This document shows positions 1-63,307 of a DNA stretch of 63,307 bases, one piece after another. The stretch spans positions 1 to 63,307 of the forward strand of contig JAFPWV010000014.1 in the NCBI GenBank assembly GCA_017412675.1, read 5' to 3'. The position numbers were made by a program, and so were the translations under genes. Numbering within the stretch: position 1 is the first letter of the stretch; each line of letters opens with the position of its first letter. The DNA is from Clostridia bacterium (GTDB taxonomy: Bacteria; Bacillota; Clostridia; Oscillospirales; CAG-272). A model generated the notes under the pieces. The model made no database searches. It had not been told where the DNA came from and was given only the letters and a program-made list of their open reading frames with translations.

Positions 1-950
1 CCGACTTCGACCCGAAGGGCAAGAGCGACCGCGAAGTCATGGCGTTCTGCCAGAGCTTCATGACCGAGCTGTATAAGTATATCGGCGCGGACGTCGACGT
101 CCCGGCGGGCGACATCGGCACCGGCGCGCGTGAGATCGGCTATCTCTACGGCCAGTACAAGAGGATCACCGGCCTGTATGAAGGCGTTCTGACCGGCAAG
201 GGCCTCACCTGGGGCGGCTCCCTCGTCCGCAAGCAGGCGACCGGCTACGGCCTGCTCTACCTCGTAGACGAGCTTCTGAAGGACCATGCCTCCGGCATCG
301 ACGGCAAGACCGTTGCGGTCTCCGGCGCGGGCAACGTCGCGATCTATGCGGCGGAAAAGGCGGCTCAGCTCGGCGGCAAGGTCGTGACCCTCTCCGACTC
401 CACCGGCTGGATCTACGACAAGGACGGCGTCGATCTCGATCTCGTCAAGGAGATCAAGGAAGTGCGCCGCGGACGGATCTCCGAATACAAGGCGGCGAAG
501 CCCGAAGCCGAATATCACGACGGGCGCGGCGTCTGGAGCGTCAAGACCGACATCGCTCTCCCCTGCGCGACCCAGAACGAGCTTCTGCTCGACGACGCGA
601 AGGAACTCGTGAAGAACGGTGTGCAGGCGGTCTGCGAAGGCGCGAACATGCCCACGACGATCGAAGCAACCAAGTACCTGCAGGAAAACGGCGTGCTCTT
701 CGTCCCCGGCAAGGCGGCGAATGCGGGCGGCGTTGCGACCTCCGGTCTTGAAATGAGCCAGAACAGCGAGCGTCTCTCCTGGACCTTCGACGAGGTCGAC
801 GCGAAGCTGAAGGGCATCATGACGGGCATCTACGCGAACATCGCCGGCGCGGCCAAGGAATACGGCCTCGAAGGCAACTACGTCGCTGGCGCGAACATCG
901 CGGGCTTCGCCAAGGTCGTCGACGCGATGCTGGCACAGGGCGCGTATTGA
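1..950 (+). CDS. gdhA: NADP-specific glutamate dehydrogenase, C-terminal ~315 aa (5' end lies outside the window)
   Basis: The frame is open to the window edge. The translation carries Glu/Leu/Phe/Val dehydrogenase hallmarks: VPAGDIG, GKG..WGGS, the GAGNVA Rossmann motif, CEGANMP and AANAGGVA. A hairpin terminator follows. Confidence 0.9.
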   Translation, partial: DFDPKGKSDREVMAFCQSFMTELYKYIGADVDVPAGDIGTGAREIGYLYGQYKRITGLYEGVLTGKGLTWGGSLVRKQATGYGLLYLVDELLKDHASGIDGKTVAVSGAGNVAIYAAEKAAQLGGKVVTLSDSTGWIYDKDGVDLDLVKEIKEVRRGRISEYKAAKPEAEYHDGRGVWSVKTDIALPCATQNELLLDDAKELVKNGVQAVCEGANMPTTIEATKYLQENGVLFVPGKAANAGGVATSGLEMSQNSERLSWTFDEVDAKLKGIMTGIYANIAGAAKEYGLEGNYVAGANIAGFAKVVDAMLAQGAY

Positions 951-989
951 TTCTCAGAGGATCCGGAATCCTTCCAACCAGATGAAACG

Positions 990-1021
990 GGCTGTCGTTC
1001 CGAACGGAGCGGCAGCCTTTT
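990..1021 (+). terminator. Rho-independent terminator after gdhA
   Basis: GGCTGTCG (990-997) pairs with CGGCAGCC (1010-1017) with one G-U pair. There is an inner CCG/CGG extension, then TTTT at 1018-1021. Confidence 0.7.
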
Positions 1022-1086
1022 GACGTCCGCATACCGCGCCGCGTCACCGCATATACTGCCCCAGCTTTGATCATGCAGGTGGTTTC

Positions 1087-3834
1087 ATGAACGAATCTTT
1101 CGCGTTTCAAACGGGGCGGACGAGGTCGGGTACGCGCGAAGTTCTGCGGCCGCCGTCGGTCTCCTGCGGACTGACGACGGACGAGGTGGCGCTGTCCCGG
1201 CGGCTTTTCGGCGCGAACGCGGTCTCACCCGGACGCCGCGCGGGCTTTTTCCGCCAGTTTTTCTCCAACCTCAACGATCCGATCATCAAGATCCTCCTCG
1301 CCGCGCTCCTCGTCAATACGGTCTTTTCTTTTTCCGGCTCGCGATGGGCGGAATCGTGCGGGATCGCGCTGACGGTGCTCGTTTCCGCGCTCGTGACGAC
1401 GATCTCCGAACGGTCCTCCGGCGCGTCGTTCGAGAAGCTCTACGCCACCCTCGGAGATTCCCGCTGCCGGGTCCTGCGCGACGGAGAGGAGCTCGACTGC
1501 CCGACGAGCGGGCTGGTGAAATACGATCTCGTCGTCCTGCGCCCGGGCGATACGGCTCCCGCGGACGGCATCCTCGTGCGGGGATCCCTCCGCGCCGACG
1601 AAGCCCCGCTGACCGGGGAGAGCAAGCCGGCTGTGAAATCCGCCTCCCCCGACATGCTTGACGCCTGCCGCATCGGGGAGGTCGAATTGCGGACCGGGGA
1701 TCCCGCCGTCGTGTTCCGCGGAAGCCACATCCTCTCAGGGGACGCCGTGATGCTGGTCCTCGCCGTGGGGGACGCGACGCTCTACGGCTCCATCGCGGGG
1801 GAGCTCGCGGCGGAGGAGAACGTCAGTCCGCTCAAGAACCGCCTGTCGCAGCTCGCCAAGACAATCTCGCACATCGGGTATGTCTCGGCAGGCATCGTCG
1901 CGGCGGTCCATCTCGCGGACGCGTTCTGGTTTGACGCCGGATGCAATCCCGCCGTCGTGCTCCTGCGTCTGACCGACGCGCGTTTTGTGCTCACCGAAGC
2001 GGTGAACGCGCTCACCCTCGCGATCTCGATCCTCGTCGTCGCGGTCCCCGAAGGGCTGCCGATGATGATCACGGTCGTGCTCTCGTCCAACATGAAGCGG
2101 ATGATGAAGGCGAACGTCCTCGTGCGGCGCCTGGTCGGGATCGAAACGGCGGGGAGCGTCGACATGCTCTTCACCGACAAAACCGGGACCCTCACCTCGG
2201 GTGCTCTGACGGTGGAAGAGATCCTCACGCCCGACGGACGGTGGCTCACGCTCGGATCGGCGCCCGGGTCCCTCGGCATCCGGCTGAAAAAGAGCGCGGA
2301 GGTCAACGCGTCCGTCGCCAATGCCACGGAACAGGCCCTGAACCGCTTCGCCGGGATCCGACGGGTCCGCGCCGCCATCCCGCCGGAAGAGCGGATCCCG
2401 TTCGACTCGGAGCGGAAATTCTCGGCGGCATGCTCGGACGGCTGCGTCTATCTGCGGGGTGCGGCGGAGCTCCTTCTGCCGGCCTGCGTCTCGTATGCGG
2501 ATGAAAACGGGCGGATCCGGCCGATGACGCCGGGGGTCCGCGCTTCCGTCGAGCGTGCCGTCCAGGCGGAGACCGCCCGCGCCGCCCGTGTGATCCTGCA
2601 CGCCGAAGCCGCCCCGGACGTCTTCCCCGCGCTCCGGGACCGCGCTCCCGATGAGGGCACGCCGCTCACCTTCATCGCCGTGTCCGTTCTGCGGGATGAG
2701 ATCCGGCGCGAAGTCCCCGATGCCGTGCGGGTCTGCCGGGAAGCCGGGATCCAGGTCGTCATGATCACCGGGGACAACGCCGATACTGCCGCAGCCGTCG
2801 CCCGTTCGTGCGGGATCCTGCGGGAACACAGCGCTCCGTGGACGCCGAATGACCGCGGCACCGGCCCGATCCTCGTCGACGGCGGGGTCCTGCGCAAGCT
2901 CCCGGACGAGGCCGTCACCGCCCTCCTGCCGCAGCTCGCCGTGATCGCGCGGGTCACGCCGGGGGACAAGAGCCGTCTGATCCGGTTGTCGAAGGCGGCG
3001 GGCCACATCGTCGGCATGACGGGGGACGGGATCAACGACGCGCCTGCCCTGAAAGCTGCGGACGTCGGCTTTGCGATGGGCTCCGGGACCGACGTGGCGC
3101 GGGAGGCCGGGGACATCGTCATCACCGACGACAATTTCGTGTCGATCACGCGCGCGGTCCTCTACGGCCGGACGATCTTCTCGAGCATCCGCAAGTTCAT
3201 CACCTATCAGCTCACGATGAACCTCGCGGCGGTCGGCGTGTCGGTGCTTGGGACGATGTGCGGGATCGAGAACCCCGTCACGGTCATCCAGATGCTCTGG
3301 GTCAACATGATCATGGACACCCTCGGATCGCTCGCCTTCGCCGGGGAACCGCCGCTCGCCGATTCGATGAAGGAGAAGCCCGTCGGACGAAGCGAACCGA
3401 TCCTGAGCCGCGCGATGCTCTTCCAGATGCTCGCAACCGGCGGCTACGCGATCCTCTTGTCGATGACCTTCCTCCTCTCGCCGCGGGTCCGTCACTTCTT
3501 CGGCGGCGGGGAGCTCTACCACCTCACGCTGTTCTTCGCGCTCTTCGTGTTCCTCGGGATCGGCATCGCGCTCTGCACGCGGACCGAACGCATCCAGCTC
3601 TTCGCGCATCTCTCAGAGAACCGGGCGTTTGCCGTCATCATGCCCGCCGTCGCCGCGATCCAGCTCCTGATCGTGTACTTCGGCGGCACGGTCTTCCGCT
3701 GCGCTCCGCTGAGGGCGTCCGATCTCGGGCTCTGCGCGCTCTTCGCGATGACGGTGATCCCGGCGGACACCGTGCGCAAGTGCATCCTGCGCATCCGGCG
3801 GGAACACAGGCGGCAGAACGGTGCGGCGAAATGA
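1087..3834 (+). CDS. Cation-translocating P-type ATPase (Ca2+-ATPase-like, type IIA/IIB)
   Basis: 915-aa ORF with the DKTGTLT phosphorylation motif, the TGES-like actuator motif (LTGESKP), PEGLP in TM4, the TGDGINDAPALKAADVGFAMG hinge and about 10 hydrophobic segments. AGGTGG RBS lies 5 nt upstream. Confidence 0.9.
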   Translation: MNESFAFQTGRTRSGTREVLRPPSVSCGLTTDEVALSRRLFGANAVSPGRRAGFFRQFFSNLNDPIIKILLAALLVNTVFSFSGSRWAESCGIALTVLVSALVTTISERSSGASFEKLYATLGDSRCRVLRDGEELDCPTSGLVKYDLVVLRPGDTAPADGILVRGSLRADEAPLTGESKPAVKSASPDMLDACRIGEVELRTGDPAVVFRGSHILSGDAVMLVLAVGDATLYGSIAGELAAEENVSPLKNRLSQLAKTISHIGYVSAGIVAAVHLADAFWFDAGCNPAVVLLRLTDARFVLTEAVNALTLAISILVVAVPEGLPMMITVVLSSNMKRMMKANVLVRRLVGIETAGSVDMLFTDKTGTLTSGALTVEEILTPDGRWLTLGSAPGSLGIRLKKSAEVNASVANATEQALNRFAGIRRVRAAIPPEERIPFDSERKFSAACSDGCVYLRGAAELLLPACVSYADENGRIRPMTPGVRASVERAVQAETARAARVILHAEAAPDVFPALRDRAPDEGTPLTFIAVSVLRDEIRREVPDAVRVCREAGIQVVMITGDNADTAAAVARSCGILREHSAPWTPNDRGTGPILVDGGVLRKLPDEAVTALLPQLAVIARVTPGDKSRLIRLSKAAGHIVGMTGDGINDAPALKAADVGFAMGSGTDVAREAGDIVITDDNFVSITRAVLYGRTIFSSIRKFITYQLTMNLAAVGVSVLGTMCGIENPVTVIQMLWVNMIMDTLGSLAFAGEPPLADSMKEKPVGRSEPILSRAMLFQMLATGGYAILLSMTFLLSPRVRHFFGGGELYHLTLFFALFVFLGIGIALCTRTERIQLFAHLSENRAFAVIMPAVAAIQLLIVYFGGTVFRCAPLRASDLGLCALFAMTVIPADTVRKCILRIRREHRRQNGAAK

Positions 3835-3839
3835 AAAAA

Positions 3840-3880
3840 GGGGAGAAGTCCGTTCGTGGACCTCTCCCCCGTTCGTTTTG
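3840..3880. terminator. Bidirectional terminator between the ATPase and the convergent SIS gene
   Basis: GGGGAGAAGTCC (3840-3851) pairs with GGACCTCTCCCC (3858-3869). It is flanked by an A-run upstream (a T-run on the minus strand) and CGTTCGTTTT downstream. Confidence 0.7.
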
Positions 3881-3885
3881 CGGGA

Positions 3886-4935
3886 TTACTTGGTGATGGT
3901 GATCTTGTTGATGACGCCGGCCTTATCCGGGTCGATGCCGCGGACGATGGTCATGCAGCACGCGAGGAGCTGGAAGAACATGACGGCGATCTGCGGGAAG
4001 GTGAATTCGCATCCGGTGTCGGGCAGGACCACGGCGGTCGTGCCTTCCGGCGCTTCCGAGGCGTCATTGGTGACGACGACGATGTCCGCTTCGACGTTCT
4101 TCAGCTTGGCGATGATATCGGCGGAGTCGCCCGCGGTCGGTCCCTTCGGAGAGAGCACGAAGACGAGATCGCCGGGCTTGACCTGCGCGATCGGACCGTG
4201 GTGGAAGTCGGAGGTCGGGTAGCCCTTCATCTTGAGCTTGTTGGTTTCGAGCATCTTGAGCGCGCCTTCGAGGGCGATGCAGTAGGAGATGCCGCGGCCG
4301 AGGAGGATCGCGCCGGGGATGTTCTGATGCGCCTCGGCGAAGGCCATGATCTCGTCGTATTTCGTGTCGAGCATTTCCTGCGCCTTCGGACCGACGGAGG
4401 AGAGCGCGGCGAGAAGCTCGTCGTTGCCCGCCCAGACCGCTGCGATCGCGCCGAGGATGGTCATCTGGGTCGTGAAGGTCTTCGTCGCGGCGATGGAAGC
4501 CTCGTGGCCGCATCCGCAGAAGAGATGATATTCGGCGCACCCGGCCATCGGAGAATCGGGGTTGTTGGTCACGGCCACCGTGATCGCGCCGTCCGCCTTG
4601 GCGGATTCGAGGACTGCGAGGACGTCTTCCGCCTTGCCGGACTGGGAGACGCCGATCACAAGGTTGTCGGAAAGGTCGACGTGCGCGCCGTATTTGGTGA
4701 ACACGGAGGGCGTTCCGAGCGTGCAGGGGATCCCGGCGAAGATGCCGAAGAGATACTGCGCGTAGACGCACGCATGGTCGGAGGTGCCGCGGGCGGCGAA
4801 GTAGACGTTCTTGACGCCCCGTTCTTTTGCCTTGGCGACGAGCGCGCGGATCACGGGCAGGTTGTTCTCCACCACACGGGAAAGCGCGGCGGGCTGTTCA
4901 CGGATTTCTTTTTCGAGGTTGATCATGATGTTCAC
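3886..4935 (-). CDS. Double-SIS-domain amino-sugar isomerase/deaminase (GlmS C-terminal-like, AgaS/FrlB family)
   Basis: 349 aa. The N-terminus (EIREQP..., ARGTSDHA, VIGVSQSGKAEDV) matches the SIS phosphosugar-binding pattern, and a second SIS half follows. There is no glutaminase domain. Confidence 0.75.
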   Translation of the reverse strand: MNIMINLEKEIREQPAALSRVVENNLPVIRALVAKAKERGVKNVYFAARGTSDHACVYAQYLFGIFAGIPCTLGTPSVFTKYGAHVDLSDNLVIGVSQSGKAEDVLAVLESAKADGAITVAVTNNPDSPMAGCAEYHLFCGCGHEASIAATKTFTTQMTILGAIAAVWAGNDELLAALSSVGPKAQEMLDTKYDEIMAFAEAHQNIPGAILLGRGISYCIALEGALKMLETNKLKMKGYPTSDFHHGPIAQVKPGDLVFVLSPKGPTAGDSADIIAKLKNVEADIVVVTNDASEAPEGTTAVVLPDTGCEFTFPQIAVMFFQLLACCMTIVRGIDPDKAGVINKITITK

Positions 4936-4957
4936 TCCCTGATAATAGGATAAAGGA

Positions 4958-5917
4958 TTAAATCAAAGCGAGGGATTTGAGGATGAAGATGCCGAAGAAG
5001 ATCGTCACGACGCAGAACATGGTCGAGAGCAGGAGGATCTGTGCCGCGAGCTCATGGTCGTTGTCCATCTTCTTCGCCATGATGTAGCTGGAGACCGCCG
5101 TCGGCGCGCCGAAGCAGATCAGCACCACGCCGAGCGCAGGTCCGCGCAGACCGACGAGGGCCGCCGCCGTCAGTGCGATCGCCGGAATCAGCACGCAGCG
5201 GTTGACGGCGCCCAAAACGGCGTATCCGGCACGTCCGCGGAGGCTCTCGGTCTTGAAGTTCGCGCCGAGCGAGAGGAGGGCCAGGGGCGTCGTGAGTCCG
5301 GAGAGATAGCTGAGGCTTTTCGACGCCGCGGTCACGAGCGGGATCTTCCAGATCATGAACGGCAGGCCGAGCAGCACGCCGATGATGAGGGGATTCGTGA
5401 CGATGGATTTGAGGATGCTCTTCAGCGTTTCCGCATTGAGCCGGTGCTCGCGGCTGCCGGAGAAGAGCGAGAGGATGATGACGGAATAGCCGTTGAACAT
5501 CAAAATGACGAACGGCATGGCGATGGCGATGGCCTGTCCGCCCGCGTCGCCGAACATGTTCACGGCAAGCGGGACGCCGAGGATCGCAAAGTTCGAGCGG
5601 CAGGAGCCCTGGATGAACGCGCCGCGCATCTTCGGATCCTTGACGATGAAGAGCGAGAGCACCGACATCAGCGTGAAGCTCGTCGTCACGGCGATGAGCA
5701 GAAAGCCGATGAGGCGGATGTCGAGATCGTCGTCGAGCGAGCTCCCCGCGACCTCCAAAAACAGCATCACCGGCAATCCGATCTTGAAGACCAGCCAGTC
5801 CGCCGTCTCCGTGAAGGCGTCGGTCAGCTTGCCGAAGCGCTTGAGGATCCAGCCGAGCACCACGAGCAGGATGATCGGCAGGATGGCGTTGATGCTGTAC
5901 AGCAGGTTATCAAGCAT
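4958..5917 (-). CDS. AEC (auxin efflux carrier) family permease
   Basis: 319 aa with about 10 TM segments. The N-terminus ILPIILLVVLGWILKR and the overall layout are typical of AEC/malate-permease-like transporters. The start lies 1 nt after the upstream stop (TAATATG). Confidence 0.8.
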   Translation of the reverse strand: MLDNLLYSINAILPIILLVVLGWILKRFGKLTDAFTETADWLVFKIGLPVMLFLEVAGSSLDDDLDIRLIGFLLIAVTTSFTLMSVLSLFIVKDPKMRGAFIQGSCRSNFAILGVPLAVNMFGDAGGQAIAIAMPFVILMFNGYSVIILSLFSGSREHRLNAETLKSILKSIVTNPLIIGVLLGLPFMIWKIPLVTAASKSLSYLSGLTTPLALLSLGANFKTESLRGRAGYAVLGAVNRCVLIPAIALTAAALVGLRGPALGVVLICFGAPTAVSSYIMAKKMDNDHELAAQILLLSTMFCVVTIFFGIFILKSLALI

Positions 5918-5918
5918 A

Positions 5919-6752
5919 TTACGGATTCTCCAGATCGTCGAAGAAGCGTTCGATGCCCTCCGCGATGCCGTTTGCGATGGACTTCTGCCACTCCTCGTTC
6001 ACGAGGTTCGCGGCGTCCACGACGTTGGTGCAGAACCCGACCTCGATCAGGGACGAAGCGGCGTGCGTCTCGCGCGGGATGGCGAAATTCGAGTCCGCCA
6101 TGCTGCTCGGGTCGTCCGCCGTGGTCGGCGCGGTGATCTCGACCGTATCGTCGATCGCTTCCTTGAGCGCCTCCGCAGCAGGTTCTGCCCAGTCGTTCCA
6201 CTTGTAGCTGTTGTCGTTATAGTAGATCCGAACGCCGCAGGCATCGGGATTCGGCGCCGCGTTGACGTGGATGGATACGACGTAGTCGACCTCCTGCGCG
6301 TTGATGAACGCGATGCGCTCGTTGGGATTGAAGATCCAGTTTCCGTCCCAGTCGTATTCCGGGATGTCGACGCCGTTGTGCGTCATGATCGTGTCAAAGC
6401 CGCGGTCGATCAGGTCCTGATTCAGGTAGGTGGCAACGGCAAAGTTGACGTGCTTCTCATACACGCCCTCGGGGAAATAGCTGTTCTCCCCGGTCCCGTT
6501 GTCGTAAAACCCGTGGCCGGGATCAATGCAGATCGTCCGGTTCTTCTTCACGACGACGGCGGGCATGACTCTGCCGATGCCGACTGCCGGAATCGCCGGT
6601 TCGAGTACGACCGCCTCCTCTTCGGGAGGGGTATTCACTTGTGTGTCCGGCGAGGGCGTCTTCTGCTTCCGCGAGCATCCGTTCAGAACGGCGGCTGCGG
6701 CGAGGAGGAGCGCCAGGGTCCCGGCGATCGTTTTTCGCATGATCCTGTCCAT
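5919..6752 (-). CDS. N-acetylmuramoyl-L-alanine amidase (Amidase_3) lipoprotein
   Basis: Lipobox signal peptide (LLLAAAAVLNGC). Amidase_3 zinc-ligand motifs are present: CIDPGHGF, SIHVNA and LIEVGFCTN. RBS is AGGAACGATAAC-ATG. Confidence 0.85.
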   Translation of the reverse strand: MDRIMRKTIAGTLALLLAAAAVLNGCSRKQKTPSPDTQVNTPPEEEAVVLEPAIPAVGIGRVMPAVVVKKNRTICIDPGHGFYDNGTGENSYFPEGVYEKHVNFAVATYLNQDLIDRGFDTIMTHNGVDIPEYDWDGNWIFNPNERIAFINAQEVDYVVSIHVNAAPNPDACGVRIYYNDNSYKWNDWAEPAAEALKEAIDDTVEITAPTTADDPSSMADSNFAIPRETHAASSLIEVGFCTNVVDAANLVNEEWQKSIANGIAEGIERFFDDLENP

Positions 6753-6781
6753 GTTATCGTTCCTGCTTCATTCTTCCGGTT

Positions 6782-7648
6782 TTAATTCTGTCCGAGATCG
6801 TCGAAGAACCGCTCGATCCCCTCGGCGATGGCCTCCGCCATCTGTCTCTGCCATTCGGGATCCTGGAGGTTTTCGGCGTCCGTCTCGTTGGTACAGAAGC
6901 CCATCTCGATCAGCGACGAGGCGCATTTCGTCTCGCGGTTGATCGCAAAGGAGGCGTCCTCCATGTCTTCCGAGTTCACGAGCTGGGTCACGGCGGTCGT
7001 CACGACCCCTTCCTCAATGGAATCCCGGATGTACGCGGCGGCGGTCTCGTTCCAGTCGTTGTCCTTGTAGTAGTTCTGGTCGAAGAAGACCATCGCCCCG
7101 CATTTTTCGGGACTGCCCACCGCGTTGACGTGGATGGAGACGAGGTAGTCCGGACAGATATACTTGTTGATGTAGGGCGGCCGCTCAAAAGGCGCGGAGA
7201 AGACCCCGTCCCAGTTGAGATCCGCGCCCTCGGGCATGTTCTCGCCGTCGTGGGTGAGGACGGTGCGAAAGCCGCGGGCCTTCAGGGCGTCGTTGAGCAG
7301 GAGGGAGACCTGCATCGTGATCTCGCGCTCGTAGATCCCCTCCGGGAAGAAGCTGTCGCTGCCAGTTCCGGGATCGCGGAAGCCGTGTCCGGGATCGATG
7401 CAGATCAGCTCATCCCGCTGTTCGATGACGACGGGCATGATCCTGCCGACACCGAAGGCGGGAGCCGCGGGCTCGAGGACGACGGTATCTTCCTCTTCTT
7501 CTGCCGTTTCCTGCTCCTCAACTGCCGTTCCCGCAAGCATCGGATCGGTGTCCGCGCTCGCCTCCGGTCTCGAACACGCAGGGAGCAGAACTGCCGCCGC
7601 GATGAGGACGGGCAGGAGCGCTTGCCGCTTGTTGATGAATCGTACCAT
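6782..7648 (-). CDS. N-acetylmuramoyl-L-alanine amidase (Amidase_3) lipoprotein, tandem paralog
   Basis: Lipobox (LPACS). It has the same motif set (CIDPGHGF, SIHVNA, LIEMGFCTN) and a near-identical C-terminus (AIAEGIERFFDDL) to the neighbouring gene. Confidence 0.85.
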   Translation of the reverse strand: MVRFINKRQALLPVLIAAAVLLPACSRPEASADTDPMLAGTAVEEQETAEEEEDTVVLEPAAPAFGVGRIMPVVIEQRDELICIDPGHGFRDPGTGSDSFFPEGIYEREITMQVSLLLNDALKARGFRTVLTHDGENMPEGADLNWDGVFSAPFERPPYINKYICPDYLVSIHVNAVGSPEKCGAMVFFDQNYYKDNDWNETAAAYIRDSIEEGVVTTAVTQLVNSEDMEDASFAINRETKCASSLIEMGFCTNETDAENLQDPEWQRQMAEAIAEGIERFFDDLGQN

Positions 7649-7680
7649 GATGTTGTTCCTGTTCCGGAATGCCCGGGCAA

Positions 7681-8835
7681 TCAGCCCCGGTATTCCTTCG
7701 GGAGATATTCGGCCGGGATGACCGTGCGGATATACCCTTTCAGGCCTTCCGCCGTGAAGCCGGACAGGCCGTGCAGGGCCGCGAGGTCATCGTTGTAGCC
7801 GGACAGCGGGAATATCTGATAATCCTGCTTCGCCGCGCTGAAATGCACGACGGTCGGGGTGAGGATCGGGTCGCCGACGGTATAGTGTCCGTCTTCATCG
7901 GGCGATGCCGTGAAGGTGAGGATGCCGCCGAGGAGCCCTTCCCACGTTTTCCCCGTCGAGAGGATGTTGCCGAGGGAATAAGCCACGAGGCAGGAGGTCC
8001 CGCGCAGGGTTGCGAGACGGTCGACCGGACCGACGGTTTCCCCGGTCCCGACGACGACGTCCGCGCCGGCTTCCGCCATGTAATAGGCAGCCGCGCATTG
8101 TTCGTCGTGCGTCATGCCGTCCTCCCAGTCCGCCAGCACGATCACGAGCTCCGCCCGCTCCGCCGCTTTGGCGATGTTGGCGAGCGTCGCTTCGTCGCCG
8201 ATCGGGAAGGCTTCACCGCCCGCCGCGCAGATCGCGCAGACCAGGCCCTTTTCCTCGAGGATGAGGATGCCGCCGTCCTTCGCGGAGGTGGAGAGCGAGG
8301 TGATGCCGTAGTTTTTCAGCATCCCGTTCGGATCGTCCCACGCGAGCGTATCGAGGACGTCGTATCCCGCCTCGGCGAGCACCGCGACCATTTCCTCGGG
8401 GATCTTGTGGCTCTTGTCGCTGTCGTTCTTGGGTCTTGCGGCGGTCGTGTCGAAGCCTGCGGTGATGTCCGCCGCCGAGAGATCCCGGTAAATGCCGGAG
8501 AGCATCCGGACAAAGCTGTAGCTCTGCCCTTCCCCGGCGCGGCGCGCTCCGTCGCTGATGATGAACGTATCGACGAGGATGTCCCCGGCGAGGGTGAAGG
8601 TGACGGGTTCGGGACCGGTCTCCTCCGGCTCGTCGGTGAAGACGAATTCCGTGATCCGCTCTTCCCCGTCATCCACCGCGCGTGCGGCCGGCGTGAGGAG
8701 TCCGCTTCCGGAAGGGTTCGTCTCCGGATCGTCGAGCGTCGCCATGCGCATCTCGATGATGCCGCAGGAGGAGAGCATGAGGACGGCGAGGGAGAGAGCC
8801 AGGAGCTTTTTCAGAGAGTGTTTCAGATTCTGCAT
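7681..8835 (-). CDS. CapA/PgsA (PGA_cap) family lipoprotein with degenerate metallophosphatase motifs
   Basis: Lipobox (VLMLSSCG). The family motifs GDI(L/M) and YSLGN are present. The His-containing motifs are replaced: NNH becomes AWD, SHWG becomes ADWE, and GHHPH becomes GTGET. The ATG lies 4 nt after the rhaA stop. Confidence 0.7.
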   Translation of the reverse strand: MQNLKHSLKKLLALSLAVLMLSSCGIIEMRMATLDDPETNPSGSGLLTPAARAVDDGEERITEFVFTDEPEETGPEPVTFTLAGDILVDTFIISDGARRAGEGQSYSFVRMLSGIYRDLSAADITAGFDTTAARPKNDSDKSHKIPEEMVAVLAEAGYDVLDTLAWDDPNGMLKNYGITSLSTSAKDGGILILEEKGLVCAICAAGGEAFPIGDEATLANIAKAAERAELVIVLADWEDGMTHDEQCAAAYYMAEAGADVVVGTGETVGPVDRLATLRGTSCLVAYSLGNILSTGKTWEGLLGGILTFTASPDEDGHYTVGDPILTPTVVHFSAAKQDYQIFPLSGYNDDLAALHGLSGFTAEGLKGYIRTVIPAEYLPKEYRG

Positions 8836-8839
8836 GAGC

Positions 8840-10096
8840 TTATCGCGCGGAAAGCACGTCCTTTTCGTATTGTTTCATCATCGGGATCCAGCTGTCGCCG
8901 GCCGGGACGCCCTGCATCTCGCAGTACGCGTTCCAGACGAGGCCGAACGGGAGGGTCTTGAGCTCTTCGAGATAGGCGAGACGGCTGGTAAAGTCGCCGT
9001 CCAGCTCGAACTTCTGGAGCATCTTCACGGGCTCGAGGTTGGCCCAGAGGATGGCCTTCTGCATGTTGCGGGTGCCCATGGTCCATGCGGCGATGCGGTT
9101 GATCGAGCCGTCGAAGAAGTCGAGGCCGATGTTGACGCGTTTTTCAAAGCCGCCGCGGTGGATCTCGCAGGCGATGGCCTTGAGCTCATCGTCGAGGATG
9201 ACGACATGGTCGGAGTCCCAGCGGACCGGACGGGAGACGTGGAGCATCACGCCGTCGAGGTACTGGAGCGTCGAGGAGAGCTTGTCGGAGACCATTTCGG
9301 TGGGATGGAAGTGGCCGGTGTCGAGGGTGAGGAGGATGCCGTGCTTCATCGCGCAGCCCATGTAGAACTCATGGGAGCCGATCGTGCAGCTCTCGAGACC
9401 GATGCCGAAGAGCTTGGATTCGACGGAGTCGAGGTTGTATTCCTTGGAGATCTTCTCGGCGAAGATCTCGTCGTAGGAGCGGGCGAGGTTCTCTCTCTTG
9501 CGGGCGCGGTTGACCGGGGTGTCCTTGAAGCCGTCGGGAACCCAGAAGTTGATGACGGAAGGCTGACCGGTCGCCTTGCCGAAGGCCTCGGAGACCTTGC
9601 GGGAGAGGATGCCGTGCTCAACCCAGAATCTGCGGATGCCCTCGTCATCGGAGGAGAGGGTGAAGCCGTCCGCGGAGAGCGGGTGGGAGAAGAACGTCGG
9701 GTTGTAGTCGAGGCCGAGGCCCTGTTCCTTCGCCCAGTCGATCCACGAGGCGAAGTGCTCGGGGCCGATCTCGTTGCGCGCGACCTTTTTGCCGTTGGAA
9801 TCGAGGTAGATGGCGTGGAGGGAGAACTTCTTCTTTCCGGGGATGAGGGACTTCGCAAACTCGAAATCCTTTCTCAGCTCGTCGATGTTTCTCGCCTTGC
9901 CCGGGTAGTTGCCGGTGGACTGGATGCCGCCGGTGAGATCGCCGTCCGCCGCTTCAAAGCCCGCGACGTCGTCTCCCTGCCAGCAATGGATGGAAACGGG
10001 GATAGATGCGGTTGCCTTCAGCGCGGCGTCGACGTCAACGCCGTACCTGACATAAACGTTTCTCGCGATTTCCAGCGCCTTTTCGATGTTCAGCAT
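8840..10096 (-). CDS. rhaA: L-rhamnose isomerase
   Basis: 418 aa, the length of RhaA, with an RhaA-like sequence (SIHCWQGDDV, FSLHAIY, HFHPTE, WDSDHVV). AAAGGAG RBS. Confidence 0.9.
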   Translation of the reverse strand: MLNIEKALEIARNVYVRYGVDVDAALKATASIPVSIHCWQGDDVAGFEAADGDLTGGIQSTGNYPGKARNIDELRKDFEFAKSLIPGKKKFSLHAIYLDSNGKKVARNEIGPEHFASWIDWAKEQGLGLDYNPTFFSHPLSADGFTLSSDDEGIRRFWVEHGILSRKVSEAFGKATGQPSVINFWVPDGFKDTPVNRARKRENLARSYDEIFAEKISKEYNLDSVESKLFGIGLESCTIGSHEFYMGCAMKHGILLTLDTGHFHPTEMVSDKLSSTLQYLDGVMLHVSRPVRWDSDHVVILDDELKAIACEIHRGGFEKRVNIGLDFFDGSINRIAAWTMGTRNMQKAILWANLEPVKMLQKFELDGDFTSRLAYLEELKTLPFGLVWNAYCEMQGVPAGDSWIPMMKQYEKDVLSAR

Positions 10097-10141
10097 GTGT
10101 TGACTCCTTTGAGATTCAAGATGGTGTCCGGTTCGGGCCCC

Positions 10142-11623
10142 TCACTCCCCGATGAGGGAGAGGAAGCGTCCGTATGCGTCGTCCCACGCGGCCTTGATGG
10201 ATGCGTCGGGCGTATATTCTTCGATCGGGAAGGAGGAGCGAATCACGCGGCGGGCTTCCCACATGTCGCGGATCTCTCCGGCGGCGATGCACTGCATGGC
10301 GATGTTGCCGAGCGTCGTCGCTTCGACGGGACCTGCCAGCACGACCCGCCCGGATGCGTCCGCCGCGAACTGGGAGAGCATGGTCTCCTTCGTGCCGCCG
10401 CCGACGATGCTGATGACGGGGTATTTCCGTCCGGTCATCTCCTCGAGCTTCTCGGCGGTCCAGCGGTACCGGAGCGCGAGGGACTCGAAGATGCAGCGGA
10501 CGATCTCGCCGATGTTCTCGGGGACATGCTGTCCGGTCTTCGCGCAGTAATCGCAGATCCGCTTCGGCATGTTGCCTGCGGTCGAGAAGAGCGGATCGTC
10601 GGGGTTGACGACGGACTGGAGGGGCTTCGAGGCCATGGCCATTTCGGAGAGCTCGTCGAAGGTGAAGCTCTTCCCCTCTCTCTTCCACTGTCTGCGGGAT
10701 TCCTGTTCGATCCAGAGGCCCATGATGTTCTTGAGCACCCGGATGGTCCCGAAGACGCCGCCTTCGTTCGTGAAATCGTATTTTTCGGAGAGGTCCGTGA
10801 TGACCGGCTCCGGCGATTCGATCCCCATCAGGGACCAGGTACCGCTCGAAATATAGAGGAAGTTTTCGTCCGATGCGGGGACGGAGAGGACGGCGGATGC
10901 CGTATCGTGTCCGGCGACCTTCAAAATCTTCGCGCCGGTGTTGCCGGTCTCCTCTTCGATGGCCGGGAGCATCTTCCCCATGTCGTAGCCGGGCTCGACG
11001 AGGTCGCAGAGCAGCTTTCTCGGCACGCCGCATTTTTCGAGCAGCGCGTCCGCATAGCGCCGGGCCTTCGCGTCGAGCATCGCGCCGGTCGAGACGATCG
11101 TGTATTCGCTCTTCTTTTCCCCGGTCAACAGATAACCGAGCAGGTCGGGCATGTGGAGGAGCGTTTCGGCGTTCTCCACCACCCACGGACGGTCGCGCAG
11201 ATCGGCCGCGATCTGGTAGAGGGTGTTGAAGTTGAGGGACTGGATGCCCGTCGTGCCGTAGATCTCGGAGCGCGGGGCGAGCTTTTCAAACACATAGGAC
11301 TGGATGCTGTCCGTTCTCGTGTCGCGGTAGTGATAGGGATTCGAGAGGAGCGCGCCGGTCTTGTCGAGATAGCCGTAGTCGACGCCCCAGGTGTCGATGC
11401 CGACGGAATCGATGCCGCCCGCGTGGGACGATTTCAGAATCGCCGTCTTGATTTCAAAGAGCAGCCGCAGCGTATCCCAGAAGAAGCCGCCCGGCATCAT
11501 CACGGGATCGTTCGAGAAGCGGTGGATTTCCTCCAGAGTAAAGCGTTCGCCGTCAAATCCGCCGAGGATTCCCCGTCCGCTCGATGCGCCGAGGTCGACG
11601 GCCAGCATTTTTTTCGCAGCCAT
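10142..11623 (-). CDS. rhaB: Rhamnulokinase (FGGY carbohydrate kinase)
   Basis: 493 aa. FGGY N-terminus AVDLGASSGR, plus GIDTWGVDYG, HMPDLL and GGG.KE motifs typical of RhaB. GGAGACC RBS. Confidence 0.9.
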   Translation of the reverse strand: MAAKKMLAVDLGASSGRGILGGFDGERFTLEEIHRFSNDPVMMPGGFFWDTLRLLFEIKTAILKSSHAGGIDSVGIDTWGVDYGYLDKTGALLSNPYHYRDTRTDSIQSYVFEKLAPRSEIYGTTGIQSLNFNTLYQIAADLRDRPWVVENAETLLHMPDLLGYLLTGEKKSEYTIVSTGAMLDAKARRYADALLEKCGVPRKLLCDLVEPGYDMGKMLPAIEEETGNTGAKILKVAGHDTASAVLSVPASDENFLYISSGTWSLMGIESPEPVITDLSEKYDFTNEGGVFGTIRVLKNIMGLWIEQESRRQWKREGKSFTFDELSEMAMASKPLQSVVNPDDPLFSTAGNMPKRICDYCAKTGQHVPENIGEIVRCIFESLALRYRWTAEKLEEMTGRKYPVISIVGGGTKETMLSQFAADASGRVVLAGPVEATTLGNIAMQCIAAGEIRDMWEARRVIRSSFPIEEYTPDASIKAAWDDAYGRFLSLIGE

Positions 11624-11669
11624 ATCGGTCTCCTTCCAAAAGATCCTTCGGTGAGGTCAGAATCGGTAT

Positions 11670-12533
11670 TCAGAGGCTCTGCGCGGTCTTCGGGATGCAC
11701 CAGCGCAGGTGTTCCGCGGCGGCGGCAAAGGCCTCGGTGGAGGTGGCATAGGCATTGCCCAGCGCGGTGCGGGGGCCGCCTTCGAGCGCTTCGAGCCCGG
11801 CGAACACGCGCAGATGGGGCTCGAGCGTGAGGACGAAGTCGCCGGAATAAATCATGTTGACGACGGCGAGCGTCTCGGGGATGCACCCGACGCCCATGCC
11901 CGCGGGAACGATGGTGCCGTTCTGCTCGGCGTCCTTGATGTGCATGTAGGTGATGTAGCGCTTCAGAAGATCGAACGCATCCTCGAAGGGCACGGCGCCG
12001 CACTGGATGAAGTTCGCGGGATCGAACACGCAGCCGTAGCGGCCGTCAAACGCGGTCATGATGTCGAGGCAGCGCTCCGGGGTGTCGCCGTAGATGCCCT
12101 TTTCGTTTTCGTGGCAGAGCTTGAGACCGTATTCGTCGCCGATCTCGAGCATCTTTCCCATCCGGTCGAGGACCTCGCCGCGGTATTCCTCGTACTTGCC
12201 GTCCGGGATGTAGTAGGAGAACACGCGGATGCGGGACGTGCCGAGGCGGAGGGCGACTTCGCAGGTGTTGCGGAGCTTGTCGAGGTGGGGCTCGATGGGA
12301 TCCGTCACCCCGATCTTGCCGATGGGCGAGCCGACGGCGGATACGGAAATGCCGTGCGCGTCGAGCTTGCGCTTCACGTCGGCGGCCTGCTCGGGCGTGA
12401 GGTCGGAGACGTTCGTCCCGTCCACGCCGCGCACCTCGGTCATTTTGATTTTATTGAGGAGAAGCCCCTCGATCTGTTCGTCGAGAGAGGAGGAATATTC
12501 GTCGGAAAACGCGCTGAATCTGAATCGTACCAT
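11670..12533 (-). CDS. Xylose-isomerase-like TIM-barrel protein (sugar phosphate isomerase/epimerase family), first gene of the rha array
   Basis: The family pattern begins at MVRFRFSAFSDEY. I chose the internal ATG at 12533 because GGAG lies 9 nt upstream. The longer ORF-track start at 12650 adds a non-homologous, Arg/Phe-rich extension. Confidence 0.75.
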   Translation of the reverse strand: MVRFRFSAFSDEYSSSLDEQIEGLLLNKIKMTEVRGVDGTNVSDLTPEQAADVKRKLDAHGISVSAVGSPIGKIGVTDPIEPHLDKLRNTCEVALRLGTSRIRVFSYYIPDGKYEEYRGEVLDRMGKMLEIGDEYGLKLCHENEKGIYGDTPERCLDIMTAFDGRYGCVFDPANFIQCGAVPFEDAFDLLKRYITYMHIKDAEQNGTIVPAGMGVGCIPETLAVVNMIYSGDFVLTLEPHLRVFAGLEALEGGPRTALGNAYATSTEAFAAAAEHLRWCIPKTAQSL

Positions 12534-12765
12534 ATCGGTTGTAACTCCGTTCGTGTTGTTGTTCGGGCCCGATTTCGCGTGAAAAAAGGAATCCGCGCGG
12601 AACCGGATACAGAACCATCTTATTATAGCACCATTTTTCCGTTTTTGCAATGGATTTCCCGCGAAAAACAGACGTTTCCCGCGGTACTTTGATGATTATT
12701 TATCGATAATATGATGAATTTTTACCGAAAATTCACGTTTTGACGACAACAATCGCCCGAAAAAC

Positions 12766-15138
12766 TCAGAGTTCGAGCACCGTGACGCCGTAATCTCCCT
12801 CGCCGTAAGCGCCGACGCGGAAGGATTTGATGCGTTTGTCGCGCTTGAACTGGTTGTGAAGCGCGTTCCGGAGCGCGCCCGTTCCCTTGCCGTGGATGAC
12901 GGTTGCCTGATGCACGCCGGCGACGATGGCCGAGTCGATGTACTGATCGACGACGAACCACGCCTCCTCCCCGGTCATCCCGCGCACGTCGCATTCGAGC
13001 TTGAAGGACTTCGTGACCTGCGACCTTGCCTTCGCCTCGCGCTTCTGCTCCGCCCGCTGCGCTTCCTCCCCGTCCTCGAGGAGCCGGAGGTCCTTGACGT
13101 TCACGCGCATTTTCACGACGCCCATGCGGACGTTCGCATTGCCGTTTTTGTCCGGGTCCTCGAGCATCACGCCCTGGGTGCCGAGGTTGCGGTGGCGGAT
13201 CACGTCGCCCTTTTTCAGGGGCCGCGGAAGGACGTAATCGTCGTCGTCATCCGCCCCGAGCACGGGGTTCATCCGGTCGTCGTAGTCGCGCACCCGCTGA
13301 CGCACGTTCTTCTTCGCGTCCGCGATCGCCTCGCCGAACCGCTCGGAATCCTTTTCGCGCTTCGCCTTTTCAAGCTCCGTGATGACGAATTCGGAGGTCG
13401 CGCGCGCCCCGTCAAGGAGCTCCTGTGCCTTTTTGCGCATCCGGTCGGCTTCCTTTTCCGCGCCCGCGAGCTTCTCCCGGAGCTCCGCCTCGGACTTGGC
13501 GCGGTATGCTTCAAATTCCCGCCGGGACTCCTCCGCTGCGGCCTTCTGCTTTTCGAGATCGATCCGCGCCGCTTCGAGCTTCGTGATCACGGCCTCGAAG
13601 TTCTGCGAACCCGTGTCGACGAAATGCTCCGCGCGCTTGACGATGCCGGGGGCCAGCCCGAGCTTCTCGGAGATCGCGAAGGCGTTGGACTTGCCGGGCG
13701 TGCCGATGATGAGGCGGTAGGTCGGCCGGAGCGTCTCGATGTCGAATTCGCACGACGCGTTCACAACGCCCTCCGTCTCGATGGCGTAGGCCTTGAGCTC
13801 GGCGTAATGCGTCGTCGCCGCGCAGAGGGTCCCGTTCATGCGGGTCTCCTCGAGGATCGACATGGCGAGCGCCGCGCCTTCAACCGGGTCCGTGCCCGCG
13901 CCGAGCTCGTCGAAGAGGACGAGGGAGTTCTCGGTCATCTTGTCGATGATCGTGACGATGCCCTTCATGTGCGAGGAGAAGGTCGAGAGGGACTGCTCAA
14001 TGGACTGCTCGTCGCCGATGTCGGAGAAGACCTCGTCGAAGACGCCCATGACGGAGGTGTCGTCCGCCGGGATGTGCAGCCCCGCCTGTGTCATGAGCGC
14101 GAAGAGGCCGAGGGTCTTCAGCGTGACGGTCTTGCCGCCGGTGTTCGGGCCGGTGATAACGACCATCTGATAATCCCGCCCGAGCGTGATCGAGATCGGG
14201 ACGACGGTCTTTTTATCGAGGAGGGGATGGCGCGCGCGGTAGAGCTCGATCACGCGCTTGTCGGAGATCTGCGGCGCCGCGGCGTTCATCGCGAAGGACA
14301 GCTCGCCGCACGCGAAGATGAAGGCCAGCTCCGTGATGTTGAGATAGTCGAGGACGAGCGTCTGCCCGGAGACGGCGATGCCTGCGGAGAGGTCGCGCAG
14401 GATGCGTTCGATCTCGTGGGCTTCCTTTGCTTCGAGCTCGCGCAGCTCGTTGTTCGCCTCCACGACGGCCATCGGCTCGATGAAGATCGTCGCGCCGGAG
14501 GAGGAGGTGTCGTGCACGAGGCCCTTGACCTCGTTCCGGTACTCCGCCTTGACCGGGATGACGAAGCGCCCGCCGCGGGTGGTGACGATGTTTTCCTGCA
14601 AATACTTGGACTGCCCGGAGACGTATTTCTGGAGGATGTCCTTGATCTTCGCGTCCGTGTTCCGCTTCTTGCGGCGGATGTCGGAGAGCTCCGGGGACGC
14701 CTCGTCGGCGACGAAATCCTCCGCCACGATGGAGCGGGTGATCTTGTCCTCGAGGGGGCGGTTGGGCGTCAGGCGCTCGAAGATCTCCATGAGGGAGGTG
14801 TCGGGCGTCCGGTCGCTCTTCACATAGTCGGTCAGGGACCGCGCGGTGCGGAGGACGGCGGCGCAGTCGAGCAGCTCGCGCAGGGAGAGGATCGCGTCCT
14901 TCTCCGCGCGCTCGACCGACGGCCGGATATCCGTCACGCGTCCGAACGTGGGCAGGCCCTTCAGGCCGATCAAGGTCTTGGCGTCCGTCGTATGGGAAAG
15001 GCGGAGGCGGACCTTGTCGATGTCGGAGGTCGGGGTCAGCCGACGCGCCATCTCCGCCGCGCCCTCGGTCTGCGCGTGGGTCGCAAGGAGCTCGAGGATC
15101 TTGTCAAATTCGAGAGTCGTTAAGGCTTTTGCGTTCAT
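12766..15138 (-). CDS. mutS2: Endonuclease MutS2 (MutS ATPase plus C-terminal Smr domain)
   Basis: Walker A GPNTGGKT, DELGAGTDP, a long coiled-coil region and a C-terminal Smr domain (VIHGKGTGALR). I prefer the start at 15138 (MNAKALTTLEF, GAGG RBS). The ORF-track start at 15180 has no RBS. Confidence 0.9.
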   Translation of the reverse strand: MNAKALTTLEFDKILELLATHAQTEGAAEMARRLTPTSDIDKVRLRLSHTTDAKTLIGLKGLPTFGRVTDIRPSVERAEKDAILSLRELLDCAAVLRTARSLTDYVKSDRTPDTSLMEIFERLTPNRPLEDKITRSIVAEDFVADEASPELSDIRRKKRNTDAKIKDILQKYVSGQSKYLQENIVTTRGGRFVIPVKAEYRNEVKGLVHDTSSSGATIFIEPMAVVEANNELRELEAKEAHEIERILRDLSAGIAVSGQTLVLDYLNITELAFIFACGELSFAMNAAAPQISDKRVIELYRARHPLLDKKTVVPISITLGRDYQMVVITGPNTGGKTVTLKTLGLFALMTQAGLHIPADDTSVMGVFDEVFSDIGDEQSIEQSLSTFSSHMKGIVTIIDKMTENSLVLFDELGAGTDPVEGAALAMSILEETRMNGTLCAATTHYAELKAYAIETEGVVNASCEFDIETLRPTYRLIIGTPGKSNAFAISEKLGLAPGIVKRAEHFVDTGSQNFEAVITKLEAARIDLEKQKAAAEESRREFEAYRAKSEAELREKLAGAEKEADRMRKKAQELLDGARATSEFVITELEKAKREKDSERFGEAIADAKKNVRQRVRDYDDRMNPVLGADDDDDYVLPRPLKKGDVIRHRNLGTQGVMLEDPDKNGNANVRMGVVKMRVNVKDLRLLEDGEEAQRAEQKREAKARSQVTKSFKLECDVRGMTGEEAWFVVDQYIDSAIVAGVHQATVIHGKGTGALRNALHNQFKRDKRIKSFRVGAYGEGDYGVTVLEL

Positions 15139-15241
15139 GAGGGTACCTCGTGGTGCGTTCTGCGCTTTTTCGTCCGTCATGCGGAACGGGCGTCCCCGGA
15201 CAACGCGCGGAACGGCATGTGGATTCCGGGAATTCTCAGCT

Positions 15242-16030
15242 TTATATCTTGATTTTCTTGTAGTATTCCAGCGACGTGAAGCCGTGCTCGATGTGGTTGA
15301 GCAGATACCGCTCGGCGATCACGCCGAACAGCGACTGCTCCGGCTTGTCGAGCGTGAAGGACAGGAATTTCTTCTGCGGCGCGTCTTCGAGGAACCGCAG
15401 GGCTGCGAGCACCGGAGGGCTGACCCGGATGAGGATCTTCGCCGTCTCGTCCGCGAGGTATGCGGGATCGTTTTCGAGGAGCGCGCGGCACTTCTTGCAG
15501 AGCAGCCGCCCGTTCATCACGTCGAGCGTCGAATCCTCCCCGGTGACGTCCCGCCCGCAGACGGCGCACCCCGAGAGGTCCGGCATGAATCCCTCCTGCG
15601 CGGCGAGGCGGAATTCAAACGCGCCCCGGATCAACTCGAGGGGGATGTCCTTCTTGTTTGCGATCGCCCAGAGGGTATTCAGCGTCAAACTCATGAGCGG
15701 CGCGTTCTCGATCTCCTCCTGCGCAAATTCGCACGCCGCGTCGCAGATATAGTTCGCCAGCGCGAGCCTCTCGACGTCGTAGCGCAGTTCCATGAAGTTG
15801 TCGATGAAGAACGCGTCGGCGATGTACCAGTATTTCGACCGGCGCCGGAGCAAAAAGGTGCTGTACGCGAACATCTGCGCGGACGCGGCGTACTTCGAGC
15901 GCAGGGACGAGACGCCCTTGCCGCTCACCGTGATCCGCCCGCGCTCCGCAGTCAGAAGGGTGATGATCTTGTCGGCTTCCCCCGTCGCCGTTTCCCGCAC
16001 GACGAGACCGTCGATCTCGAGCTCTTCCAT
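15242..16030 (-). CDS. recO: DNA repair protein RecO
   Basis: 262 aa with an OB-fold N-terminus and a CxxC...CxxC zinc motif (CAVCG...LCKKC). It sits in the conserved position after era. Confidence 0.85.
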   Translation of the reverse strand: MEELEIDGLVVRETATGEADKIITLLTAERGRITVSGKGVSSLRSKYAASAQMFAYSTFLLRRRSKYWYIADAFFIDNFMELRYDVERLALANYICDAACEFAQEEIENAPLMSLTLNTLWAIANKKDIPLELIRGAFEFRLAAQEGFMPDLSGCAVCGRDVTGEDSTLDVMNGRLLCKKCRALLENDPAYLADETAKILIRVSPPVLAALRFLEDAPQKKFLSFTLDKPEQSLFGVIAERYLLNHIEHGFTSLEYYKKIKI

Positions 16031-16036
16031 GGCCGT

Positions 16037-16921
16037 TTACTCCTCGGGACGGAAGCCGAGGTTGTAGAGGGACGCCTCGCTGTCTCTCCACTTCTCCTTG
16101 ACCTTCACCCAAAGGTTGAGGTACACCTTCGTTCCGAAGAAGTCTTCCATGTCTTCTCTCGCGTAGGTCCCGATGCGCTTGAGGGTCTCGCCGTTCTTGC
16201 CGACGATGATGCCCTTGTGGCTCTGCTTCTCGCAGTAGATCTCGGCGCGGATGCGGAGGATGTCCTCCTCGTCCTTGAATTCCTCGATGACGACGGCGCA
16301 CCCGTGGGGGACCTCGTCGGAGAGGAGGCGCAGGGTCTTTTCCCGGATGATCTCCGCGGCGATCTGGCGCTCCGGCTGATCCGTGAGGCTGTCGCCGTCG
16401 AACATCCAGTCGCCCTCGTAGAGGAACTGCGCGCACTCGTCGAGCACCTCGTCCACGTTCTTGCCGTTCACCGCGGCGGTCGGGACCACGGCGTTGAAGT
16501 CGTGCAGGGCCGCGTAGCCCGCGATGGTCTCGGCGAGCTTCTCGCGGTTCACGAGGTCGATCTTGTTCAAAACGAGGATCGCGGGCAGCCCCGCCTTCTC
16601 GATCTGGTCGATGAGGTTCTTCTCGACCTCGCCCGCCGGATAGCCCGCTTCCGCGATGAGGATCACCGCATCCGCCGCCCCCACCGAGGAGCGCACGGAT
16701 TTCATCATGTATTCGCCGAGCTTGTTCTTCGCGCGGTGAACGCCCGGCGTGTCGAGGAACACATACTGGTCCTCGCCCTTCGTGAGGATGCCGGCGATGC
16801 GGCTGCGCGTGGTCTGCGGCTTCGGGGAGACGATCGCGATCTTCTCGCCGAGGAGGTGGTTCATCAGGGTGCTTTTGCCGACGTTCGGCCGGCCGACGAT
16901 GGCGATAAAGGCGGTTCTCAT
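16037..16921 (-). CDS. era: GTPase Era
   Basis: G1 GRPNVGKST, G3 DTPG, G4 NKID and a C-terminal KH domain (VGKNG..LK.IG). Confidence 0.95.
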   Translation of the reverse strand: MRTAFIAIVGRPNVGKSTLMNHLLGEKIAIVSPKPQTTRSRIAGILTKGEDQYVFLDTPGVHRAKNKLGEYMMKSVRSSVGAADAVILIAEAGYPAGEVEKNLIDQIEKAGLPAILVLNKIDLVNREKLAETIAGYAALHDFNAVVPTAAVNGKNVDEVLDECAQFLYEGDWMFDGDSLTDQPERQIAAEIIREKTLRLLSDEVPHGCAVVIEEFKDEEDILRIRAEIYCEKQSHKGIIVGKNGETLKRIGTYAREDMEDFFGTKVYLNLWVKVKEKWRDSEASLYNLGFRPEE

Positions 16922-17424
16922 TGGATCTCTTCCTCTCTTTGCTTCACTTCAAGACCGATCTTCTTCATGACGGCGCGCTGACGGGCACGCATCTCGGCCT
17001 CTTCCTCTTCCGAATTCACATGGTCATAGCCCAGAAGGTGCAGGACCGAGTGGACCGTCAGAAACGCGCATTCCCGCTCGTAGCTGTGTCCGAATTCCTC
17101 CGCCTGTTCCGCGGCGCGTTCCAGCGACAAAACGATGTCGCCGAGCTCGCAGATCTCCCCGGGCCGGGGCATGTCCCCGTTCTTCATGTCGTACATCGGG
17201 AAGGAGAGCACGTCCGTCGGGGCGTCGATCCCGCGGAATTCTCGGTTCTTCTCCCGGATCCCCTCGTTGTCCGTAAAGGTCACGGACACCATCGCGTCCT
17301 GCTCGAAGTTCTCGCAGGCGAGCGTCGCGCGCACGGCTTTCCGGATGAGGCGGCGAAGGCGGAACCCGGCCTTCTTTCTGGTCTGATCGTTTGAAAAATC
17401 GATGCGGAGCTTCATGTCGTTCAC
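16918..17424 (-). CDS. ybeY: rRNA maturation endoribonuclease YbeY
   Basis: HSVLHLLGYDH zinc motif. 168 aa. It has 4-nt overlaps with both neighbouring genes. Confidence 0.9.
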   Translation of the reverse strand: MNDMKLRIDFSNDQTRKKAGFRLRRLIRKAVRATLACENFEQDAMVSVTFTDNEGIREKNREFRGIDAPTDVLSFPMYDMKNGDMPRPGEICELGDIVLSLERAAEQAEEFGHSYERECAFLTVHSVLHLLGYDHVNSEEEEAEMRARQRAVMKKIGLEVKQREEEIQ

Positions 17425-19679
17425 GTCCTCTTCGGTCTGTACTGTTTTTTCTCGCGGCTGCCGTCACGCTTGTCCGCCGCGCGTTCGTTTGCCCGCACCG
17501 CGCGCTCGTGCTCGTAGCGGTCGTAGGCCATGATGATCTTCTGCACGAGGCGGTGGCGCACCACGTCGCGCTCGTTGAATTCGTGGATGCCGATGTCGTC
17601 GATGTTCTTGAGGATCTGCGCCGCGATGGACAGTCCGCTCTTCGTGCCGCGCGGCAGATCCGTCTGGGTCAAATCGCCCGTGACAACCGCCTTCGAGCCG
17701 TTGCCGAGACGGGTCAGGAACATCTTCATCTGCTCGGGCGTGGTGTTCTGCGCCTCGTCGAGGATGATGAAGGAGTCGTCGAGCGTCCGGCCGCGCATGT
17801 AGGCGAGGGGCGCGATCTCGATGGTCATCTTCTCGATCATCTTCCCGCAGCTCTCCGCGCCGAGCATCTCATAGAGCGCGTCGTAAAGGGGGCGCAGATA
17901 GGGGTCGATCTTGCTCTGCAGATCCCCGGGCAGAAAGCCGAGACGTTCTCCCGCTTCCACCGCCGGCCGGGTGAGGATGATCCGGGAGACCTCGTGTGCG
18001 CGCAGCGCTTTGACCGCCGCCGCGACCGCGAGATAGGTCTTGCCCGTGCCCGCCGGACCGACGCCGAGGACGATGGTGTTCTTTTTGATGAGCTCGAGGT
18101 ATTTCTTCTGTCCGACGGTCTTCGGCTTGATCGGCTTTCCCTTCGCCGTGACGAAGAAGCAGTCGTCGTCGAAGGCGGAGAGCTCGGATACCCGCCCCTC
18201 CTTCACCATGCCGATGATGTAATCGACGCTCTGGTCGGTCAGCTCGTCGCCGAACGTGACGATGCGCCTGAGATACCCGAGCGCATCCGCCGCCATCCCG
18301 ACGCCGGGCTCCTCGCCGTCGATCGTGATCGTGTCCCCGTCGTCGTTCTGATTCTGTATATTCTGAATGCGGACGCCGAATTCGCTCTCCAGCCGGTTGA
18401 CGTTCCGGTCGAAGCTGCCGAAGAGCCGCGCCGTGACCTCCGAGGAGGCCGTCGTGATTTTCTTCTGTGCCATGTGTTCTCCGATTGATGTTTTTTCTTC
18501 CTCCACCGCGAATTCCTCTGTGACGCCGATCTGACGGCTGACGGACAAGAGCCCGTCGAGACGCCAGACGCCGTCCCGGAGCGATCCGCGGAAGGATTTT
18601 TCAAGCAGGACGCCGCCCTCCGTCGCCTCGCGCACCAGCCGCCGCATTTCCGTCATCGCTTCCGCCTGAGCATCATCGGCGGAGAGCGTCACGGGCACGG
18701 CTTCGGTCCTCTGCCAGACGGTTTTCTCCACCCATACGGGGAGGGGCGTACCGTCCGGAAGGCACACTCGTCCTATTGTATCTATTGTATCATAAGTGGA
18801 GGGGTCAAATCCATAGTTTCGGGAAAGATTTATCGATTTTTTGAAAAATTTCAGGGCAAATGCCGTCTTTTTCTCGCCCGTCGGGCGTTTTTCCAGCCGT
18901 TCGAGGGGGATTTCCACAGAAAGCGGCACCGCGACCGACGCCCAGACCTCCCCCGCGGCGTACTCCCAGCGGAATCCGCCGTCCTTTTTCTCGAGGATCC
19001 CGGAGATCGCGACCTCGCCGGGACGGATCACATCCCCCGCCCGGACCGCCGCCTGCCCCTCGAAGACGTTCACCTCCTCGATCACCCCGCACGCCCCCGC
19101 CACGACGTTCGCGCCCATATGCGTCCGGTCCCCGCGCACGCCGTCGGCCCACATCTCCCGCACCTGCACCTGGGCGACCGTCCCGTCCATGTAGACGGAG
19201 AGCCAGGCGATCTCGTTCTGCACGGCGACGTAATCCGCGTGGAGCTGGTCGAAATCGATCCCCCGCCACCGCGTCCCGATCTCGAAGCCGAGGTCCGCGA
19301 GCTCTGAGAGGATCGTCTCGTCCGACGTCTTCGTGTTCCCCTCGATGCGGATGTCCCACACCAGCCCGCCCGAGAAATAGAGCCAGAGCGCGACGAGGCA
19401 TATCCCGACGGGGATCCCCGGCCTCTCCCGGCAGAACGCGAGCGCGGCGGGCAGCCCGTGCCTCTCCCCGATCTCCGCCCCGATCCCGAGGCTCGCAAAG
19501 ACGAGCGACGCTGCGCGGACGTCCTCCTCCCGCACCCGCACCGAGACCCGCTCCCCCCGCAGACGTTCGTGCGCGAGCGGGATGCAGGCGCGAAACATCG
19601 CGTTGAACACCGCGGTGCGGCTCTCCCGGGGAAAGGAGACGGTCCGCCAGCCCGCCAGAAATGCCCGGAGCCCCATCAC
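17421..19679 (-). CDS. phoH: Continuous ORF encoding a YqfD-like sporulation membrane protein (N-terminal ~402 aa) fused in frame to PhoH-like ATPase (C-terminal 350 aa)
   Basis: The N-terminal half resembles stage IV sporulation protein YqfD. The C-terminal half is PhoH ([13 protein letters not shown] Walker A, ILDEAQN). No stop codon separates them. An internal ATG at 18473 with GGAG 6 nt upstream could also start PhoH alone. The 5' end is GTG at 19679 or ATG at 19676, overlapping the yqfC stop. Confidence 0.65.
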
Positions 19680-19978
19680 ACCGCCTCCTCTTCAAACGAT
19701 ACGGAATCGATCACCCCGCGCACGAGGATGCTGCCCTCCCGGAAATCCTCGATCGAGAGCATCCGGCCCGTGATCGTCACCCGTCCCCCGTCCGACGCGA
19801 GCGTCACCCTCTCCGGCGCGTATTCGAGAATCCCGCTGCATCCCGCCGCCTCGACCTCGCGCCGTCCCCGGACCGTGCAGACCGTCATCGGCACGACGGC
19901 GTCGAGCGGGACCTCGAACAGCGACGCCACGGCTTCCCCGAGACTTCTCGGCCGTCTGTGCTCCTTTTTCTCCGGCAA
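19676..19978 (-). CDS. yqfC: Sporulation protein YqfC
   Basis: 100 aa with a YqfC-like pattern (..V.G.....E....I..Y....V.......V.I.G..L.I). TTG start with GGGAGGA 7 nt upstream. It lies directly upstream of yqfD, as in Bacillus. Confidence 0.75.
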   Translation of the reverse strand: MPEKKEHRRPRSLGEAVASLFEVPLDAVVPMTVCTVRGRREVEAAGCSGILEYAPERVTLASDGGRVTITGRMLSIEDFREGSILVRGVIDSVSFEEEAV

Positions 19979-20053
19979 GTTTGTGTCCTCCCGCGCATAG
20001 AAATACCGTCAGATTGTATTCCGTCCCCCGCGGACTTTATGCAAGGAGCCGCC

Positions 20054-21064
20054 ATGCCGACTGCCCGCCGGTTCTCGAAAATCCTCCCCGCCGCCCTCGC
20101 CGTCCTCGTCCTCGCGGCCTTTCTGCGCTTCCCCGCCGTTGTCCGGGAGACAGCCGTCTCGTCCCTGTCGCGCTGCGCGTCCTCGCTCATCCCCGCGCTC
20201 TTCCCCTACATGACTGCCGCCGCGATCCTTGTGCGGCGCTGGAAGCGTGACGCGGGGATCTCCGTCTTCCTCGTCGGTCTGCTGGCCGGATTCCCGGTCG
20301 GTGCCGTCTCCGCCGCCGCGCTGTTCCGGGAGAGCCGGATCGGAAAGCGGGATGCCGAACGCCTCGCCGCCGCGTCCTGCTGCGCCTCCCCGGCCTTTCT
20401 CGTCGGCGTGCTCGGGCGGATGTGGGGCGACGAGCGCTTCGGATGGGTCCTCTTCCTCGCGTCCGTCCCCGCGCTCCTCTGCTTCTTTCCGCTCCGCCGC
20501 ACCCTCCGCGCCGTGCCCGATCGTCAAACAGAGCCCGCGGAACCCCTCACCCGGGATCTCGCCGACGCGATCGGGCAGGCAGGCGCGGGATGCCTCGCGG
20601 TCACGTCCTCGATCGTCTTTTTCTCCGTCCTCTCCGCCGTCGGAGAAACGCTCCTTCCGCCGCTCTCGCCGCTGTTCCGGCTGACGTTCGAGTTCTCGGG
20701 CGGAGCAATGTACGGCGCGTCCGTCGGCGGGATGCTCGGAGCGGCCCTGTCCGGGGCTGCCGTCGGATTCTCGGGCCTCGCCGTGCTCACACAGGTATCG
20801 GCGCCGCTCTCGGAGGCGGGACTCTCTCTGCGGCCCTATCTGCTCTCCCGCCTCGTCCTCGCCGCATGGCTTGCCGCCGTCTCTGCCGCGTGGTGCCGGT
20901 TTCATCCGATGACGCCCGCCGCCGAAACGCTCGCACAGCCGCCCGTTCTCACTACCCTCTCCCTCTGCGCGCTGCCAATCCTGCTCTTCTGCCTCTCCCT
21001 TCTGAGGCGGGCGAAAAACGTGCCGCGATCCCCTTGTAATTCTCCGAAGAATCTGGTAAAATAA
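20054..21064 (+). CDS. Polytopic membrane protein, YlbJ-like / nucleoside-recognition (Gate) domain family
   Basis: The start at 20054 has AAGGAG 5 nt upstream. About 8-10 TM segments, with IPALFPYM resembling the YlbJ N-terminal motif. The longer ORF-track start at 19661 overlaps yqfC/yqfD antisense, so I rejected it. Confidence 0.5.
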   Translation: MPTARRFSKILPAALAVLVLAAFLRFPAVVRETAVSSLSRCASSLIPALFPYMTAAAILVRRWKRDAGISVFLVGLLAGFPVGAVSAAALFRESRIGKRDAERLAAASCCASPAFLVGVLGRMWGDERFGWVLFLASVPALLCFFPLRRTLRAVPDRQTEPAEPLTRDLADAIGQAGAGCLAVTSSIVFFSVLSAVGETLLPPLSPLFRLTFEFSGGAMYGASVGGMLGAALSGAAVGFSGLAVLTQVSAPLSEAGLSLRPYLLSRLVLAAWLAAVSAAWCRFHPMTPAAETLAQPPVLTTLSLCALPILLFCLSLLRRAKNVPRSPCNSPKNLVK

Positions 21065-21090
21065 AGCAAAACAGATTCCGGAGGCTTCCT

Positions 21091-22140
21091 ATGCTTTCCT
21101 TTGCCAGCGATTATATCGAAGGCGCGCATCCCTCGATCCTCGAAGCGCTCGCCGAGACCAATCTCGTCCCCCAGCCGGGCTACGGCGAGGACGCATACTG
21201 CCGCCGGGCCGCCGAGAAGATCCGCCTGGCCTGTCATGCGCCGGACGCCGACGTCTTCTTCCTCTCCGGCGGCACGCAGTCCAACCGCGTCGTGATCTCC
21301 GCGCTTCTCGGAACGGTCGAGGGCGTGATCTCGCCCGCCACCGGCCACATCAACGGCCACGAGGGCGGCGCGATCGAATCGAGCGGACACAAGGTCCTCG
21401 CCCTGCCGCACCGGAACGGAAAGCTCGACGCGAAGGTCCTCCGGTCCTACCTCGCGGACTTCTACGCCGACCGGGACGGGTACCCCCATACGGTCCAGCC
21501 CGGGATGCTCTATCTCACGCATCCGACGGAATACGGCACGCTCTACGCGAAGGAGGAGCTCACCGCGCTGCGGCAGGCTGCCGAGGAGTACCGCCTCCCG
21601 GTCTTCCTCGACGGCGCGCGGCTCGGCTATGCCCTCGCAACCCCGTCCTCCGACGTGACGCTCGAAGACATCGCGCGGCTCACGGACTGCTTCACGATCG
21701 GTGGGACGAAGGTCGGCGCGCTCCTCGGCGAGGCGGTGGTCTTCCCGAGCGGCACCGCTCCGAAGCACTTCTTCACCCACATCAAGCAGCAGGGCGCGCT
21801 CCTCGCCAAAGGCCGGGTCCTCGGGCTGCAGTTCGACGCGCTCTTCACGGACGGGCTGTATCAGCGGATCGCCGCGAACGCCGTCCGTCAGGCAGACCGC
21901 ATCCGCGCCGCGCTCGGGAAGCTCCGTGTCCCGCTGGCCGTCCCATCCCCGACGAATCAGATCTTCCCCATCCTCTCGAACGAAGACGCCGCCGCGCTCG
22001 CCCAGGAGGTCGTCTATACCTTCTGGGAGAAGGCGGACGAGGGACATGCGGTGATCCGGCTCTGCACGAGCTGGGCGACGACGGACGAGAAGACCGACGC
22101 CCTGATCGCCGTGCTGCGCCAAGTCCTCGGAGGCCGGTGA
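21091..22140 (+). CDS. ltaE: Low-specificity L-threonine aldolase / beta-eliminating lyase family PLP enzyme
   Basis: 349 aa. N-terminus FASDY.EGAHP.IL, then SGGTQSN and GGTK (PLP lysine region). GGAGG RBS. Confidence 0.8.
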   Translation: MLSFASDYIEGAHPSILEALAETNLVPQPGYGEDAYCRRAAEKIRLACHAPDADVFFLSGGTQSNRVVISALLGTVEGVISPATGHINGHEGGAIESSGHKVLALPHRNGKLDAKVLRSYLADFYADRDGYPHTVQPGMLYLTHPTEYGTLYAKEELTALRQAAEEYRLPVFLDGARLGYALATPSSDVTLEDIARLTDCFTIGGTKVGALLGEAVVFPSGTAPKHFFTHIKQQGALLAKGRVLGLQFDALFTDGLYQRIAANAVRQADRIRAALGKLRVPLAVPSPTNQIFPILSNEDAAALAQEVVYTFWEKADEGHAVIRLCTSWATTDEKTDALIAVLRQVLGGR

Positions 22141-22814
22141 TGGCTGCCTTTGATTTCACCGTCCGCACGAAGCAGGACCTCGCCGACGCGGTGGAGCGCT
22201 TCGGGATCGTGCCGCTCTTCGCCAACTCGATCCCCGGCTTCTCCGTCGAGGAACACACCGCGCCCGAGGCCTGGTTCTCCGGGGATGAGGGCGTCTGGGA
22301 GTGGAAGGGCCCCGTCATCCGCGAGACCGGGTGCGCGTACGGCAAATTCTTCGAGAAGAAGGCCGCCTTCGTGAGCCGGTCCGTCTTCCCGGATCTCGCC
22401 AACTGGAGGCGCGACGGCTACGACTTCGACGCGCGCTTCGACGACGGGCTGGCGTCCTACGCGGACCAATATCTCTTCAACCTCATCGACGCCCGCGCAC
22501 CCGTTCTCTCGGGAACCCTGCGCGAGATCGGAAACTACAAAAAGGGCGGCAGGAAGGGATTCGAGACCGTCCTCGGCCGCCTGATGCACCAATGCTATGT
22601 CCTGATCGACGATTTCGTCTATCTCCGGGACCGGACCGGGAAGCCCTACGGATGGGGCGTCGCGCAGTATTCGACCCCGGAAAAACAGCTCGGCGAGGCG
22701 TTCTCGTCCGCCGTCTACCGAAAACCGCCGGAGGCGTCGCACGCCGTGGTCTTCGAGCGGCTGAAAGCCCTCACCGGTGCGGACGACCGGGCCGTCCAGC
22801 GGTTTATGAAATAA
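22140..22814 (+). CDS. Conserved hypothetical protein resembling short AlkZ-related (YcaQ/DUF1006-like winged-helix) proteins
   Basis: About 224 aa. The ATG overlaps the upstream stop (GTGATGG). The motif run GIVPLF.NSIPGFSVEE...WEWKGPVI...CAYGKFF matches what I recall of proteins annotated as AlkZ-related. I did not verify this by search. Confidence 0.5.
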   Translation: MAAFDFTVRTKQDLADAVERFGIVPLFANSIPGFSVEEHTAPEAWFSGDEGVWEWKGPVIRETGCAYGKFFEKKAAFVSRSVFPDLANWRRDGYDFDARFDDGLASYADQYLFNLIDARAPVLSGTLREIGNYKKGGRKGFETVLGRLMHQCYVLIDDFVYLRDRTGKPYGWGVAQYSTPEKQLGEAFSSAVYRKPPEASHAVVFERLKALTGADDRAVQRFMK

Positions 22815-22830
22815 GACAAGGAGCGGATCT

Positions 22831-23556
22831 ATGGAATTTCAGGGAAAGATCGCCGTCGTGACGGGCGGCTGCCACGGGATCGGACTGGCTGTCAGGCGTT
22901 CCTTCGAGCGGGAAGGCGCTCATGTGTTCGTGATCGACGTGGATCCGGCGGCGGATTTTGTCGGAGACGTCGGCAGGAAAGAAGACCTCGATGCCTTCGC
23001 CGCGTACATCCGCGAGAGGACGGACCGGGTCGACGTGCTCGTGAACAACGCCCCTCCCCTCATGCGGGGGATCGATGCCTGCTCTTATGAGGACTTCGAG
23101 CGCGCGCTCCGGGTGGGCGTGACGGCTCCGTTCTATCTCACGAAGCTCCTCATGCCCCTCTTCGGCGACGGCGCGTCGGTCGTCAACATCTCCTCGTCCC
23201 GCGACCGTCAGAGTATGCCGGGGACCGAGAGCTATACGGCGGCGAAAGGCGGGATCTCCGCGCTCACCCACGCCATGGCGGCGAGCCTTGCGGGACGCGC
23301 ACGCATCAATTCGGTCTCGCCCGGCTGGATCGACACGGAATACCGCGTCTACGAAGGCCCGGACGCGCTTCAGCAGTCCGTCGGCCGGGTCGGGAATCCG
23401 GATGATATCGCCGAGGCCGTCCTCTTTCTCTCCTCGCCGCGCGCCGGATTCATCACTGGAGAAAACCTCACCGTCGACGGCGGCATGACGCGGCTGATGA
23501 TCTATCACGGCGAACACGGCTGGACTTACCGTCCCGAAAGCCGTCCCATCACTTGA
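22831..23556 (+). CDS. SDR family oxidoreductase
   Basis: TGGCHGIG cofactor motif, NNA, and the catalytic S...YxxxK (YTAAKGG). Confidence 0.85.
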   Translation: MEFQGKIAVVTGGCHGIGLAVRRSFEREGAHVFVIDVDPAADFVGDVGRKEDLDAFAAYIRERTDRVDVLVNNAPPLMRGIDACSYEDFERALRVGVTAPFYLTKLLMPLFGDGASVVNISSSRDRQSMPGTESYTAAKGGISALTHAMAASLAGRARINSVSPGWIDTEYRVYEGPDALQQSVGRVGNPDDIAEAVLFLSSPRAGFITGENLTVDGGMTRLMIYHGEHGWTYRPESRPIT

Positions 23557-23580
23557 TTTTCCGAACAGGAGGACCGTACC

Positions 23581-24537
23581 ATGTTCCGTTTTGCCATCAT
23601 GGGCGCGGGCGGGATCGCAAACAAGTTCTGCGACGCCGTCTCGCTCGTCCCGGACGCCGAGGTCTCTGCGATCTCCTCGAAGTCCATCGACCGCGCCGCG
23701 GATTTCGCCGACCGCCACCGCCTGCCCGCCTACTACGACAGTTATGAAAGGATGCTTGAGGAGGAACGCCCGGACTGCGTCTACATCGCCGTCACGCACG
23801 ACGCGCATTTCGACCTCGCCATGCTCTGCCTCGCGCACGACACGCCGATCCTCTGCGAGAAGAGCATGTTCCAGAACGCCCGCGAGGCCGAGACCTATTT
23901 CGCGGCATCGGAGAAGCGCGGGATCTTCTCGATGGAGGCCATGTGGAGCCGCTTCCTGCCCCCGGTCGTGAAGGCGCGGGAATGGGTGAAGGACGGCCGG
24001 ATCGGGCGCCCCGTCTTCGGCGACATGACGATCGGCTTCCGCTCCTCGCCCGATCCCGAGAACCGGATCAACAACCCGAAGCTCGGCGGCGGCGCGGCGC
24101 TCGACATCACCGTCTATTCCTACGACGTCCTGACCCGCGTGATCGACCGCCCCGTGCTCCGCGCCTCGGTCGAAGCGACGAAGATGGCGACCGGCGTCGA
24201 CGACACGGACATCGCGCTGCTCCGGTTCGAGGGCGGCGTCCTCGGCGTGTGCAAGTCGACGGTGGCCTGCTCCCCGGACGAGCGTCTGATCGTCGAGGGG
24301 ACCGAGGGCCGGATTCTGCTGCCGCACTCCCACGTCGGGAATGAAGCACAGCTCTGGCGCGGCGGACGCCTCGTCGAGCACTTCATCGACAACGAAACGA
24401 AGAACGGCTTCACCTACGAGATCGAAGAGACGATCCGCATGATCCGCGCGGGAAAGATCGAAAGCGAGGTCTGCCCGCACGCGATGACCCTCGAATTTGC
24501 GCGGCTCTGCGACCGGATCTTCGAGAAAGCGGAATAA
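23581..24537 (+). CDS. Gfo/Idh/MocA family oxidoreductase
   Basis: N-terminal Rossmann motif FAIMGAGGIA, then EKS(M) and a C-terminal alpha/beta domain. AGGAGG RBS. Confidence 0.85.
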   Translation: MFRFAIMGAGGIANKFCDAVSLVPDAEVSAISSKSIDRAADFADRHRLPAYYDSYERMLEEERPDCVYIAVTHDAHFDLAMLCLAHDTPILCEKSMFQNAREAETYFAASEKRGIFSMEAMWSRFLPPVVKAREWVKDGRIGRPVFGDMTIGFRSSPDPENRINNPKLGGGAALDITVYSYDVLTRVIDRPVLRASVEATKMATGVDDTDIALLRFEGGVLGVCKSTVACSPDERLIVEGTEGRILLPHSHVGNEAQLWRGGRLVEHFIDNETKNGFTYEIEETIRMIRAGKIESEVCPHAMTLEFARLCDRIFEKAE

Positions 24538-24579
24538 AAAAGAGGCACGCCCCTCATCGAACTCTGAAAGGAGACCGCC

Positions 24580-25824
24580 ATGGAACCTGTCAGCCGCATC
24601 AAGCCGATGCACGGCGTCGGTCAGCCGCCCTTCTCGGGCATCGATTTCTCCCCGATCCGCCGCTGGCTCACCCCCGCGGGGATCCCGTTTTCCCGCCTGC
24701 ACGACGTCGGCGGATGCTTCGGGAACAACCTCTACGTCGACATCCCGAACCTCTTCCGCGATTTTGACGCCGATCCCGCCGATCCCGCGTCCTACGACTT
24801 CGCGTTTACCGATCTTCTCATCACCGCGCTCGTGGAGGCCGGCGTCGAGCCGTTCTTCCGCCTCGGCGTGACGATCGAGAATTACATGCGCGTCCGCGCT
24901 TACCGCATCCATCCGCCGAAGGACTTTTTGAAGTGGGCAAAGATCTGCGAGGGCGTCATCCGGCACTACACCGAGGGCTGGGCGGACGGCTTCCGGTACC
25001 GGATCCGCAATTGGGAGATCTGGAACGAGCCGGAGAACCACGTCGATCCCGCGAAGAACGAGATGTGGATCGGGACGGCCGAACAGTATTACGAGCTCTA
25101 CAACACCGCGGCGTCGTACCTCAAGGAGCGCTTCCCGCATCTCAAGATCGGCGGATACGCCTCCTGCGGCTTCTATGCGCTGAAAAACCCCGGCGATCCC
25201 CGCACCGAATACTTCCTCTCGTTCTTCGACGGCTTCCTCGATTCCGTGAAGCGCGCCGGCGCGCCGCTCGACTTCTTCTCATGGCATTCCTATGCGGGGA
25301 TCGCGGAGACGGCATCGTTCGCCCGGTATGCGCGGCAGAAGCTCGACGAAGCAGGCTTCACCGGAACGGAGACGACCTGCAACGAATGGAATCCCGAACA
25401 CGAACGGCGCGGCACCTTCCGCCATGCGGCCCTGATCTGCGCGTGGATGCTCGCGATGCAGCACGAGCCCGTCGACTCGGCGATGTTCTATGACGCGCGG
25501 CTCGGCCTCTCCGTCTACGGCGGGCTGTTCGATCCGATGAAGCGGGAGACCTACCCGGCCTACGACGCGTTCCTCGCGTTCCATGAGCTGTACCGCCGCG
25601 GCCGCGAGATCCCCGTCACCGTCGACGGCGCGTATGCCGTGATGGCCGCCGGAGAGGACGACCGCTGTCTCGTCGTAGCGAATCCGAACAAAGAGCCCGT
25701 TCCGCTCGCCGTCGAGGGAGAAGTCCTTTCCTGCCGCATGACCGGGGAGGGCCGCCGCCTCGAGGAGATCCCCCTGCCCGACGCCGTCCCGCCGGAATCG
25801 TTCCTCTGCATCGTGCTCCGCTGA
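24580..25824 (+). CDS. Clan GH-A TIM-barrel glycoside hydrolase (GH39-like), no signal peptide
   Basis: WEIWNEPE acid/base motif and a later NEWN candidate nucleophile region. 414 aa. AAAGGAG RBS. The family assignment is approximate. Confidence 0.6.
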   Translation: MEPVSRIKPMHGVGQPPFSGIDFSPIRRWLTPAGIPFSRLHDVGGCFGNNLYVDIPNLFRDFDADPADPASYDFAFTDLLITALVEAGVEPFFRLGVTIENYMRVRAYRIHPPKDFLKWAKICEGVIRHYTEGWADGFRYRIRNWEIWNEPENHVDPAKNEMWIGTAEQYYELYNTAASYLKERFPHLKIGGYASCGFYALKNPGDPRTEYFLSFFDGFLDSVKRAGAPLDFFSWHSYAGIAETASFARYARQKLDEAGFTGTETTCNEWNPEHERRGTFRHAALICAWMLAMQHEPVDSAMFYDARLGLSVYGGLFDPMKRETYPAYDAFLAFHELYRRGREIPVTVDGAYAVMAAGEDDRCLVVANPNKEPVPLAVEGEVLSCRMTGEGRRLEEIPLPDAVPPESFLCIVLR

Positions 25825-25853
25825 ACCGCCGTTCATCATCCCGGGAGAACAAC

Positions 25854-27800
25854 ATGAAAGAACCTACCGCAACGGAAAAATACCTGACGCTCCTCGCCCG
25901 CGAATTTCCGAGCGCGGAGTCCGCCGCCGCCGAGATGATCCGGCTCTGTGCCCTGCGCACCCTGCCGAAGGGGACGGAATACTTCTTCTCGGATCTGCAC
26001 GGGGAATACGAATCCTTCTCGCGCCTGCTCCGCTCCGCGTCCGGGATGATCCGCGCGAAGATCGATCTGGTGTTCGAGAAGAGCCTCTCCTCCGCCGAAC
26101 GCGCGCGCCTCGCCGAGCTGATCTACACGCCGGAAGAGATCCTCTCGGGCATGGTCCAGTCCGGCGAGATCGACGACGAATGGCGCTCGCTCACACTCTA
26201 CCGCCTGATCCTCGTCTCGGAGGCGGTCTCCGCCAAATACACCCGCGCGGAGGTGCGCAAGAAGATGCCCCCGGCCTTCGGCGCGATCCTCGACGAGCTG
26301 CTCAACGTCACGGACGACGTGGACAAGGAGTATTACTATACCGAGCTCATCTCCTCGATCCTCTCGACCGGGATCGCCGACGACTTCATCGCCGCACTCT
26401 GCGCCCTGATCCGGCGTCTCGCGGTCAACCGGCTGCACATCATCGGCGACGTCTTCGACCGCGGGCCGCGCGCCGACCGGATCATGGACGAGCTCATGAC
26501 CTGCGAGCATGTCGATTTCGAGTGGGGCAACCACGACATCAGCTGGATGGGCGCCGCCTCCGGATGCCGCGCGCTCATCGCCAACGTCGTGCGCATCGCC
26601 CTCGGCTACAACAGCTACGACGTCCTCGAAGACGGCTACGGTCTGAATCTGCGGCCGCTCTCCGTCTTCGCCGAACGGGTCTACGGCGCCGATCCGTGCA
26701 CGGAATTCTACCCCCACACCCTCGACGATGTGGTGTACGACACGGTCGAATACTCCCTGACGGCGAAGATGCACAAGGCGATCGCCGTGATCCAGCTCAA
26801 GCTCGAGGGTCAGCTCATGCGATCCCATCCGGAATACGGGCTGGAGGACCGCCGCCTCTTTGAAAAGGTCGACTTCCGGGCGGGAACGCTGACGTACGGG
26901 GGCCGGGTCTATGCCCTGTGCGACACCTGCTTCCCGACGGTCGATCCCGACGATCCGCTCCGGCTGACCGAAGAGGAAGAGGACCTCATGCGCATCCTAT
27001 CCTCGTCCTTCCACCACAGCGTGCGTCTCAACGCGCACATCCGCCATCTCTATGCGCGCGGCTCGATGTACAAGACCGTGAACGGGAACCTGCTCTATCA
27101 CGGCTGCATCCCGCTCAACGCGGACGGCTCGTTCCAGAAGGTCACGGTATGCGGGGAGGGGCTCAGCGGACGCGCGCTCCTCGACACCCTCGACGGGATC
27201 GCGAGACGGGCGTATTTCGCGCCGTTCGGTTCTCCGGAACAAATCGAAGCGCGGGATTACCTCTGGTATCTCTGGTGCGGCCCCGACTCCCCGCTCTACG
27301 GCAAGGACAAGAACGCCTTCTTCGAGCGCAGCCTGCTCGGGGACGACGCCGCGGAACTGAAACGCGAGAACTACGCCCCGTACTACGAGCTGAGTCATGA
27401 TCCGGCCGTCTGCGGGCAGATCCTCGCGGAATTCGGCCTCGATCCGACCCGCGGGCACATTGTCAACGGACACGTCCCGGTGATCCGTGCGGAAGGCCAG
27501 ACCCCCGTGCGCGCCGACGGACGGCTCTTCGTCATCGACGGCGGCATCTCGAAGGCCTACCGCGTGAAGACCGGGATCGCGGGCTACACCCTTATCTACG
27601 ATTCGCACAGTCTCCGGCTCGCGGAGCACACCCCGGGCGAGAGCACCCCGACCGTCTCCGTCGTGGAGAAAATGCCGCGGCGGGTCAATGTCGCAGACAC
27701 GGACATCGGCGAAGAGCTGGCCGGACGCATCGCCGATCTCGGCGCTCTCCTCGCAGCCTACCGATCCGGGGAGATCAAGGAACGGGGATCTTATCAATGA
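25854..27800 (+). CDS. fbp: Fructose-1,6-bisphosphatase, class 3
   Basis: 648 aa. N-terminus KYL.LL...F........EMI.L, then SDLHGE and IGDVFDRGP metallophosphatase motifs typical of Firmicute class III FBPase. Confidence 0.9.
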   Translation: MKEPTATEKYLTLLAREFPSAESAAAEMIRLCALRTLPKGTEYFFSDLHGEYESFSRLLRSASGMIRAKIDLVFEKSLSSAERARLAELIYTPEEILSGMVQSGEIDDEWRSLTLYRLILVSEAVSAKYTRAEVRKKMPPAFGAILDELLNVTDDVDKEYYYTELISSILSTGIADDFIAALCALIRRLAVNRLHIIGDVFDRGPRADRIMDELMTCEHVDFEWGNHDISWMGAASGCRALIANVVRIALGYNSYDVLEDGYGLNLRPLSVFAERVYGADPCTEFYPHTLDDVVYDTVEYSLTAKMHKAIAVIQLKLEGQLMRSHPEYGLEDRRLFEKVDFRAGTLTYGGRVYALCDTCFPTVDPDDPLRLTEEEEDLMRILSSSFHHSVRLNAHIRHLYARGSMYKTVNGNLLYHGCIPLNADGSFQKVTVCGEGLSGRALLDTLDGIARRAYFAPFGSPEQIEARDYLWYLWCGPDSPLYGKDKNAFFERSLLGDDAAELKRENYAPYYELSHDPAVCGQILAEFGLDPTRGHIVNGHVPVIRAEGQTPVRADGRLFVIDGGISKAYRVKTGIAGYTLIYDSHSLRLAEHTPGESTPTVSVVEKMPRRVNVADTDIGEELAGRIADLGALLAAYRSGEIKERGSYQ

Positions 27801-27820
27801 CACCTCAAGGAGGGACGAAC

Positions 27821-28594
27821 ATGTACACGACCGAACAACTCACCGCCGCCTTCGACCGCATCGGCCTGATTTACGACCTGGACGCCGCCCCGACGCCGGA
27901 GCTCCTTTCCGATGTGCAGTACGCAATGGCGACGCATGTGCCCTACGAAAACCTCGACATCGTCGCGGGGATCCCCCTCTCGCTCGATTACGGCGATCTC
28001 TATGACAAGATCGTGACGCGGCACCGGGGCGGCTACTGCTTCGAGCTGAACGGCTTCCTCGGCGAACTGCTCCGCTCGCTCGGCTACGGGATCGTCGAGG
28101 TGATGGCGCGCTACCTCCGGGGAGAAGTGGAAATCCCGATGCGGCGTCACCGGGTGCTCCTCGCAGAAGCGTCGGACGGATCCCGCTGGATCGCGGACGC
28201 GGGAATCGGCCAGGCGGCGTTCAAGCGTCCCCTGCGCTTCGAGGAAGGCGCCGAGGCCAAAATCGACGGGGAGACCTACCGCGTCGGGCGCGAGCCCTTC
28301 TTCGGCTGGGTGATCTCCGACTGGCACGACGGAGCATGGCGGAAGTTTTACAGCTTCACCGAAGAGGTCCAGCTGAACATCGACTACATCATGCCGTCGT
28401 TCTGGTGCGAGCACGCGCCCGAGAGTCCGTTTCCCGGCGCACCCATGCTGTCGATCAAGACGACCGACGGACGGATCACGGTGGACGGCGATGTGTTCCG
28501 CGTATGGCACGGGGAGACGCCGACCGAAAAAACGATCAGGAGCGAAGAGGAGCGGGCGGAGATCTACCGGAAGTATTTCGGGATCATATTATAA
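27821..28594 (+). CDS. Arylamine N-acetyltransferase
   Basis: VPYENLD and the catalytic RGGYCFELN cysteine motif. I chose the start at 27821 because of the AAGGAGGG RBS. The track start at 27797 overlaps the fbp end. Confidence 0.85.
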   Translation: MYTTEQLTAAFDRIGLIYDLDAAPTPELLSDVQYAMATHVPYENLDIVAGIPLSLDYGDLYDKIVTRHRGGYCFELNGFLGELLRSLGYGIVEVMARYLRGEVEIPMRRHRVLLAEASDGSRWIADAGIGQAAFKRPLRFEEGAEAKIDGETYRVGREPFFGWVISDWHDGAWRKFYSFTEEVQLNIDYIMPSFWCEHAPESPFPGAPMLSIKTTDGRITVDGDVFRVWHGETPTEKTIRSEEERAEIYRKYFGIIL

Positions 28595-28603
28595 GACAAC
28601 AGG

Positions 28604-28632
28604 AAAGGGGCTGCGCGAACAGTCCCTTTTGT
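28604..28632. terminator. Bidirectional terminator between the NAT gene and the convergent DUF2812 gene
   Basis: AAAGGGGCTG (28604-28613) pairs with CAGTCCCTTT (28620-28629), followed by TTTTG. Confidence 0.7.
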
Positions 28633-28642
28633 GTCGATTCTC

Positions 28643-29182
28643 TTATTCGTAAATCTGACCCTCGTCCTTGAGCGTTTTGATCTTCTTCCAGAGCTTCCAG
28701 ATCCCCCAGCAGCAGAGCGCGCAGAGGACGAGGCTGAAGATTCCGAGCAGACTGATCGGATTGTGCCACAGGTGGAAAATCCACAGGTTATACACCCCGG
28801 CGTAGAAATTCCCGCCTGCGACAAGCGCGACGAGCCAGAGGATCCGGATCAGGTGCTTCATGCGCGATTCCTTATCCGAGAAAACCTCGAACGGTCCGTC
28901 CGCCGTCTTTCTGCGGTAATAAGCCCAGCGAAAGACCGTTCCGATCTGCTCGACGCCGGTCTCCTCGAGGAATTTGAAATACTGCTCGGATTCGGGATGG
29001 TTCGGACCGTGCGCGAGCAGCTCCAGCGCGATCTGGTATTCGCCGGGATCCGTCTCTTCAAAATCGTAGCGGAACAGGCCGACGGAGATGAGGGATAGCC
29101 CCTTCGCCGCCATTTCGTTGAGCCATGCCTCTTCCTTGTCGAAATCCCATCCCCAGATGACCTTGTGAACCGTTTTTCTCAT
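28643..29182 (-). CDS. DUF2812 domain-containing membrane protein
   Basis: N-terminus WDFDKEEAWLNEMAAKGL is typical of DUF2812, with two C-terminal TM helices. It has a 4-nt overlap with the upstream padR. Confidence 0.75.
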   Translation of the reverse strand: MRKTVHKVIWGWDFDKEEAWLNEMAAKGLSLISVGLFRYDFEETDPGEYQIALELLAHGPNHPESEQYFKFLEETGVEQIGTVFRWAYYRRKTADGPFEVFSDKESRMKHLIRILWLVALVAGGNFYAGVYNLWIFHLWHNPISLLGIFSLVLCALCCWGIWKLWKKIKTLKDEGQIYE

Positions 29183-29502
29183 AGCGTCCCATCCTCTCCT
29201 TTCAGCAGCTTCCGTCCGTTTTCATAGAGCTCCCCGAGGCGCTGCCATTCCCCCTCGAGGACCTCCCTTCCGAGGCGCGTGATCCGGTATTTCTTCTGCC
29301 GCCCCGCATCGCCGTCCGGGACGTTTTCGATCCATCCCTTCGCGACGAGCGTGCTGAGAGCGCCGTAGAGCGTTCCCGCCGCGAGCCGGACCCGCCCGCC
29401 GGACAGGGTCTCTGCGTTCTGCATGATCCCGTATCCGTGCATCGGGGTGAGAAGCGACAGGAGAATGTAGTAGACCGCCTCGGTCAATGCGCTTTCCGTC
29501 AT
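29179..29502 (-). CDS. PadR family transcriptional regulator
   Basis: 107 aa with the winged-helix pattern ILL.L....HGY.I.........R...GTLY.AL..L...G.I. Confidence 0.85.
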   Translation of the reverse strand: MTESALTEAVYYILLSLLTPMHGYGIMQNAETLSGGRVRLAAGTLYGALSTLVAKGWIENVPDGDAGRQKKYRITRLGREVLEGEWQRLGELYENGRKLLKGEDGTL

Positions 29503-29519
29503 GCGATCACCTCACAAAA

Positions 29520-29578
29520 ATATCGCCGACCGATATATCGGCTGACGATATTATAACACAGCCCGTCCTCCCTGTCAA
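29520..29578 (-). promoter_or_regulatory. padR promoter with an overlapping 32-bp imperfect palindrome (candidate PadR operator)
   Basis: On the minus strand: TTGACA (29578-29573), a 17-nt spacer, then TGTTATAAT (-10 at 29555-29550). The palindrome ATATCGTCAGCCGATATATCGGTCGGCGATAT (29551-29520) is symmetric at 26 of 32 positions, with a perfect CCGATATATCGG core. Confidence 0.6.
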
Positions 29579-29596
29579 GGGGGTTCGGAAAAATTT

Positions 29597-30568
29597 TTAC
29601 GGCTTTCGGGAGCGCCATTCCTCCCACAGCGCGAGGGCTTCTGCGAGCAGGCGGTCCGGGGACTTCATCCGGCCTCCCTCGTCGGGCGCGAGCCGCAGGG
29701 CGTCGGGATCGCGGCGGAACCAGATCATCTGCCGCTTGGCATAGTGCCGCGTCGCCAGCTTGATCGCCGCTGTGACGTCGGAGAGCGTGCACTCCCCCCG
29801 GAAGTACGGGAGGAATTCCTTGTACCCGATCGCCTGCGCCGCCGTCCGGGAAACGTGCCGGCCCGGTGCGAAGAGGGCGCGCGCCTCCGCTTCGAGCCCG
29901 CCCGCCATCATCTGGTCGACCCGCCGATCGATCCGTTCGTACAGAAGCGCGCGGTCCTCGAAGGTCAGAATGATCGGGCAGTCGTCATAGGGCACCTCCC
30001 CGGCAATCTGGGCGCGGTCCACCTCGGTCTTGGTCCTCCCCGTCGTCTCCCAGATCTCGAGCGCGCGGACGACCCGGCGGACGTTGTTCGGGTGGATCGC
30101 CACCGCAGCATCCGGATCCACCGCCGCGAGCCGCTCGTGGAGGGCTTCCGGACCGTGCTCATCCGCGTAGGCGAAGAGGGAGGCGACGAGTGCTTCATCC
30201 CGCTCTTCCTCGCCGAAGCCCGTGATCCGCATGAGGGCGTCGTGATACATCCCCGTTCCGCCGCAGAGGATGGGCAGGTGTCCCCGTCCGTCGATCTCTG
30301 CAAGGACGGGAGCGGCACAGCGGGCGTAATCGGCGGCGGAGAACGCCTCCTCCGGGTCGATGATGTCGAACAGATAGTGGGGGACGCCGCTCTGCTCTTC
30401 CCGGTCCGGGGTCGCCGTCCCGACGTCCATCCCGCGGTAGAGCTGCATCGAATCGCAGGACACGATCTCCCCGCCGAGCGCCTTGGCCAGCCCGATCGCG
30501 AGCCCGGTCTTCCCCGATGCCGTCGGGCCGAGGACGGAGAGCGTCTTCATTTTCTTCCGGTCGTTCAT
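29597..30568 (-). CDS. miaA: tRNA dimethylallyltransferase
   Basis: Homology starts at MNDRKKMKTLSVLGPTASGKT (P-loop), followed by DSMQLYRGMDVGT. The ATG at 30568 has GGAG 6 nt upstream. The 70-aa N-terminal extension in the ORF track is non-homologous. Confidence 0.9.
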   Translation of the reverse strand: MNDRKKMKTLSVLGPTASGKTGLAIGLAKALGGEIVSCDSMQLYRGMDVGTATPDREEQSGVPHYLFDIIDPEEAFSAADYARCAAPVLAEIDGRGHLPILCGGTGMYHDALMRITGFGEEERDEALVASLFAYADEHGPEALHERLAAVDPDAAVAIHPNNVRRVVRALEIWETTGRTKTEVDRAQIAGEVPYDDCPIILTFEDRALLYERIDRRVDQMMAGGLEAEARALFAPGRHVSRTAAQAIGYKEFLPYFRGECTLSDVTAAIKLATRHYAKRQMIWFRRDPDALRLAPDEGGRMKSPDRLLAEALALWEEWRSRKP

Positions 30569-30649
30569 ATCCGCTCCGTTTGATGATTCCTTCGTATCTG
30601 CCATTATACCGCATCCGCCGCCCGAAGTCAACACCCGCGGCAAAGGCTC

Positions 30650-30678
30650 TTGACAAGCGCGGGATTTCGTGTTATCAT
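30650..30678 (+). promoter_or_regulatory. Sigma-A-type promoter of the NusG-II/Gx operon
   Basis: TTGACA (30650-30655), a 17-nt spacer, then GTGTTATCAT (-10 at 30673-30678). The ATG at 30685 lies only 7 nt after the -10 and has no SD. Confidence 0.6.
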
Positions 30679-30684
30679 GGACGC

Positions 30685-31080
30685 ATGAAAAAGATGAACC
30701 GCTCGCAAACGATCCCGCTCCTCGCCGTGCTGCTCGTTCTCGCGGCATGTGCGCTCTGGGCGTGGATCCTGCAAACAAGGGCTCCCGGCACCGTGGCGAA
30801 CATCTACCAGAACGGCGTCTGCGTGCGCTCCGTCGATCTCTCGAAGGTCGGGGAGCCGTACGAATTCACCATCACCGACGCCGCGGGAGAGAACACGGTC
30901 CGCGTGGAGCCGGGGCGCATCCGTATCACCGCCGCCGACTGCCCGGACAAGATCTGCGTGAATACCGGCTGGATCTCGGACAGTGCAGCCCCGATCGTCT
31001 GTCTGCCGCACCGGCTCGTCATCCGCCTCGAAGAGGGACCCGCGGACGGCGTGAAACCACTCGACGGCGTCGCCGGGTGA
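30685..31080 (+). CDS. NusG domain II-containing protein (DUF1312-like), membrane-anchored
   Basis: N-terminal TM anchor, then the pattern V..I...G.......L......F.I......N.V.V..G.I.I..A.CPD..C...GWI.....PI.CLP..L.I. Confidence 0.75.
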   Translation: MKKMNRSQTIPLLAVLLVLAACALWAWILQTRAPGTVANIYQNGVCVRSVDLSKVGEPYEFTITDAAGENTVRVEPGRIRITAADCPDKICVNTGWISDSAAPIVCLPHRLVIRLEEGPADGVKPLDGVAG

Positions 31081-31092
31081 GGAGGCCTTTTG

Positions 31093-31599
31093 ATGAAACA
31101 TCCCGTCAAGCGTCTCTGTTTCGACGCACTCCTCACCGCCATCGCGCTGACGATCTTCGTGATCGAGATGCACATCCCCCTCTCCGTCGGGATCCCGGGG
31201 GTCAAGCTCGGGCTCTCAAACATCGTCACCGTCTCCGCCGTCTTCCTGCTTGGTCCCGTCGACGCGGCGGGGATCCTCTTCGCGCGCATCCTGCTCGGCG
31301 GCATCTTCACGGGGCAGATCATGGCGCTCTGGTACAGCCTTGCGGGAGGGCTCCTCTGCTATCTCTCGATGCTCGTCACGCACAGGCTCCTCACATCCTC
31401 GCACATCTGGCTCGCCAGCGTGATCGGCGCGGTCTTTCACAACATCGGTCAGCTCCTCGCCGCCGCAGCCGTGACCCGGACCCTCGCGGTCTTCTGGTAT
31501 TTCCCGATCCTCATGGTTTCGGGGATCCTCGCCGGGCTCTTCACAGGCATCGCGGCACAGTTCACTGTCCGCCGGATCGAAAAGGTGATCCGGAAATAA
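31093..31599 (+). CDS. Gx transporter family protein (heptaprenyl diphosphate synthase component I-like)
   Basis: About 5 TM segments. IPGVKLGLSNIVT and the GG.L motifs are typical of the family that pairs with NusG-II genes. GGAGG lies 7 nt upstream of the ATG at 31093. Confidence 0.75.
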   Translation: MKHPVKRLCFDALLTAIALTIFVIEMHIPLSVGIPGVKLGLSNIVTVSAVFLLGPVDAAGILFARILLGGIFTGQIMALWYSLAGGLLCYLSMLVTHRLLTSSHIWLASVIGAVFHNIGQLLAAAAVTRTLAVFWYFPILMVSGILAGLFTGIAAQFTVRRIEKVIRK

Positions 31600-31657
31600 A
31601 CGAAAACGATACAGAAAAGAGCCCCGTTGAGGAGCTCTTTTTTCGTGCGGGATCCGT

Positions 31658-32398
31658 TTATTCGACCTTCGCCAGGGCGGCATCCGCCTTTTCGATCCAG
31701 GCCGTGCGGTCGCCGTAGATCGCGACGTCGAGCGCTTCGGCTGCATTGCCTGCGGTGTCTTCGAGAGCCGCTTCATCGCCCTTCGCAGCGGCGCCGATGG
31801 CGGAACCGATGGCCTTCGCCGCGTTGATCTGGCTCTTCCACGTGTTCGCCATGTTGCCGAGGGTCTTCTGGATGCCGAAGAGCTTGTTGAAGTACTTCTC
31901 GAGCTTCTCGAAGGATTTCTTGCCCGGGATCTTGAAGATAACTTCGTTCATGCCCTCGACGTTCTTAAAGGTCAGGCGGCAGACTTCCTGCTTTTCGGTC
32001 TTGCCGTCGGACGTCTTTCTGTCCATCACCTCATAGTTGTACCCGACGAGATCGGCGATGCGGTAGACGCAGGCGAGCTCGCTCTTGCCGAAGACCATGA
32101 ATTTATAGCGGGTCTCGACGTATGCCATCAGGCCGACGTCCTCCGCCACATAGACCGGGGAGCCGAACCGGACGAGCTTCTTGCGCTGGGGAACGAAATA
32201 GGTCTTCCACAGCTTGGTGCCCCGCTCCACCTGCGCGAGGTGGGCTTTCACGGACGGAAGGGTCGCGTGCATGAAGTCGAAGTCCTTGAAGCCCTTCGGC
32301 TTGCAGGTCTTGCGGCAGATGTACGCACCGTCAGCCAGCTTTACCTGCTGGATCAGATTGATTTCCGCGCCGCAGATTGCACAGGTCTGTTTTGCCAT
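31658..32398 (-). CDS. DUF4428-type zinc-ribbon protein of unknown function
   Basis: N-terminus CAICG...DG.YICRKTC (Cys4 ribbon), a central beta-rich region and an Ala-rich C-terminal tail. GGAGGAC RBS. Confidence 0.6.
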   Translation of the reverse strand: MAKQTCAICGAEINLIQQVKLADGAYICRKTCKPKGFKDFDFMHATLPSVKAHLAQVERGTKLWKTYFVPQRKKLVRFGSPVYVAEDVGLMAYVETRYKFMVFGKSELACVYRIADLVGYNYEVMDRKTSDGKTEKQEVCRLTFKNVEGMNEVIFKIPGKKSFEKLEKYFNKLFGIQKTLGNMANTWKSQINAAKAIGSAIGAAAKGDEAALEDTAGNAAEALDVAIYGDRTAWIEKADAALAKVE

Positions 32399-32447
32399 GA
32401 TGATGTCCTCCGTACTGATAAAGAATTAGGATCTTTGCATCATATCC

Positions 32448-32476
32448 ATTATGCCACAAACCGGAGGCTCTGTCAT
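32448..32476 (-). promoter_or_regulatory. Candidate promoter of the DUF4428 gene
   Basis: On the minus strand: ATGACA (32476-32471), a 17-nt spacer, then TGGCATAAT (-10 at 32453-32448). Confidence 0.45.
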
Positions 32477-32512
32477 CGCTAAAATTAGTGAAAATCGAAA
32501 AACCGCGCGTCG

Positions 32513-33262
32513 TCATCCCTTCGCGAGCCAGCTGAGCAGCGTTTCCGCGTCACGATAAAGCTGATCCTCCGTGTCGTCGCAGACGAATTCGAGGAAGAGC
32601 CCGTGGTCTCCCGGCGCATCGCGGATGATCTCGAGGTACTGCCGCCACATCCGCTCGCCGTCCGAGAGGGGGAATTTGTCGCGTCCGGACCAGGTGAAGA
32701 CGTGGACGTTCGAGAGATACGGTGAGACGGCGCGGACGGCGGAGAGGTTGTACTCGTCGTCCATGAACTGATTCGGCTGCCAGTAAAGACGGAAGTTGTC
32801 CGCCGCGACCTCCTCAGCGAGCCGGACCGCGCTCTCGTACCGGTCGGTCAGGGTATTCTGATGAAACTCCGTGCTGACGGTCCGGCCTTCTTTGGCGGCA
32901 CGCGCCGAGAGACGGCGGAGGTTGTCCGCGACCATGCGGCGGTTTTCGCTGTCGGACGCGGCGCTCCCGAGCCTGCCCGCCCAGACGCGGACGTTCTTCG
33001 CGCCGAGGATGGCCGCAGCCCCTGCGATGGGATCGGGATCCTCTTCGTCGGTGCAGAAGTAGTAGGAGCCGTATGTATCGACGGCGAGACCAGCTTCTGC
33101 GGTGAGGCGGACGGCGTCGCGCGCGGCATCGGGATCGGCCGGGGGCACGTGGATATCCCCACCCCATTCGAGGAGGGGGAGGCCGGCTTTCTTTGCGACG
33201 GCGCAGATCTTCGCGCGGTCGAATTTGCGGAAGGTGATGGTGACGAGACCGGGGGTGAGCAT
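32513..33262 (-). CDS. Sugar phosphate isomerase/epimerase (xylose-isomerase-like TIM barrel)
   Basis: Homology begins at MLTPGLVTITFRK. The ATG at 33262 has AAAGGAG 8 nt upstream. The 97-aa upstream extension in the ORF track is Arg/Ser/Pro-rich and overlaps dapA. Confidence 0.7.
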   Translation of the reverse strand: MLTPGLVTITFRKFDRAKICAVAKKAGLPLLEWGGDIHVPPADPDAARDAVRLTAEAGLAVDTYGSYYFCTDEEDPDPIAGAAAILGAKNVRVWAGRLGSAASDSENRRMVADNLRRLSARAAKEGRTVSTEFHQNTLTDRYESAVRLAEEVAADNFRLYWQPNQFMDDEYNLSAVRAVSPYLSNVHVFTWSGRDKFPLSDGERMWRQYLEIIRDAPGDHGLFLEFVCDDTEDQLYRDAETLLSWLAKG

Positions 33263-33344
33263 GATGGTGAACTCCTTTGTTTGAAAGATGTCCGGGATGA
33301 ACCGTGAGAGGTGCGGAGGGGAGCTTTTCGGGGCCCCCCTTCGT

Positions 33345-34241
33345 TCACAGCAGTCCGAGGGAGTCGAGCGCGGCGCGGAGGCGGGCTTCCGTCTCGCTTC
33401 GCACGGGGACAAGCGGGAGGCGCAGAACGTTTTCCGCGAGCCCGAGCATCGCCATGGCGGCTTTGACGGGCGCGGGATTGGTTTCGGCAAACAGCGCACG
33501 CGCGAGAGGCAATAGCCTGTTGTGGATCGCCGCAGCCGTCTGCCACTCGCCATCCAGCATCGCGCGGCACATCTCCCCGACCTCGCGCGGCAGGAGGTTG
33601 GCGAGCACGGATACGGCTCCCATGCCGCCGACGGAGCAGACCGGGACGATCTCCCCGTCGTTCCCCGCGTATACGGCGAAGTCTTCGCCCGAAAACACCG
33701 CGCAGAGATCCGCCGCCCGGTCGATGCTCCCAGAGGCCTCCTTGATCCCGGCGATGTGCGGGTGCCGCGCCAGCTCTTTCACGAGGGGAACGGGCAGATC
33801 GACCCCCGTGCGCGAGGGAATGTTGTAGAGGATCACCGGGCAGCCCGCCGCGTCCGCCGTCTCGGTGAAGTGCCGGATCAGCCCGTCCGGCGTCGGTCGG
33901 TTGTAGTACGGCGCAGCGACGAGCACCGCGTCGCATCCGGCCTCGCTGGCAAATCTCGTGAACGCCGCGGTCCTGGCGGTGTCGTTCGTGCCGGTCCCGG
34001 CGATCACCGGAACGCATCCGGCGGCGATCCGCACCGTCTCCCGCACGAGCATCCTCCGCTCTTCGTCCGTGAGGGTCGCGCTCTCGCCCGTCGTCCCGAG
34101 CACGAGCAAGGCGTCCGCCCCGCCCGCGATCTGCCGCCGGACCAGGTTTGAGAAGGCCTCGGCATCGACCGATCCGTCCGCACGGAAGGGGGTGACAAGA
34201 GCCGTACAGAGTCCCCGGAACGGGATTTCTTGTTTCTTCAT
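33345..34241 (-). CDS. dapA: 4-hydroxy-tetrahydrodipicolinate synthase
   Basis: 298 aa with motifs TALVTPF, GTTGES.TL, the catalytic Lys region GIKEASG, and YN.P.RT. Confidence 0.9.
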   Translation of the reverse strand: MKKQEIPFRGLCTALVTPFRADGSVDAEAFSNLVRRQIAGGADALLVLGTTGESATLTDEERRMLVRETVRIAAGCVPVIAGTGTNDTARTAAFTRFASEAGCDAVLVAAPYYNRPTPDGLIRHFTETADAAGCPVILYNIPSRTGVDLPVPLVKELARHPHIAGIKEASGSIDRAADLCAVFSGEDFAVYAGNDGEIVPVCSVGGMGAVSVLANLLPREVGEMCRAMLDGEWQTAAAIHNRLLPLARALFAETNPAPVKAAMAMLGLAENVLRLPLVPVRSETEARLRAALDSLGLL

Positions 34242-34284
34242 ATCGCAAAGCCGCGCAATCCGCGCGGGAATTCATGAAAAACCG

Positions 34285-34313
34285 TTGAAATGAAGGGCGG
34301 TTTGTGCTATGAT
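34285..34313 (+). promoter_or_regulatory. queA promoter
   Basis: TTGAAA (34285-34290), a 17-nt spacer, then TGTGCTATGAT (-10 at 34308-34313). Confidence 0.6.
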
Positions 34314-34383
34314 ACAGAAGATCGCCCCGCCCGTCTTCAGTCTATGCGCCGCATGGCCGGGAGGTGCGGACGTTCACGCAATA

Positions 34384-34412
34384 ATGATAGCACAGCAGGC
34401 GGCGCTTGTCAA
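34384..34412 (-). promoter_or_regulatory. dapA promoter, facing the queA promoter
   Basis: On the minus strand: TTGACA (34412-34407), a 17-nt spacer, then TGTGCTATCAT (-10 at 34389-34384). This predicts a ~135-nt dapA leader. Confidence 0.55.
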
Positions 34413-34431
34413 GCCGTCCACGGAGCAGAAC

Positions 34432-35517
34432 ATGATCAGAAACACCCTTCCCCCGACCGACCTCACCCTCTCGGATTTCCGCTACGATCTCCCCCCGGAG
34501 CGCATCGCGCAGACGCCCGTCGAACCGCGGGACTCCTCGCGGCTCATGGTGCTCAACCGCAGAACGGGAACGCTCGAACACCGCATATTCCGGGACATCG
34601 TCGATTACCTCGATCCCGGCGACACCCTCGTGATCAACGACACGCGCGTCATCCCCGCCCGCATCATCGGACACCGCGCGCGCCGCGCAGACGGGAGCGA
34701 GGGTACGGCGTCCCCGGTGGAGCTTCTGCTTCTCCGGCAGCGGGAGGAATGCGTCTGGGAGACCCTCGCCGGTCCGGGAAAGCGCGCCCGTCCGGGGGAC
34801 ATCCTCTCCTTCGGCGACGGACTGCTCACGGCGGAGGTCCTCGAGGTCGCCGAGGAAGGCTGCCGCGTGGTCCGTTTCACGGTGCACCGCGAGGGACTGC
34901 GTTTCTTCGCCGCGCTCGATCTGCTCGGCACCATGCCCCTGCCGCCGTACATCACGCACAAGCTCGAGAATCCGGAACGGTATCAGACGGTGTACTCCCG
35001 CGAAGCCGGATCCGCCGCCGCGCCGACTGCCGGACTGCACTTCACGCCGGAGCTGCTCGACCGGATCCGCGAGAAGGGGGTCGCCGTCGCGCCGGTGCTG
35101 CTTCACGTCGGACTCGGGACCTTCCGCCCGGTGAAAGAGGAGCGGATCGCGGAGCACGAGATGCACGCGGAATACATCCGGGTGACGGAGGAGACGGCGG
35201 CACTCGTGAACAGCCGGAGAGCGGCGGGCGGGCGCGTGATCGCCGTGGGGACGACGTCCTGCCGGGTGCTCGAATCCGCGGCGGACGAGGACGGGCATCT
35301 CCGCGCGGTCGACACGGACACGGGGATCTTCATCTACCCCGGCTACCGCTTCCGCATCGTCGACGCGCTCATCACGAACTTCCATCTGCCGGAGAGCACG
35401 CTGCTCATGCTGGTCTCCGCGCTCGCCGGCCGGGAAACGATCCTGGACGCCTATCGGACGGCCGTTGAGATGGAATACCGGTTCTTCTCCTTCGGCGACG
35501 CGATGTTCATTCAATGA
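34432..35517 (+). CDS. queA: S-adenosylmethionine:tRNA ribosyltransferase-isomerase
   Basis: Homology starts at [28 protein letters not shown], followed by TAGLHFT and TNFHLP.STLLMLV. The ATG at 34432 has a GGAG RBS. Confidence 0.9.
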
Positions 35518-35525
35518 AGCAGGGA

Positions 35526-35570
35526 GCTGCCGCACAAACGCCCGGGAACGGGGATGCGGCGGCTTTTTTT
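35526..35570 (+). terminator. Rho-independent terminator after queA, followed by a second hairpin with a T-run at ~35571-35606
   Basis: GCTGCCGCA (35526-35534) pairs with TGCGGCGGC (35555-35563), then TTTTTTT. Immediately after, CTCCGG...CCGGAG is followed by ATTTTTT. Confidence 0.8.
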
Positions 35571-35614
35571 CTCCGGATTTTCTAAAATCCCCGGAGATTT
35601 TTTATGAAATCCCC

Positions 35615-35672
35615 TTGACAGCGGGGACGGGATATGCTATAATGCGAAGGTACCTGATCGAAAGGTACCTGA
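35615..35672 (+). promoter_or_regulatory. marR promoter plus a duplicated AGGTACCTGA box (candidate MarR operator)
   Basis: TTGACA (35615-35620), a 17-nt spacer, then TGCTATAAT (-10 at 35638-35643). Two copies of AGGTACCTGA lie at 35648-35657 and 35663-35672. Each contains the 8-bp palindrome AGGTACCT, and their spacing is 15 bp centre to centre. Confidence 0.55.
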
Positions 35673-35716
35673 CAAATCTTGTGCCACGTCGCGCATCGCG
35701 CGGGAAAGGAGTCCCT

Positions 35717-36214
35717 TTGCCAGTCATTGAAGAAGAAATCGTCTGGAAGCTGCGCCGCATCCACGCGATCGGACGGAGAGGCGCGCCGCATCGCCCGGAA
35801 ACCCCGGAGGCCGCAGCCGAGGAACAGCAGAACCACAGCCGCGGGCGCATGATGGGCATCCTCGCGGACCGCGGACCGATGAGCCAGACCGCGCTTGCCG
35901 CCATCCTCGACATCCGCCCGCAGTCCCTCTCGGAGCTCGCCGCCAAGGCGGAGTGCGAGGGATTCGTCTCGCGGGCTCCCTCGGAGGAGGACCGGCGGCA
36001 GACCATCGTCTCCCTCACCGATGCCGGACGCGCCCGTGTTGCGGCATTCCGGGAGGCGCACCGGCGTCATGCCGAAGAATTTCTCGCCCCCCTCAGCGAG
36101 GACGAAAAGAAAACGCTCCGCGTCCTGCTCGACAAGATCATCGAGGGGCAGGAGCCCGAAAAACCAGAACAAAATCCGGAGAGATCCGACAAAACCGAAG
36201 GAGGAGTCGCCTGA
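35717..36214 (+). CDS. MarR family transcriptional regulator
   Basis: Winged-helix core (L....GPMSQTALA..L.IRPQSLSEL..K.E..G.V.R..SEEDRR...V.LT..G). I chose the TTG start at 35717 because AAGGAG lies 5 nt upstream. The longer ORF-track start overlaps queA. Confidence 0.75.
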   Translation: MPVIEEEIVWKLRRIHAIGRRGAPHRPETPEAAAEEQQNHSRGRMMGILADRGPMSQTALAAILDIRPQSLSELAAKAECEGFVSRAPSEEDRRQTIVSLTDAGRARVAAFREAHRRHAEEFLAPLSEDEKKTLRVLLDKIIEGQEPEKPEQNPERSDKTEGGVA

Positions 36215-38256
36215 TGGGACCCGGCGGAGGCTGGCGCGGCCAGCGTGAAAAAATGATCGACAAGCTCAAGGAGCCGAAACCGCAGTCAATACGCGAGGTG
36301 CCGGGATTCCTCTGGCGCGTCGTCTCGAAGTTCTTCTACCGTCTCTTCTATATCTTCCGCATCGTCTGGGACACGAAGCCGTGGATCCTCTTCTTCATGG
36401 TGTTCATGGCGATCTGGAACGGCGTGACGCCCGTCATCAGCGCATACATCGGCGCAGCGCTCCTCAACGTGCTCGCCGCGGCGTTCACCTCCGTGACCAC
36501 GGGCGGGGATATGATGTTCGACGCCGTGATCCGCCTGCTCATCATCCGTTTCGGCTTCAACTTCCTCACGGGACTCGTCGGCCGGATCTCGAGCATCCTC
36601 AACAACATCTCCGGCGAGCTCGTAGTGAACCACGTCAATCTCAAGATCATGCGCAAGGCGCGCGAGGTCGACCTCGCCTCCTTCGACGATCCGGAATTCT
36701 ACGAGCGCTTCGAGAACGCCAAGCGTGAGGCGGGTTCCCGCCCGATCAACATCCTGAACAACAACTTCACGATCATCTCCACCGTCATCAGCATGGTGTC
36801 CTTCATCGTGATCCTCGCCGCGGTCTCCCCGTGGGCGCCGGTCGTCATCGCGCTCATGAGCGTCCCGACGGCCGTCATCAGCTTCGCCTACCGGAAGAAG
36901 AACTTCTGGTACGTGCGCTGGCACTCGAAGGACCGCCGCCAGATGAACTACTACTCCGAGCTCATGACCAACAAGGACATGGTCAAGGAGATCCGCCTCT
37001 TCAACCTCTCCGACAACTTCATCGGGCGGTATCAGGAGACCTTTCTGCGCTATTTCGGCGGACTGAAAAAGCTCTTCATCGGCGAGGGCTGCTGGAACAT
37101 CGGCATCAACCTTCTGACGACGACGATCAACTGCCTGCTCTTCCTCTACATCGCCAAGGGCGTTGCAGAGGGCCGGTACGCGGTCGGCGACTATTCGCTC
37201 TACACAGGCGCGCTCGGCTCCATCGCGGGCGGCATCGGCACGATCATCAACACGACCGCGCAGATCTACGAGGGCACCCTCTTCATCGACAACCTCATCC
37301 GGTTCATGAATGAGAAGCGCACAGTCGTCGCCTCCCTGCCCGCCCCGCGCAAGGTCGCGCACGGCACGGGCCACACGATCGAATTCAAGAACGTGTCCTT
37401 CTCCTATCCCGGCACGGATCGCCGCGTCATCAACAACGTCAACCTGAAGCTCGAGCCGGGCGACACCTGCGTTCTCGTCGGCCTCAACGGCGCGGGCAAG
37501 ACGACGCTCATCAAGCTCCTGACGCGCCTCTACGACCCCACCGAGGGCGAGATCCTCCTCGACGGGTACAACATCAAGGAATACGACACCGACGACCTCT
37601 ACGCGATGTTCGGCATCATCTTCCAGGACTTCGGCAAGTACGCCGTGTCGGTGAAGGAGAACATCCGCTTCGGCCAGCTCGATCGCGACGCCGGGGACGA
37701 GGAGATCGTCGAAGCGGCGGAGCAGTCGACCGCAAGCCAGTTCATCGAAAACCTCCCGGACAAGTACGAGACCCCGCTGATGCGGTACTTCGAGGAAAAC
37801 GGCATCGAGCTCTCGATCGGGCAATGGCAGAAGCTGTCAATCGCGCGCGCGTTCTACTCGGATTCCGACGTCATCATCCTCGACGAGCCGACGGCCTCCC
37901 TCGACGCCATCGCCGAGCAGGACATCTACAACCAGTTTGACCGGCTGCGCAAGGACAAGACCTGCATCTTCGTCTCCCACCGCCTGTCCTCCGCCACGGT
38001 TGCGAACAAGATCATCGTCCTCGAGCAGGGCGCGGTGATCGAGCAGGGGAACCATGCGGAGCTGATGAAAAAGCGCGGGGTGTACTACGAGCTCTTTACG
38101 ACGCAGGCCAAGCGGTACATCACCCCGATCGACGGCGTCTCCGCGGAGGAATTCATGGCCGACGACGAGGACATCGCAAAATTCCTCGACGAGCGCAAGG
38201 ACGGAAGACGTCCGAGAAGACCGGAAGGCCCGCCGGTGCTCGAGGGCGGAAGGTAA
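36214..38256 (+). CDS. ABC transporter, fused permease/ATP-binding protein (exporter type)
   Basis: Six-TM ABC_membrane domain followed by an NBD: Walker A GLNGAGKTT, signature LSIGQWQK and Walker B IIILDEPTA. The ATG at 36214 has a GAAGGAGGAG RBS and overlaps the marR stop. Confidence 0.9.
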   Translation: MGPGGGWRGQREKMIDKLKEPKPQSIREVPGFLWRVVSKFFYRLFYIFRIVWDTKPWILFFMVFMAIWNGVTPVISAYIGAALLNVLAAAFTSVTTGGDMMFDAVIRLLIIRFGFNFLTGLVGRISSILNNISGELVVNHVNLKIMRKAREVDLASFDDPEFYERFENAKREAGSRPINILNNNFTIISTVISMVSFIVILAAVSPWAPVVIALMSVPTAVISFAYRKKNFWYVRWHSKDRRQMNYYSELMTNKDMVKEIRLFNLSDNFIGRYQETFLRYFGGLKKLFIGEGCWNIGINLLTTTINCLLFLYIAKGVAEGRYAVGDYSLYTGALGSIAGGIGTIINTTAQIYEGTLFIDNLIRFMNEKRTVVASLPAPRKVAHGTGHTIEFKNVSFSYPGTDRRVINNVNLKLEPGDTCVLVGLNGAGKTTLIKLLTRLYDPTEGEILLDGYNIKEYDTDDLYAMFGIIFQDFGKYAVSVKENIRFGQLDRDAGDEEIVEAAEQSTASQFIENLPDKYETPLMRYFEENGIELSIGQWQKLSIARAFYSDSDVIILDEPTASLDAIAEQDIYNQFDRLRKDKTCIFVSHRLSSATVANKIIVLEQGAVIEQGNHAELMKKRGVYYELFTTQAKRYITPIDGVSAEEFMADDEDIAKFLDERKDGRRPRRPEGPPVLEGGR

Positions 38257-38280
38257 GGAAAACGAAAGCGAAAATTGAAA

Positions 38281-38307
38281 GAATCCGTCGCTCAGGCGGA
38301 TTTTTTC
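38281..38307 (+). terminator. Rho-independent terminator after the ABC gene
   Basis: AATCCGTC (38282-38289) pairs with GGCGGATT (38295-38302), followed by a run of six T. Confidence 0.75.
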
Positions 38308-38463
38308 TGTACGGGAGGCCGTGCGGCAATTATGTGAAGGTGAAGGAGTACGGATTCCCACGGGCTTCACCCTCGCCATGACCCATCAAGTGCAGCTCAA
38401 CGCCGAAAGGTCAGCGGGAAAATGTCCGGCCTTGGCCCAATTCTGAATTTTCCCGCTTCGGTC

Positions 38464-38943
38464 TCAGCTCATCAGCACGATCACCGAGGCGAACAGAAGC
38501 ACGCTGATGTTTCCCCCTCGCAGCCCTTCCCCGGCGGCAAACAGCCAGAACGCGGCGCATACGGCGTGCGAAACGGTCCGGGCAATCCCGTCCGCGTGAA
38601 AGCCGAGGGGCGTGAGGTGCAGAAGACACGAGAGGATCCCGCCGCCGTCGAGCCCTCTGCAGGGGAGCAGGTTGACCGCCGCGAGGAGGAGCGAGCACCC
38701 GCCGAAGACCTCCCAGCCGTCGATCTCTGCCGCGAGGATCGCCCCGATCACTCCCGCCAGGGGACCCGCTGCATGGACCGCCGCCTCCCGGAGATACCCG
38801 GCGCGGGAGAAATCGAAGGTCAGCCGCAGGCCGCCGATCCCGCCGATGCCGCGCCGCAGAGGGATCCCGAGGAGCCGTGCCGCCGCGAGATGGCCCGCCT
38901 CGTGCAGGATCACCGCCGCCGCGAGCGCGAAAAACCCGCTCAT
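38464..38943 (-). CDS. Minimal site-2 protease (peptidase M50) family membrane metalloprotease
   Basis: 159 aa with HEAGH at residues 14-18 inside TM1 and the second S2P motif NLLPCRGLDGG. About 4 TM segments and no PDZ or CBS domain. Confidence 0.7.
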   Translation of the reverse strand: MSGFFALAAAVILHEAGHLAAARLLGIPLRRGIGGIGGLRLTFDFSRAGYLREAAVHAAGPLAGVIGAILAAEIDGWEVFGGCSLLLAAVNLLPCRGLDGGGILSCLLHLTPLGFHADGIARTVSHAVCAAFWLFAAGEGLRGGNISVLLFASVIVLMS

Positions 38944-38978
38944 ACTAATTCCTTTCCATAAAGAAGCAAACGAAAATT

Positions 38979-39263
38979 CCCCTCATCCGCCCTCCGGGCA
39001 CCCGGTTTCAACTTGTTGAAACCGACCCCACAGGCGGGGGAAGGCAACAAAGAGAGTGTGCAGCATATTTAAAACCGACACCAATTCTCCGTGGAAACCG
39101 TCTTTATTTCTGGAAACGCTGCATGTTATGAGGCTTCCCCCTCCGTGTGGGAAACCGACTTTGCCTTGCAAAGTCGACGAGTTCATTGCCGATGAACTCG
39201 GGCTGTCAATGTAGTGACTGATGAGGGGACTTCATCGCCTTTCATTTACAACGCTTTAAAACA
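38979..39263 (-). repeat. Structured ~285-bp repeat element, copy A (candidate ncRNA or MITE-like element)
   Basis: The reverse complement aligns with 49824-50107. It has a closing inverted repeat CCCCTCATC/GATGAGGGG, three near-perfect hairpins and a long-range GGGGGAAG/CTTCCCCC pairing. It begins 9 nt after the stop of the co-oriented ORF 39273-39605 and ends 35 nt before the S2P start codon. Confidence 0.8.
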
Positions 39264-39272
39264 GATTTCGTA

Positions 39273-39605
39273 TCATTCCCCGCGGATCAGGTTCGCAAAG
39301 AACGTCCCGATCTCATCGAAGACCGACCAGTCCTCCTCGAGAGCGGCATACCGGTCCGGCTGTGCGAGGACGTCCCGCATCCCGTTCTCCGGGACCGCGT
39401 CGGAGGAGACCTGCATGACGGCCACCGCCTCCCGAGACCCGACCGCTGCCTCCCGCCGTTCCCCGCGCGCCACCGGTCCCGCGAGCGCCACCCCGAGCGC
39501 GAGGATCCCGACGGCGAAGAGGACATCCTCCCAGTGGGACCGACGCTTCCCGACTCTTTCGTACCCGACCGTCATTTTCGTATGGATCGCCTCCGTTTCG
39601 TCCAT
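39273..39605 (-). CDS. Hypothetical small single-pass membrane protein
   Basis: 110 aa with one TM segment (VLFAVGILALGVALAGPVA) and an acidic C-terminus. The composition is protein-like, unlike the overlapping S/R/T-rich plus-strand ORF. The RBS is weak. Confidence 0.45.
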   Translation of the reverse strand: MDETEAIHTKMTVGYERVGKRRSHWEDVLFAVGILALGVALAGPVARGERREAAVGSREAVAVMQVSSDAVPENGMRDVLAQPDRYAALEEDWSVFDEIGTFFANLIRGE

Positions 39606-39648
39606 TTTTGACCGTTTCCGCGATGACCTTGTTTTTTTGCCGAATGCA

Positions 39649-39678
39649 TTGACACGCCGCGCGAAAAAGGATTATAAT
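39649..39678 (+). promoter_or_regulatory. Promoter of the cysC/Q-cysD-cysN operon
   Basis: TTGACA (39649-39654), an 18-nt spacer, then TATAAT (39673-39678). The leader is about 45 nt with no riboswitch-sized structure. Confidence 0.6.
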
Positions 39679-39727
39679 GTAGGATGAAGAATTATGGTAT
39701 GAGAGCGGCCCTGCCGCCGGAGAATCT

Positions 39728-41143
39728 ATGACGGAGAACAACCTCACCCCCTACGCTTCCCGAGCGGGCATCCCGGAGCGCATGAAGATCACCGGATCGC
39801 GCCCGGCGGTCTACTGGATGACCGGGCTGTCCGGTTCGGGAAAATCCACCGTCGCCGCGCTGGCGGAAAAGATGCTCGTGGAAGAGGGACGAGCCGCCCT
39901 CATGATCGACGGAGACACCGTCCGCACGGGACTCTGCCGCGGTCTCGGCTTCTCCCCCGAAGACCGTCACGAAAACCTGCGCCGGATCGCGGAGCTGGCA
40001 AAGATCGCCGCGCTCGCCGGTATGACCGTCTTCGTCTGCGCGATCTCGCCGATGGCTGCGGATCGGGAACAGGCGCGCGCGATCCTCTCCCCCGCCGTCC
40101 GGTTCTATGAGGTCTGGATGGCGGCGACCGTCGAGGAATGCGCCGCGCGCGATCCGAAGGGATTGTACCGGAGAGCGTTCGCCGGAGAGATCCGGAACTT
40201 CACCGGGGTCTCCGCGCCGTACGAGCAGCCGGCCGCTCCCGACTTCACCTTCCCCGCGTCGATGTCCGCCGAGGAATGCGCCGCCGTTCTCGTCCGCTCT
40301 GCGCGGGAGGATGACTGGGACCTCGAACGCCTCATGCGCACCATGCTCGATGCGGCTGCCGAAGCCTCCGCCAAGATTATGGAGATCTACGAGAGCACCT
40401 ACGACGTCGCCTACAAAGCGGACAACTCCCCCCTCACCTCCGCCGACACCGCGTCGAACGAGATCCTGACGGGCATCTTCCGCCGCGAATTCCCGGAGTT
40501 CTCGATCCTCTCCGAGGAGGAGGCCGATTCGACCGAGCGGCTCTCGAACAACGCCGGGGTCTTCATCATCGATCCCCTCGACGGGACGAAGGAATTCCTC
40601 TCACACAACGGGGAGTTCTGCGTCTCGATCGGGTTCGCGTCCGGCCATCGAGTCCGTGCGGGCGTCATCGCCGTTCCTGCCCAGAGGCTCTTCTACTATG
40701 CGGCAGAAGGACACGGCGCCTACAAAATGCCCATCGACGGCCTGAAGAAGGACTTCACCGTCGGCGTCGGGGAACGGCTCTCCGTCTCGGACCGCCGGGA
40801 CAAGCTGATCGTCGCGGCCAGCCGCTCGCACGGGGACGCCCAGACCGAGGCGCTCCTCGCGGCGAACGAAGACCGCATCCTCTCGACCGTCACGGCGGGC
40901 TCCTGCCTCAAGGGATGCCTCATCGCCGAGGGCAAAGCGGACATCCACTACCGCTTCGGCGCGTTCATGAAGGAGTGGGACACCGCGGCCATGCAGATCC
41001 TCTGCGAGGAGGCGGGCGCGTCGTTCACCGATCTTCACGGGCGTCCCGTGCGCGCCAACCGCGAGGATCCCGTCAACCGCGACGGCTTCATCATACTCAA
41101 TCACCCGGCGTCCGCGCTGACCATGCCCGACGGGCTGATCTGA
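39728..41143 (+). CDS. cysC: Bifunctional adenylyl-sulfate kinase (N-terminal) / 3'(2'),5'-bisphosphate nucleotidase CysQ-like (C-terminal)
   Basis: The N-terminus has the APS kinase P-loop [12 protein letters not shown] and DGD.VR.GL. The C-terminal ~270 aa has inositol-monophosphatase family motifs ([15 protein letters not shown]). Confidence 0.85.
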
Positions 41144-41210
41144 TCCCCGGCCGCCCGCACTTCTCATTTCCGACCCATCACTTCCATTTCAGAAGGATTC
41201 ATCACACTAT

Positions 41211-42097
41211 ATGCAGTACAGCCACCTCGATATGCTGGAGTCGCGGAGCATCCACATCCTCCGCGAATCGTACTCCGCGTTCAAGAATCTCTGCATGCTC
41301 TGGTCCATCGGAAAGGACTCGACGGTCCTCCTCTGCCTCGCGCGCAAAGCCTTTTACGGACACGTCCCCTTCCCGCTCGTGCATGTGGACACACACTATA
41401 AGATCCCCGAGATGATCGAATACCGCGACCGCCTCGCCATGGCGTGGAACCTCGACATGATCTACGGCGAAAACCGGGAGGCCCTCGATCAGAAGGAGAC
41501 CTTCCCGGACGGACGCGCCACCCGGATCGAATGCTGCCGCCGCCTCAAGACCGAAGCCCTGACGCACACCCTCGCCGGGGACTGGCCGCGGTACCGCCTC
41601 AACCACACGACCGGGCTTTACGAAGTCGACCCGAACCGCGAGCCCTTCACCGGGGTCATTGTCGGCGTGCGCGCGGATGAAGAGGGCAGCCGTTCCAAGG
41701 AGCGGTATTTCAGCCCCCGGGACCGCGCGGGCGACTGGGACGCGGACGATCAGCCCCCGGAATTCTGGGGACAGTACAAGACCGATTTCGCCCCCGGCAC
41801 GCATGTGCGCATCCATCCCCTCCTCGACTGGACCGAGGTGGATATCTGGGAATACATCCGGCGCGAGGGCGTTCCGGTCGTGTCCCTGTACTTCAATCAC
41901 GGCGACGGGAAGCGCTACCGTTCGCTCGGCTGCTGGCCCTGCACCAAGCCGGTGGATTCCGACGCCTCCACGCTCGACGAGATCATCGAGGAGCTGAAAT
42001 CCGGCAAGTTCGCGCGCGTCGCCGAGAGAAGCGGCCGCGAACAGGACAAGGAGGACGGCGGCGGCCTCGAAGAGCTGCGGAGAGGGGGGTATATGTG

Positions 42098-42098
<1 letters not shown>
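41211..42098 (+). CDS. cysD: Sulfate adenylyltransferase subunit 2
   Basis: PAPS-reductase/ATP-PPase fold with SIGKDS (PP-loop), [13 protein letters not shown] and a GYM C-terminus typical of CysD. Confidence 0.9.
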
Positions 42099-43678
<1,580 letters not shown>

Positions 43679-43697
43679 TCATGGAAAGGATAAGCCG

Positions 43698-44876
43698 ATG
43701 AAACCGATGAACGATTACCGCTTTGTGCGCGGCGTGAACTACTATCCCTTCCCGACCGACGAGGAAAGGCTCCGCCGGGAGCTCTCCTTCGGACGCCGCG
43801 TGAACCTCAACGCGCTCCGCGTCTGGCTCGATTTCCACACCTGGGAACGCGACGGATCGGACTATGTGCGCCGCCTCGTCGAATCCGTCCGGGTGGCGTA
43901 CGACTGCGGCTATCAGACCATGCCGATCCTCTTCAACGGCAACGGCGAGAATTCCGCGACCATCCCCCGCGACCGCTGGCCCGCGATGGAGGCATACGTC
44001 TCGGAGATCGTGACCGCGCTGCGCGCCGAACCGGGGCTTCTGATGTGGGACGTGATGAACGAGCCGCTCTGCTGCTGGTGGATCGACGGGTGCGCTGACG
44101 CCGAGGAAAAGGCCCGCCGCAAGGAGACCGTCTGGGAATTTTTGCGCCACTTCATCCCCTGTGTCCGCGAGCACGACATGACGAACGCCGTCACCGTCGG
44201 CTACACCACCGCTTGGGAGGCCGAGGATTCGATCAACGCGCTGACCGACGTTGTCTCCTTCCACGATTACAGCCCGACCCGCGCCGTCATCGAGGCGAAT
44301 TTCGCCCGTGCGGCGGAGATCGGGAAGCGGTTCGGCCAGCCCGTCCTCCAGACCGAGACCGGATGTCTCGCGCGCTGCAATCCCTATGACATGGCACTCG
44401 AGACCTGCGAGAAGTTCGGCATGGGCTGGATGGTCTTCGAGCTGATGATCCACGACCGCTGCGACTCCGAGCACGGCGTCTTCTACACGGACGGCACCGT
44501 GCGGGATCCCGCCACGATCGCCGCGATGATGGGATGCTATCGCTGCCGGGATCTCGAGCGTATCGTCGTGCCCGTCCCGAACCGCGAAGGACATGCGGCC
44601 CTCGCGATCGACGGGATCAAAAAGGCCCTGACGGAGTACACCGACGACGCCTTCGACTACCGCCCGTCCGACATCGGCAAGCTGCTCGACGCCTGCGAGG
44701 TCGCGGCGAACCTGCTCGAATGCTGCGATCTCGTTCCCATGGCTTCTCCGCCGACGGCGAAGATCCTCGCATACAGACGCCGAACGGACGCCGGGCAGAA
44801 ACCGCCGCTCGGCGAGATCCGCGCCTTTGCCTACGGGCTCGCGAAGGAACTCAGGGAAATCTGCCAGATCCTCTGA
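43698..44876 (+). CDS. Clan GH-A (TIM-barrel) glycoside hydrolase, no signal peptide
   Basis: GVNYYP, WDVMNEP (acid/base Glu) and QTETG (candidate nucleophile). GGAAAGGA RBS. The family is not resolved. Confidence 0.65.
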   Translation: MKPMNDYRFVRGVNYYPFPTDEERLRRELSFGRRVNLNALRVWLDFHTWERDGSDYVRRLVESVRVAYDCGYQTMPILFNGNGENSATIPRDRWPAMEAYVSEIVTALRAEPGLLMWDVMNEPLCCWWIDGCADAEEKARRKETVWEFLRHFIPCVREHDMTNAVTVGYTTAWEAEDSINALTDVVSFHDYSPTRAVIEANFARAAEIGKRFGQPVLQTETGCLARCNPYDMALETCEKFGMGWMVFELMIHDRCDSEHGVFYTDGTVRDPATIAAMMGCYRCRDLERIVVPVPNREGHAALAIDGIKKALTEYTDDAFDYRPSDIGKLLDACEVAANLLECCDLVPMASPPTAKILAYRRRTDAGQKPPLGEIRAFAYGLAKELREICQIL

Positions 44877-44931
44877 ACCGAATAAGCCGAGAGGGACCGT
44901 CCGCCGGGACAGCCCCTCTTTTTGTCCGGAT

Positions 44932-45795
44932 TCAGATGATCCCCGAGACGGTCAGCGTCGCCGTGCCGGGATCGACGGTCCAGACGCCGGTCGCGGGATC
45001 CTGCGTATAAGACGCCCCCGGGATCGAGAGCACGCCGTCCGCCGTGGCGAATTCGCCGGTGGTCTCGTCGTACACATACTGATCGGGCGTCAGCGTCACG
45101 CCGTTGAGCGTCACGGTGAGATCCGTGAGAACGGGCGAGAAGGTGTCATGGATCACGACGCCGTCCTCCTCCGTTGTCGCCGCACCGGTGTTCTGCACTT
45201 CGAACGTGTAGGTCACGAGGCTGTTCTCGGTGACGACGGTCGGGTTGACGCTCTTGACGATCGAGAGATCCGCCGCCTGCTCCGCCGTGACGACCGCGGT
45301 GTCCGAAACCTCGCCCGTGACGCCCGTGCCCGTGACCGCCGCCGTGTTCTCGATCTGGCCGCCCTCGCCGAGCGGCGCGTATTCGTTCACGTCGGCGAGA
45401 TAGACGAGCGTGGTGACGCCGTTCGCCGGGACGTCGATCCCTTCAAACGTGAGCGCGGTACCGGCCGTCACCTGCGGGGCGGGTCCTTCGACGCCGTCCG
45501 TGAAGAGCCGCGCGGAGCCGTCGACATAGGTCAGCGGGATCGCGGTGATCTTCTCCGTCGTATCGCCGTCCGTCTCATACGAGCCGAGATCGTCGGTGAC
45601 GGTGAGTCCCGTGAGCGGCGTGCCGCCGGTGTTCTGGATGTTCACGACATAGGTGATCCGCCCGCCCTGCGCGTACGTGTCGGGCGTCGCGGTCTTGACG
45701 ATGCCGACGGCGTCCACGATCTCGCCGACGGTGATGTTGGAAGCCCGGGTGACGCCCCCGAACGTGATGGTGGCCTGATTCTGGAAGATTGCCAT
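44932..45795 (-). CDS. DUF11 (conserved repeat domain) protein with two repeats and no signal peptide
   Basis: Two Ig-like DUF11 units (VKTATPDTY...YVVNIQNTG...LTVTD and VKSVNPTVV...YTFEVQNTG...). I chose the ATG at 45795 (AAGGA RBS). The 87-aa N-terminal extension in the ORF track is non-homologous. Confidence 0.7.
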   Translation of the reverse strand: MAIFQNQATITFGGVTRASNITVGEIVDAVGIVKTATPDTYAQGGRITYVVNIQNTGGTPLTGLTVTDDLGSYETDGDTTEKITAIPLTYVDGSARLFTDGVEGPAPQVTAGTALTFEGIDVPANGVTTLVYLADVNEYAPLGEGGQIENTAAVTGTGVTGEVSDTAVVTAEQAADLSIVKSVNPTVVTENSLVTYTFEVQNTGAATTEEDGVVIHDTFSPVLTDLTVTLNGVTLTPDQYVYDETTGEFATADGVLSIPGASYTQDPATGVWTVDPGTATLTVSGII

Positions 45796-46016
45796 TTTCC
45801 TGTCCTTTCCGGGCCGCGCGATGGCAGCCCGCCGCATTCCGGAGAGGGGGAATCGTCCCGCCCCTCCTCTCACAGGATATGCACCCCGGCTCCCCGGCGT
45901 TCGGCGCGGCATATTCTTACACGGTCTCCAAATTGTTAATATAATTGTCACCAATTCCTTCCGCGATCGATGTATAATATTGTCGCCGGGGAATCGCCCC
46001 GGATAAGGAGAATTGT

Positions 46017-49000
46017 ATGGAAAAGAAAAAGAAACTCTACTGTGTTGCGAACGCACACCTCGACACCCAATGGAACTGGACCATCCAGGACACGATCCGC
46101 GACTGTGTGAAGAGCACCCTCGAGCGGAACTTCTACCTGATGGACAAGTATCCGCACTACCGTATGAACTTTGAAGGCGCGTTCCGCTACAAACTGGCGA
46201 AAGAGTACTACCCCGATCTCTACGAAAAGCTGAAGGGCTATATCGCAGAAGGCCGCTGGAACGTCGCGGGCTCCACCTGGGACGCCATGGACGCGAACGT
46301 CCCGTCCTCCGAGGCCCTCATGCGCCAGATCCTCTACGGGAACGGATTCTTTGAAAAGGAATTCGGCAAGAAGAGCACCGATATCTTCCTCACCGACTGC
46401 TTCGGCTTCCGCTATGCCCTGCCCTCCATCGAAGCGCACATGGGTCTGAACGGCTTCTCCACGCAGAAGCTCGTCTGGGGCGTCGGCTCCCCGATCTACA
46501 ACGAAGACGGCACCGTCACCCGTCCCGAACCCGAAGACCGCGACACACCCAGAGAACAGCGCAAGCCGCGCATGGACCTCGGCAAGTGGATCGGCCCGGA
46601 CGGAAAAGGCGTCGCCGTATCCCTCCTCGAGGGCGATTATACCTACAACTTCGACCGCGGCTTCGGTCCCGAGCATCGGACGGACGACCGCCCCGTCGGC
46701 GAGCGTCAGGAATACCTGCGCGCCATCGAGCACAACGAGAAATACACCGGCATCCCGTCCCGCTCCATGTACTTCGGCACGGGCGACTACGGCGGATCCT
46801 GCAAGGAGATCTCTGCGAAGATGCTGAACGAGGCGATCGACAAGAACGGCGAGAACCTCTACGAAGTCATCGCGGCCTCCACGGACGACCTCTTCAACGA
46901 CCTCACGCCCGAGGAATTCGACGCGCTCCCGACCTACGACGGCGAGCTTCTGATCCCGCACGGCTCCGGCGCCGTCACCTCCCACACCATCAACAAGAGA
47001 TGGAACCGCAAGAACGAGCTGCTCGCGGACTCCGCGGAAAGAGCGGCGGTCATGGCGGCATGGCTCGGCGCGTCCGAATACCCGGAGGAGCGCCTCCTCA
47101 CGGCATGGCAGACCTTCCTGTGGCATCAGTTCCACGACGACCTGCCCGGCACCTCCATCGCCGAAGCGTACGTCTTCACCTACAACGATTACGTCATCGC
47201 CCTCAACATGTTCGCGGCGGAGCTGAACAAGGCGGTCGGCGGCGCGGCAAAGGCCCTCGACACCAACGTGAAGGGCACGCCCGTCGTGGTCTACAACCCC
47301 GTCTCCACCGCGCGCAACGACATCGTCACCGTCTCGCCCATCGACATCGACAAGCCGTACGTCCGGGTGTTCGCGCCTTGTGGATGCGAAGTCCCCGCGC
47401 AGTACGACGCCGCGTCGAAGACCTTGAAATTCGCGGCGAAGACCCCCGCGGTCTCCTGCGCCGTCTTTGACATCCAGGCCTCCGACGAGCCCTCTCCGCT
47501 CGCCGCGTCCGTCACGGTCACCGCCCGCACGGTCGAGAACGAGCGCTATCTCGTCACCATCGATGAGAACGGCGACATCGCCTCCATCGTCGACAAGGCG
47601 AACGGCAATCAGGAACTCCTCTCCGCGCCCGCCGGACTCGAGATCGGCCCCGACACCTCGCAGAACTGGCCGTCTTGGGAGCTCGTCTGGACGGATTCCC
47701 TCGAAGAGCCGATCCGCGTGAAGGATGGCGTGAAGATCGAGATCGCGGAGAACGGCCCCGCCGTCTGCTCCCTGAAGATCACCCGCACGCACGGCGGCTC
47801 CACCTTCGAGCAGACCGTGCGCCTCACCGCCGGCGGACAGCGCGTCGACGTGGCCTGCAAGGTCGACTGGTTTGAGAGAGCCTCCAACCTCCGCGCCGCG
47901 TTCCCGCTCGCCGTCTCCAACCCGAAGGCCGCGTTCGACCTCGGGCTCGGCGCGATCGATTCCGGCAACACGGATTCCTTCCCGTACTATCAGCACGTCG
48001 TGCATCAGTGGGCGGACCTCACCGCCGAGGACGGCTCCTATGGTGTCTCGATCCTCAACGATTGCAAGTACGGCATGGACAAGCCGAACGACAACACCCT
48101 CCGCCTCACCCTCATCCACACGCCGCTCGCGCAGTTCTCCCCCGAATCCGGTCAGGACTGGCAGGACATGGGTCTCAACCTCTTCACGTATTCCATCATG
48201 GGTCACAAGGGTCCCCGGACCGGCGAGACCACGAAGGAAGCCGCGGAGCTGAACCAGCCCCAGATGTCCTTCCGTACCTCCCGTCACGGCGGCGCGAAGA
48301 AGGTCCTCTCCCTCGTCTCCGTCTCCGACGACGCGGCGATCATCCGCGCAGTCAAGAAGGACGAAAAAGGCAATCGGATCATCGTCCGCGTCCAGAACAC
48401 CGTCGGCCACGCGCTGAAGGACGTCAAGCTGACCTTTGCGGCCAACCTCACCTCCGTCACCGAGACCAACGGCTACGAGGACGAGATCGAGCCGGTGGCC
48501 TTCGACGGGAACACCCTCACCCTCGACTTCGGCAAGTACGGCGTCCGCACCTTCGCCGTCGAGCTCGAAGCGCCTGCCTGCGCCGTGGCTCCCGTGGAGT
48601 ATGTGCCGCTCGGGGTGCCCGTGGATAAGCGGATCACCTCCTATCAGTTCCGCCTCGATATGGGCGAGTTCGCCAAAGGGATCTCCATCCCCGGCGAGCT
48701 CTGGGAAGAACAGATCGTCTCCTCCGGCGTCCCGTTCTGGCAGCTCCGCGAAGAGATGAAGAACGCCATGACCTGCCGAGGCCAGACGTTCAAGATCCCC
48801 GCGGGCGCAACGAGCGTCTCCGTCCTCGCGGCCTCCGCAAACGGCGACAAGACCGTGACCTTCCGGGCGGGCGGCAAGGAGATCCCCGTCACCGTCCAGG
48901 ACTTCCACGACAACGTCGGCGCGTGGGATCAGCTCGTCAACGGCAAGACCCCGCTCATCAAGCGCGATGAGATCGCGAAGACCTTCACCCATACCCACGA

Positions 49001-49823
49001 CAAGGACGGCGACCGGCTCTACCTGTTCGCGTACCTGTTCCGGTATGAGATCCCGGTCTCGGGCGCGGACAGCCTCACCTTCCCGGACGACGAAGACATC
49101 CTCGTCACGGCTGCGACCGCCTCCTTCGAGACGGACTGTGTCGAGCCGTGGTGCGACCTCTACGACCGGGTCGAGACCTCCGACGCGCCCGTCCACACGC
49201 TGACCCTCATCAACTGCGCGGGCCACGAGACGAAGACCCTCTACCAGACCGGCAAGACCGCCCTCGTCCGCACGAGCCAGTATGACGACGGCTGGGTCTT
49301 CGAGGGCTGGGAAGGCGACTGCATCGCGGCGGTTTACGGCCCCGCGGCGGTCATCAAGATGCCCGATCACGACGTCACCGTGAAGATCAAGGCGGAAAAG
49401 CTCGGCCACGACATCCTCCTGAACAAGCCCGCCACCGCGATCCACGAGTTCAATGAGCGCGAGAAGGCGTGCAATGCCGTCAACGGCAACGACCGGACCA
49501 AGTGGTGCGCCGCGGACGAAAGCGGGAAGCTCTGGCTCACCGTCGACGCCGGGGATGTTTACAAGGTCAACCGCTGGTTCGTCATGCACGGCGGCGCGAT
49601 CGAGAGTCCCGGCTACAACACCCGCGACTTCAGCCTCCAGTACAAGGTGAACGAAGGCGACGAGTGGCAGACCGCGGACACCGTGACCGACAACCACGAC
49701 AACCAGACCCTGCGCGACTTCCCCGCCGTGGAGGGACGGTACTTCCGCCTGTGGGTCGACCGCGCGACCCAGCACCGCGATCCCACCGCAAGAATCTACA
49801 TGTTCCAGGTCTTTGAGGCGTAA
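46017..49823 (+). CDS. GH38 alpha-mannosidase with a C-terminal F5/8 type C (discoidin) domain
   Basis: The N-terminus AHLDTQWNW...DCFG carries GH38 catalytic motifs. Central and C-terminal GH38 domains follow. The last ~150 aa match the discoidin pattern (NGND.TKW......W..VD.G....V.R......GA........F.LQY...G..W). AAGGAG RBS. Confidence 0.9.
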   Translation: MEKKKKLYCVANAHLDTQWNWTIQDTIRDCVKSTLERNFYLMDKYPHYRMNFEGAFRYKLAKEYYPDLYEKLKGYIAEGRWNVAGSTWDAMDANVPSSEALMRQILYGNGFFEKEFGKKSTDIFLTDCFGFRYALPSIEAHMGLNGFSTQKLVWGVGSPIYNEDGTVTRPEPEDRDTPREQRKPRMDLGKWIGPDGKGVAVSLLEGDYTYNFDRGFGPEHRTDDRPVGERQEYLRAIEHNEKYTGIPSRSMYFGTGDYGGSCKEISAKMLNEAIDKNGENLYEVIAASTDDLFNDLTPEEFDALPTYDGELLIPHGSGAVTSHTINKRWNRKNELLADSAERAAVMAAWLGASEYPEERLLTAWQTFLWHQFHDDLPGTSIAEAYVFTYNDYVIALNMFAAELNKAVGGAAKALDTNVKGTPVVVYNPVSTARNDIVTVSPIDIDKPYVRVFAPCGCEVPAQYDAASKTLKFAAKTPAVSCAVFDIQASDEPSPLAASVTVTARTVENERYLVTIDENGDIASIVDKANGNQELLSAPAGLEIGPDTSQNWPSWELVWTDSLEEPIRVKDGVKIEIAENGPAVCSLKITRTHGGSTFEQTVRLTAGGQRVDVACKVDWFERASNLRAAFPLAVSNPKAAFDLGLGAIDSGNTDSFPYYQHVVHQWADLTAEDGSYGVSILNDCKYGMDKPNDNTLRLTLIHTPLAQFSPESGQDWQDMGLNLFTYSIMGHKGPRTGETTKEAAELNQPQMSFRTSRHGGAKKVLSLVSVSDDAAIIRAVKKDEKGNRIIVRVQNTVGHALKDVKLTFAANLTSVTETNGYEDEIEPVAFDGNTLTLDFGKYGVRTFAVELEAPACAVAPVEYVPLGVPVDKRITSYQFRLDMGEFAKGISIPGELWEEQIVSSGVPFWQLREEMKNAMTCRGQTFKIPAGATSVSVLAASANGDKTVTFRAGGKEIPVTVQDFHDNVGAWDQLVNGKTPLIKRDEIAKTFTHTHDKDGDRLYLFAYLFRYEIPVSGADSLTFPDDEDILVTAATASFETDCVEPWCDLYDRVETSDAPVHTLTLINCAGHETKTLYQTGKTALVRTSQYDDGWVFEGWEGDCIAAVYGPAAVIKMPDHDVTVKIKAEKLGHDILLNKPATAIHEFNEREKACNAVNGNDRTKWCAADESGKLWLTVDAGDVYKVNRWFVMHGGAIESPGYNTRDFSLQYKVNEGDEWQTADTVTDNHDNQTLRDFPAVEGRYFRLWVDRATQHRDPTARIYMFQVFEA

Positions 49824-50107
49824 TGCTTTAAATGTTGCAAACGCAAGGCGTTAGCTCCCCTCATCAGTCACTTCGTTGACAGCCCGAGTTCATCGGCGAT
49901 GAACTCGTCGACTTTGCAAGGCAAAGTCGGTTTCCCACACGGAGGGGGAAGCCTCACAACATGCAGCGTTTCCGAAAATGAAGACGGTTTCCATAAAAAA
50001 TTGGTGCCTGTTTCAGAAACGCGATGCACTTATTTAAATGCCTTCCCCCTTGGGCGGGTCGGTTTCAACAGGTTGAAACCGGGTGCCCTGATAGGGCGGA
50101 TGAGGGG
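49824..50107 (+). repeat. Structured ~285-bp repeat element, copy B (candidate ncRNA or MITE-like element)
   Basis: It begins at the nucleotide after the GH38 stop codon. Closing helix: 49857-49865 with 50099-50107. Hairpins: 49886-49906, 49909-49929 and 50060-50081. Long-range pairing: 49944-49951 with 50042-50049. Confidence 0.8.
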
Positions 50108-50193
50108 GAGCGAACGGCTCTTGATCGCTATATCAGCATAAAACAGCGAATTCTTAGAAAAATTAAGTCTTTGTTAGAAACCCCGTCAATCCC

Positions 50194-50222
50194 TTGCGGA
50201 CGGCGGGGTTTCGTGTTATAAT
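50194..50222 (+). promoter_or_regulatory. yccF promoter
   Basis: TTGCGG (50194-50199), a 17-nt spacer, then GTGTTATAAT (-10 at 50217-50222). It lies downstream of repeat copy B. Confidence 0.55.
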
Positions 50223-50252
50223 GAGGCCACGGAAAGAAAGGAGGCGGTCTTC

Positions 50253-50633
50253 ATGACGCTCATCGGCAATTTTCTCTGGCTCATCACGGGCGGGTTCCTC
50301 GCCGCCTTCGGGTGGTTCCTCGCGGGGATCTTCTGGCATCTCACGATCATCGGGATCCCGTGGGGACGGCAGTGCTTCAAGTTCGCCCGTCTCTCCCTCG
50401 CGCCGTTCGGAAAGGAAGTCCTTCCCGGCGGCGGCGCTCCCTCGCTCCTCGCAAACGTCATCTGGCTGCTCGGCTCCGGGTTCCCGATGGCGTGCGGACA
50501 TCTCCTCGCAGGCTTCCTGCTCTGCCTCACGATCGTCGGCATCCCCTTCGGACGCCAGCACTTCAAGCTCGCCCAGCTCGCGCTCTTCCCCTTCGGGGCG
50601 AAGGTGATCCCGCTCCGGGCAAGGAGGATCTGA
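50253..50633 (+). CDS. yccF: YccF domain-containing inner membrane protein
   Basis: Duplicated YccF motif (NF.W....G...A..W...G.....TIIGIP.G.Q.FK.A...L.PFG). AAGGAGG RBS. Confidence 0.85.
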   Translation: MTLIGNFLWLITGGFLAAFGWFLAGIFWHLTIIGIPWGRQCFKFARLSLAPFGKEVLPGGGAPSLLANVIWLLGSGFPMACGHLLAGFLLCLTIVGIPFGRQHFKLAQLALFPFGAKVIPLRARRI

Positions 50634-50634
50634 C

Positions 50635-50952
50635 ATGCGCGAGTTCTTTCACGGCCTCATTCCGGTCGAAGCCTGGATCTGGATCGTCTTCTTCCTGATC
50701 CCGCTTGCGGGGGCGGTCGTCTGGCAGGTTTTCCTCTGCCTCCGCGCGAAAAAGACATGGACGAAGTTCTGGCCGCTGATCGCCGCCGCGTGCATCCCCG
50801 CCGTCGTGTACGGATGCCATTTTCTCGACATCCTCCAGCCCGTTTTCGGCGGATTCGTCGGCGCGCTCCTGCTCGGGACGGCCGCATTCCTCGCAGCGGG
50901 CTCCCTCATCGGATGGGCGCTCTTCGGCATCGTCCGGCTCTCGAGGAAATAA
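50635..50952 (+). CDS. Hypothetical small membrane protein (3 TM segments)
   Basis: The ATG lies 1 nt after the yccF stop. There are three clear hydrophobic helices and a terminator follows. Confidence 0.55.
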   Translation: MREFFHGLIPVEAWIWIVFFLIPLAGAVVWQVFLCLRAKKTWTKFWPLIAAACIPAVVYGCHFLDILQPVFGGFVGALLLGTAAFLAAGSLIGWALFGIVRLSRK

Positions 50953-50990
50953 AAAAACAGCCGCAGGTGCGAAAAAGCCTGCGGCTGATG
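50951..50990. terminator. Bidirectional terminator between the yccF operon and the convergent ACT gene
   Basis: CAGCCGCAGG (50958-50967) pairs with CCTGCGGCTG (50978-50987). The A7 run on the left gives a T-run for the minus strand. Confidence 0.65.
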
Positions 50991-51002
50991 TTCTATATCA
51001 CG

Positions 51003-51473
51003 TCAGACGATCTCAAATCCGTTGAGGAGCGCCTGATACGCGCGGTCGGCGTCGCGCTCGGGAACGAGCATACAGATCTTGATCTCGCTCGTCGAGGTGT
51101 TGAGGATCCGCACGTCCGCGTCCCAGAGGCACTTGAAGACCTTCGCGGCGACGCCCGGTTTCCCCTGCATCCCCTCGCCCGAAACGGAGATCTTCACCGC
51201 CGTCGGGTCGATCTCGATCTGGGTCTCCTCATGCCCGCTGAATTCCCCTTCCAGGACTTCGCGGGCTTTTTCCGTATCCTCCGCGTGGATCGTGAAGATG
51301 AAATCGCTTCCGTGACCGACCGACGCGGTCTGCAGGATGATGTCGACGTCCACGCCGGCATCCGCGAGAGAGCCGAACGTCAGATACGCCACGCCCGGGA
51401 TCTCCGGAGGACGGCGCACATATACCACGGCGATGTTGTCATCGCGCTTGATCGAATGGATTCCGTACAGCAT
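51003..51473 (-). CDS. ACT domain-containing protein (aspartate-kinase regulatory-domain-like)
   Basis: Two ACT repeats (pattern V......PG.A...F..L...G.NVD.I). It lies 4 nt downstream of hom, a common Clostridial pairing. Confidence 0.75.
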   Translation of the reverse strand: MLYGIHSIKRDDNIAVVYVRRPPEIPGVAYLTFGSLADAGVDVDIILQTASVGHGSDFIFTIHAEDTEKAREVLEGEFSGHEETQIEIDPTAVKISVSGEGMQGKPGVAAKVFKCLWDADVRILNTSTSEIKICMLVPERDADRAYQALLNGFEIV

Positions 51474-51477
51474 GGGT

Positions 51478-52674
51478 TCACCTCAGAATGGGTAGGATCA
51501 CGGCGTCGGGGAGCGCACGTCGGACAGCGGCTGCCGTCACGTCCCCGGTCTCGAATTCCGCGTCGTCTCCGACCGGAATCACGGGACCGCACACCGCCTC
51601 GAGCTTTTCACGCGCCTGTGCCGCGCTGCCGTCCGCCCGGACATAGAACGGGAAGCGCTGCTCGTCAAACGGGATCGCCGCGCCGGGCATCCGCCGGAAC
51701 ACCGGGGCGAACTCCGCTTTCGCCGCGCCGGAGAGGATCGCCGCGACATCGGAGAGGACCGCGCCCGCCGTCGGAAGGCTGCCCGCACCGCGTCCGTAAT
51801 ACAGTATATCCCCGGTCACGGGACTTGTGACGGAGACCGCGTTGTAGACGCCGTTCACATGCGCGAGCGGATTTGCATTCCCGACGATCATCGGGGTGAC
51901 GCACGCCGAGAAGCGTCCGTCGTCCGAAATCGAGGTCCGCGCGATGAGCCGCAGGACGCCGCCCACCCGTTCCGCCGCCTCGATGTCGCGCACGGTGATC
52001 CCGCGGATCGAGCCCGCGTACACATCGCTGTCATCAGGCAGGATCCCGGAGGCGAGCGCCGTCAGAATGATGATCTTGCGTTTGGCGTCGATGCCGTCGA
52101 TGTCCGCCGAAGGGTCGCGCTCCGCGTATCCGAGCCGCTGTGCCTCCGCGAGCACCTCTCCGAACGCCCGGCCTTCGTCCTTCATCTTCGTGAGGATGTA
52201 GTTCGTCGTGCCGTTCACGATGCCGCAGATCTCCGTCACGCGGTCGGAGGCAAGGGAGGTGAGGAAGGGACGGATCAGCGGGATGCCGCCGCCGACCGAC
52301 GCCTCGAAGAGGTAGGAGACGCCGTGTTCCCTCGCTTTGCGGAGCAGCAGGTCGCCGTAGTTCGCCACGACCTCCTTGTTCGAGGACACGACGGATTTCC
52401 CGGCTTCCATCGCGGCGAGCGAATACTCGAGCGCCGGATGGCTGCCGCCCATCGTCTCGCAGACGAGCGCGACCTCGGGGTCGTCGAGGATCGGTGCGAT
52501 CTCGTGGATCACGCGGTCCGCGTAGGGGGAATCCGGGAAGTCCCGCAGATCGAGGATATATTTGATGCCGACCTCGTCGCCGATGGTGCGGGCGATTGCT
52601 GCCGCGTTCTGTTCGAGAACCCGCGCGATGCCGCTTCCGACGATGCCGAAGCCGAGTATGGCAATGTGTTTCAT
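51478..52674 (-). CDS. hom: Homoserine dehydrogenase
   Basis: N-terminal ILGFGIVGSG Rossmann motif, then GGGIP, GIVNGTTNYIL and AEADP-like (AERDPSADIDG) motifs. A candidate TGGTATAAT -10 lies at 52712-52704. Confidence 0.9.
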   Translation of the reverse strand: MKHIAILGFGIVGSGIARVLEQNAAAIARTIGDEVGIKYILDLRDFPDSPYADRVIHEIAPILDDPEVALVCETMGGSHPALEYSLAAMEAGKSVVSSNKEVVANYGDLLLRKAREHGVSYLFEASVGGGIPLIRPFLTSLASDRVTEICGIVNGTTNYILTKMKDEGRAFGEVLAEAQRLGYAERDPSADIDGIDAKRKIIILTALASGILPDDSDVYAGSIRGITVRDIEAAERVGGVLRLIARTSISDDGRFSACVTPMIVGNANPLAHVNGVYNAVSVTSPVTGDILYYGRGAGSLPTAGAVLSDVAAILSGAAKAEFAPVFRRMPGAAIPFDEQRFPFYVRADGSAAQAREKLEAVCGPVIPVGDDAEFETGDVTAAAVRRALPDAVILPILR

Positions 52675-52778
52675 GGGATGCCTCTCTGGTCCGATAATAG
52701 AAAATTATACCACAAATCCCCGTCCAAATCAAGGGGGACGGGGAGATTTCTGCATGGAAATTCAAAAAAAGGGGGTGT

Positions 52779-53204
52779 TTATGCGTTCTCTTCGCCGTCC
52801 TCTGCCGCCGGGGGAGCCGTCCGGTCCCCTTCTTCGGCGAAAGCAGCCTCGAAGAGCGTGCGGATGCGGTCGCCATCGCCCCGGAGCCAGAGCCAGCCGA
52901 AGAGGGTCTCGAGTCCGGTCGCGCGGCAGTATTCCGCGAGGGTGGCGGACTTCGGGATGTTCGTGTGGCCGATGTTGCGGCCGCGGCGGTATTCGTCGGC
53001 CTCCTCCTCGGTGAGAAGGGGGAGCAGTCTCTCGGCCGCCCTGCTCTGCATCTTCGCCGTAACATAGGCGAGCGCGTCGACGCTGGGCTGTTTGGCGCCG
53101 CGGCGGACGAGGGCTTCCCGGACCGAGAGCTCCCAGACGCAGTCGCCGAGATAGGCCAGCCGGGACGCGGAGACGAGGGAGGGGTTGATGGAATCGTCGG
53201 GCAT
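52779..53204 (-). CDS. mrnC: Mini-ribonuclease 3
   Basis: 141 aa with the LAYLGDCVWEL RNase III signature-like motif and no dsRBD. Confidence 0.85.
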   Translation of the reverse strand: MPDDSINPSLVSASRLAYLGDCVWELSVREALVRRGAKQPSVDALAYVTAKMQSRAAERLLPLLTEEEADEYRRGRNIGHTNIPKSATLAEYCRATGLETLFGWLWLRGDGDRIRTLFEAAFAEEGDRTAPPAAEDGEENA

Positions 53205-53224
53205 GGGTTTGCTTCCTTTGTGCT

Positions 53225-53265
53225 GAAAAAGTCAGGCGGGGGAAAAACGTTCGGTTCTTCCCCCG
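53225..53265 (-). terminator. Terminator after the transglutaminase gene
   Basis: On the minus strand, CGGGGGAA pairs with TTCCCCCG (53265-53258 with 53244-53237), followed by CCTGACTTTTTC. Confidence 0.55.
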
Positions 53266-53282
53266 TTCTGTCGTATTCCGAA

Positions 53283-56200
53283 TCAGATCACGTTCATGAA
53301 GTACCGCATCCGGAGCTTTTCGAGTGCCGGGAGGGCGGCATAGACGGATGCCTGGATCTCCTTCAGGTATTCGGCAAGCGTTCCGAGCTCGCGGAAGGAG
53401 AGGGTCCCGCCGAATTCTTCCTTTTCGATGAGGTTCATCACATCGGTGATCCGGTGCTTGGAGATGTCTGCGTAATCCTCGTTGATGCGCACCGCGTATT
53501 CCGTGGGCAGTTCCCCGGTCTGCGGCGGTACGCCGAGTCCTCCGAAGAGGTCGAAGATGCAGTCCGTGATGGCGCGGGCGGATTTGTGGATGTCCGTCTC
53601 GCCGGCCTGATACTTCCGCTCGTCGAGCGCGTCGTCCACGAGCTTCTTCCGCTTGTAGGAGGCGCGTCCGGCGCGGATCTTGAGGAACGTCCAGATCGCG
53701 GCGAGGATGAGGATCGCGCCGAAGATGACGGACAGGGTGATGATCAGCGCGGTATAGTCGATCTCTTCCTCGGTGCCGAGGTCGACGACGATCTCTTCGG
53801 GCGCCGTGGTGTCGCGGACCGTGATCTTCGACTGGTCGAGGCCGTGCGACGAGGACGACGATTCGACGGTGTTCGGGTCGTACATCTCTTCCATGAAGGA
53901 CGGCGTGCATTCATACAGCACCCAGCCCATGGAGGGATAGTACACTTCGATCCAGGAGTGCGCGTCGTAGTCGCGGACGGACGTCCGGTAGGTCGAGACC
54001 GCCTCGGGGTCGTAGGTGCGGTTCCAGCTGTTGGCGATGTAGCCCTCGTCGTAGCGGACCGCAAAGCCCAGCTCGCGTAAGAGCGCGATCGCGGAGGTCG
54101 CAAAGTGGACGCAGTAGCCCTGCTTCACTTCAAAGAGGAAGGCTTCGAGATTGGACGGGGATTCGACGTGGTCGGCGGTCACGGGATTGCCCTCTTCATC
54201 GAGGACGGGCTGTCCGTTTTCGTCGAGGACGGGTTCCTGCTCCACCTCGGGATCGAGCGTGTAGGTGTAGTTCTCGCGCAGGTAGTTGAGGACCGCCATG
54301 ATGGCCTGATGCCGCGGGATCGTTTCGCCGGTCGCGGCGTCGGTGAACCACGAGGTCGTGACGTTGCCGTATTTCTCGGCGTTCGTCATGCGCTTGATCT
54401 GGTTCTCGTTCTTGGTTTCGAGATAGGATTTGTCGTGAACGTACTTCTCGCCCATCACGATGCCCGCGTCGTCGAGGATCTGCATCGCCAGATCATGGAT
54501 GGCGTCGCTGCCGAACGTGGTCCGGTAGGTCGATTCGGCGTAATCGCGGTAGTCGATCTCCTTCTCGTAGGCGTTCATGTAGGTCTTCCGCTCGGCGTTC
54601 GTCATGCCGAGGTACATGGTGACGAGCTGATCGGTCTTGTACCGGTAGCCGTGCGCTTCGCATTCGGCCTCGAACTGATCGGCGAGGAAGGTGAGATCCG
54701 TGCCGGTCATCAGAATCGTGCCGAGCGGCGTGTCGTATTCGTATTCGCGGTCCTCCTTGAAGAGGAGGTTCGAGGCGATCGCAGACTGGATGGCGTCGAC
54801 GGTCTCGGCGTACATGTGCGCGCGGTTGTAGTACCAGATCGAGCCTTCGAGGTTCTGGGCGAGGTCGGGATGCTTCATGACCGGGTTGAAGGAGGAGGTG
54901 GAATAGGTCGTTCCCTCTTCAAAGAACCGGGAGGAGTAGATGCCGTCGTAGTAGGCGGAGTATTTCTTCTGCGTGGGTTCGATGGAGCCGAAGTCCATGA
55001 TGCCGAGTCCCGCGTTCATGATCGACGGGACGAAGAGGATCTTCGAGGTACCGCTGTTCCGGCGCACATGGACCTGGAACACGCGGAAGCCGAAGTTGTC
55101 GACGTTGCGGTACTGGTCGACCTTGTGGACGTCGAGCGCGGACGGATAGACGTACTTTGCGAAGAAATAGGAGATGTTGTCCGGGGTGTAGGCCGATCCG
55201 AAGCGCTCGCGGTAGGCGATGACCTCTTCCGCGTCCGCCGAGGACCAGTAGTCCGTTTCGAGGTCGTAATTCGAGCCGATCCAGCTCCTCATGTAGACCG
55301 GGGCGGCATAGCTTGCCTCGGCGGTGAAGAGACGCTGACCGGTGTACTGCGGGGTGTTGAAGTCGACGTTGCGCGGGTTCAGCTCGGCGACGCCGCCGTA
55401 CATGGCGAGGGAGTTGAGGTCCACGTCGTCGCCCATGAGGTAGGCAGTGACGTAGGTCCGCGCGAGCTGCATCTTGTTGTTGATGAAGCCGATGATCGGG
55501 AAGTTCTTCTTGACCGCCGCGAGCGGGATCCAGATCGCCAGGAACGCGATGAGCATCGCCATGGCGCCCGCAAAGCCCGATGCCGCGCGGGTCTTGAAGT
55601 CACGGACCGCTCCTTCGTTTTTCTTCCGACGGGCAGCCTTTGCCGCGGCCTTCGCGTCGCTCTTCAGCTGGCAGACGGCTGCCGCTTCGTCCGCGTCGGG
55701 CTTCTTCGATTTCTTCAGCGCGACGGCGCGGGCGCGGAGGGCCTTCTTCTGCTCCTTCGCTGCGAGCCGCTCGGCCTTCTTCGCCTCTTTCGCGGCCTTT
55801 TTCGCTTCGATCTTTTCCTGCTTCTCACGCACAGCCATGCGCTTCGCGGCAGCCTTCGCGTCGGCTTTTTCCTTCTTGGCCTTCGCGTAGACGGCGGCGC
55901 GCGCTTTCTTGGCGGCTGCGACGGGAGAGCCCGCTTCGATCGCCGTGTTGAAGGCAGCCGTCGCGGCGTTCTTCAGATTCCGCTTTTCTTCCTTCGCGGC
56001 CTTTTTCGCAGCCTTCTTCGCGCGTTTCGCGGCGGCCTTCGCTTCCTTCTTTTCCTTCCGGCGCTGGAAGATGCCGCCGTAGATGCAGTCGAAGAGGTAG
56101 AGCGCGACGGCGCCGCAGATGAAGATCAAAACGCACGCCAGGCCCTTGTTCGAGCGGGTGATGTTGAACATGAAGACCGGGATCATGTACAGGGCGCAGA

Positions 56201-56870
56201 GGAACGCCACGCCGAGGGCCTTCACGCGCTTCGCCATGAAGAGGCCGAGCAGGAGCCCGGACACCACGATCACGGCGGCGACGGCGAATTTCAAGAGTCC
56301 CAGCCGGTCATAGGAGAACGGATCGTCCTTGATGTACTGCATGTAGGTCGTGTATCCGGCGTTCGCCATGTTGGAGAACACGAGCTCCTTCACGCAGCGG
56401 AAGGATTCGAGCATGTAGCCGACGGGATCGGTGTAATGCGAGAAGAGATAGGCCGCGATCCCGCCGATCACGAGGAAGGGCGAGAGGATGCGGGAGATCT
56501 TGTGCAGCGAGAGCGCCATCACGACGATGGTGACGAGCGCGCTCCAGAGGGCGATGAACGAGGCCGGCAGGATGATGTCCTCCGCCTTCGCGCCATTGAG
56601 GATGACGATCTTCAAGGCGTCGCAGAGGAAGAGGTTCAGGCCGAAGACGCCGAGGAAGAGGACCAGCGCGCGCAACGCCATGCCGATGACGGTGTAGGGC
56701 GTCGTCATCGAGGCCGCGGGGTTGACGGTCACGGGATCGAGCACCGTCTCCGCACGGACCTTCGCCTGCTTCTTCTGCGTGGCGTCGATCTTTTCCTGAA
56801 GGGTCGCGTTCTTTTTCCTGCGGAAGAGTCCGCCCTCTCCGGAAATAAAATTACGATTCACTTTATTCAT
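53283..56870 (-). CDS. Large polytopic membrane protein with a transglutaminase-like core (TgpA-like) and a Lys/Ala-rich insert
   Basis: 1195 aa with about 8 N-terminal TM segments, a Lys/Ala-rich stretch of ~155 aa and a large extracytoplasmic region. The transglutaminase Cys-His-Asp core is present (GYCVHFATS..., DAHSWIEVY). A C-terminal TM and a DUF4129-like tail follow. Confidence 0.8.
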   Translation of the reverse strand: MNKVNRNFISGEGGLFRRKKNATLQEKIDATQKKQAKVRAETVLDPVTVNPAASMTTPYTVIGMALRALVLFLGVFGLNLFLCDALKIVILNGAKAEDIILPASFIALWSALVTIVVMALSLHKISRILSPFLVIGGIAAYLFSHYTDPVGYMLESFRCVKELVFSNMANAGYTTYMQYIKDDPFSYDRLGLLKFAVAAVIVVSGLLLGLFMAKRVKALGVAFLCALYMIPVFMFNITRSNKGLACVLIFICGAVALYLFDCIYGGIFQRRKEKKEAKAAAKRAKKAAKKAAKEEKRNLKNAATAAFNTAIEAGSPVAAAKKARAAVYAKAKKEKADAKAAAKRMAVREKQEKIEAKKAAKEAKKAERLAAKEQKKALRARAVALKKSKKPDADEAAAVCQLKSDAKAAAKAARRKKNEGAVRDFKTRAASGFAGAMAMLIAFLAIWIPLAAVKKNFPIIGFINNKMQLARTYVTAYLMGDDVDLNSLAMYGGVAELNPRNVDFNTPQYTGQRLFTAEASYAAPVYMRSWIGSNYDLETDYWSSADAEEVIAYRERFGSAYTPDNISYFFAKYVYPSALDVHKVDQYRNVDNFGFRVFQVHVRRNSGTSKILFVPSIMNAGLGIMDFGSIEPTQKKYSAYYDGIYSSRFFEEGTTYSTSSFNPVMKHPDLAQNLEGSIWYYNRAHMYAETVDAIQSAIASNLLFKEDREYEYDTPLGTILMTGTDLTFLADQFEAECEAHGYRYKTDQLVTMYLGMTNAERKTYMNAYEKEIDYRDYAESTYRTTFGSDAIHDLAMQILDDAGIVMGEKYVHDKSYLETKNENQIKRMTNAEKYGNVTTSWFTDAATGETIPRHQAIMAVLNYLRENYTYTLDPEVEQEPVLDENGQPVLDEEGNPVTADHVESPSNLEAFLFEVKQGYCVHFATSAIALLRELGFAVRYDEGYIANSWNRTYDPEAVSTYRTSVRDYDAHSWIEVYYPSMGWVLYECTPSFMEEMYDPNTVESSSSSHGLDQSKITVRDTTAPEEIVVDLGTEEEIDYTALIITLSVIFGAILILAAIWTFLKIRAGRASYKRKKLVDDALDERKYQAGETDIHKSARAITDCIFDLFGGLGVPPQTGELPTEYAVRINEDYADISKHRITDVMNLIEKEEFGGTLSFRELGTLAEYLKEIQASVYAALPALEKLRMRYFMNVI

Positions 56871-56906
56871 GGGAAAATCCCTTCGTTATATCATTCGGGT
56901 CCGGGA

Positions 56907-58610
56907 TCAATGGGTCGCCGTCTGGAGCGTGTAGTGCCCGGTCTCATCCTTCACCGCAACGAGCTCGGTGAGGTCGACGCCGTCCTGCGCGAGCCGGATA
57001 CGGCTCATCTCCACGTATTCGCGGCGGATCTTCACGTCCTCGTACCGCTCCTCGGGGTTGAAGAGCAGCACTTCCGCCACGCAGCCGGTCCCCGCGCCGC
57101 CGAAGAGACCCGGGATCGCCGCATACTTGTTGAGCGACAGCGGGTCGAGGTTGGAGGTGCAGATCCGGATGGTGACGTTGAGGGATTCGCTGATGAGCGG
57201 GAGCAGGCTCGTGACGTTCTGCTTCTCGGAGCACGGCGGCGTGGTCGCAAAGACGGGATAGACGGCGTCGAAGTCCTCGGGACAGGTCAGCTGCACCGCG
57301 GCGACGCCTCCCTCCTGACGGCGGTCCGCCCAGATGAGGGTCACGTCGTTTCCGTTGCGGAGCTCATTCAGCACCGCGCCGATCGACATCTCGACGACGC
57401 CGTCCGCGCAGAACTCGTCCATATCGGGCGCGTATTCCGGCTTGATGATGCCGCCGATCGCCAGGGCGTTCTGGGTCTCGGCGTCGAGGCGTTTGCGCTC
57501 GTTCTCCGCGGCATTCGCGGCGTTCTGGGCGTCGGTCGTCCCGGTATCCTTCTTTTTATGATGGAAGAGGGATTTCTTCTCGTGCGGCTCGGTGCGTCCG
57601 GCTTTCGAGGCGGCCGCGCTGTCGATCATGTCGTCGATCATCGCCGCGGTATCGAGGCCCGCCGCGCTCATGCCGGCACGCGCGCGCTTGGCTGCCTTCT
57701 TCGCCGCCGCGTCCGCCTTCCGCGTCGCTTTATCGGGCTTTGCGGCCTTCAGCTTGACGTGGCGGTCCTTCGGCTTGCGCGCAGCCTCACGTTCGGCGCG
57801 TTCACGCTCCGCGCGGGTGTTCTCGTTCTCGAAGACCTCCGGCGGGATGGCGCGGGAGAAGTCGCAGAGCATGTAGACGCTCTGGCTCGTGTTGGTGTTG
57901 AATTCCTTCACCATGAGGGTGCCGTCGACGGCCTTGGACGAGAGCTTCCAGTGGATGCTCTTCAGACTGTCGCCGGGAATGTATTCGCGGATGTTGCCTA
58001 TCTCCGCCTTTTCGGTCGAGAACACGAGCTTCGCGGCGTCGTTCGGGATGTCCGTCGCAGAGGTGGTCATTTTCATGTGCATCCCGAGCTTGCGCGGGAA
58101 GACCAGCACGTTCTGGTAGATGTCCACGTCGAGGCGGATCGAAAACAGGCCGAGGAAGTCGGAGATATAGAGGCAGCGCACGCCGATCTCATACGTCCCG
58201 CGGTAGCGGAAGCTCGTCTCGTGATTGACGATGTAGCTCCCGAGCGGGGAGAGCGACATGGTGAGGGACTGCTCGGTGCAGCGGACGCCGTCCGGCTGGG
58301 GCACGCTCACGATGGCCTCGATGAAGGGATAGGCGAAGGGGGAGGCGTTGATGATGCGCAGCTCGTAATTCACCGGGTCGAGCTTTTCGACCTTCGTGAT
58401 ATCGGAACTGACGTAGATCCGGATCAGCGCCTTGCCGATGAGGACATAGATCACCGACACCAGCGGCAGAAGCGCAAGGAACCAGAACAGCACCGACGAG
58501 GCCGTCGCCCGGAGAGCCTGCGTGAAGACCAGCGCGAAAATGAGCAACAGGGCGTACAGGATCGCCGTCCGCCTGAATTTCACAAGGGGTCTTTTGATTA
58601 CAGTATCCAT
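56907..58610 (-). CDS. DUF58 domain-containing protein with a ~120-aa charged low-complexity insert
   Basis: Two N-terminal TM segments, then a DUF58 core (REY.PGD....IHWK.S........KEF). The insert at aa ~261-380 is rich in A, K, R and E. Confidence 0.8.
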   Translation of the reverse strand: MDTVIKRPLVKFRRTAILYALLLIFALVFTQALRATASSVLFWFLALLPLVSVIYVLIGKALIRIYVSSDITKVEKLDPVNYELRIINASPFAYPFIEAIVSVPQPDGVRCTEQSLTMSLSPLGSYIVNHETSFRYRGTYEIGVRCLYISDFLGLFSIRLDVDIYQNVLVFPRKLGMHMKMTTSATDIPNDAAKLVFSTEKAEIGNIREYIPGDSLKSIHWKLSSKAVDGTLMVKEFNTNTSQSVYMLCDFSRAIPPEVFENENTRAERERAEREAARKPKDRHVKLKAAKPDKATRKADAAAKKAAKRARAGMSAAGLDTAAMIDDMIDSAAASKAGRTEPHEKKSLFHHKKKDTGTTDAQNAANAAENERKRLDAETQNALAIGGIIKPEYAPDMDEFCADGVVEMSIGAVLNELRNGNDVTLIWADRRQEGGVAAVQLTCPEDFDAVYPVFATTPPCSEKQNVTSLLPLISESLNVTIRICTSNLDPLSLNKYAAIPGLFGGAGTGCVAEVLLFNPEERYEDVKIRREYVEMSRIRLAQDGVDLTELVAVKDETGHYTLQTATH

Positions 58611-58649
58611 GTTTGGCTCGTTTCTTTCGTTGGGAGATGGGGGACGGCG

Positions 58650-59624
58650 TTATCTCTGGGTCTTGAACGGCGCTTCGACGGAGCGGAGGATCTCGCCGAG
58701 GATGTCGGCCTGGGTTTCACGGTTGAGACGGGCTTCCTGGCTGAGCACGATGCGGTGCGCGATGCCGGGAATGAAGACAAACGCGATGTCCTCGGGGAGC
58801 ACGTAGTCGCGGCCGCGGAGGAAGGCGTACGCCTGGGAGAGCTTCATGAGGAGCAGGGATGCGCGCGGGGATGCGCCGAGGGAGAGCTTCGAGGACTTTC
58901 TCGTCGCATGAACGAGGCGCACGATGTAGCGGCAGATCTCCGGCTCGAGGGCGACCTGCTGGATGGCGGCGCGGATGCCGCGGATGGTCTCGACGTCGGT
59001 CACGGCGTTGACCTTTTCGATCGGGTTGATGCCGCGGCGGTCCGTGATGATGTTGACCTCTTCCTCCTCGGTCGGATAACCCATGGAGAGGCGGATCGCA
59101 AAACGGTCGAGCTGCGCTTCCGGAAGCGGATAGGTGCCGACGTAGCCGGTCGGGTTCTGCGTCGCGATGACCATGAAGGGATCCGGAACGCGGTAGGTCG
59201 TGCCGTCGACGGTGACCTTCGATTCTTCCATCGCCTCGAGCAGCGCGGACTGCGTCTTCGGGGAGGCGCGGTTGATTTCGTCCGCGAGCAGGATGTTGGT
59301 CATGACCAGACCTTCGCGGAACTCGAACATTTCCTTCTGGCGGTTATAGACGTTGAAGCCGGTGATGTCGGACGCCATGACGTCGGGGGTGAACTGCGCG
59401 CGGTTGAAGTCGAGACCGGCGGAGCGCGCGAGGGCGGCTGCCAGGGTGGTCTTGCCGGTGCCGGGGACGTCTTCGATCAGGACGTGGCCGCCGGAAAGCA
59501 TTGCGGTGACGAGGAGCACGATTTCGTTGTGCTTGCCGATGACGACCTTCTCCACTTCGGAGATGAGGGCCTGCGCTGCCTTATAGGAGCTTTCGGGGAC
59601 GGAAATTTTCGTTTCGTTTGCCAT
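58650..59624 (-). CDS. MoxR family AAA+ ATPase
   Basis: VIGK...I..L..A.L.GGHVL.EDVPG.GKT (Walker A), LLADEINRA (Walker B) and a C-terminal AAA lid. Confidence 0.9.
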   Translation of the reverse strand: MANETKISVPESSYKAAQALISEVEKVVIGKHNEIVLLVTAMLSGGHVLIEDVPGTGKTTLAAALARSAGLDFNRAQFTPDVMASDITGFNVYNRQKEMFEFREGLVMTNILLADEINRASPKTQSALLEAMEESKVTVDGTTYRVPDPFMVIATQNPTGYVGTYPLPEAQLDRFAIRLSMGYPTEEEEVNIITDRRGINPIEKVNAVTDVETIRGIRAAIQQVALEPEICRYIVRLVHATRKSSKLSLGASPRASLLLMKLSQAYAFLRGRDYVLPEDIAFVFIPGIAHRIVLSQEARLNRETQADILGEILRSVEAPFKTQR

Positions 59625-59697
59625 GATTCTCTGCTGCGGTATCGGGGACCGCTTCCTCCGTGATATGGTGGGTTTTTACTGTTATAGTGTTGTGGGT

Positions 59698-59726
59698 ATT
59701 TTAGCATATTTTCGGGCCGATTGCAA
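59698..59726 (-). promoter_or_regulatory. moxR operon promoter
   Basis: On the minus strand: TTGCAA (59726-59721), a 17-nt spacer, then TGCTAAAAT (-10 at 59703-59698). Confidence 0.5.
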
Positions 59727-59912
59727 GACCCATTCCGTGAATAATTACGTTTTTTTCGTTTTTTTCGGATAAAAAATGATGCGCAGGGTTCCCCCGCCCG
59801 CCCGAAACGCCTCCGGAATGCATTTTCTCACAGTTTCGGGACCTTCTCCCGCCGCCGCTTTTGCCGCTTTTCCCAAATCTTCGCCCGCGGGAGACTTTTT
59901 TTCCGAAAGCGG

Positions 59913-59941
59913 TTGTTTTAACGGCACGATTATGCTATACT
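59913..59941 (+). promoter_or_regulatory. Promoter of the FAD oxidoreductase trio
   Basis: TTGTTT (59913-59918), a 17-nt spacer, then TGCTATACT (-10 at 59936-59941). The ~80-nt leader contains two hairpins. Confidence 0.5.
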
Positions 59942-60024
59942 ACCGAGGGAAACTGCGGTTTCCTCCATCAGAGAATTCTTCCGCCGGCGCGCTCCGGCGA
60001 ACGATCAACAGGACGGTATCAACC

Positions 60025-61476
60025 ATGCTCTACGACGTACTCATCATCGGTGCCGGATGTACCGGTGTCATGACGGCGCGGCTGCTTTCCGCGAAGAACG
60101 TGAAGGTTGCCGTTGCCGAAGCGGGTCCGGATGTCGCCGTCGGCGCGACCGCGGCAAACTCCGCCATCGTCCACGCGGGTTACGACGCGAAGCCCGGCAC
60201 GCTGAAAGCGAAGCTGAACGTGCGCGGAAACCGGCTCATGAAGGAGCTGGCATCGACCCTCGGCGTGGAATGCAAGGGCGTCGGCTCCCATGTCGTCGGA
60301 TTCGGCGACGCGGATCTTGCAATGCTCGAGGAACTCCTCGCGCGCGGACGGGCGAACGGCGTTCCGGATCTCGAAATCATCGGGCAGGACCGACTCCGCG
60401 CGATGGAGCCGAACATCTCCCCCGAGGCGACGCATTCCCTCTGGGCGCCCACCGCCGCGATCACCTGCCCCTACGGCATCACCATCGCAGCCGCGGAGAA
60501 CGCAGTCACGAACGGCGTCGACTTCTATTTCAACTTCCGCGTGACCGACGCCTCCCGCGCCGGGAACATCCACTATATCACGAACGGCGAAGACACCCTC
60601 GCGGCGCGCTACGTCGTCAACTGCGCGGGCGTGCATTCGGCCGAGGTCGCGGCCATCCTCGGGGAGAACGACTTCCCGATCACGATCACGCCGCGCCGGG
60701 GCGAATACTTCATCCTCGACAAAGCCGTCGGCAATCTCGCACACTCCACCCTGTTCGTCTGTCCCTCCGACCGCGGCAAGGGCATCCTCGTCTCCCCCAC
60801 GGTGGACGGCAACCTCATCGTCGGCCCGAACGCCTATCCGATCGGGGACGGGGACGACCGCAGCACGACCGCCGAAGGACTCGCGGAGATCACGGCAGGT
60901 GCGCGGCGCATCATGCCGACCGTCCCGATGAACATGGCGATCACCTCCTTCGCGGGAGTACGCGCCACGCCGAATCAGTACGACTTCTATCTCGAAGCCT
61001 CGAAGCAGATCCCGGGCGTTGTCCATGCCGTCGGCGTGGAATCCCCCGGCTTCGCGTCCTCTCCGGCAACCGCGGAATATCTCGTCGGTCTGCTCGAAGA
61101 ATCGGGCCTCGCGCTCACGGACAAGCCGGATTACATCCCGACCCGCCGCCGCGACGGGAACCACATCCAGTGGAACCGCCTCACGGAGGAGGAGAGGGCC
61201 GCGAAGTGCCGCGAGAATCCGGCATACGGCAAGATCGTCTGCCGCTGCGAGACCGTGACCGAGGGGGATCTGATCGACATGCTCTCCGCGCCGATCCCCG
61301 CCGTCACCGTCGACATGATGAAGAAGCGCCTGCGCGCGGGCATGGGGCGGTGTCAGGGAGGCTTCTGCTCTCCCCGTGTCGCCGCGCTGATCGCCGAGCG
61401 CACCGGACGCGGACTCGATGAGATCAACAAATCCGGCCCCGGCTCGTGGCTCGTCACGAAAAGAGAGGAGGGTTGA
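60025..61476 (+). CDS. FAD-dependent oxidoreductase (GlpA/GlpD/LhgO-like) with a C-terminal BFD-like [2Fe-2S] domain
   Basis: The start at MLYDVLIIGAGCTG carries the dinucleotide-binding motif. The C-terminus has CRCE.VT.G....M...........K...RAGMG.CQGGFC. The ORF-track N-terminal extension is non-homologous. Confidence 0.85.
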   Translation: MLYDVLIIGAGCTGVMTARLLSAKNVKVAVAEAGPDVAVGATAANSAIVHAGYDAKPGTLKAKLNVRGNRLMKELASTLGVECKGVGSHVVGFGDADLAMLEELLARGRANGVPDLEIIGQDRLRAMEPNISPEATHSLWAPTAAITCPYGITIAAAENAVTNGVDFYFNFRVTDASRAGNIHYITNGEDTLAARYVVNCAGVHSAEVAAILGENDFPITITPRRGEYFILDKAVGNLAHSTLFVCPSDRGKGILVSPTVDGNLIVGPNAYPIGDGDDRSTTAEGLAEITAGARRIMPTVPMNMAITSFAGVRATPNQYDFYLEASKQIPGVVHAVGVESPGFASSPATAEYLVGLLEESGLALTDKPDYIPTRRRDGNHIQWNRLTEEERAAKCRENPAYGKIVCRCETVTEGDLIDMLSAPIPAVTVDMMKKRLRAGMGRCQGGFCSPRVAALIAERTGRGLDEINKSGPGSWLVTKREEG

Positions 61477-61478
61477 CG

Positions 61479-62777
61479 ATGGCAGCGCATAAACTCATCA
61501 TCATCGGCGGCGGTCCCGCGGGCCTATCCGCAGCGGTCGCAGCCGTCGACGCAGGGCTCGCCCCGGAGGACATCCTCGTCCTCGAGCGGGACAGCGAACC
61601 CGGCGGCATCCTCAATCAATGCATCCACGCGGGCTTCGGCCTCCACCGCTTCGGCGAGGAGCTGACCGGGCCCGAATACAGCGGACGGTACATCGCCATG
61701 GCGCGCGAGCGGGGGATCCCGATCCTCTGCAACGCGATGGTGCTCTCCCTCACCGACGACCGCCGCGTCACCTTCGTCTCCCCCGAAACGGGATACACCA
61801 CCGTGGATGCGGAGGCCGTGATCCTCGCGATGGGCTGCCGGGAGAGGACCCGCGGCGCGCTCGGCATCCCGGGTACCCGTCCCTCCGGCGTCTATACGGC
61901 GGGATGCGCCCAGCGGTACATCAACATCGAGGGCTACATGCCCGGCCGCCGGGTCGTCATCCTCGGTTCCGGCGACATCGGCCTCATCATGGCCCGCCGC
62001 ATGACGCTAGAAGGCGCGAAAGTCCTCGCCGTCTGCGAGATCATGCCCTACTCCGGCGGACTGGCGCGCAACATCGTGCAATGCCTCGACGATTTCGGCA
62101 TTCCGCTCAAGCTCTCGCACACCGTCGTTCAGATCCACGGGCGTGACCGCGTCGAAGGCGTGACCGTCGCCGCCGTGGACGAGGCGAACGGACGCCGCCC
62201 GATCCCGGGGACCGAAGAGTACTTCGCGTGCGACACGCTGCTCCTCTCCGTCGGTCTGATCCCGGAGAACGAGCTGACGCGCGGCGCGGGCATCACGCTC
62301 GACCGCATGACGAACGGCGCGTCCGTCAACCAGTTCCGCGAGACCTCCGCGCCCGGCATCTATGCCTGCGGGAACGTGCTCCACGTCCACGACCTCGTCG
62401 ACTATGTGTCCGAAGAGGCCGACACCGCGGGACGCGCGGCCGCAGCCCGGATCCTCGGCAATGCCGCCCCCGTCGTCCGCTCCGTGAAGCTCACGACCGG
62501 TCACGGCATCCGCTACACCGTTCCGGAGCGCATCGATCTCGCCGAAGAACCCGAGGACGTGCGGATCTTCTTCCGCGTGACCGACGTCTTCAAGAAGGTC
62601 CGGCTGACCGTTGAGACGGCGGCGGGCGCGATCCTCGTGAACAAGGCGAAATCCGCCGCGGCGCCGGGCGAGATGGAATCGCTCACGATCCCGGCGGCCA
62701 AGCTCAGAGAGGTTTTGGCATCCGGTACGGAAGAGATCCTCGTAAAGCTGACGGAGACGGGAGGGGACAAATCATGA
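61479..62777 (+). CDS. NAD(P)/FAD-dependent pyridine nucleotide-disulfide oxidoreductase family protein (second subunit of the trio)
   Basis: Two dinucleotide motifs (IIIGGGPAGLSAA and VILGSGDIGL). The ATG at 61479 has a GAGGAGGG RBS. Confidence 0.85.
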   Translation: MAAHKLIIIGGGPAGLSAAVAAVDAGLAPEDILVLERDSEPGGILNQCIHAGFGLHRFGEELTGPEYSGRYIAMARERGIPILCNAMVLSLTDDRRVTFVSPETGYTTVDAEAVILAMGCRERTRGALGIPGTRPSGVYTAGCAQRYINIEGYMPGRRVVILGSGDIGLIMARRMTLEGAKVLAVCEIMPYSGGLARNIVQCLDDFGIPLKLSHTVVQIHGRDRVEGVTVAAVDEANGRRPIPGTEEYFACDTLLLSVGLIPENELTRGAGITLDRMTNGASVNQFRETSAPGIYACGNVLHVHDLVDYVSEEADTAGRAAAARILGNAAPVVRSVKLTTGHGIRYTVPERIDLAEEPEDVRIFFRVTDVFKKVRLTVETAAGAILVNKAKSAAAPGEMESLTIPAAKLREVLASGTEEILVKLTETGGDKS

Positions 62778-63139
62778 CAACGAAAGAGCTGACCTGCGTC
62801 GTCTGTCCGGCGGGATGCCGCATCACCGTCACGCTGAACGACGCCAGCGCGATCGAATCGATCGAAGGATACACCTGCCTGCGCGGCAAAACCTACGCGG
62901 CGAACGAAGTCACCCATCCGGTCCGGACGCTGACCTCGACGGTCCCCGTGATGACGGCGGAGGGCAAAAAGATGCTCCCGGTCCGCACCAACGCCGGGAT
63001 CCCGCGCGAAAGCCTCTTCGAGGCGATGAAGATCGTGCGCGCGACGGCTGTGAAGGCGCCCGTCCACACGGGAGACATCCTCGTCGCCGACTTCATCGAG
63101 CCCGGCACCAACCTCATCGCGTGCAAGGATTTTGAATAA
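62774..63139 (+). CDS. DUF1667 domain-containing protein
   Basis: 121 aa with the CVVCP.GC motif. The ATGA start overlaps the upstream stop. It is the typical third gene after the two oxidoreductases. Confidence 0.8.
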   Translation: MTTKELTCVVCPAGCRITVTLNDASAIESIEGYTCLRGKTYAANEVTHPVRTLTSTVPVMTAEGKKMLPVRTNAGIPRESLFEAMKIVRATAVKAPVHTGDILVADFIEPGTNLIACKDFE

Positions 63140-63166
63140 ACGGCATGACAAAAGCCGGATCCGTCG

Positions 63167-63307
63167 TGAACCGCTCCATTTTGTACGGACAGCACAAAAA
63201 AGCAACTGAAACGCAATCAAGCGCAGAACTGATTCCGGAACTCCACCGGAGTCAGTTTTGTCTTTGACTGGAGCCTGACATGGTTGTAGAAGTGAATGTA
63301 TTCGTCA
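63167..63307 (-). mobile_element. Right end of an IS3-family insertion sequence (terminal inverted repeat plus the last 30 codons of the transposase); the rest lies outside the window
   Basis: The minus-strand frame reads ...DEYIHFYNHVRLQSKTKLTPVEFRNQFCA* with its stop at 63219-63217. This matches the conserved C-terminus of IS3/IS150 OrfB (rve) transposases. TGAACCGCTCCATTTTGTACGGACAG at 63167-63192 resembles IS3-family terminal repeats (TG..., TTTTGT.GGAC). Confidence 0.75.

Follow-up and report, generated by a model that had tools for sequence, protein, structure and literature searches.

An intergenic "structured RNA" in a rumen Clostridia lineage is a 330-bp non-coding mobile element

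A repeated unit between an open reading frame and a site-2 protease gene

On the minus strand of the window (the whole 63,307-nt stretch of DNA analysed here), a 110-aa open reading frame (ORF) and a gene for a mini site-2 protease (S2P) are separated by a 330-bp repeated unit, here called copy A, and a second unit of 315 bp (copy B) follows an alpha-mannosidase gene on the plus strand. We set the ends of copy A from an empty site in a related species (L015) together with the other copies (nhmmer match 39266-38943, E=8.5e-102), and those of copy B from nhmmer and comparison with the other copies. The resulting features are as follows.

39273..39605, minus strand: upstream 110-aa ORF, no Pfam family, which abuts or overlaps the S2P gene in related species
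39273..39275, minus strand: left target-site duplication of copy A, TGA, which is the stop codon of the 110-aa ORF (read from the sequence and the L015 empty site)
38943..39272, minus strand: copy A, full mobile unit, 330 bp, 48% G+C (window 63%)
39229..39272, minus strand: 5' arm of copy A (left inverted-repeat arm, tip TAC), paired with the 3' arm in the full-length fold
38979..39228, minus strand: palindrome-rich core of copy A, recognised by its folds and by stem versus loop variation
39220-39228 / 38979-38987, minus strand: closing inverted repeat CCCCTCATC/GATGAGGGG of the core
39205-39218, minus strand: hairpin P2
39178-39200, minus strand: hairpin P3
39156-39176, minus strand: hairpin P4
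39134-39151 / 39027-39043, minus strand: long helix P5
39044-39133, minus strand: variable centre
39003-39024, minus strand: hairpin P6
38989-38999, minus strand: hairpin P7
38943..38978, minus strand: 3' arm of copy A (right inverted-repeat arm, tip GTA)
38950-38957, minus strand: Shine-Dalgarno-like GGAAAGGA of the 3' arm, 6 nt upstream of the S2P start codon
38940..38942, minus strand: right target-site duplication of copy A, TGA, whose TG joins the last base of the element, A (38943), as the mini-S2P ATG
38464..38943, minus strand: mini site-2 protease gene, 159 aa, Peptidase_M50, HEAGH near the N-terminus
46017-49823, plus strand: GH38 alpha-mannosidase gene, whose stop codon is the left TAA of copy B (49821-49823)
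49824..50138, plus strand: copy B, full mobile unit, 315 bp
49821-49823 and 50139-50141, plus strand: TAA duplications of copy B
35671..35673, plus strand: empty target TGA between the MarR promoter and the MarR gene

The initial annotation had described positions 38979-39263 as the second, inverted copy of a structured RNA, and the repetition itself was borne out by blastn of this region against the window, which returned one other copy only, the reverse complement matching 49824-50107 at 84.0% identity over 288 columns (E=9e-83). The pattern of similarity described by eye also held, with 113/117 positions identical in the 5' block from CCCCTCATC to GCGTTTCC (the four differences that had been counted), 43/66 (65%) in the diverged centre, 59/69 (86%) in the conserved 3' block, and 21/36 in the roughly 35 nt 5' of the closing helix, a stretch that falls within the 5' arm. 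The limits had to be moved: rather than starting 9 nt past the stop codon and ending 35 nt before the S2P start, the repeated unit (38943-39272) begins directly after the stop codon, and its final base is the A of the S2P ATG.

Related units make up a family in an uncultured rumen Clostridia lineage. Its members are non-coding, measure 264-330 bp, below the approximate 600-bp limit for MITEs, and are richer in A+T than their host (48-52% G+C in the copies vs 63% in the genome).

Empty sites and target-site duplications

In four related rumen Clostridia species (L015-L018), the mini-S2P gene abuts the 110-aa ORF or overlaps it. By tblastn the ORF end falls exactly at the S2P start in three of them (L015, L016 and L017) and no more than 6 nt away in the fourth (L018), and nhmmer detected no element copies in these loci; because the genes adjoin in the relatives, copy A is recognisable as a 330-bp insertion. 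At L015, the one junction that we read base by base (neighbouring gene 88% identical in amino acids), the sequence ...GGGGAATGACCGGTCTG... has the ORF stop and the S2P start overlapping as ATGA with the element absent. This empty site, GGGGAATGACCGG, carries a single TGA, and excising 38943-39272 plus one TGA from the window gives a junction equal in length to that of L015. A TA-duplication model (IS630/Tc1-like) was rejected, as the empty site that it predicts exceeds that of L015 by 5 nt.

Besides the two copies in the window, metagenome contigs of 62-63% G+C hold the family at five or more other sites. Seven independent insertion sites are each flanked by a direct duplication of 3 bp that fits TNA and is identical on the two sides:

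copy A: TGA
copy B: TAA
copy C (L077): TCA
L073: TTA
L075: TGA
L079: TAA
MarR-upstream copy: TGA

The last of these sites is polymorphic, being empty in the window and filled in sister strains, on two contigs that are 97-98% identical to it (L078, left junction; L076, right junction). With the element absent from the same junction in four related species and TNA duplications at seven sites, the functional gene-relative placement that had been proposed is not upheld. Instead, copies A and B lie just after a co-oriented ORF because the insertions hit stop codons, TGA for A and TAA for B.

The tips are conserved (TAC/TAT...GTA) and the arms are imperfect inverted repeats, clearest in copy C, where TACTTTTGTTCTTCTAAA and TACTGTTTTCTGTCTGAA are inverted repeats over the terminal ~20 nt. 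Terminal inverted repeats are otherwise only moderately similar, and in three copies (B, L079 and L073) their score does not exceed that of shuffles. The repeat CCCCTCATC/GATGAGGGG, which is subterminal, is conserved. Pooled over subfamilies, 67-83% of arm columns vary vs 16-18% of core columns, the reverse of a textbook MITE, and in the C-type subfamily the 3' arms are about 90% conserved.

Taken as a whole, the intergenic "structured RNA" is a non-coding mobile element and not a dedicated RNA gene. We consider it highly probable that it represents a MITE family not described before, with an IS5/Harbinger-like transposase as its possible mover, and that it is passively co-transcribed with the S2P gene.

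Folding of the element and possible selection on its core

Both window copies fold strongly, with minimum free energies of -112.4 (A) and -117.1 (B) kcal/mol (z = -5.2 and -5.6 vs shuffled sequences), and so does the opposite strand of the copy A region (-107.4 kcal/mol, z = -5.9). Across eight copies there is no strand preference in folding, the antisense minimum being equal or lower in 6/8, and G-U counts are alike on both strands, copy A excepted. The closing helix, the three perfect hairpins and the GGGGGAAG/CUUCCCCC helix of the initial annotation are present in the folds of both copies. Its proposal that the conserved TGCAGC keeps a partner despite the divergent centre stands for each single-sequence fold, but the central helix concerned is the worst supported across the eight copies (84% paired; 7/12 pairs depart through unpaired cells only). 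The further claim that the helices of a dedicated RNA motif are under selection is not supported: the helices are almost all invariant (48/77 pairs never vary) and the RNAalifold covariation term is a penalty (+2.89).

A regularity lies in the local hairpins, which are perfect Watson-Crick palindromes with invariant stems and variable loops: over five hairpins, 2-3 of 74 stem columns vary vs 14 of 19 loop-centre columns (Fisher p about 1e-10). The "RNA-like" architecture arises because inverted-repeat arms enclose a string of such palindromes. Stem conservation far above that of loops, together with a bias in which 8 of 9 sites have the element in sense orientation to local transcription, is not predicted by a purely selfish, unconstrained repeat.

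These observations lend something to the idea of an exapted or "functional cargo" MITE, mobile but with a palindrome-rich core kept by selection, which we judge unlikely. Its role could be in cis on transcripts, as a stabiliser, an RNase III/Mini-III processing site or an attenuator of the downstream cistron, or the palindromic DNA sites clustered in the core could serve a dimeric regulator. In one form of this idea, the palindromes CGAGTTCATC/GATGAACTCG, CGACTTTGC/GCAAAGTCG and CGGTTTCAAC/GTTGAAACCG and the long helices would act on the host with the transposon as their vehicle, again an improbable proposition; if true, the element would be a portable intercistronic RNA that sets downstream stability or translation (here of the mini site-2 protease) or a portable operator cluster, and the sense bias and stop-codon landing sites would reflect selection for that role. 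Beyond the nearly invariant stems with freely varying loop centres and the orientation bias, such selection would fit the greater conservation of the core than of the arms and contig L074, in which the P6 slot holds a hairpin of different sequence and P7 is changed compensatorily. It would also fit a slight excess of covariation, with 6/77 pairs changing on both sides vs 2.7 +/- 1.3 in shuffles, a count reached by 15/500 shuffles in a sample of eight closely related sequences; however, such an excess is known to arise among related sequences even without structure. Against the idea also stand the lack of family-wide strand asymmetry in folding or G-U content, the pairs that never vary and the penalising covariation term, and conserved stems can also be seen where repeats are young or hairpins correct themselves. 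Some copies lack whole hairpins (P3+P4 or P6), which are thus dispensable, even at an orthologous site, as the copy B site in GCA_024680525.1 is occupied by a variant without P3 and P4, and the related species run the same genes without the element.

The mobilising enzyme

The mobile element would be moved by a transposase acting in trans, which would make a 3-nt staggered cut at a TNA trinucleotide and join the element tips 5'-TAC...GTA-3', whereupon repair would duplicate the TNA. IS1031-type elements prefer TNA targets, and IS5-family tips are GA/GG, unlike the TAC...GTA seen here. Three-nucleotide target recognition is described for the IS1031 group of IS5 (PMC2516522), and 3-bp TWA/TNA duplications for the PIF/Harbinger-IS5 superfamily (PMC4482050). 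The 3-bp duplication centred on T-N-A/T-W-A is shared with IS5 elements of the IS1031/IS427 type and with PIF/Harbinger (PHIS) elements, and as the one basis of the assignment it points to a DDE transposase of the IS5 (IS1031/IS427-like)/PIF-Harbinger kind as the possible mover.

In contrast to the IS5 family, no transposase gene was found with the element: none occurs among the 50 genes of the window, and no autonomous element with the same ends was detected in the window or in ~277 kb of related loci, where fuzzy matching of all six arm sequences recovered known copies only, nor in the GTDB representatives, which gave chance matches only. An IS suspected beside copy C (L001 has 1,370 bp more at this place than L077) proved to be an internal deletion in a gene of L077 and not a transposase; this gene is 512 aa and sigma-70-like, with weak Sigma70_r2/r4_2 Pfam matches only.

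Could a different type of enzyme be responsible? A hairpin-recognising HUH/Y1 transposase (IS200/IS605-type PATE, REPIN-like) or a site-specific recombinase, in place of a DDE enzyme, would suit the conserved hairpins and inverted repeats that lie subterminally, 35-45 nt inside either tip, the orientation bias and the position directly after stop codons. To our knowledge, however, IS200/IS605 elements and REPINs make no target duplication and insert beside a fixed sequence of four or five nucleotides. In the present family the trinucleotide next to the element is variable (TGA, TAA, TCA, TTA) and the same on either side at 7/7 sites, empty sites carry one copy of it, and TnpA, RAYT, TnpB or recombinase genes were not seen nearby. 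Conserved stems with variable loops are a further REPIN-like trait (REP/REPIN properties in part from PMC3184786), but overall we regard an enzyme of this type as very unlikely.

Absence of a known RNA or a coding sequence

The initial annotation took the two copies for paralogues of one dedicated structured RNA motif, cis-regulatory or non-coding, functionally placed and with selection on helices rather than on sequence. The appeal of this reading came from the strong folds (z about -5), the conserved 5' and 3' blocks around a diverged centre and the co-orientation of both window copies with an upstream ORF, and the 250-330 nt size and multi-stem junction look do resemble large Rfam ncRNAs (raiA, HEARO/omega RNA, OLE, ROOL, 6S, SRP). 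Unlike these, the family shows no covariance-model match, phylogenetic conservation or strand asymmetry. Rfam searches returned no match in the whole window at gathering thresholds, noise only for copy A at E<=10, and no match inside four other copies at E<=1. No match was found by blastn in distant mode against phage and plasmid collections, and a scan of viral contigs found nothing. Among 185,579 GTDB species representatives, four patterns (P6 exact, P6 with a free loop, the 3' tip and the invariant P5 19-mer) gave zero or chance matches only. These results, along with an antisense strand that folds equally well, a least supported central helix, target-site duplications, dispersed polymorphic copies and contig breaks, leave a dedicated RNA barely credible, and the empty sites largely refute it.

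There is next to no chance that the region encodes a small protein (a 67-aa ORF at 38983-39186, minus strand, or an 80-aa ORF at 49899-50141 in copy B): ORFs beginning MNSSTLQGKVGFPHGGGSL... occur in both copies, but they have no homologue among 5.8 billion proteins, lose their common frame after about 45 residues and lack a Shine-Dalgarno sequence, and their ATG sits in hairpin P3, a module that C, L079 and L110 have lost.

Relation to known repeat families

The family is new, while the kind of element is an ordinary one, and we set it apart from known bacterial MITEs by their descriptions. Like Correia/NEMIS, RUP, Nezha, Chunjie and QMITE, it is small, non-coding, A+T-richer and intergenic, with inverted-repeat ends (imperfect here), short direct duplications and insertion polymorphism visible through empty orthologous sites. 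Correia and RUP elements duplicate TA. Unlike other bacterial MITEs, the present family has weak terminal repeats and a core built as a row of perfect palindromes, modules that are gained or lost among copies. A+T-rich composition and intergenic location are typical of MITEs, as are direct repeats and very stable transcript folds (PMC10969869; PMC3184786), and predicted transcript energies of about -100 to -130 kcal/mol are a further likeness (PMC3184786, PMC10969869). Chunjie, which resembles copy A in its location within an operon, duplicates 9 bp rather than a 3-bp TNA (PMC3184786); that review cites Chen et al. 2008 for the report that Chunjie leaves the operon around it undisturbed.

REPINs are about 100 nt long, depend on a RAYT (Y1) transposase and make no target duplication. 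The family shares with REP/REPIN sequences palindromic hairpins directly 3' of stop codons, with conserved stems and free loops, and differs from REPINs in its 3-bp duplications and its 264-330 bp unit. We know of no consistent target duplication for BOX elements of Streptococcus pneumoniae. These are likewise modular intergenic repeats with variable numbers of hairpin modules between conserved ends, and differ in having an unrelated sequence and a different host lineage. BOX elements, which are classed as MITE-like, are also co-transcribed with neighbouring genes (PMC3184786; PMC10969869).

Consequences for the site-2 protease gene and for genome annotation

The ATGA overlap in L015 suggests translational coupling between the 110-aa ORF and the S2P gene, and we take it as the ancestral arrangement. 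The element would have landed on the TGA of this overlap, such that the left TGA copy preserved the ORF stop, the terminal A of the element together with the right TGA copy rebuilt the S2P ATG, and the Shine-Dalgarno-like GGAAAGGA of the 3' arm took over from translational coupling. The insertion was presumably tolerated because the stop was kept, the ATG recreated and a Shine-Dalgarno-like sequence supplied. It is a clean natural example of a TNA-targeting element landing harmlessly on a stop codon, even on an ATGA stop/start overlap, since the stop is regained through the duplication and the ATG through the terminal A of the element.

As the initial annotation had argued, there is no room for a separate S2P promoter: the ATG straddles the element end, and the sense strand of copy A holds no sigma-70-like promoter or terminator. 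Because the S2P gene has its start codon and its sole Shine-Dalgarno-like sequence within the element or at its edge, the only obvious route to S2P expression, judging from sequence, would be a transcript shared with the upstream ORF. The element would now form an obligatory, strongly folding 330-nt intercistronic segment of the ORF-S2P transcript. A seemingly coupled gene pair has become two cistrons 330 nt of very stable structure apart, and therefore S2P dosage may be altered by the element.

The main value of these results is correct annotation, as a convincing two-copy "large structured RNA" with apparent helix retention is a mobile repeat. When metagenome-assembled genomes are screened for novel ncRNAs, the first step should be a check for empty sites and target duplications.

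Later changes in the family are visible in the comparison of copy B with its counterpart in GCA_024680525.1, where 1.9% of sites differ (flanking genes 1.6-2.1%, next intergenic region 4.4%), counts too small for showing constraint. Sequence exchange between copies would produce hybrids and the gain or loss of whole hairpin modules, although several "hybrid" copies may be assembly chimeras and not real recombinants. The family probably drives rearrangements, including hybrid junctions and, probably by inversion between copies, reversal of the MarR-ABC-S2P block. It also breaks short-read assemblies of this rumen Clostridia lineage, which affects binning and synteny analyses: about half of the short-read contigs that carry the flanking genes terminate inside the element.

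A dispersed repeat in the window

Comparing positions 38901-39300 with the rest of the window by blastn, we found a single other copy, lying in reverse orientation at 49824-50107 (288 aligned columns, 84.0% identical, E=9e-83), confirming the second, inverted copy of the initial annotation. Its near-identical 5' block, diverged centre and better-kept 3' block were likewise recovered by pairwise alignment, with differences in 4 of 117 columns from CCCCTCATC to GCGTTTCC and identities of 65% in the centre and 86% in the 3' block. The similarity claimed for the ~35 nt 5' of the closing helix also stands (58% over 36 columns), but the proposed extent, 38979-39263, was too short: aligning all copies with their flanks, similarity extends well past the closing helix on both sides. 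The full units, at 48-52% G+C against 63% for the genome, are:

38943-39272, - strand: copy A, between a 110-aa ORF and a mini site-2 protease (S2P) gene
49824-50138, + strand: copy B, after a GH38 alpha-mannosidase gene

Copies A and B have fold energies of -112.4 and -117.1 kcal/mol (z = -5.2 and -5.6), and both folds keep the closing helix, three perfect hairpins and long GGGGGAAG/CUUCCCCC helix, as had been claimed; the repeat and its shared fold are real, far beyond chance. The reverse strand of copy A folds as well as the sense strand (-107.4 kcal/mol, z = -5.9). The arms of the element are imperfect inverted repeats, clearest in the C-type copy (TACTTTTGTTCTTCTAAA versus the reverse complement of the other end, TACTGTTTTCTGTCTGAA), and the closing helix itself (CCCCTCATC/GATGAGGGG) is their inner part.

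Scanning metagenomes with an invariant 19-mer yielded seven further element-carrying contigs, all 62-63% G+C. Short-read contigs with an identical S2P or ORF protein all contain the element or break off within it, as do those of copy B, and breaks of this kind are typical of a repeat present in several copies.

Copy A is an insertion at a gene junction

Comparison with sister species shows that copy A was inserted. A profile search of the loci of four related rumen Clostridia species (L015-L018) found no copy of the element, and by tblastn the 110-aa ORF end is exactly the S2P start in L015, L016 and L017, and falls within 6 nt of that start in L018. In L015, where the adjoining CysC-CysQ protein shares 88% identity with that of the window, the ORF ends ...CGC GGG GAA TGA and the mini-S2P ATG lies within the same ATGA, so that the junction reads ...GGGGAATGACCGGTCTGTTCGCGCTCGCGG with zero spacer. 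The window holds the same flanks 333 bp apart, ...GGGGAA TGA [TACGAAATC ... AATTAGTA] TGA GCGGGTTTTTCGCGCTCGCGG, and subtracting 38943-39272 and one TGA restores exactly the L015 junction length.

This neat insertion into an ATGA overlap regenerated both stop and start. The element's tips are 5'-TAC (or TAT, TTC, TGC) and GTA-3' (GCA in copy B); because copies end ...GTA, the terminal A (38943) and the duplicated TGA make ATGA, rebuilding the S2P start codon in its original position relative to the CDS (MSGFFALAAAVILHEAGH in the window versus MTGLFALAAAVLLHEAGH in L015). The 3' arm carries GGAAAGGA at 38950-38957, 6 nt ahead of the S2P ATG, a putative ribosome-binding site that would take the place of the translational coupling suggested by the overlap. 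Since the element's sense strand holds neither promoter nor terminator and the S2P ATG straddles its end, the two genes are probably co-transcribed across copy A, in line with the initial annotation, which had allowed no separate promoter for S2P; the alternative, an internal promoter driving the protease gene, finds no candidate on the sense strand.

The 110-aa ORF (no Pfam family) and the 159-aa mini M50 S2P, with HEAGH at residues 14-18, make up a two-gene module (window 38464-39605, -; L015 2815-3614) that is kept in at least five rumen Clostridia species, with the ATGA overlap in L015, and whose gene layout recalls inhibitor-protease pairs, SpoIVFA/SpoIVFB among them. Divergent from the ORF, a perfect 12/12 sigma-70 consensus promoter (39649-39678, +; TTGACA, 18 nt, TATAAT) lies upstream of a fused APS-kinase/CysQ-like gene (39728-41143).

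Target-site duplications and placement

Matching 3-bp TNA duplications flank the element at seven of seven independent sites, with empty sites known for two.

Target-site duplications (L073-L079, metagenome contigs)
Copy A: TGA; stop codon of the 110-aa ORF
Copy B: TAA; stop codon of the GH38 gene
Copy C (in L077): TCA; TGA stop of a GNAT gene, other strand
L073 copy: TTA; no stop codon
L075 copy: TGA; no stop codon
L079 copy: TAA; stop codon of the upstream gene
MarR-upstream copy (L078 left junction, L076 right junction): TGA; in the MarR 5' leader

The MarR-upstream site is empty in the window (35671-35673) despite 97-98% identity to L076. Duplications and empty sites of this kind are what DNA transposition, either cut-and-paste or replicative, leaves when the target is cut with a 3-nt stagger. 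After the empty-site TGA the window reads CAAATCTTGTGC versus GCAT in L076; CAAATCTTGTGC resembles the element's 5' tip (TACGAAATCTGT) and may be a footprint left by excision. A consensus promoter (TTGACA ... TATAAT, ~35614-35644) precedes the MarR gene. Copy C (L077 1052-1328) is unrecombined and lies antisense at the TGA stop of the GNAT acetyltransferase gene.

The shared placement of copies A and B after genes, pointed out in the initial annotation, is explained by the target: TAA and TGA are TNA triplets, and duplication of the triplet leaves the upstream ORF with a stop codon. Stop codons account for four of the seven duplications, a share that at so few sites is suggestive only.

Probable exchange between copies

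Several contigs carry hybrid junctions. On L001 the element (2700-3004) joins a copy-C 5' half without hairpins P3/P4 to a copy-A 3' half, linking a 512-aa sigma-70-like gene and the dpaAB (dpaA-dpaB) locus to the S2P gene; on L078 the MarR-upstream left flank is joined to the right flank of the L073 site. In L076 1-5994 the MarR-ABC-S2P block (transporter genes for ABC) is reversed with respect to window 35685-41434; it is bounded by two inverted copies, with a hybrid element at the junction, and reflects either a true inversion mediated by the repeat or a chimeric assembly. Some hybrid junctions may be assembly chimeras across the repeat; seen alongside the module differences at the B site, they suggest that copies do recombine or undergo gene conversion.

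The orthologous copy B of another strain (L110 836-1099; GCA_024680525.1, JAILCF010000160.1) is without the 49-50 nt holding P3 and P4, so at one and the same site hairpin modules come and go or are converted. The 3' tip reads TTAGTA there and TCAGCA in the window. Orthologous B copies differ at 1.9% of sites, similar to flanking genes.

Constraint on the palindromic core

The initial annotation had read the element as an RNA motif with helices under selection. Comparison of eight distinct copies weighs against this: 48 of 77 predicted pairs are invariant, and the RNAalifold covariation term is a penalty (+2.89). Only six pairs show changes in both partners, where column shuffles give 2.7 +/- 1.3 (15 of 500 reach 6), and by the tool's own warning relatedness of the sequences inflates this count. 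The conserved strand that finds a partner in the diverged centre does form the long helix in both folds, but across the eight copies this helix is the least supported (84% paired cells). Nor is the fold strand-specific, being slightly better antisense in six of eight full-length copies with similar G-U counts. Whole hairpins are dispensable, P3 and P4 being absent from C, L079 and the orthologous copy B, and P6 from L075 and L076b.

Rfam 15 gave zero matches across the window at gathering scores, only noise for copy A at E<=10 and none inside four further copies. An internal 67/80-aa ORF differs in reading frame between copies A and B and has no relative among 5.8 billion proteins. We conclude that nothing here points to a dedicated RNA gene.

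Constraint on the palindromes exists, at the DNA or RNA level. Across five local hairpins in up to ten copies, counted manually, 2-3 of 74 arm columns vary versus 14 of 19 loop-centre columns (Fisher p ~1e-10); in the most divergent copy, L074, the P6 slot keeps a hairpin of different sequence and P7 changed compensatorily; and at eight of the nine sites the element reads in the same direction as local transcription. Stem conservation and orientation bias, which an unconstrained selfish repeat would not predict, leave a slim chance that the palindromic core does something for the host.

The L074 copy (1249-1691) has an unalignable centre, P3 arm sequence (GAGTTCATC/GATGAACTC) in its P6-slot hairpin and a second partial copy directly after the first (1377-1249, E=1e-11). 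Read as antisense, copy A has a terminator-like hairpin made by its 5' arm and closing repeat (39219-39237, +), with CCTTTCATTT directly after it. Were this hairpin to work, selection would act against antisense insertions within operons, a possible reason for the sense bias.

Mobilisation and relation to known elements

The element is dispersed and polymorphic, lacks coding capacity, has a symmetric palindromic structure and is bounded by 3-bp TNA duplications. It fits the operational definition of a bacterial MITE, a small non-coding non-autonomous DNA transposon (PMC10969869, PMC3184786): it is of suitable size, A+T-rich, intergenic and free of ORFs, has direct repeats and imperfectly inverted ends, is missing from empty sites, and its predicted transcript is very stable. 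Copy A recalls Chunjie, reported in a work cited in PMC3184786 to be inserted in an operon without disturbing it, and the modules recall the modular build of BOX elements. The family appears undescribed, since it has no Rfam entry and no matches among 185,579 GTDB representative genomes, scanned with four patterns, or in phage and plasmid collections. We conclude that it is an undescribed family of a known kind, in place of a selected RNA motif, which holds a lesson for annotation.

A DDE transposase acting in trans would mobilise the element. We tentatively favour, at slightly under even confidence, the IS5 (IS1031-like)/PIF-Harbinger type, because 3-bp T-N-A duplications are its hallmark: the IS1031 group of IS5 has a three-nucleotide target (PMC2516522), and the related PIF/Harbinger superfamily makes TWA/TNA duplications (PMC4482050). 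However, the element's tips do not look IS5-like, and no partner with the same ends was found in the window, ~277 kb of related loci or GTDB representatives. The empty-site length in L015 rules out an IS630-type TA duplication, and a true duplication with a variable triplet rules out IS200/IS605- or REPIN-type models. The 512-aa protein adjoining copy C was rejected as a transposase (weak Pfam hits; sigma-70 regions 2 and 4); its gene has a 1,370-bp internal deletion in L077 (L001 1226-2595 versus L077 1439-1454).

Genomic setting

With 63% G+C and Pfam-assigned genes including Era, YbeY, PhoH, YqfD, RecO, MutS2, CysC/D/N, homoserine dehydrogenase and GH38, the window is an unremarkable piece of chromosome from a spore-forming Clostridium; it has no transposase gene. 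The closest genomes come from uncultured rumen Clostridia of sheep and water buffalo (MAGs RGIG6935, RGIG7980, RUG12898). A ~114-nt perfect-looking palindrome at L075 1087-1200 is probably one more hairpin repeat of this lineage; a plant microRNA precursor model matches both its strands below threshold.

Follow-up and report, generated by a model that had tools for sequence, protein, structure and literature searches.

A composite palindromic repeat, probably of the REP/BIME/MITE kind, in UTRs of a clostridial genome

The structured element behind the GH38 gene

The window (the whole stretch of DNA that was analysed, 63,307 nt) carries a GH38 gene, a 1268-aa alpha-mannosidase ORF with GH38 domains (Pfam), and a structured element of about 285 nt, copy B, that begins directly 3' of its TAA (Table 1). 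A terminator-like hairpin with a T-run sits between copy B and the downstream yccF gene, which places copy B inside the GH38 3' UTR. A sequence-only reading had already taken it for a 3'-UTR or intergenic element rather than the yccF leader, and a 3'-UTR siting is borne out. Every helix claimed in that reading was present on inspection, with its coordinates as given, and the minimum free energy (MFE) fold of copy B reproduces the closed multi-helix architecture that had been proposed. The same reading could match the element to no known RNA family and saw no adjacent transposase, reverse transcriptase (RT) or TnpB gene; both statements stand for the window, where Rfam 15 gave no match at the gathering score and only chance-level matches of at most 20 bits at E<10.

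The fold of copy B is real and far beyond chance: its MFE is -120.5 kcal/mol (z = -5.98), and none of 200 dinucleotide shuffles did as well. However, the reverse complement reaches -125.8 kcal/mol (z = -7.96), and copy B folded as single-stranded DNA (ssDNA) gives z = -6.5. The reverse strand and the DNA thus fold at least comparably, and the structure does not single out an RNA strand. No sigma-70-like promoter is predicted within or just upstream of copy B or of its counterpart, copy A. Within the ~285-nt family nearly all of the 81 predicted pairs are invariant, and the few double changes trace to the swapped hairpin of a single copy (L012).

Two other readings of the same letters were rejected. 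Overlapping ORFs of 80 and 67 aa share their first ~50 residues, but 1- and 2-nt indels break the frame and there is no ribosome-binding site (RBS). A hammerhead-like CUGAUGAG on the reverse strand is fully paired in the closing helix, is followed by no GAAA box and has no Rfam ribozyme match.

From 5' to 3', copy B consists of a leader, a right-type arm (an inverted unit of the kind described below), a spacer, a left-type arm (a forward unit) and a tail. The leader aligns among copies, with conservation below that of the core. The right-type arm has received two lineage-specific hairpins, P3 and P4. The ~85-nt spacer is the most variable part among copies and was not found in the elements of other genomes. 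By profile HMM, homology among copies extends beyond the limits first assigned to the element, and the 3' tail resembles those of other copies, though less closely, as far as ~50158.

Table 1. Positions of the two element copies, their parts and their surroundings in the window
Feature	Position	Strand	Sequence, match or remark
Promoter upstream of E2	35615-35643		TTGACA-17-TATAAT
Third insertion site (E2), empty allele	35674-35684	+	11 nt, AAATCTTGTGC
Start codon of MarR-ABC operon	35717		TTG
M50 peptidase gene	38464-38943	-
Copy A (same element, inverted)	38953-39278	-	84% identity; BLAST 38979-39263, span extended by profile HMM
Copy A, arm	38978-39038		R1 match, minus strand, E=6.8e-5
Copy A, arm	39185-39229		R1 match, plus strand, E=0.0049
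110-aa ORF	39273-39605	-
GH38 ORF	46017-49823
Copy B	49824-50107	+	homology among copies (profile HMM), 49826-50141
Copy B, 5' leader	49824-49856	+	small hairpin AACGC-AAG-GCGTT at 49840-49852
Copy B, right-type arm (inverted unit)	49857-49953	+	R1 match 49856-49900, minus strand, E=0.0025
Hairpin in right-type arm	49867-49880	+	GTCA-CTTCGT-TGAC
Hairpin P3	49886-49906	+	GAGTTCATC-GGC-GATGAACTC
Hairpin P4	49909-49929	+	CGACTTTGC-AAG-GCAAAGTCG
End of hairpin A' remnant in right-type arm	49944-49953	+	GGGGGAAGCC
Closing helix	49857-49865 with 50099-50107	+	CCCCTCATC with GATGAGGGG
Long-range helix	49944-49951 with 50042-50049	+	GGGGGAAG with CTTCCCCC
Copy B, spacer (~85 nt, lineage-specific)	49954-50039	+	imperfect inner helix TGCAGCGTTTC / GAAACGC-GA-TGCA
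Copy B, left-type arm (forward unit)	50040-50107	+	R1 match 50075-50108, plus strand, E=1.2e-5
Start of left-type arm	50040-50049	+	GCCTTCCCCC
Hairpin P6 (inserted)	50060-50081	+	CGGTTTCAAC..GTTGAAACCG
Hairpin B of left-type arm	50085-50097	+	GCCC-TGATA-GGGC
Tail of left-type arm	50098-50107	+	GGATGAGGGG
Copy B, 3' tail	50108-50141	+	GAGCGAACGGCTCTTG.., common to L017 and L012
Terminator-like hairpin and T-run	50181-50218	+	stem 50192-50208, tail TTTCGTGTTA

Copies, empty sites and modular variants

The second copy in the window, copy A, occupies the gap from the end of a 110-aa ORF, at its stop codon, to the RBS and ATG of an M50 peptidase gene. A 19-mer scan of metagenome contigs added six to seven further loci at 85-90% identity, and at least eight distinct insertion sites can be told apart in the lineage (A, B, E2, L011, L012, L013, L015 and L017). 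Every copy with examined context is intergenic. The element follows a stop codon and precedes a terminator at copy B, L011 and L017; it is intercistronic at copy A, L012 and L013, falls in a 5' UTR at E2, and at L015 is antisense to both of its neighbours.

At E2 the window itself holds the empty allele. The site lies in the 5' UTR between a promoter and the TTG start of a MarR-ABC operon, an annotation taken from L206/L208 and then mapped onto the window. In L016 (left junction) and L014 (right junction) an element in sense orientation stands in place of its 11 nt, and comparison with these two contigs revealed no target-site duplication at the site, the 11 nt being swapped for the element. 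For copies A and B no empty allele was found, every related contig either having the element or ending within it. Many contigs with the yccF or M50 gene break off inside the element; contigs ending there include L004-L010 and L208/L209/L211.

The copies differ by whole modules. P3 and P4 are absent as a block from L002, L015 and L017, the first of which is the GH38-yccF locus of copy B in another strain (GCA_024680525.1). L013 and L014a lack P6; their hairpin A is uninterrupted, and a simple hairpin CCTTCCCC..GGGGAAGG has been restored. In L012 a P3-like hairpin stands in place of P6 and is followed by a truncated tandem copy. P3, P4 and P6 are lineage-specific insertions: within the window they are confined to the element, and elsewhere they were found in window-type copies alone, for which reason they were rejected as independent REPs (repetitive extragenic palindromes). 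In addition, the flanks of different copies are joined through the element in three contigs (L014, L016 and L206). These hybrids may be real recombinants or assembly chimeras; in either case, such junctions are the signature of a multi-copy repeat.

The ~45-nt unit and its spread

The building block of the element is a unit of ~45 nt, consisting in order of hairpin A (CCTTCCCCC-loop-GGGGGAAGG), TG, a hairpin B that varies in sequence and length, C and the tail GGATGAGGGG. A search pattern made from the 3' arm of copy B, GCCTTCCCCC-N20-50-CGGATGAGGGG, gave 76 matches in 68 IMG/VR contigs and at least 119 loci in GTDB representative genomes. The carriers among the matches listed include Oscillospiraceae, Acutalibacteraceae, Ruminococcaceae, Gemmiger, Pseudoflavonifractor, Butyrivibrio and other Lachnospiraceae, and Acidaminococcaceae, together with several Planctomycetes and a few MAGs of other phyla. 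The unit sequence is near-identical in Bacillota and Planctomycetes. When representative genomes and viral contigs were scanned for an exact 23-mer, no match came up, because the 23-mer spanned the lineage-specific junction of P4 and hairpin A'. An annotated phage collection gave unannotated metagenomic records only and a plasmid collection gave no match. Rfam searches with the canonical units of 13 other loci returned one unrelated tRNA, and at L110 only sub-threshold miRNA-hairpin models. A literature search by sequence strings gave chance matches only and no description of the unit family.

The unit occurs solo or with an inverted partner (CCCCTCATC, hairpin, hairpin A'). Most pairs are tail-inward (n=52), the tails pairing around a 45-100-nt spacer, and tail-outward pairs like those in the window comprise six near cases and some longer ones. 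Spacers range from 10 to more than 400 nt. (The spacer of L118 is made of twelve tandem 36-nt repeats.) A covariance model, R1, was built from 40 units, of which 39 came from other genomes and one was of the window type. In the 63-kb window it gave four significant matches (E 1e-5 to 5e-3; the next at E=0.1), and these are the inverted arms of copies A and B, two per copy. The closing helix of the sequence-only reading is thus the pairing of two unit tails. In the same way, hairpin P2 and the GCCC/GGGC stem are the two hairpin B's of copy B, and the long-range helix is the half-hairpins A' and A paired with each other. About one further element was found per 30 kb of carrier-locus flank, a density like that in the window (two copies in 63 kb), which would extrapolate to copies per genome on the order of 10^2; REPs typically number more than 100 per genome.

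In the 40 diverse units, both sides of hairpin B change at three of its five pairs, and its cells are paired in 97.9% of cases, as against 50-66% in slid controls. Invariant in these units are the 3' arm of hairpin A, two hairpin B base pairs, the TG and the tail; the invariance of the tail, like that of the 5' arm of hairpin A, was preset by the search pattern, which fixes both. The loops of hairpin B are mainly GNA triloops closed by C-G (59 of 128) or CGCA (27 of 128), and a G.A mismatch recurs at its second pair (35 of 128). On the top strand of the unit, G.T wobbles outnumber A.C mismatches 7 to 1. C-GNA-G triloops are a hallmark of stable ssDNA mini-hairpins, and an invariant stem with a conserved mismatch is typical of hairpins that are recognised by proteins, such as REP/RAYT sites, the ends of IS200/IS605 elements and attC sites. 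These features suggest that the structure of the unit is under selection, in a manner that points to a recognition site, and the unit would be recognised as ssDNA.

The neighbours of the unit in bacteria are housekeeping genes (PFK, TIM, PGK, RF-1, SecDF, aminotransferases and others) and, on phage contigs, structural genes. Where two units are spaced about 1 kb apart, what lies between them is a LytR-family gene or one that is phage capsid-like. A neighbour census that included 150 ORFs found no recurrent mobile gene, transposase, RT or recombinase near the units, and no RAYT (Y1) gene was found in the window, among the 150 neighbour ORFs or between bracketing unit pairs. Related phage contigs present filled and empty alleles of the unit, in which duplications are absent. 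In one of them (L064) the empty allele is a solo hairpin A, which recalls the REPs that sit in "target palindromes" or, alternatively, a deletion between two copies of hairpin A. A clean excision footprint was found neither at the window site nor in the filled and empty pairs of the phages. Hairpin A was considered as an intrinsic terminator and rejected: the flanking A/T runs are only 2-3 nt, short of a U-tract, and phage genes start 10-25 nt downstream.

Nature of the element and its rivals

What kind of element is this? Most probably it is a composite palindromic repeat operating at the level of DNA, like REP, BIME or MITE elements, that is co-transcribed in UTRs and is not an RNA gene. Each copy is built of two inverted ~45-nt units, set tail-outward around the ~85-nt lineage-specific spacer. 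The paired tails make the "closing helix", and the unit hairpins, together with P3, P4 and P6, make the "ornate" junction; with this inverted-repeat construction, the fold arises automatically and on both strands. The unit presumably spreads, or formerly spread, in the manner of REP/REPIN/BIME or MITE elements, with a putative trans-acting enzyme recognising hairpin B and its fixed flanks, probably as a single-stranded hairpin, while homologous recombination and gene conversion among copies may have yielded the modular variants. Since most window-type copies lie within transcription units (3' UTR, intercistronic or 5' UTR), the element in RNA form is probably a stable structure with a passive role, which may shield mRNA 3' ends from exonucleases or modulate read-through. 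Both the buffering of mRNA 3' ends and the modulation of read-through are familiar for REP, ERIC, BOX and Correia elements.

The sequence-only reading had offered a novel ncRNA and a non-autonomous mobile element as candidates. The latter was essentially right, the element being multi-copy, modular, strain-polymorphic and made of inverted repeat units. The former found no support: there is no promoter-like site, both strands fold equally, most helices of the ~285-nt family are invariant and the unit is unbiased in its bacterial orientation. A plain MITE, in the same reading, was to be known by many copies, target-site duplications and a lack of covariation. The many copies are there, but target-site duplications were not found and hairpin B covaries. 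Some points do speak against the repeat reading. No mobilising gene was found near any copy, target-site duplications and the GTAG/CGTC tag were not found either, near-identity of the unit across phyla is unusual for REPs, the hybrid contigs may be chimeras, and the co-orientation of the window-type loci and the antisense placement of the phage units could each reflect selection at the RNA level.

The first alternative is a true family of structured RNAs that need their multi-helix fold to function, acting in cis within UTRs or as a multi-copy sRNA (for example, an mRNA stabiliser, a processing site or an attenuator to which a conserved protein binds), with the repetition in DNA being secondary. 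Here, the orientation of the copies matters most, and the biases seen are the main, suggestive evidence for some RNA-level or orientation-dependent selection. Seven of the eight window-type loci are co-oriented with the surrounding transcription, although this does not reach significance (two-sided binomial p ~0.07) and the exception, L015, is antisense on both sides. On phage contigs, solo units precede ribosome-binding sites by 5-25 nt and are strongly biased in strand, being mostly antisense to the genes; however, these contigs are interrelated and the strand counts therefore not independent, and it is the strand with GNA loops and tolerated wobbles that comes to lie antisense to the mRNAs, a polarity opposite to that of the window copies. 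In bacterial genomes the bias is absent, the 68 sense and 88 antisense neighbour calls being near even. The strong covariation of hairpin B, the excess of G.T over A.C on one strand and the conservation of the unit sequence across phyla would also suit an RNA, but hairpin A and the closing helix lack covariation, the pairs of the 285-nt family scarcely vary, whole helices (P3/P4 and P6) are dispensable, and neither a promoter nor a preferred folding strand was found. A structured RNA family is unlikely.

Somewhat more doubtful still is a classical MITE or PATE derived from an autonomous IS elsewhere in the genome, such as an IS200/IS605 element with a TnpB guide-RNA scaffold or a DDE-type IS. 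The element has the appropriate size (285-340 nt), is non-coding, multi-copy and polymorphic among strains and has inverted terminal arms; subterminal hairpins with fixed flanks and the lack of target-site duplications would, moreover, suit ssDNA (Y1/HUH) transposons. Nevertheless, neither a transposase-like ORF flanked by a unit pair nor an autonomous IS with matching ends was found in ~190 loci (1.4 Mb), and the Rfam models of IS605/HEARO-type RNAs are without a match. Singletons, pairs in both relative orientations and arbitrary spacers are features of REPs and BIMEs and not of fixed left and right ends, and the absence of target-site duplications, in a conventional MITE, also counts against this origin.

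Highly improbable is a third alternative, in which a 10.5-kb segment (39264-49823) inverts by recombination at copies A and B, or more generally a shufflon- or inverton-like system is at work, with the structure serving as the recognition site of a site-specific recombinase. In its favour, A and B are mutually inverted, L014 is arranged just as if copy A had recombined by inversion with the polymorphic copy at 35674-35684, hybrid element included, and L016 and L206 link heterologous flanks through the element. However, there is no adjacent recombinase gene, the alternative junctions all come from short-read metagenome assemblies that break at the repeat and are explained equally well by chimeric assembly, the A/B inversion itself is in no contig, and singletons beside housekeeping genes do not fit.

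The composite repeat finds its closest likeness in REPs, BIMEs and REPINs, described in three papers (PMC3733652, PMC3116915, PMC2817692) as repetitive extragenic palindromes and their dimers. REPs occur as singletons, as head-head and tail-tail dimers and as heterodimers, with 20-100-bp spacers, some of which have complementary ends, and they sometimes lie within target palindromes (PMC3733652). Here, too, a short palindromic unit is intergenic, occurs solo and in inverted dimers of both orientations, has spacers of tens to ~100 nt, some with complementary ends, forms one large stem-loop as a dimer, leaves no target-site duplication and is co-transcribed with genes. The unit differs, on the other hand, in being made of two hairpins and a fixed 10-nt tail that pairs between partners. 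In classical REPs the stem-loop is marked at one end by a defining tetranucleotide, GTAG or CGTC (PMC3733652), whereas hairpin B is flanked by GGTG (5') and CGGATGAGGGG (3'), or on the other strand by CCCCTCATCCG and CACC. On the missing tag, membership among the RAYT-associated REPs fails. Genomes with such REPs carry a single-copy Y1 (RAYT) transposase gene flanked by the repeats, and none was seen in the window or among the neighbours of units. Furthermore, REP families are usually lineage-specific, whereas a single unit sequence is shared here by Bacillota, Planctomycetes and phage contigs, and its near-identity across phyla hints at a conserved partner or function. The strings "Firmicutes" and "Clostridi" are absent from the text of the 2013 REP survey (PMC3733652), and only three Bacillota genomes are listed in the RepRanger paper.

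With MITEs and PATEs the element shares small size, lack of coding capacity, inverted arms, multiple copies and insertion polymorphism among strains and related phages. Terminal inverted repeats, a MITE trait, are present in the form of the arms, which are inverted copies of the unit with a leader of ~35 nt and a tail of 35-50 nt outside them. Its length is not fixed, however, its arms also occur solo or in the opposite order, and MITE membership fails on the missing target-site duplications; no parent IS was found in the 1.4 Mb of loci. BOX (Streptococcus pneumoniae), ERIC/IRU and Correia elements are modular intergenic repeats of ~100-350 nt whose copies differ by whole modules; they form stable folds, located in UTRs or between genes of one transcript, that can alter the stability, termination or processing of the mRNA. 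BOX has the linear module order A-Bn-C and Correia elements have defined terminal inverted repeats with a TA duplication, whereas here there are two inverted units with inserted hairpins and no duplication; no resemblance in sequence was noticed. Integron attC sites resemble the unit as imperfect palindromes with a variable centre, read as a folded single strand and located at the 3' ends of genes, but RYYYAAC / GTTRRRY cores, cassette arrays and an integrase are lacking, and four or five hairpins take the place of a single bulged stem. The element thus works like a REP dimer or BIME, yet it cannot be filed under any named family.

A bolder and only tentative proposal is that the unit is the recognition site of a putative trans-acting ssDNA enzyme, REP/RAYT-like without GTAG/CGTC, mobile across phyla (Bacillota and Planctomycetes) and colonising phages, of which the window element would be an elaborated dimer. 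A variant, in which the unit is an RNA processing or anti-termination module of gut phages, is less likely. Discovery of the partner enzyme would carry the REP/RAYT paradigm over to Bacillota and the phages that infect them.

The original observation is real and ordinary in kind; its residual interest lies in a widespread, cross-phylum unit that is present in phage contigs and outside Rfam. For gut and rumen Clostridia, it shows that ornate stable intergenic folds can be by-products of palindromic repeats, and copy number and strand symmetry should be checked before an ncRNA is called. The element family also causes breaks and false joins in metagenome contigs assembled from short reads, and genuine inversions and exchange of modules in genomes and phages may be due to it as well. 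The natural presence/absence alleles, in the 5' UTR of the MarR-ABC operon and in 3' UTRs, offer ready tests of an effect on expression. Finally, in Oscillospiraceae loci many units are adjoined by GTAG-tagged, REP-like hairpins, so that the unit is there one component of mosaic repeat clusters.

Possible repeat mosaics in other genomes

How is the unit combined with other repeats? In Oscillospiraceae and Clostridia genomes (representative-genome loci L088–L199; L090, L116 and L199 are examples), many units have classical REP-like hairpins tagged with GTAG (GTAGGGGCG...CGCCCC and variants) within tens of nucleotides. There were 170 candidates, present in 50 of 119 loci among the matches listed, and none in the window. 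The proximity suggests that the two repeat types form BIME-like mosaics, and that RAYTs are possibly present in those genomes.

The spacer between units is also variable. In Butyrivibrio sp. VCD2006 (L118), a 36-nt sequence (CTGCCTTTCCCCTGAAGAGGAACTTTTCTTT) is repeated in tandem about 12 times between the two inverted units and fills the spacer. In the elements from Planctomycetes (L163, L173, L175 and L187–L192), spacers of ~90 nt lengthen the tail–tail helix, and this extension apparently contains compensatory changes, as judged by eye only. Complete elements also occur in tandem, ~12–40 nt apart (L192 and L193).

Variable sites in phages and leaders

Two related phage contigs, L038 and L040, are identical on the left flank as far as the unit, but hairpin B and all the sequence to the right of the unit differ. 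A breakpoint in the mosaic of phage modules thus falls at the unit.

The 5' UTR of the MarR-ABC transporter operon, which is driven by a strong consensus promoter and starts with TTG, is a polymorphic repeat-insertion site that is filled in other strains (related metagenome contigs L014 and L016). This strain-variable repeat provides a natural experiment on leader insertion.

Coordinates of the features discussed
Feature	Sequence	Positions	Details
GTAG-tagged hairpin	L090	5850-5900	
GTAG-tagged hairpin	L116	5740-5830	
GTAG-tagged hairpin	L199		
Tandem-repeat spacer	L118	5530-5900	
Tandem elements (example)	L193	7050-7420	
Phage breakpoint	L038	around 10480-10640	
MarR-ABC promoter	window	35615-35643	TTGACA 35615-35620; 17-nt spacer; TATAAT 35638-35643
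MarR-ABC leader region	window	35615-35719	TTG at 35717
Fusion gene	window	39728-41143	471 aa
HNH gene	L002	4173-5054	293 aa
Dipicolinate synthase locus	L206	1-1000	

Neighboring genes and host

Strain GCA_024680525.1 (L002) has an HNH endonuclease gene (PF01844, PF14279) between an RNase III-domain gene and a transglutaminase-core gene. The corresponding site lacks this gene in L001 and L004, both of which match the window; the gene is a strain-specific insertion downstream of yccF.

Divergent from the gene upstream of copy A is a gene for an APS kinase domain (PF01583) fused to an inositol-monophosphatase/CysQ-like domain (PF00459), an apparent bifunctional sulfate-activation/PAP-phosphatase enzyme.

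The window has a GC content of 63%. In the source population (L206), the locus supplying the L015-type copy has a sigma-70-like gene beside it, along with genes for dipicolinate synthase (DpaA_N, Flavoprotein/DpaB). Taken with the window's M50 peptidase, which is SpoIVFB-like, these neighbors indicate a host that forms spores and belongs to the Clostridia.
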